Origin: a virus
Taxonomy: Duplodnaviria; Heunggongvirae; Uroviricota; Caudoviricetes
Strand: one strand, 5' to 3'
Length of the DNA: 23,978 nt
IMG/VR virus record: IMGVR_UViG_2600254997_000020
Location: 1 to 23,978 of that record
Made by a program: the position numbers and the translations under genes. This document shows positions 1 through 23,978 of this stretch, one piece after another (position 1 is the first letter of the stretch; every line of letters starts with the position of its first letter). The notes below the pieces were generated by a model, which saw only the letters and a program-made list of their open reading frames with translations, was not told where the DNA came from and ran no database searches.

Positions 1-54
1 CGCTACGCCTGATGAATCCCCTAATGATTTTTATCAAAATCATTAAGTTAAGGT

Positions 55-123
55 AGATACACATCTTGTCATATGATCAAATGGTTTCGCCAAAAATCAA
101 TAATCAGACAACAAAATGTGCGA
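55..123 (-). ncRNA. IS10 RNA-OUT antisense RNA (approximate coordinates)
   Basis: Placed from established IS10 biology: pOUT reads toward the outside end and overlaps the 5' end of the transposase mRNA. With the transposase ATG at IS10 bp 108 (window 116), the roughly 69-nt RNA-OUT maps here. Not independently verified in the sequence. Confidence 0.4.
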
Positions 124-1322
124 ACTCGATATTTTACACGACTCTCTTTACCAATTCTGCCCCGAATTACACTTAAAACGACTCAACAGCTTAACGTTGG
201 CTTGCCACGCATTACTTGACTGTAAAACTCTCACTCTTACCGAACTTGGCCGTAACCTGCCAACCAAAGCGAGAACAAAACATAACATCAAACGAATCGA
301 CCGATTGTTAGGTAATCGTCACCTCCACAAAGAGCGACTCGCTGTATACCGTTGGCATGCTAGCTTTATCTGTTCGGGCAATACGATGCCCATTGTACTT
401 GTTGACTGGTCTGATATCCGTGAGCAAAACGGCTTATGGTATTGCGAGCTTCAGTCGCACTACACGGTCGTTCTGTTACTCTTTATGAGAAAGCGTTCCC
501 GCTTTCAGAGCAATGTTCAAAGAAGCTCATGACCAATTTCTAGCCGACCTTGCGAGCATTCTACCGAGTAACACCACACCGCTCATTGTCAGTGATGCTG
601 GCTTTAAAGTGCCATGGTATAAATCCGTTGAGAAGCTGGGTTGGTACTGGTTAAGTCGAGTAAGAGGAAAAGTACAATATGCAGACCTAGGAGCGGAAAA
701 CTGGAAACCTATCAGCAACTTACATGATATGTCATCTAGTCACTCAAAGACTTTAGGCTATAAGAGGCTGACTAAAAGCAATCCAATCTCATGCCAAATT
801 CTATTGTATAAATCTCGCTCTAAAGGCCGAAAAAATCAGCGCTCGACACGGACTCATTGTCACCACCCGTCACCTAAAATCTACTCAGCGTCGGCAAAGG
901 AGCCATGGGTTCTAGCAACTAACTTACCTGTTGAAATTCGAACACCCAAACAACTTGTTAATATCTATTCGAAGCGAATGCAGATTGAAGAAACCTTCCG
1001 AGACTTGAAAAGTCCTGCCTACGGACTAGGCCTACGCCATAGCCGAACGAGCAGCTCAGAGCGTTTTGATATCATGCTGCTAATCGCCCTGATGCTTCAA
1101 CTAACATGCTGGCTTGCGGGCGTTCATGCTCAGAAACAAGGTTGGGACAAGCACTTCCAGGCTAACACAGTCAGAAATCGAAACGTACTCTCAACAGTTC
1201 GCTTAGGCATGGAAGTTTTGCGGCATTCTGGCTACACAATAACAAGGGAAGACTCACTCGTGGCTGCAACCCTGCTTACTCAAAATCTATTCACACATGG
1301 TTACGTTTTGGGGAAATTATGA
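116..1322 (+). pseudogene. IS10 transposase, reading frame interrupted by two single-base deletions (about 426-429 and 518-526)
   Basis: ORFs 116..532 and 513..1322 together match the IS10 transposase. The frame is lost between ...WSDIREQ and ...KKAHDQFLADL. The second break is at a position where the right copy is intact. Confidence 0.85.
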
Positions 1323-4300
1323 GGGGATCTCTCAGTACCAAGCACCCATTTTGCAATTGACGACTTCAGCGCGCCGTCACGGCGATCCGGGTAAACCGCA
1401 TGCTTCAGTGGGTCCGTATAGGTACCAACAAAATCGATGCTATAGCCTGACTCTGTAGTCTGAACGCCGTATGAGTCAGTGATTTTGATCATGCCGCGCT
1501 GCTGGAAACGGTAGAAATCGTCACAGGAAATGATGTCGTTAATCCCGGCGATGGAGACGCCACCACTGATTTTCTGCATAACAGCATCTTCATCGGGAGT
1601 TACATCAACCTGTTTATCCAGCGTCTTCACATCCCAGTTACCCGATTTGGTGCCTTTGAAGGTAAAGATGATCTCCACGTCTGCGCGCTGGCTGTCGAAG
1701 TCCAGCGACTTAATGCGAACGATATCACCGGCACAATCATAGTATTGGCCTACACGCCATGAGCGATCGCCGATAACAAGGAACTCATTCGCATGGTTAA
1801 CCAGATCAGGATCAACATCCAGAATGCCTTTATTTATTGCATCCTCCACCAGCGGGCGCAGGCGTTTGATATCCGTCGCGGCCTTCTGAGTACGGTTCAA
1901 TAATTTCTCATAGCGGGAGATGGCCTGAGAGATATTAGCCTTGCGCTGAATGGCGCTTTTCAACGACGCGCGATACTGTGCTAACAACGTACGGTCTGTG
2001 TGATGGACGCTACCCCAGCGGGCTTTCCAGTCTGCGTTATCAGCTGCTTTGGCCATTACCGCCTGTTTGAATTTGGCGACGTCGGCGGTGGTCTTTTCAA
2101 GTTCCGCTTTGCTTCGCTCTAATTCAGCGGTAAGCACCTCCACATCCTCACCAGCTGCGTGCTGCGCCTTGATGTAGTTCTGAAGGTCGATAGTAGCCTG
2201 TTCTTTCTGGCGAGCGCGTTGCGCGGCTTTCGCCTTATCCATTTGAACCTGCATCATTGCCAGACGTTCGCCATCATCCTTAGCGGTATACATCTGCATT
2301 TCGATCATATCGTTGGCGTCGGCGTTCTCCATTTCTGACTTATCTGAACGGAGGATATCGGAGATCCAGCCTGCTTTACGCTTCAGCGTCTTCAGTCGGT
2401 ATTCATCGAAAGAACCCTTGCCGCAGTAGTAGTGAACGCGAACGCTTGCACGGTTGGAGCCAACTCGGGCACCGCGACCGTTTCGTTGCGCAATACTGGC
2501 TGGAGTCCATGGCAACGTCAGATGATGGATGTCAGTCGTTCCTCGATGCAGGTTGATACCCACCTCTGCCTTTTTGTTGCAGATGATGATCGGAGTCCGG
2601 CCCTCCTGGAAGTCGGCTGCAATCTTTTCCAGACCGCCCAACGACATTTCATTTTGCTGCGCGATATAGGCGTCATACAGAGCCATTTGCTCGTTGTATT
2701 TCGCTATCTGTGCATCTGTTGGTTCATCCGGTAACTCTTTCGGCGGTTTAACCGCTTTCAGTTTCTTACCGGTTTTACCTGCCTCGGCAACCGTCTGAGC
2801 ATTCAGTATCCCCACCTTTGAAGGTTCAAGGTTAAGAGCATTGCAGATAATGCGCTTGAGCTTCTGGTGCTGCGTTTTTTCATCGGTGAAGATGATTTGC
2901 TTCCCTTCCGGGAAAAACTCCTTCAGCGTGGCAATCAGCTTCGCGTATTTGGGCGTAACGGGGTGAGTTACGGTCTGTTCGTCAATGCCAAACCTGGCCA
3001 GGCGCTTATTCACTTCCTGCTCGAACGCTTCCGGAACCTGCAACTGAATAAACTCGCCCTTATCTATCAGGGAGTATTGCGATTGCTGCGTGATTGAATC
3101 ATCACTGTCGTCGTCTTCGCTGGTGGCTTGTTTAGGCAAACTGTCTGCCAGCTGCTGCACCGCATCGGCGTACTCCGGCAGGAAACGATAGGTGATCCGG
3201 CGATAGTACAGGTCCATGTCAGTACATACGCGGTCCATATCCCTGATTATTGAGAAGATCGGACGGGCTTTCTCGTGCTCAATCACGCCGTCTTCATTGA
3301 CCGAGGTCGTTACACCATTGTTGGCTTTGGCCGCCGCTTCCGCCTGCTGACGCAATTCTTCATACGCCGCCAGTTGTTCTTCAGTAAGTGGTGCATCCTG
3401 CTGGTGTTCGTCCAGTTCCGGGATCTCCACGGTATCCTTAACGTCTTCCGCTGTTTTAAGCGTTGTCCAGCGATGGAATATGCCGCGCAGCGCATCAAGG
3501 TTTTCAAAACCCACCAGCGCCATTTTTTCTTCAACTTCGCCGCTGATTTTCTGTACCGTTTCCAGCCTGGTCTTGCCGAAGAATTTTACGAAGTCATCAG
3601 GACTGTAGATCCCCATCTTCTGCCAGTATTCCTTCGGCAGAACATGAGAAAGCATGTTGTATGCATCGATCGGGGTGTTAACGACTGGTGTTGCAGTCAG
3701 GAGAACCGGTCCGCGCCCGCCATTCTTTTTCATCAAGTACGCGTTTTTGATTGCCATATCTCGCGCCGATTGCGCCACCGCGCTGGTGGGCAGATAGGCC
3801 AGCTGTGACGCTTCGCGACCATTTTTATAGCTATTGCGGTAGTTGTGGCCTTCGTCAGCAATCACGCTGTCGAAGCCCATATCCTCAAAGTACGGATACT
3901 TCTCTGCTTTTTCGGTACCGGTATCTGAATACTCCGACAATACCCGGCGACGCGCCGCCTCTTTGCGGTGGGAGTCGGAGTCCATTGCGCTGGCTACGCG
4001 CCCGGCGGCAACGAAGTCATAAAGCATGTCTTGTGCATGCTCATCTACGGTGTCATCACGTAGCGGAATGCGGGCGTATTGTTCTTTGGTAAACACGACT
4101 GCACGGTAATTTGAGTGCGGGATCGCGTTCATCCGCGCCGTGATAGTGGCTTCATCTGCCAGCTTAAGAGCATCGCGCATAACTGGAGTGCCATCAGTAC
4201 CAAGAACAGGTTTACCGTTCTCATTGAGCACCGGCACCTGGCGAATCTGATCGCCATCCATCAGCACATCAAGACCGACGAACAAGTAGTTACTGAATGC

Positions 4301-7009
4301 CTCTTCACTCAGGAATTCTTTTGCTTCGTAATACCAATTTTCCAGCACTGATTTAGGCACTACATACGCAGTACGGGTGGAGCGACCGTTCTCATAGTTG
4401 AACGCCTCAAGCGCCAGCGCGGTCGTGGTTTTACCCAGCCCGGTGCCGAAGCCTAGGATGCCGCGCCCATCTTCGGACAGTCGGCGCACCTCGCTATTCT
4501 GGTAATCAAATGGCTGGCGCTTACCGCTTAATCCCTTCAACCCAAGCGGATCGCCAGAGTGTTCATACGGGATATTGCTATTGAACACATCGTTGTATTT
4601 GGCAACCAGCTCATCGTAGCGATCGTGCGTCTTGATCCACTTATTGAACTGGTCCTCAAGCAGTGCCATCTGCTCGCGGTAGCCGTTCGCCGTCGCGCTA
4701 TCTTTGCCACCGATACGCGCACCATTGAGATACTTTTCCAGCTGTGCCGGGAACCCGGTCGCGTTTTCACCTGATTTACGGTCCCACTCGTAGCGAATCT
4801 CACCTGTTTCTTTATCCTTGCGCTGGACGACACCGTATCGGTGCCCGACGAACAGACCATCACCACCGTGATAGGTGTCAGAAACCATTTCGTCGCCTTC
4901 CAGCTGCACTGACTGCACATAGCGCAGATCCGGATAGCCGTTTTCCTGCAAAAATTCCAGAATGACGGAACGGTCGAACCAACGGCTATTGAGCTTAAAC
5001 CGGATATTCTCTGCTGGCGTCTTGATGCGCTTCTCTTCGATAGCTGCCAGCTGATTAAGGACGTTGTTCTTTACTGGACCGTCGGGGAGTGTGGCGAGGA
5101 ATTCCTGTTTTGGAGCCACTATCTCGTTAATGTCGCCGCTGGTGGCGCGGGCGAACGGAACAATCCCGCCATACGGTGAAACCGCAATACCAGGGGTGCT
5201 GGCCAATAAATTAAGCAACTCTTCATCACTGGCTGGCAGTTCGCCGGTAAACGCAAGGCGGAAATCATCGAGCTGGATTGGATCGCGGGTGAGATCGCTA
5301 TAGAGATAACGCAGGGTGTCCTGATAGCTGGTGGAGTCATAACTTGCGCTGGAATCATGCGTAACCAGCTTCCCTGTCAGCTCGTCAGAAATAGTGCCAT
5401 CCAGCTTAATTGCACCACGGAAAGCAAACCAGGCGCGCGCACCGCTCCCCGACAATTTCGCTATCGGACCGCGACCGGGGTTACCAAAACGGTCAATCTC
5501 TGCCTGCAAACGGGATACCAGAGAAAGGCGCTGCTGTTCGATTTGTTCAGCACTATGCCCGGCGGCCTTCATGTCCTGATATTCAATTAACATCCGGCCA
5601 ATCATCGCCCCGCGATACAAGCGTTCACGGTATTTTTCAGGCTGGCTGTTAATCCAGTCCACCAGCTGCACCATATCGTCGCTGATTGATGTGGTGTACT
5701 TATCGCGGACATTTGCCATCTGGGTAAATGTCATGCCGAGACGGCCTTCTGTTGTAGTCAGGTTACGCTGAAGAGCCTCCCAGCTATCCGCGCCATAACT
5801 GGCAGCATCGATCTTAAGTTCCTTCCCGGCATCAGCTTCAATCCAGCGACCACCAGCATATTTTTGCCATACGCCATTAATCAGGCGCATTTCCCCTTCA
5901 CCAACAACGTCTGCGGTCGGTGACGGTTCAGCCATATCGAGCAAAGACCAGTCGATACGGCTTTCGAAACGATGAATCAGCTTCGCTTTAAGAGCCTGGT
6001 TATCAATCTGACCGTCGGCACGAACCTCAATACGCCCCTGGAAGCCCTTTTCCTGGGTGCCATGAACAAACCGGCGGCCGTCCTTTTCAAACCACTTGCC
6101 AGAAATAAACGTTGGCCAAAGCACATTTGCCGATTCGAGAGTGCTTTCATCCACCAGGGGGATTTTCTCAGCCATCTCTGCCGGATGTTTGCGCATCAGC
6201 ACCACATCAACAACTGTACTGGTCCCGTTTGCGTCAAAAGTACCGGTAGGCAAGCGGTGGGCACCAAGAAATTCAGCTTTCCGTGATAGGCGCAGGCGTA
6301 ACCGCTTCATGTTTGAACCTGAAACAATGGACGGCGGCACAATCACGCACATGAATCCGCCTGGCTTTATCTTGTCCAGCATGCGGAGCATGAAGTAAGA
6401 ACCCATGTCCGTTTCTTCTGCGTAAGGCTTATCGATGTTGCGTGTGTTATCACGACCACCGAACGGAACGTTACCCACAACATGGTCGAATGAATCGTTA
6501 GGCGTGCTTACAGCCAGTTGTTCGAACGGAGAAATCTGTACGCTGTCTTCCGGGTGCAACAGCTGGTTTATACGACCGGAAACACTGCTGATCTCAGTCG
6601 CGGTCATCACCGTACCAACCGGTTTTGTCTCATTAAAAACGCCGGTTCCCGCCGATGGTTCCAGAGTGTTACCTACGTCCGCGCCGTAGAGCTTCATGAT
6701 CTCCCAGACACCTTCAGCGATCGGCTTTGGTGTGTAATATTCGGAGACGGACCCGCCAATGCCGCCTTCGCCGGTGTACCCAGCCAGGATCTGGCGCTGT
6801 TCATCTGTCAGTGTCGCGCCGTCCACCAGCGAATTAAGCAAATCTATCGCCTTCTGATTCGCCTCCCGGCGTAGTCGGTCATAGCTTTTGCCTTCCACCT
6901 TTTCCACGCCGTATCTAATCGGCGCTCGGTGAGATGTTATTGCACTAATGTATTTCAATATTTCGCTGACACTTGAACAGCGAAACACCCCCATAGATAG
7001 CTTGTTCAT
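1301..7009 (-). CDS. darB: DarB-like antirestriction protein: N6-adenine methyltransferase fused to a superfamily-2 (DExH) helicase; C-terminus truncated by IS10
   Basis: 1902-aa ORF, ATG at 7009 with AAGGA upstream. SAM-binding motif LEPSAGTGVF (res 116-125) and NVPFGG (res 180-185, NPPF/Y-like motif IV). Helicase Walker A GFGTGLGKTTT (res 853-863), DEGH (res 1052-1055), TATP (res 1105-1108), QRNGRGARVG (res 1508-1517). The last 11 codons and the stop are IS10 inside-end sequence. Confidence 0.8.
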   Translation of the reverse strand: MNKLSMGVFRCSSVSEILKYISAITSHRAPIRYGVEKVEGKSYDRLRREANQKAIDLLNSLVDGATLTDEQRQILAGYTGEGGIGGSVSEYYTPKPIAEGVWEIMKLYGADVGNTLEPSAGTGVFNETKPVGTVMTATEISSVSGRINQLLHPEDSVQISPFEQLAVSTPNDSFDHVVGNVPFGGRDNTRNIDKPYAEETDMGSYFMLRMLDKIKPGGFMCVIVPPSIVSGSNMKRLRLRLSRKAEFLGAHRLPTGTFDANGTSTVVDVVLMRKHPAEMAEKIPLVDESTLESANVLWPTFISGKWFEKDGRRFVHGTQEKGFQGRIEVRADGQIDNQALKAKLIHRFESRIDWSLLDMAEPSPTADVVGEGEMRLINGVWQKYAGGRWIEADAGKELKIDAASYGADSWEALQRNLTTTEGRLGMTFTQMANVRDKYTTSISDDMVQLVDWINSQPEKYRERLYRGAMIGRMLIEYQDMKAAGHSAEQIEQQRLSLVSRLQAEIDRFGNPGRGPIAKLSGSGARAWFAFRGAIKLDGTISDELTGKLVTHDSSASYDSTSYQDTLRYLYSDLTRDPIQLDDFRLAFTGELPASDEELLNLLASTPGIAVSPYGGIVPFARATSGDINEIVAPKQEFLATLPDGPVKNNVLNQLAAIEEKRIKTPAENIRFKLNSRWFDRSVILEFLQENGYPDLRYVQSVQLEGDEMVSDTYHGGDGLFVGHRYGVVQRKDKETGEIRYEWDRKSGENATGFPAQLEKYLNGARIGGKDSATANGYREQMALLEDQFNKWIKTHDRYDELVAKYNDVFNSNIPYEHSGDPLGLKGLSGKRQPFDYQNSEVRRLSEDGRGILGFGTGLGKTTTALALEAFNYENGRSTRTAYVVPKSVLENWYYEAKEFLSEEAFSNYLFVGLDVLMDGDQIRQVPVLNENGKPVLGTDGTPVMRDALKLADEATITARMNAIPHSNYRAVVFTKEQYARIPLRDDTVDEHAQDMLYDFVAAGRVASAMDSDSHRKEAARRRVLSEYSDTGTEKAEKYPYFEDMGFDSVIADEGHNYRNSYKNGREASQLAYLPTSAVAQSARDMAIKNAYLMKKNGGRGPVLLTATPVVNTPIDAYNMLSHVLPKEYWQKMGIYSPDDFVKFFGKTRLETVQKISGEVEEKMALVGFENLDALRGIFHRWTTLKTAEDVKDTVEIPELDEHQQDAPLTEEQLAAYEELRQQAEAAAKANNGVTTSVNEDGVIEHEKARPIFSIIRDMDRVCTDMDLYYRRITYRFLPEYADAVQQLADSLPKQATSEDDDSDDSITQQSQYSLIDKGEFIQLQVPEAFEQEVNKRLARFGIDEQTVTHPVTPKYAKLIATLKEFFPEGKQIIFTDEKTQHQKLKRIICNALNLEPSKVGILNAQTVAEAGKTGKKLKAVKPPKELPDEPTDAQIAKYNEQMALYDAYIAQQNEMSLGGLEKIAADFQEGRTPIIICNKKAEVGINLHRGTTDIHHLTLPWTPASIAQRNGRGARVGSNRASVRVHYYCGKGSFDEYRLKTLKRKAGWISDILRSDKSEMENADANDMIEMQMYTAKDDGERLAMMQVQMDKAKAAQRARQKEQATIDLQNYIKAQHAAGEDVEVLTAELERSKAELEKTTADVAKFKQAVMAKAADNADWKARWGSVHHTDRTLLAQYRASLKSAIQRKANISQAISRYEKLLNRTQKAATDIKRLRPLVEDAINKGILDVDPDLVNHANEFLVIGDRSWRVGQYYDCAGDIVRIKSLDFDSQRADVEIIFTFKGTKSGNWDVKTLDKQVDVTPDEDAVMQKISGGVSIAGINDIISCDDFYRFQQRGMIKITDSYGVQTTESGYSIDFVGTYTDPLKHAVYPDRRDGALKSSIAKWVLGTERSPHNFPKT

Positions 7010-9807
<2,798 letters not shown>

Positions 9808-9812
9808 CCACC

Positions 9813-9846
9813 AAAAATAACCCCGGCAGCTGCCGGGGTTCTCGTT
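9813..9846. terminator. Bidirectional rho-independent terminator between convergent pro and lyz transcripts
   Basis: Perfect 18-bp palindrome CCCCGGCAGCTGCCGGGG (9821-9838), flanked by AAAAATAA upstream and TTCTCGTT downstream. The minus-strand reading has the better U-tract (TTATTTTTGG). Confidence 0.6.
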
Positions 9847-9851
9847 AACTA

Positions 9852-10100
9852 TTATCGCCTTCGTGCCATATATTTGCGCACCGCGCGGCGTGGACAATCT
9901 GAAGCGGTTTCTTTCTGCTGCATCAATCTCGCAGCCATGCTCAAAAATGTCAGGCACAGCCGAAGCCCGGCATACAATAGCGGTTCCAGTGGCCACGTCT
10001 CATTGAGCACATATACCGCCATGAAAATCGAGTCAAAAACTATCGCCGCCAGCGATAACTTCATTGTCGAAAGTCGGCGGAGCTGCCGGAGTTTATTCAT
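9852..10100 (-). CDS. Hypothetical small two-helix membrane protein, translationally coupled to lyz
   Basis: ATG at 10098-10100 overlaps the lyz stop (ATGAATAA). Two hydrophobic stretches (LSLAAIVFDSIFMAVYVL, LLYAGLRLCLTFLSMAARL). Followed by the terminator at 9821-9838. Weak RBS. Confidence 0.3.
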   Translation of the reverse strand: MNKLRQLRRLSTMKLSLAAIVFDSIFMAVYVLNETWPLEPLLYAGLRLCLTFLSMAARLMQQKETASDCPRRAVRKYMARRR

Positions 10101-10650
10101 TGACAAGCCCCGTCAGGCAAAGCTGGCGTTCTTTTTCACGGCGAATCTTTAAACCTCGCAGGGGCACGCCGTTACTGTTCACGAAATCAGGGAGATGGTT
10201 ACACATATTCACCCATTCCCCTTTCTGCGCCCACTTGTGGATGGACGTTTCTACTCGCATGCCTCGCGCTTTGCTGTAGTAGGTCCGTAAGCTATTGCAT
10301 CCCATATTGAATGCCGCGCTTGTCATTGCACTGAAGGCATTATCGGGCATGTCTTTGCCCCGGAAGTGCTGATTAATACAGCGTTCAGCGATCAGGATAT
10401 TCTTTTCCCAATCAGCGGCGATTTGCTGGTCGGTTTTTCGCACACCCGGCGTTACCCCGTGTGTATTACCGATCCCGTCAGTCCATACCCCCGCCGGGCA
10501 CATGTATGGATCACGTCGGCAACCTTCAGCGTTACCAATCAGCTCAAGCCCCGCCTGGTTGGTTCGCACATTGCCATTACCCATCACGATGGTAATCATC
10601 ACCGCGATAGCGCAAATTGCACCGCCTCCTGCGGCTGTTTTTCCCTTCAT
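10093..10650 (-). CDS. lyz: SAR (signal-arrest-release) endolysin, P1 Lyz-like lysozyme
   Basis: Start taken at internal ATG (10650) giving MKGKTAAGGGAICAIAVMITIVMGNGNV..., a Gly/Ala-rich SAR N-terminus, followed by a lysozyme-like catalytic region (LELIGNAEGCRRDPYMCPAGVWTDGIGNTHGV). The track ORF begins 33 codons upstream. Confidence 0.9.
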   Translation of the reverse strand: MKGKTAAGGGAICAIAVMITIVMGNGNVRTNQAGLELIGNAEGCRRDPYMCPAGVWTDGIGNTHGVTPGVRKTDQQIAADWEKNILIAERCINQHFRGKDMPDNAFSAMTSAAFNMGCNSLRTYYSKARGMRVETSIHKWAQKGEWVNMCNHLPDFVNSNGVPLRGLKIRREKERQLCLTGLVNE

Positions 10651-10819
10651 AAAGACCTCATAAGCGAATTTTTTACGCTCCAGGACAAACACCCATTCAC
10701 AGCCAATACCGACTGACTCGATCCCTTTAGAAGGCACAGGATAATGCAAATCACTTGTTAGCTACGTTTCAAAGATATACATTATTGCTCTAATTAATTT
10801 ATTTTATTAGGTAAGATAA

Positions 10820-11308
10820 GTGGCACAACGCGGTGTAAACAAAGTCATCCTGATTGGTACCCTGGGGCAAGACCCGGAGATCAGGTATATACCAAATGGC
10901 GGAGCGGTCGGAAGACTCAGCATCGCAACGAATGAATCATGGCGCGACAAGCAAACGGGCCAACAGAAAGAGCAAACAGAATGGCATAGAGTCGTTTTGT
11001 TCGGGAAACTTGCTGAAATTGCGAGTGAGTATTTACGAAAAGGTTCTCAGGTCTACATCGAAGGGAAACTTAAAACCCGTAAGTGGACAGATGACGCCGG
11101 TGTAGAACGTTACACGACGGAAATTATCGTCAGCCAGGGCGGAACTATGCAAATGATCGGCGCCCGCCGCGACGATTCACAGTCCTCAAATGGCTGGGGG
11201 CAATCAAACCAACCTCAAAACCACCAGCAATACAGCGGTGGCGGCAAACCTCAGAGCAGCGCCAATAACGAACCTCCAATGGACTTTGACGACGATATTC
11301 CGTTTTAG
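10820..11308 (+). CDS. ssb: Single-stranded DNA-binding protein
   Basis: 162 aa, very similar to E. coli SSB in the N-terminal OB fold ([19 protein letters not shown]...[32 protein letters not shown]), Gly/Gln-rich linker and acidic tail [12 protein letters not shown] start. Confidence 0.95.
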
Positions 11309-11353
11309 AGTTAACTTGTGAGTTATTTGTAAATAGTTCATACACAGGCCCCT

Positions 11354-11361
11354 GTTAATAC
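11354..11361. repeat. Target-site duplication (left copy) of the IS50-like element, GTTAATAC
   Basis: Identical 8-mer immediately flanks both ends of the element (11354-11361 and 12913-12920). Confidence 0.6.
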
Positions 11362-18917: not shown

Positions 18918-20833
18918 GCCGCTACCCCCGCTTTCTGGATTGCTACCAGCAGATCAGCCAGGTGGCGAGCAGCGCCATTAACCAGCTCTTCGTTTTCCTC
19001 AAAACGCCCGGCAGCCTGAAGGGCTGCAATCGCTTCCCGGACATTGCCCCGGGCGTTACGGATCTCCGCCATGTCAGTGCTTTGCATATCCATCACGTTA
19101 TTGAGATATTCAATGGCTTTATTAGCCTCTGCATCTGCTTCGCTAACCGTTTCATCAGGCTGTGCCGGGGCAGGTTCTGGCTGAGTAATCTCACCGACTT
19201 CGGCCTGCAATGCATTGATCATGCTCTGCACCATTTTCTCGGTGCCAGCGCCCCCCGGATACGCAATATTGGGGAAAGTTTTTTGAAACTGAGTTTTCAG
19301 CATTACGCGGAACTCGTCTGGTGAGCTGGTGGCCAGCTCCAGAGCTTTTTGTGCATATTTGCCAAACGGACCATTAGTAAGTGTCTTCGCCAAGAAGTCG
19401 AAAGAATCCTCGCGAGGCAATAACTTCAGGTCGTACTCACTCATTTGCTGATCAGAAAGCGGGGTATCGTAAGTAGCAATGCCGTAGCGTGCATATTCAT
19501 AATATGGGTCACCTTCATCAGGGCGCGGCAGAATTGCTTTGTTACCTTCAGGTATTGCGCCAGGGGCCGCCGGACGCATTTGCAGGGCATATCGATATGC
19601 ACCTACAGAGACTTCTGGTTCAGGCGAAGAGCTACCGGTATCCTCCGCTGGTTCAGGTTCGACGTTTTCCGGTTTATGTTCTTCTGGTTGGACCAGGTAT
19701 TCCGATACATTACCCGCTTTATAGGCTTTAAACAGCTTGCCGATCGCATCTGCCATGTCCACACCCTGTATGGATTTAGCCTTGATCATGTACACGCTGC
19801 CATCCGAATCGGTTAACTGGATATACCCTTCACCGTCCTCAATGAATTGCTTCATTGATGCACCATTACTGAGCGTCACTTCCCCGTTCATATGCATACG
19901 ATTTTTGATACTTGCAAGGCGATCCGTCATCGCGCGAGAGTGTCCACCAGTCATCCCCGCAGGAGCAATGGTTTCGCGCCCACCAGTTCGATTGAGCTGA
20001 TCAATCTCCGTCTGCAAACGCTCATTCTCTTCATAAAGAGAATCCGCTTCCGATGCAACAGCGTTAATTTTCTGCTCCAGATCTACCTTCTGCCCTTCTA
20101 CCGCTGCCACCTGATCCGCGAGGTCGCTCATGGCATCCTCTTTCTGGTCACTGTCAGCCTGTAGTTGGGTTATTTCATCAACCAGGGCTTTTTTCTTCTT
20201 CTGCGCACGCTGGAATTTTGCCGAGTTTTTCTCTGCAAGGTTGGCAAGTTTCATGGTGACCTGCGCCAGCGTCATATCACGTCCACTCATCGGAGCAACG
20301 GTATGAGTAACGTCTTTTTTATTCAGTAAGAACTGGAAAGCAATCAGCGTATCGCTATTGGTGATCCGGTTTTCCGCTGTCGGGCTATGAAACAGAATGC
20401 TGATAGTCTGACCATCACTGAGCGGAATAATGGCTGGCAGGACCGGCAGCCCGTTAACGTTACGTGCCCGGCCAATTTCAGCCCCGCCGATCGCGCGTGC
20501 ACCGTTCTGGGCCACATCCCCCTTTTTATCACTCCCCGCAGAGATTCCGGTACCATTCAGCTTCTGGTTTAATGCCCGGACAAATGCCTGCATGGTCCGG
20601 TGTAACTGCAAACGAGTAGAACTAATCGCCTCCAGTAAATCCGTAGCACACCAGTGGATCGGCGTGTCATAGAAGAACGTAGCCTCGATTTCCTCCAGGG
20701 TGTTGGATTCCGTCATCAGATAGCGGTCCTCACCGGCCATTAATGCGCGATATTCATCATCAGTCACTGGCGGGGGAAGCACGTCAAGCCCAGGCTTGAT
20801 CGTCACCCCTTTATTGATATTGAACTGTTCCAT
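18914..20833 (-). CDS. darA: DarA-like virion antirestriction protein (639 aa)
   Basis: 639-aa ORF following the hdf-like gene, with a central coiled-coil. An internal segment (LSDGQTISI...TLAQVTMKLANLAEKNSAKFQRAQ) is paralogous to the upstream hdf-like product. Confidence 0.7.
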   Translation of the reverse strand: MEQFNINKGVTIKPGLDVLPPPVTDDEYRALMAGEDRYLMTESNTLEEIEATFFYDTPIHWCATDLLEAISSTRLQLHRTMQAFVRALNQKLNGTGISAGSDKKGDVAQNGARAIGGAEIGRARNVNGLPVLPAIIPLSDGQTISILFHSPTAENRITNSDTLIAFQFLLNKKDVTHTVAPMSGRDMTLAQVTMKLANLAEKNSAKFQRAQKKKKALVDEITQLQADSDQKEDAMSDLADQVAAVEGQKVDLEQKINAVASEADSLYEENERLQTEIDQLNRTGGRETIAPAGMTGGHSRAMTDRLASIKNRMHMNGEVTLSNGASMKQFIEDGEGYIQLTDSDGSVYMIKAKSIQGVDMADAIGKLFKAYKAGNVSEYLVQPEEHKPENVEPEPAEDTGSSSPEPEVSVGAYRYALQMRPAAPGAIPEGNKAILPRPDEGDPYYEYARYGIATYDTPLSDQQMSEYDLKLLPREDSFDFLAKTLTNGPFGKYAQKALELATSSPDEFRVMLKTQFQKTFPNIAYPGGAGTEKMVQSMINALQAEVGEITQPEPAPAQPDETVSEADAEANKAIEYLNNVMDMQSTDMAEIRNARGNVREAIAALQAAGRFEENEELVNGAARHLADLLVAIQKAGVAA

Positions 20834-20834
20834 G

Positions 20835-21446
20835 TTAATTTCCTGCTTTCAGTTGCTTAAGACGGCGTTTGAGTTCGCCATTTCGGGCCTTTTCGTTATT
20901 GAGTCGGCCTGTCTCCTTATCCAGCTTCGCCCGCAAATCAGTGATCTGCTGTTGATTGAAAGACACCGAGTTCTGCGCTGATTTATAAGCGGCAACCACC
21001 TGAGCATTCCGCTGTTTTGCCTCTTGCAGGCGCTGAAAGTTGGATTTTACTGCCGGTTTCTTGTCTACCGGATTGGCAACACGTTTCGCTTTGGCGATCA
21101 GTGATTTCTGGAATTTTGCGGAGCTTTTGCGGGCCGCTTGCCCCATGACGGTACCAAGCGTCTTGATATCCGGCGACTGAGCGTTAGGAATAGCTTTTCC
21201 ATTCAGCCTCACAGACGATATATCGCCAGTATCGTTTACCTGTATGGCAAGAATTTGTCCGTCGTTAAGAACCAGCTTTGCGGTTTTAACTTTAACGCCA
21301 TCTTTCGTTGTTGCGCGGTTGCTGGAGTCAACCTCAATTACCGTAACACCGGTTTTATTGATCGCCGCGATAAGGGATTTCAGCCCCTTTTCATTAACCT
21401 GGTCAAAATCGACCGTTGCATACTTATTTTTCGTCATCTGACACAT
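20835..21446 (-). CDS. hdf: Hdf-like protein (homolog of a DarA fragment)
   Basis: LNDGQILAI...TLGTVMGQAARKSSAKFQKSL aligns with the DarA-like internal segment. True start may be the ATG at 21437 (AGGA upstream). Stop abuts the darA-like start. Confidence 0.65.
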   Translation of the reverse strand: MCQMTKNKYATVDFDQVNEKGLKSLIAAINKTGVTVIEVDSSNRATTKDGVKVKTAKLVLNDGQILAIQVNDTGDISSVRLNGKAIPNAQSPDIKTLGTVMGQAARKSSAKFQKSLIAKAKRVANPVDKKPAVKSNFQRLQEAKQRNAQVVAAYKSAQNSVSFNQQQITDLRAKLDKETGRLNNEKARNGELKRRLKQLKAGN

Positions 21447-21867
21447 CCTGTGCGAGATTTATTACGTAACTTCTGCGGATTTGCTGAGTAACAGGGAAAA
21501 TCCGATACAACGGGTTAATGAACGAGTCGCCATGCGTAACCATGACGTTGAAATGCCACAGTCGCTCTCCTTCACCCATATATTCAGTGGGTATGTACAA
21601 CCATTCACTGTTTTCGCCCTGTTCAGCCGACGTCAAACAACGTTGTTCGCCTTCAATCACTGTCGTCGGCTTCTGAACATCGCGGATCCAATATCTGACC
21701 GTTGCGCCGCGCAAAAACGGGAATTTAGACCGGTATTTGAACGGCACCCGGATGAAACCCGGTTTAATTTCCACATCACCAAGTTCTAAATGCGTGATGT
21801 CCTTGCGTTTTAGCAAATAGCGATCGGCTAAGGCTAACGCAAGAACGCATACACCCCAGCCAATCAT
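21424..21867 (-). CDS. lydB: LydB-like putative antiholin (147 aa)
   Basis: N-terminal hydrophobic anchor MIGWGVCVLALALA. Start overlaps the upstream holin stop by 4 bp. Order holin then this gene matches the P1 lydA-lydB arrangement as I recall it. Confidence 0.5.
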   Translation of the reverse strand: MIGWGVCVLALALADRYLLKRKDITHLELGDVEIKPGFIRVPFKYRSKFPFLRGATVRYWIRDVQKPTTVIEGEQRCLTSAEQGENSEWLYIPTEYMGEGERLWHFNVMVTHGDSFINPLYRIFPVTQQIRRSYVINLAQDVSDDEK

Positions 21868-22193
21868 TTCCCGCCTCCCTTTTTCACCAAACTTGTAAGA
21901 ACATTCAGAATGCTATCGATATTCACTCGTTTCATCCCTGAAATCACCTCATGACCGTTATTGCTGGCTATCGTTACCATTAAGTACGTAATTGATAACT
22001 CCCAGCCCTCGTGTTGCCCCAATAGGTACGCCACCGCGCCAGCTGTCACTGCAACAAAGATCTCCGTAACCAATCCCAACAAATTGCCAGACTGGCGACC
22101 GTCTCGGACATCCATCAGGAACGTGCCTATCCCACCAATTACTGAAAGCAGGAGCGCAATAGCAACTGGAGCTAATTCCTGTGTGTCAAGCAC
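21864..22193 (-). CDS. lydA: Holin, LydA-like (109 aa)
   Basis: Three predicted transmembrane helices and a charged C-terminus (KKGGGK). GTG start with strong RBS AGGAGGG. Confidence 0.6.
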   Translation of the reverse strand: MLDTQELAPVAIALLLSVIGGIGTFLMDVRDGRQSGNLLGLVTEIFVAVTAGAVAYLLGQHEGWELSITYLMVTIASNNGHEVISGMKRVNIDSILNVLTSLVKKGGGK

Positions 22194-22267
22194 AAGTTCC
22201 CTCCTACGTTGTCAGGAGGTAATGGTATGCAAAGTAACTTCTCAACCGGTTATGTTGCATAAGAGAC

Positions 22268-22531
22268 TTACCTATTCAACCGACTTTTGGAACCTTCAAT
22301 AATAAGCCTGCTATTGGCGCTGAAAATAAGAACCATGCAGCTCTGAAGGCTTTCATTCATGTCCTTATATTCCGCGAGATACATGCCAATAAAGCCAGCA
22401 AGTACGGCGGAAATACATTCGGCCAGCAATTTCTTGCATGAAGACTCGTAACGGTTTTCACATAGCCCACTCAAATACGAATACACCCCACCAAGAAGGG
22501 ATAACATCACGATATGTACATAAAATGTCAT
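22268..22531 (-). CDS. Hypothetical small membrane protein (87 aa), first ORF of the lysis/Dar operon
   Basis: ATG at 22531. Two hydrophobic helices (FYVHIVMLSLLGGVYSYL, ISAVLAGFIGMYLA). Lies between the right IS10 inside end and the holin gene. Confidence 0.45.
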   Translation of the reverse strand: MTFYVHIVMLSLLGGVYSYLSGLCENRYESSCKKLLAECISAVLAGFIGMYLAEYKDMNESLQSCMVLIFSANSRLIIEGSKSRLNR

Positions 22532-22724
22532 TTTTTACCTATACAACAGTAAGTTGAACAACATTTGAGAACGGTATGCACTTTGTGATTTCCACACACA
22601 CTGGTTTTGTTAATTAAAACCTGTAGCTTGCAATAAATAACGATAGTGGGCAGAAAATATGCTAATAGGCTATGTACGCATATAGACAAATGAACAAAAC
22701 ACAGCTATGCACTGAGAGATCCCC

Positions 22725-23930
22725 TCATAATTTCCCCAAAGCGTAACCATGTGTGAATAAATTTTGAGCTAGTAGGGTTGCAGCCACGAGTAAGTCTTCC
22801 CTTGTTATTGTGTAGCCAGAATGCCGCAAAACTTCCATGCCTAAGCGAACTGTTGAGAGTACGTTTCGATTTCTGACTGTGTTAGCCTGGAAGTGCTTGT
22901 CCCAACCTTGTTTCTGAGCATGAACGCCCGCAAGCCAACATGTTAGTTGAAGCATCAGGGCGATTAGCAGCATGATATCAAAACGCTCTGAGCTGCTCGT
23001 TCGGCTATGGCGTAGGCCTAGTCCGTAGGCAGGACTTTTCAAGTCTCGGAAGGTTTCTTCAATCTGCATTCGCTTCGAATAGATATTAACAAGTTGTTTG
23101 GGTGTTCGAATTTCAACAGGTAAGTTAGTTGCTAGAACCATGGCTCCTTTGCCGACGCTGAGTAGATTTTAGGTGACGGGTGGTGACAATGAGTCCGTGT
23201 CGAGCGCTGATTTTTTCGGCCTTTAGAGCGAGATTTATACAATAGAATTTGGCATGAGATTGGATTGCTTTTAGTCAGCCTCTTATAGCCTAAAGTCTTT
23301 GAGTGACTAGATGACATATCATGTAAGTTGCTGATAGGTTTCCAGTTTTCCGCTCCTAGGTCTGCATATTGTACTTTTCCTCTTACTCGACTTAACCAGT
23401 ACCAACCCAGCTTCTCAACGGATTTATACCATGGCACTTTAAAGCCAGCATCACTGACAATGAGCGGTGTGGTGTTACTCGGTAGAATGCTCGCAAGGTC
23501 GGCTAGAAATTGGTCATGAGCTTTCTTTGAACATTGCTCTGAAAGCGGGAACGCTTTCTCATAAAGAGTAACAGAACGACCGTGTAGTGCGACTGAAGCT
23601 CGCAATACCATAAGCGTTTTTGCTCACGATATCAGACCAGTCAACAAGTACAATGGGCATCGTATTGCCCGAACAGATAAAGCTAGCATGCCAACGGTAT
23701 ACAGCGAGTCGCTCTTTGTGGAGGTGACGATTACCTAACAATCGGTCGATTCGTTTGATGTTATGTTTTGTTCTCGCTTTGGTTGGCAGGTTACGGCCAA
23801 GTTCGGTAAGAGTGAGAGTTTTACAGTCAAGTAATGCGTGGCAAGCCAACGTTAAGCTGTTGAGTCGTTTTAAGTGTAATTCGGGGCAGAATTGGTAAAG
23901 AGAGTCGTGTAAAATATCGAGTTCGCACAT
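22725..23930 (-). pseudogene. IS10 transposase, reading frame interrupted by three single-base deletions (about 23137-23139, 23615, 23628)
   Basis: Three ORF fragments (23559..23930, 23132..23611, 22725..23141) together cover the IS10 transposase. Deletions are at positions where the left copy is intact. Confidence 0.85.
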
Positions 23931-23978
23931 CTTGTTGTCTGATTATTGATTTTTCGCGAAACCATTTGATCATATGAC
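23923..23978 (+). ncRNA. IS10 RNA-OUT antisense RNA, right copy (partial, approximate)
   Basis: Mirror-image placement of the left-copy RNA-OUT; truncated by the window edge. From established IS10 biology, not verified in the sequence. Confidence 0.3.

What the first reader, a model, noticed from the sequence alone, without database searches (positions are those of the whole stretch)
1301..1345. The darB-like giant ORF reads straight into the IS10 inside end and is truncated
The 1902-aa ORF continues without a stop across the junction at 1335/1336. Its last 11 codons (ERSPHNFPKT plus stop) are encoded by IS10 sequence. As I recall it, P1 DarB is about 2255 aa, so roughly 350 C-terminal residues appear to be missing while the methyltransferase and helicase domains are retained. 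This may give a truncated but enzymatically competent DarB, or one that is no longer packaged into virions.
Basis: partly seen in the sequence, partly recalled or inferred. Interest (0 to 1): 0.6.

Follow-up and report, generated by a model that had tools for sequence, protein, structure and literature searches.

The report
IS10 insertion truncating P1 prophage darB
A common jumping gene (IS10) has landed inside darB, the giant anti-restriction gene of a P1-like prophage in the classic EPEC strain E851/71, cutting off the last 364 of its 2255 amino acids; this is a real but ordinary insertion mutation, notable only because IS10 has hit the same 9-bp spot independently in another plasmid.

Summary
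The ORF at 1301..7009 (-) is P1 darB. It matches P1 DarB residue for residue up to 1891 of 2255, with 16 substitutions. At 1335/1336 it runs into the inside end of an IS10 (9..1335). IS10 supplies 11 residues (TERSPHNFPKT) and the stop, so 364 C-terminal residues are missing, not about 350.

Full-length homologues, including a divergent Cronobacter phage, extend to the same C-terminus.

The window is a whole draft contig, ALNX01000038.1, from E. coli E851/71. A second assembly contains the identical junction, so the junction is not an assembly artefact.

[quoted passage not shown] It loses a conserved C-terminal region. I infer loss or weakening of DarB function; this was not tested.

Whether the darB 3' part survives elsewhere in the genome could not be determined. 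The 8 bp beyond the IS10 are not P1 sequence, but the IS10 interiors look like mixed repeat consensus.

Two extras emerged:
- The same 9-bp target carries an independent IS10, in the opposite orientation, in plasmid pSCLS1.
- The contig as a whole reads IS10-left type, 21.4 kb of P1 DNA, IS10-right type, arranged as in Tn10.

Interest is low.

The parts
1301..7009 (-). Truncated darB ORF, 1902 codons. Residues 1-1891 are P1 DarB; residues 1892-1902 are read from IS10.
   Evidence: The protein is WP_244573750.1 'N-6 DNA methylase [Escherichia coli]' and is found on only 2 contigs.
1301..1335 (-). IS10-encoded tail. The last two bases of codon 1892 plus ERSPHNFPKT and TAA give the protein tail TERSPHNFPKT*.
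   Evidence: Direct reading; translation.
1336..1344 (.). 9-bp IS10 target TACCAAGCA (P1 11563-11571). It is present once in the window, next to the inside end.
   Evidence: The same 9 bp is duplicated around an independent IS10 in pSCLS1. It matches the NGCTNAGCN consensus at 4 of 6 specified positions.
9..1335 (+). IS10 copy, 1327 bp, of the IS10-left/ISVsa5 type. The outside end is at 9 and the inside end at 1335.
   Evidence: Diagnostic end variants equal the jemA-side IS10 of a Tn10. It has two single-base homopolymer deletions relative to intact copies.
116..1322 (+). IS10 transposase reading frame, split into 116..532 and 513..1322 by the two 1-bp deletions. These are probably consensus errors in a repeat.
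54..123 (-). RNA-OUT antisense RNA gene of IS10. It is on the same strand as darB and points out of the contig.
   Evidence: RF00240, 97.3 bits.
1..8 (.). Left flank CGCTACGC beyond the IS10 outside end. It is neither the expected duplicate of TACCAAGCA nor P1 darB sequence.
7010..7085 (.). Divergent darB/prt promoter region, near-identical to P1 (one indel and one substitution).
15552..21446 (-). hdf-darA-ddrA-ddrB, the other Dar genes. All are intact at P1 lengths (203, 639, 121 and 995 aa).
22659..22711 (+). 5' remnant of a cin pseudogene with TAG at codon 9. The same stop is present in phage vB_EcoM-673R5. It ends at the second IS10; the adjacent 9 bp are AGCTATGCA.
22712..23978 (-). Second IS10, of the IS10-right type. 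The inside end is at 22712. The contig end cuts it 62 bp short of the outside end. It has three single-base deletions.

Best explanation
What it is (shown): an IS10 element of the IS10-left/ISVsa5 sequence type sits in the darB gene of a P1-like prophage of enteropathogenic E. coli E851/71. Its inside end abuts the 9-bp site TACCAAGCA, equivalent to P1 11563-11571. IS10 normally moves by cut-and-paste transposition.

Translation of darB now runs 35 nt into the IS and stops. The predicted product has 1902 aa: DarB residues 1-1891 plus TERSPHNFPKT. It keeps the N-terminal capsid-targeting signal, the N6-adenine methyltransferase module and the SNF2-type helicase module. It lacks the last 364 residues.

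Consequences (inferred):
- The allele is a null or a hypomorph. The lost region is collinear and conserved in all full-length homologues, and its last ~55 residues are 89% identical even in a distant phage.
- If ulx still lies downstream, the 1.3-kb insertion uncouples it from the darB promoter. Ulx is needed for DarB-dependent protection.
- Any virions made by this element would therefore lose protection against EcoK/EcoB-type type I restriction.
- The DarA arm (hdf-darA-ddrA-ddrB, intact here) would still protect against EcoA-type systems.

The site itself is a recurrent IS10 target.
For: - Junction and register.
- P1 darB coordinates and length; 2255 aa is also stated in PMC11109961.
- Independent confirmation: a second assembly is 100% identical across the junction.
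- Source strain E851/71: PMC3897749.
- Domains upstream of the break. The motifs GNVPFG, GTGLGKT and DEGH are visible.
- N-terminal 30-aa packaging signal: PMC9024508.
- Roles of the Dar proteins and their order of packaging: PMC12810830.
- C-terminal region present in every P1-like phage record. Against JK004 it is 71.4% identical without gaps, and residues 2201-2255 are 89% identical.
- Full length is 2255 aa for most members read from the 16340-member cluster.
- Recurrent target: pSCLS1 has an IS10-right-type copy in the opposite orientation at the identical 9 bp, with a clean duplication. Public C-terminal DarB fragments of different alleles start at residues 1888-1892.
Against: - No 9-bp duplicate is seen. 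The 8 bp left of the IS10 (CGCTACGC) are not TACCAAGCA and not P1 sequence. As assembled, this is not a simple insertion.
- The functional consequence is wholly inferred. No published work on C-terminal DarB truncations was found.
- The AlphaFold model of residues 1731-2255 was too poor (mean pLDDT 39.8) to say whether the break cuts a domain.
- The region 1601-2200 is the least conserved part of DarB (63-77% identity to JK004), so part of it may be dispensable.
- Whether this P1-like element is a complete, inducible prophage is unknown.
Confidence: 0.85

Rival explanations
1. This is not a simple insertion but an IS10-mediated rearrangement. The 21.4-kb P1 block (darB' to cin') is bounded by an IS10-left-type and an IS10-right-type copy. 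Their outside ends point outwards and their inside ends face the P1 DNA. Three routes could give this: a Tn10-like composite transposon; the product of Tn10 inside-end transposition into a P1 plasmid followed by an adjacent deletion; or recombination between IS10 copies. Under this reading the darB 3' end is deleted or lies far away, and the block may be a prophage remnant.
For: - The arrangement and IS10 types match a real Tn10.
- The left flank is neither P1 sequence nor the target duplicate.
- The two inner 9-bp flanks differ, TACCAAGCA versus AGCTATGCA.
- Neither junction, nor the predicted outside-end junction with darB 3', occurs in complete E. coli genomes, PLSDB, IMG/VR or GTDB representative genomes.
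Against: - The window is a whole draft contig that ends in repeats.
- The IS10 interiors are mosaics of left-type and right-type variants with five 1-bp deletions. This points to a mixed repeat consensus, so the 8-bp flank may belong to another IS10 copy.
- All 11 P1 genes checked in the block are intact at P1 lengths, as expected for a recently functional prophage.
- pSCLS1 shows that a plain insertion at this site happens.
Confidence: 0.33
2. The truncated DarB is still functional. It would be packaged through its N-terminal signal and be active as a methyltransferase-helicase, so anti-restriction is retained. Recurrent breaks at this codon might even mark a tolerated domain boundary.
For: - The packaging signal and all recognisable catalytic modules are retained.
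- Residues 1601-2200 are the least conserved part of the protein.
- Independent events hit the same site.
Against: - The extreme C-terminus is highly conserved (89% over residues 2201-2255).
- Every P1-like phage record keeps the full region.
- Recurrence is explained more simply by IS10 target preference.
- Loss of transcriptional coupling to ulx is expected. This last point is inference.
Confidence: 0.2
3. The junction is an assembly chimera: reads from an IS10 elsewhere were joined to an intact darB.
For: The contig ends in repeats, and the IS10 consensus is visibly error-prone.
Against: A second assembly with different contig ends contains the identical junction plus 158 nt of the same IS10 type, with 0 mismatches over 10,260 bp. 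The break falls exactly at the IS10 terminal base.
Confidence: 0.03
4. DarB homologues of this lineage naturally end here, and IS10 merely sits downstream of an intact gene.
For: None found.
Against: There is no stop codon before the IS. P1, P7, SJ46, RCS47, JL22 and JK004 all continue for 364 (363) more residues. The full-length cluster members read are 2255 aa.
Confidence: 0.01

Closest known systems
P1 DarB (YP_006479.1, 2255 aa), the virion-packaged methyltransferase-helicase that defends against EcoK/EcoB type I restriction
   Same: Residues 1-1891 are 99% identical and in register. Synteny with prt/pro and the promoter region is the same. The N-terminal targeting signal, MTase and SNF2 modules are present.
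   Different: It lacks residues 1892-2255 and carries an 11-residue IS10-encoded tail. ulx and lxc are not on the contig.
darB::IS10 in plasmid pSCLS1 (NZ_CP123964.1, E. coli L6-21)
   Same: IS10 sits at exactly the same 9-bp target, TACCAAGCA, inside darB.
   Different: The orientation is opposite (the outside end abuts the darB 5' part). The copy is of the IS10-right type. A clean 9-bp duplication is visible and the darB 3' part is retained next to the IS. It is therefore an independent event.
Tn10 (IS10-left, tet/jem module, IS10-right)
   Same: The two IS10 sequence types are the same, and so is their relative arrangement: outside ends and RNA-OUT point outwards, inside ends point inwards.
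   Different: The central module is 21.4 kb of P1 DNA instead of jemA-C/tetR/tetA/tetC/tetD. The outer target duplication is not observable. The arrangement may simply reflect two separate insertions in a draft contig.
Classical IS insertion mutations in P1, including dar mutants (Iida et al. 1987, Virology 157:156; Sengstag and Arber 1983). These are cited from my own knowledge; the papers were not read here.
   Same: An IS interrupts a non-essential P1 gene in a lysogen.
   Different: This is a natural allele in a clinical EPEC isolate rather than a laboratory isolate.

Membership tests
IS10 (IS4 family) | Terminal sequences: outside end CTGATGAATCCCC..., inside end CTGAGAGATCCCC... | tested here: met
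   Exact matches at 9..31 and 1310..1335, with 0 expected by chance. The element is 1327 of 1329 bp aligned to intact copies.
IS10 (IS4 family) | 402-aa DDE transposase ORF reading from the outside end towards the inside end | tested here: inconclusive
   The ORF is present but split by two 1-bp homopolymer deletions. These are probably consensus errors, but inactive copies cannot be excluded.
IS10 (IS4 family) | RNA-OUT antisense gene at the outside end | tested here: met
   RF00240 at 54..123 (-), 97.3 bits against a gathering score of 41.
IS10 (IS4 family) | 9-bp direct duplication of the target flanking the element | tested here: not met
   The inside flank is TACCAAGCA; the outside flank is (N)CGCTACGC. 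Linkage across the repeat is unreliable in this draft contig. The same site does show the duplication in pSCLS1.
DarB (P1 defence against restriction B) | N-terminal capsid-targeting sequence (first 30 aa) | tested here: met
   Residues 1-30 match P1 except S22R. The signal is defined in PMC9024508. Packaging itself was not tested.
DarB (P1 defence against restriction B) | N6-adenine MTase module fused to an SNF2-type helicase module | tested here: met
   The Pfam matches N6_Mtase/Eco57I, SNF2-rel_dom/ResIII and Helicase_C all lie at P1 residues below 1518. The same families are recorded for the window protein.
DarB (P1 defence against restriction B) | Full-length architecture of ~2255 aa, including the conserved C-terminal region | tested here: not met
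   The protein ends at residue 1891 plus 11 foreign residues. Full-length homologues keep the region.
DarB (P1 defence against restriction B) | Protects phage DNA in cis against EcoK/EcoB restriction | not testable with these tools
   This needs efficiency-of-plating assays. Plasmid-borne darB DNA can itself alleviate EcoKI restriction (PMC11109961), so the tests must use virions.
Tn10-like composite transposon | Two IS10 copies in inverted orientation with the outside ends outermost | tested here: met
Tn10-like composite transposon | 9-bp target duplication outside both IS10 copies, which would be evidence of movement as a unit | not testable with these tools
   The right IS10 is cut by the contig end, and only 8 bp are available on the left.

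The most novel reading that the evidence does not exclude
The block IS10-left type, 21.4 kb of P1 DNA, IS10-right type is a genuine Tn10-derived composite element. It would have formed when the inside ends of a resident Tn10 captured part of a P1 plasmid, replacing the tet module. It now carries the Dar anti-restriction operon, a dGTPase defence gene, and lysis and portal genes as a mobile unit outside a complete prophage. Separately, TACCAAGCA in darB would be a context-dependent IS10 hot spot that repeatedly inactivates DarB in natural P1-like plasmids.
Probability: 0.12. Interest if true: 0.45.

Novelty: new member of a known kind. Interest (0 to 1): 0.2.

Why it matters
The finding matters little in itself. 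IS insertions in accessory prophage genes are routine, and RefSeq already lists this product as an 'N-6 DNA methylase'.

It has three modest uses:
- It is a natural C-terminal truncation allele of DarB. It could be used to ask what the uncharacterised last 364 residues do, since packaging signal and catalytic modules are retained.
- Together with pSCLS1, it shows that one 9-bp site in darB, matching the IS10 consensus at only 4 of 6 positions, is hit repeatedly. That makes it a convenient natural example of context-dependent IS10 target choice.
- It warns annotators that this 1902-aa protein is a pseudogene product rather than a DarB variant.

Tried and rejected
- Exact-junction scans found nothing in GTDB representative genomes or in IMG/VR, for both the observed junction and the predicted outside-end junction.
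- BLAST of the left junction, the right junction and a synthetic darB-3'/outside-end junction found no record covering 80% or more of the query in complete E. coli genomes or PLSDB.
- The search for the missing darB 3' part in the same genome failed. The search for homologous proteins with the P1 C-terminal 364 aa returned only cluster representatives. The other contigs of ALNX01 and NKAA01 cannot be enumerated with these tools.
A model of residues 1731-2255, made from a returned fragment with a 15-sequence alignment, had mean pLDDT 39.8. It was not used for fold search.
- The PDB sequence search gave only weak hits to type I MTase and SNF2 proteins and nothing for the C-terminus. Pfam found nothing in the last 364 aa.
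- An apparent match of the 8-bp left flank to an rbsR::IS10 site in E. coli O39:NM turned out to be a chance similarity between consensus-like targets.
- CGCTACGC does not occur in the P1 8-35 kb stretch or the 673R5 stretch examined. An adjacent deletion ending within darB 3'/ulx/lxc is therefore not supported.
- Lobocka 2004 and Piya 2017 are not held in the library. A literature search for E851/71 genome papers found nothing.
Full report
**Observation**

The window holds a 1902-codon ORF on the minus strand, 1301..7009. Megablast of 1336..7100 hits darB plus the prt start of P1, P7 and 17 other P1-like phages at 98.0-98.7% identity over the full length. In the P1 reference, darB is 10469..17236 (-), 2255 aa.

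A position-by-position comparison shows that the window protein keeps P1 numbering through residue 1891, with 16 substitutions and no indel. It differs at almost every position from 1892 on. The window reads ...AKWVLG-TERSPHNFPKT*; P1 reads ...AKWVLG-MMSEGNNRQVRL....

At the DNA level, P1 reads ...cagacatca|taccaagcaccc and the window reads ...gaggggatctctcag|taccaagcaccc. The break is therefore exactly at window 1335/1336, equal to P1 11562/11563. Codon 1892 straddles it.

The sequence to the left is IS10.
- The exact inside-end 26-mer is at 1310..1335 and the outside end is at 9..31; none is expected by chance.
- The transposase frame starts at 116.
- Rfam RNA-OUT lies at 54..123.

The corrections are that 364 residues, not about 350, are missing, and that 11 new residues (not 10) precede the stop.

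**Where the sequence comes from**

An exact-protein look-up shows that the window is the complete 23,978-bp contig ALNX01000038.1 of assembly GCA_000754045.1. PMC3897749 names ALNX00000000 as E. coli E851/71, which from my own knowledge is a classic O142:H6 EPEC strain.

The same 1902-aa protein occurs on one other contig, NKAA01000097.1 of GCA_002461505.1. That contig is 100% identical to window 1178..11437. It stops 158 nt into the IS10 and 76 nt into another IS. Two assemblies with different contig breaks share the junction, so the junction is real.

The junction is absent from 5,426 complete E. coli genomes, PLSDB, the phage collection, GTDB representative genomes and IMG/VR.

**Is the gene really truncated?**

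Yes.
- In the cluster of 16,340 DarB sequences, most of the members read are 2255 aa.
- The last 364 aa of P1 DarB are found in all 18 P1-like phage records at 96.5-100% identity. They are found at 71% in Cronobacter phage JK004.
- A full alignment of P1 DarB with JK004 DarB (2224 aa) has no gap after residue 100 apart from one position.
- Identity to JK004 is 85-99% across the enzymatic core. It is 63-77% over residues 1601-2200 and rises to 89% for residues 2201-2255.

The lost part thus includes a conserved terminal element. An AlphaFold2 model of residues 1731-2255 was poor overall (mean pLDDT 39.8). It was moderately confident only for the last ~90 residues, which formed a small alpha/beta unit. 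I did not use this model further.

**What is kept**

The Pfam matches on P1 DarB are N6_Mtase/Eco57I at 145-290, SNF2/ResIII at 833-911 and Helicase_C at 1455-1517. Nothing matches in the last 364 aa. The motifs GNVPFG, GTGLGKT and DEGH are visible in the window protein.

Gonzales et al. [quoted passage not shown] This signal is retained with one substitution.

However, Ulx, encoded just downstream of darB in P1, is required together with DarB and DdrB for protection against EcoK/EcoB (PMC12810830). A 1.3-kb insertion would uncouple ulx from the darB promoter. That is my inference, not a result.

The other Dar genes, hdf, darA, ddrA and ddrB, are intact at P1 lengths.

My best reading is a darB null or hypomorph, with the DarA arm unaffected. 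This is inference only.

**The wider structure**

A second IS10 starts at 22712, with its inside end facing the P1 DNA, and runs to the contig end. I compared both copies with a genuine Tn10, found through TetR(B) in plasmid CP029979.
- The left copy has the end variants of the jemA-side IS10 (IS10-left, the ISVsa5 type common in wild E. coli).
- The right copy has those of the tetD-side IS10 (IS10-right).
- The relative arrangement is that of Tn10.

The DNA between the two copies is collinear P1-like sequence from darB' to a cin remnant, equivalent to P1 11563..31707. In this lineage cin was already a pseudogene, with TAG at codon 9 as in phage vB_EcoM-673R5.

The 9 bp next to the two inside ends differ: TACCAAGCA on the left and AGCTATGCA on the right. 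The 8 bp left of the left IS10 (CGCTACGC) are neither the expected duplicate nor any sequence in the P1 or 673R5 stretches examined. Taken at face value, this argues for a rearrangement or a composite element rather than two simple insertions.

I do not take it at face value, for three reasons.
- The contig ends in multi-copy repeats.
- The IS10 interiors are mosaics: right-type bases at positions 203 and 903 of the left copy, and a left-type base at position 425 of the right copy.
- Both copies carry single-base deletions, five in all. The frames of all 11 P1 genes checked in the 21-kb unique region are intact.

This is the signature of a mixed repeat consensus. Linkage across the central part of the two copies, which is identical apart from indels, is therefore unsafe. 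The two readings stay open: roughly 55% for a simple insertion and about one third for a rearrangement.

**A recurrent target**

I looked for the missing 3' part among public DarB C-terminal fragments. Eight fragments of several different alleles begin at residues 1888-1892 (WVLGMM, VLGMM, LGMM, GMM, MM). Most are annotated as partial, so they probably start at contig edges.

A 160-nt probe across the site matched 654 complete E. coli records, and 22 of them matched only partially. Two of the partial matches were inspected.

The first is plasmid pSCLS1 (NZ_CP123964.1). It has an IS10-right-type copy at exactly the same 9 bp but in the opposite orientation. The duplication is clean...gacatcaTACCAAGCA|ctgagagatcc... 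on one side and ...ggggattcatcag|TACCAAGCAcccatt... on the other. The darB 3' part is still present. It is the only such record in either complete collection. Opposite orientation and a different IS10 type make it an independent event.

The second is the TL012 chromosome, where an IS1 end abuts darB about 10 bp away from the site.

The target matches NGCTNAGCN at only 4 of 6 specified positions. darB contains 259 such sites, 33 sites matching at 5 of 6, and one at 6 of 6. Reuse of this one site therefore suggests context-dependent preference. That is known behaviour for IS10 (my own knowledge, Bender and Kleckner 1992), so it is a small observation rather than a new principle.

**Verdict**

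This is a real, correctly described IS10 insertional truncation of a P1-type darB in a clinical EPEC strain. It belongs to a textbook class of mutation.

Three functional questions cannot be answered with these tools: whether the product is active, whether it is packaged, and whether the prophage is complete. The most interesting residue is the repeated use of one 9-bp site and the Tn10-like bracketing of 21 kb of P1 DNA. The bracketing could equally be an artefact of draft assembly. Interest is low (0.2).

Noticed in passing
window 1336-1344; L007 (NZ_CP123964.1 1-3723) 630-650; L009 (NZ_CP123964.1 129500-133547) 3340-3365: The same 9-bp darB site, TACCAAGCA, carries an independent IS10 in complete plasmid pSCLS1. 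That copy is of the IS10-right type, in the opposite orientation, with a clean 9-bp duplication. Public draft assemblies also hold DarB C-terminal fragments of different alleles starting at residues 1888-1892. The site looks like an IS10 hot spot although it matches the consensus at only 4 of 6 positions.
   Followed up: partly
window 9-1335 and 22712-23978: The contig is bracketed by an IS10-left-type and an IS10-right-type copy arranged as in Tn10, with outside ends and RNA-OUT pointing outwards. In place of the tet module there are 21.4 kb of P1 DNA. Both transposase frames are broken by single-base deletions, five in all. The interior variants are mosaic, which suggests a mixed repeat consensus.
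   Followed up: partly
window 11362-12912: A 1551-bp IS50-like (Tn5-type, IS4 family) element has ends CTGTCTCTTGATCAGATCT and CTGTCTCTTATACACAAATCC and an 8-bp duplication GTTAATAC. It is inserted in the hairpin just after ssb and is absent from phage vB_EcoM-673R5. Its transposase is split into two ORFs (375 aa at 11620..12747; the Tn5 dimerisation domain lies in a separate 127-aa ORF at 11373..11756). The second assembly's contig breaks inside it, so it is probably multi-copy.
   Followed up: partly
window 13017-14471 (+): A dGTPase-type anti-phage defence gene (PADLOC dGTPase, E = 7.9e-149; Pfam HD + HD_assoc) occupies the position of P1 isaA-IS1-isaB between ssb and hxr. Phage vB_EcoM-673R5 has the same arrangement. 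A 122-aa ORF of unknown function follows at 14679-15047 (-).
   Followed up: partly
window 22659-22711: cin, the C-segment invertase gene, is a pseudogene in this lineage. TAG at codon 9 is also present in phage vB_EcoM-673R5, which encodes Hin-like invertase fragments on the other strand further on. The second IS10 therefore sits in an already dead gene.
   Followed up: partly
L008 (NZ_CP123951.1 3533519-3541610) 3983-4010: The chromosome of E. coli TL012 carries a darB fragment (a 936-aa 'helicase-related protein') whose end abuts an IS1 about 10 bp from the IS10 target used in the window. It is a P1 remnant flanked by IS1 copies.
   Followed up: no
listing (complete E. coli records matching P1 11488-11647): In an evenly spaced sample of complete P1-like plasmids, roughly a third annotate this part of darB as 'helicase-related protein' or 'DEAD/DEAH box helicase' rather than 'N-6 DNA methylase'. 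This suggests that split or frameshifted darB genes, whether real or sequencing errors, are common in public records.
   Followed up: no
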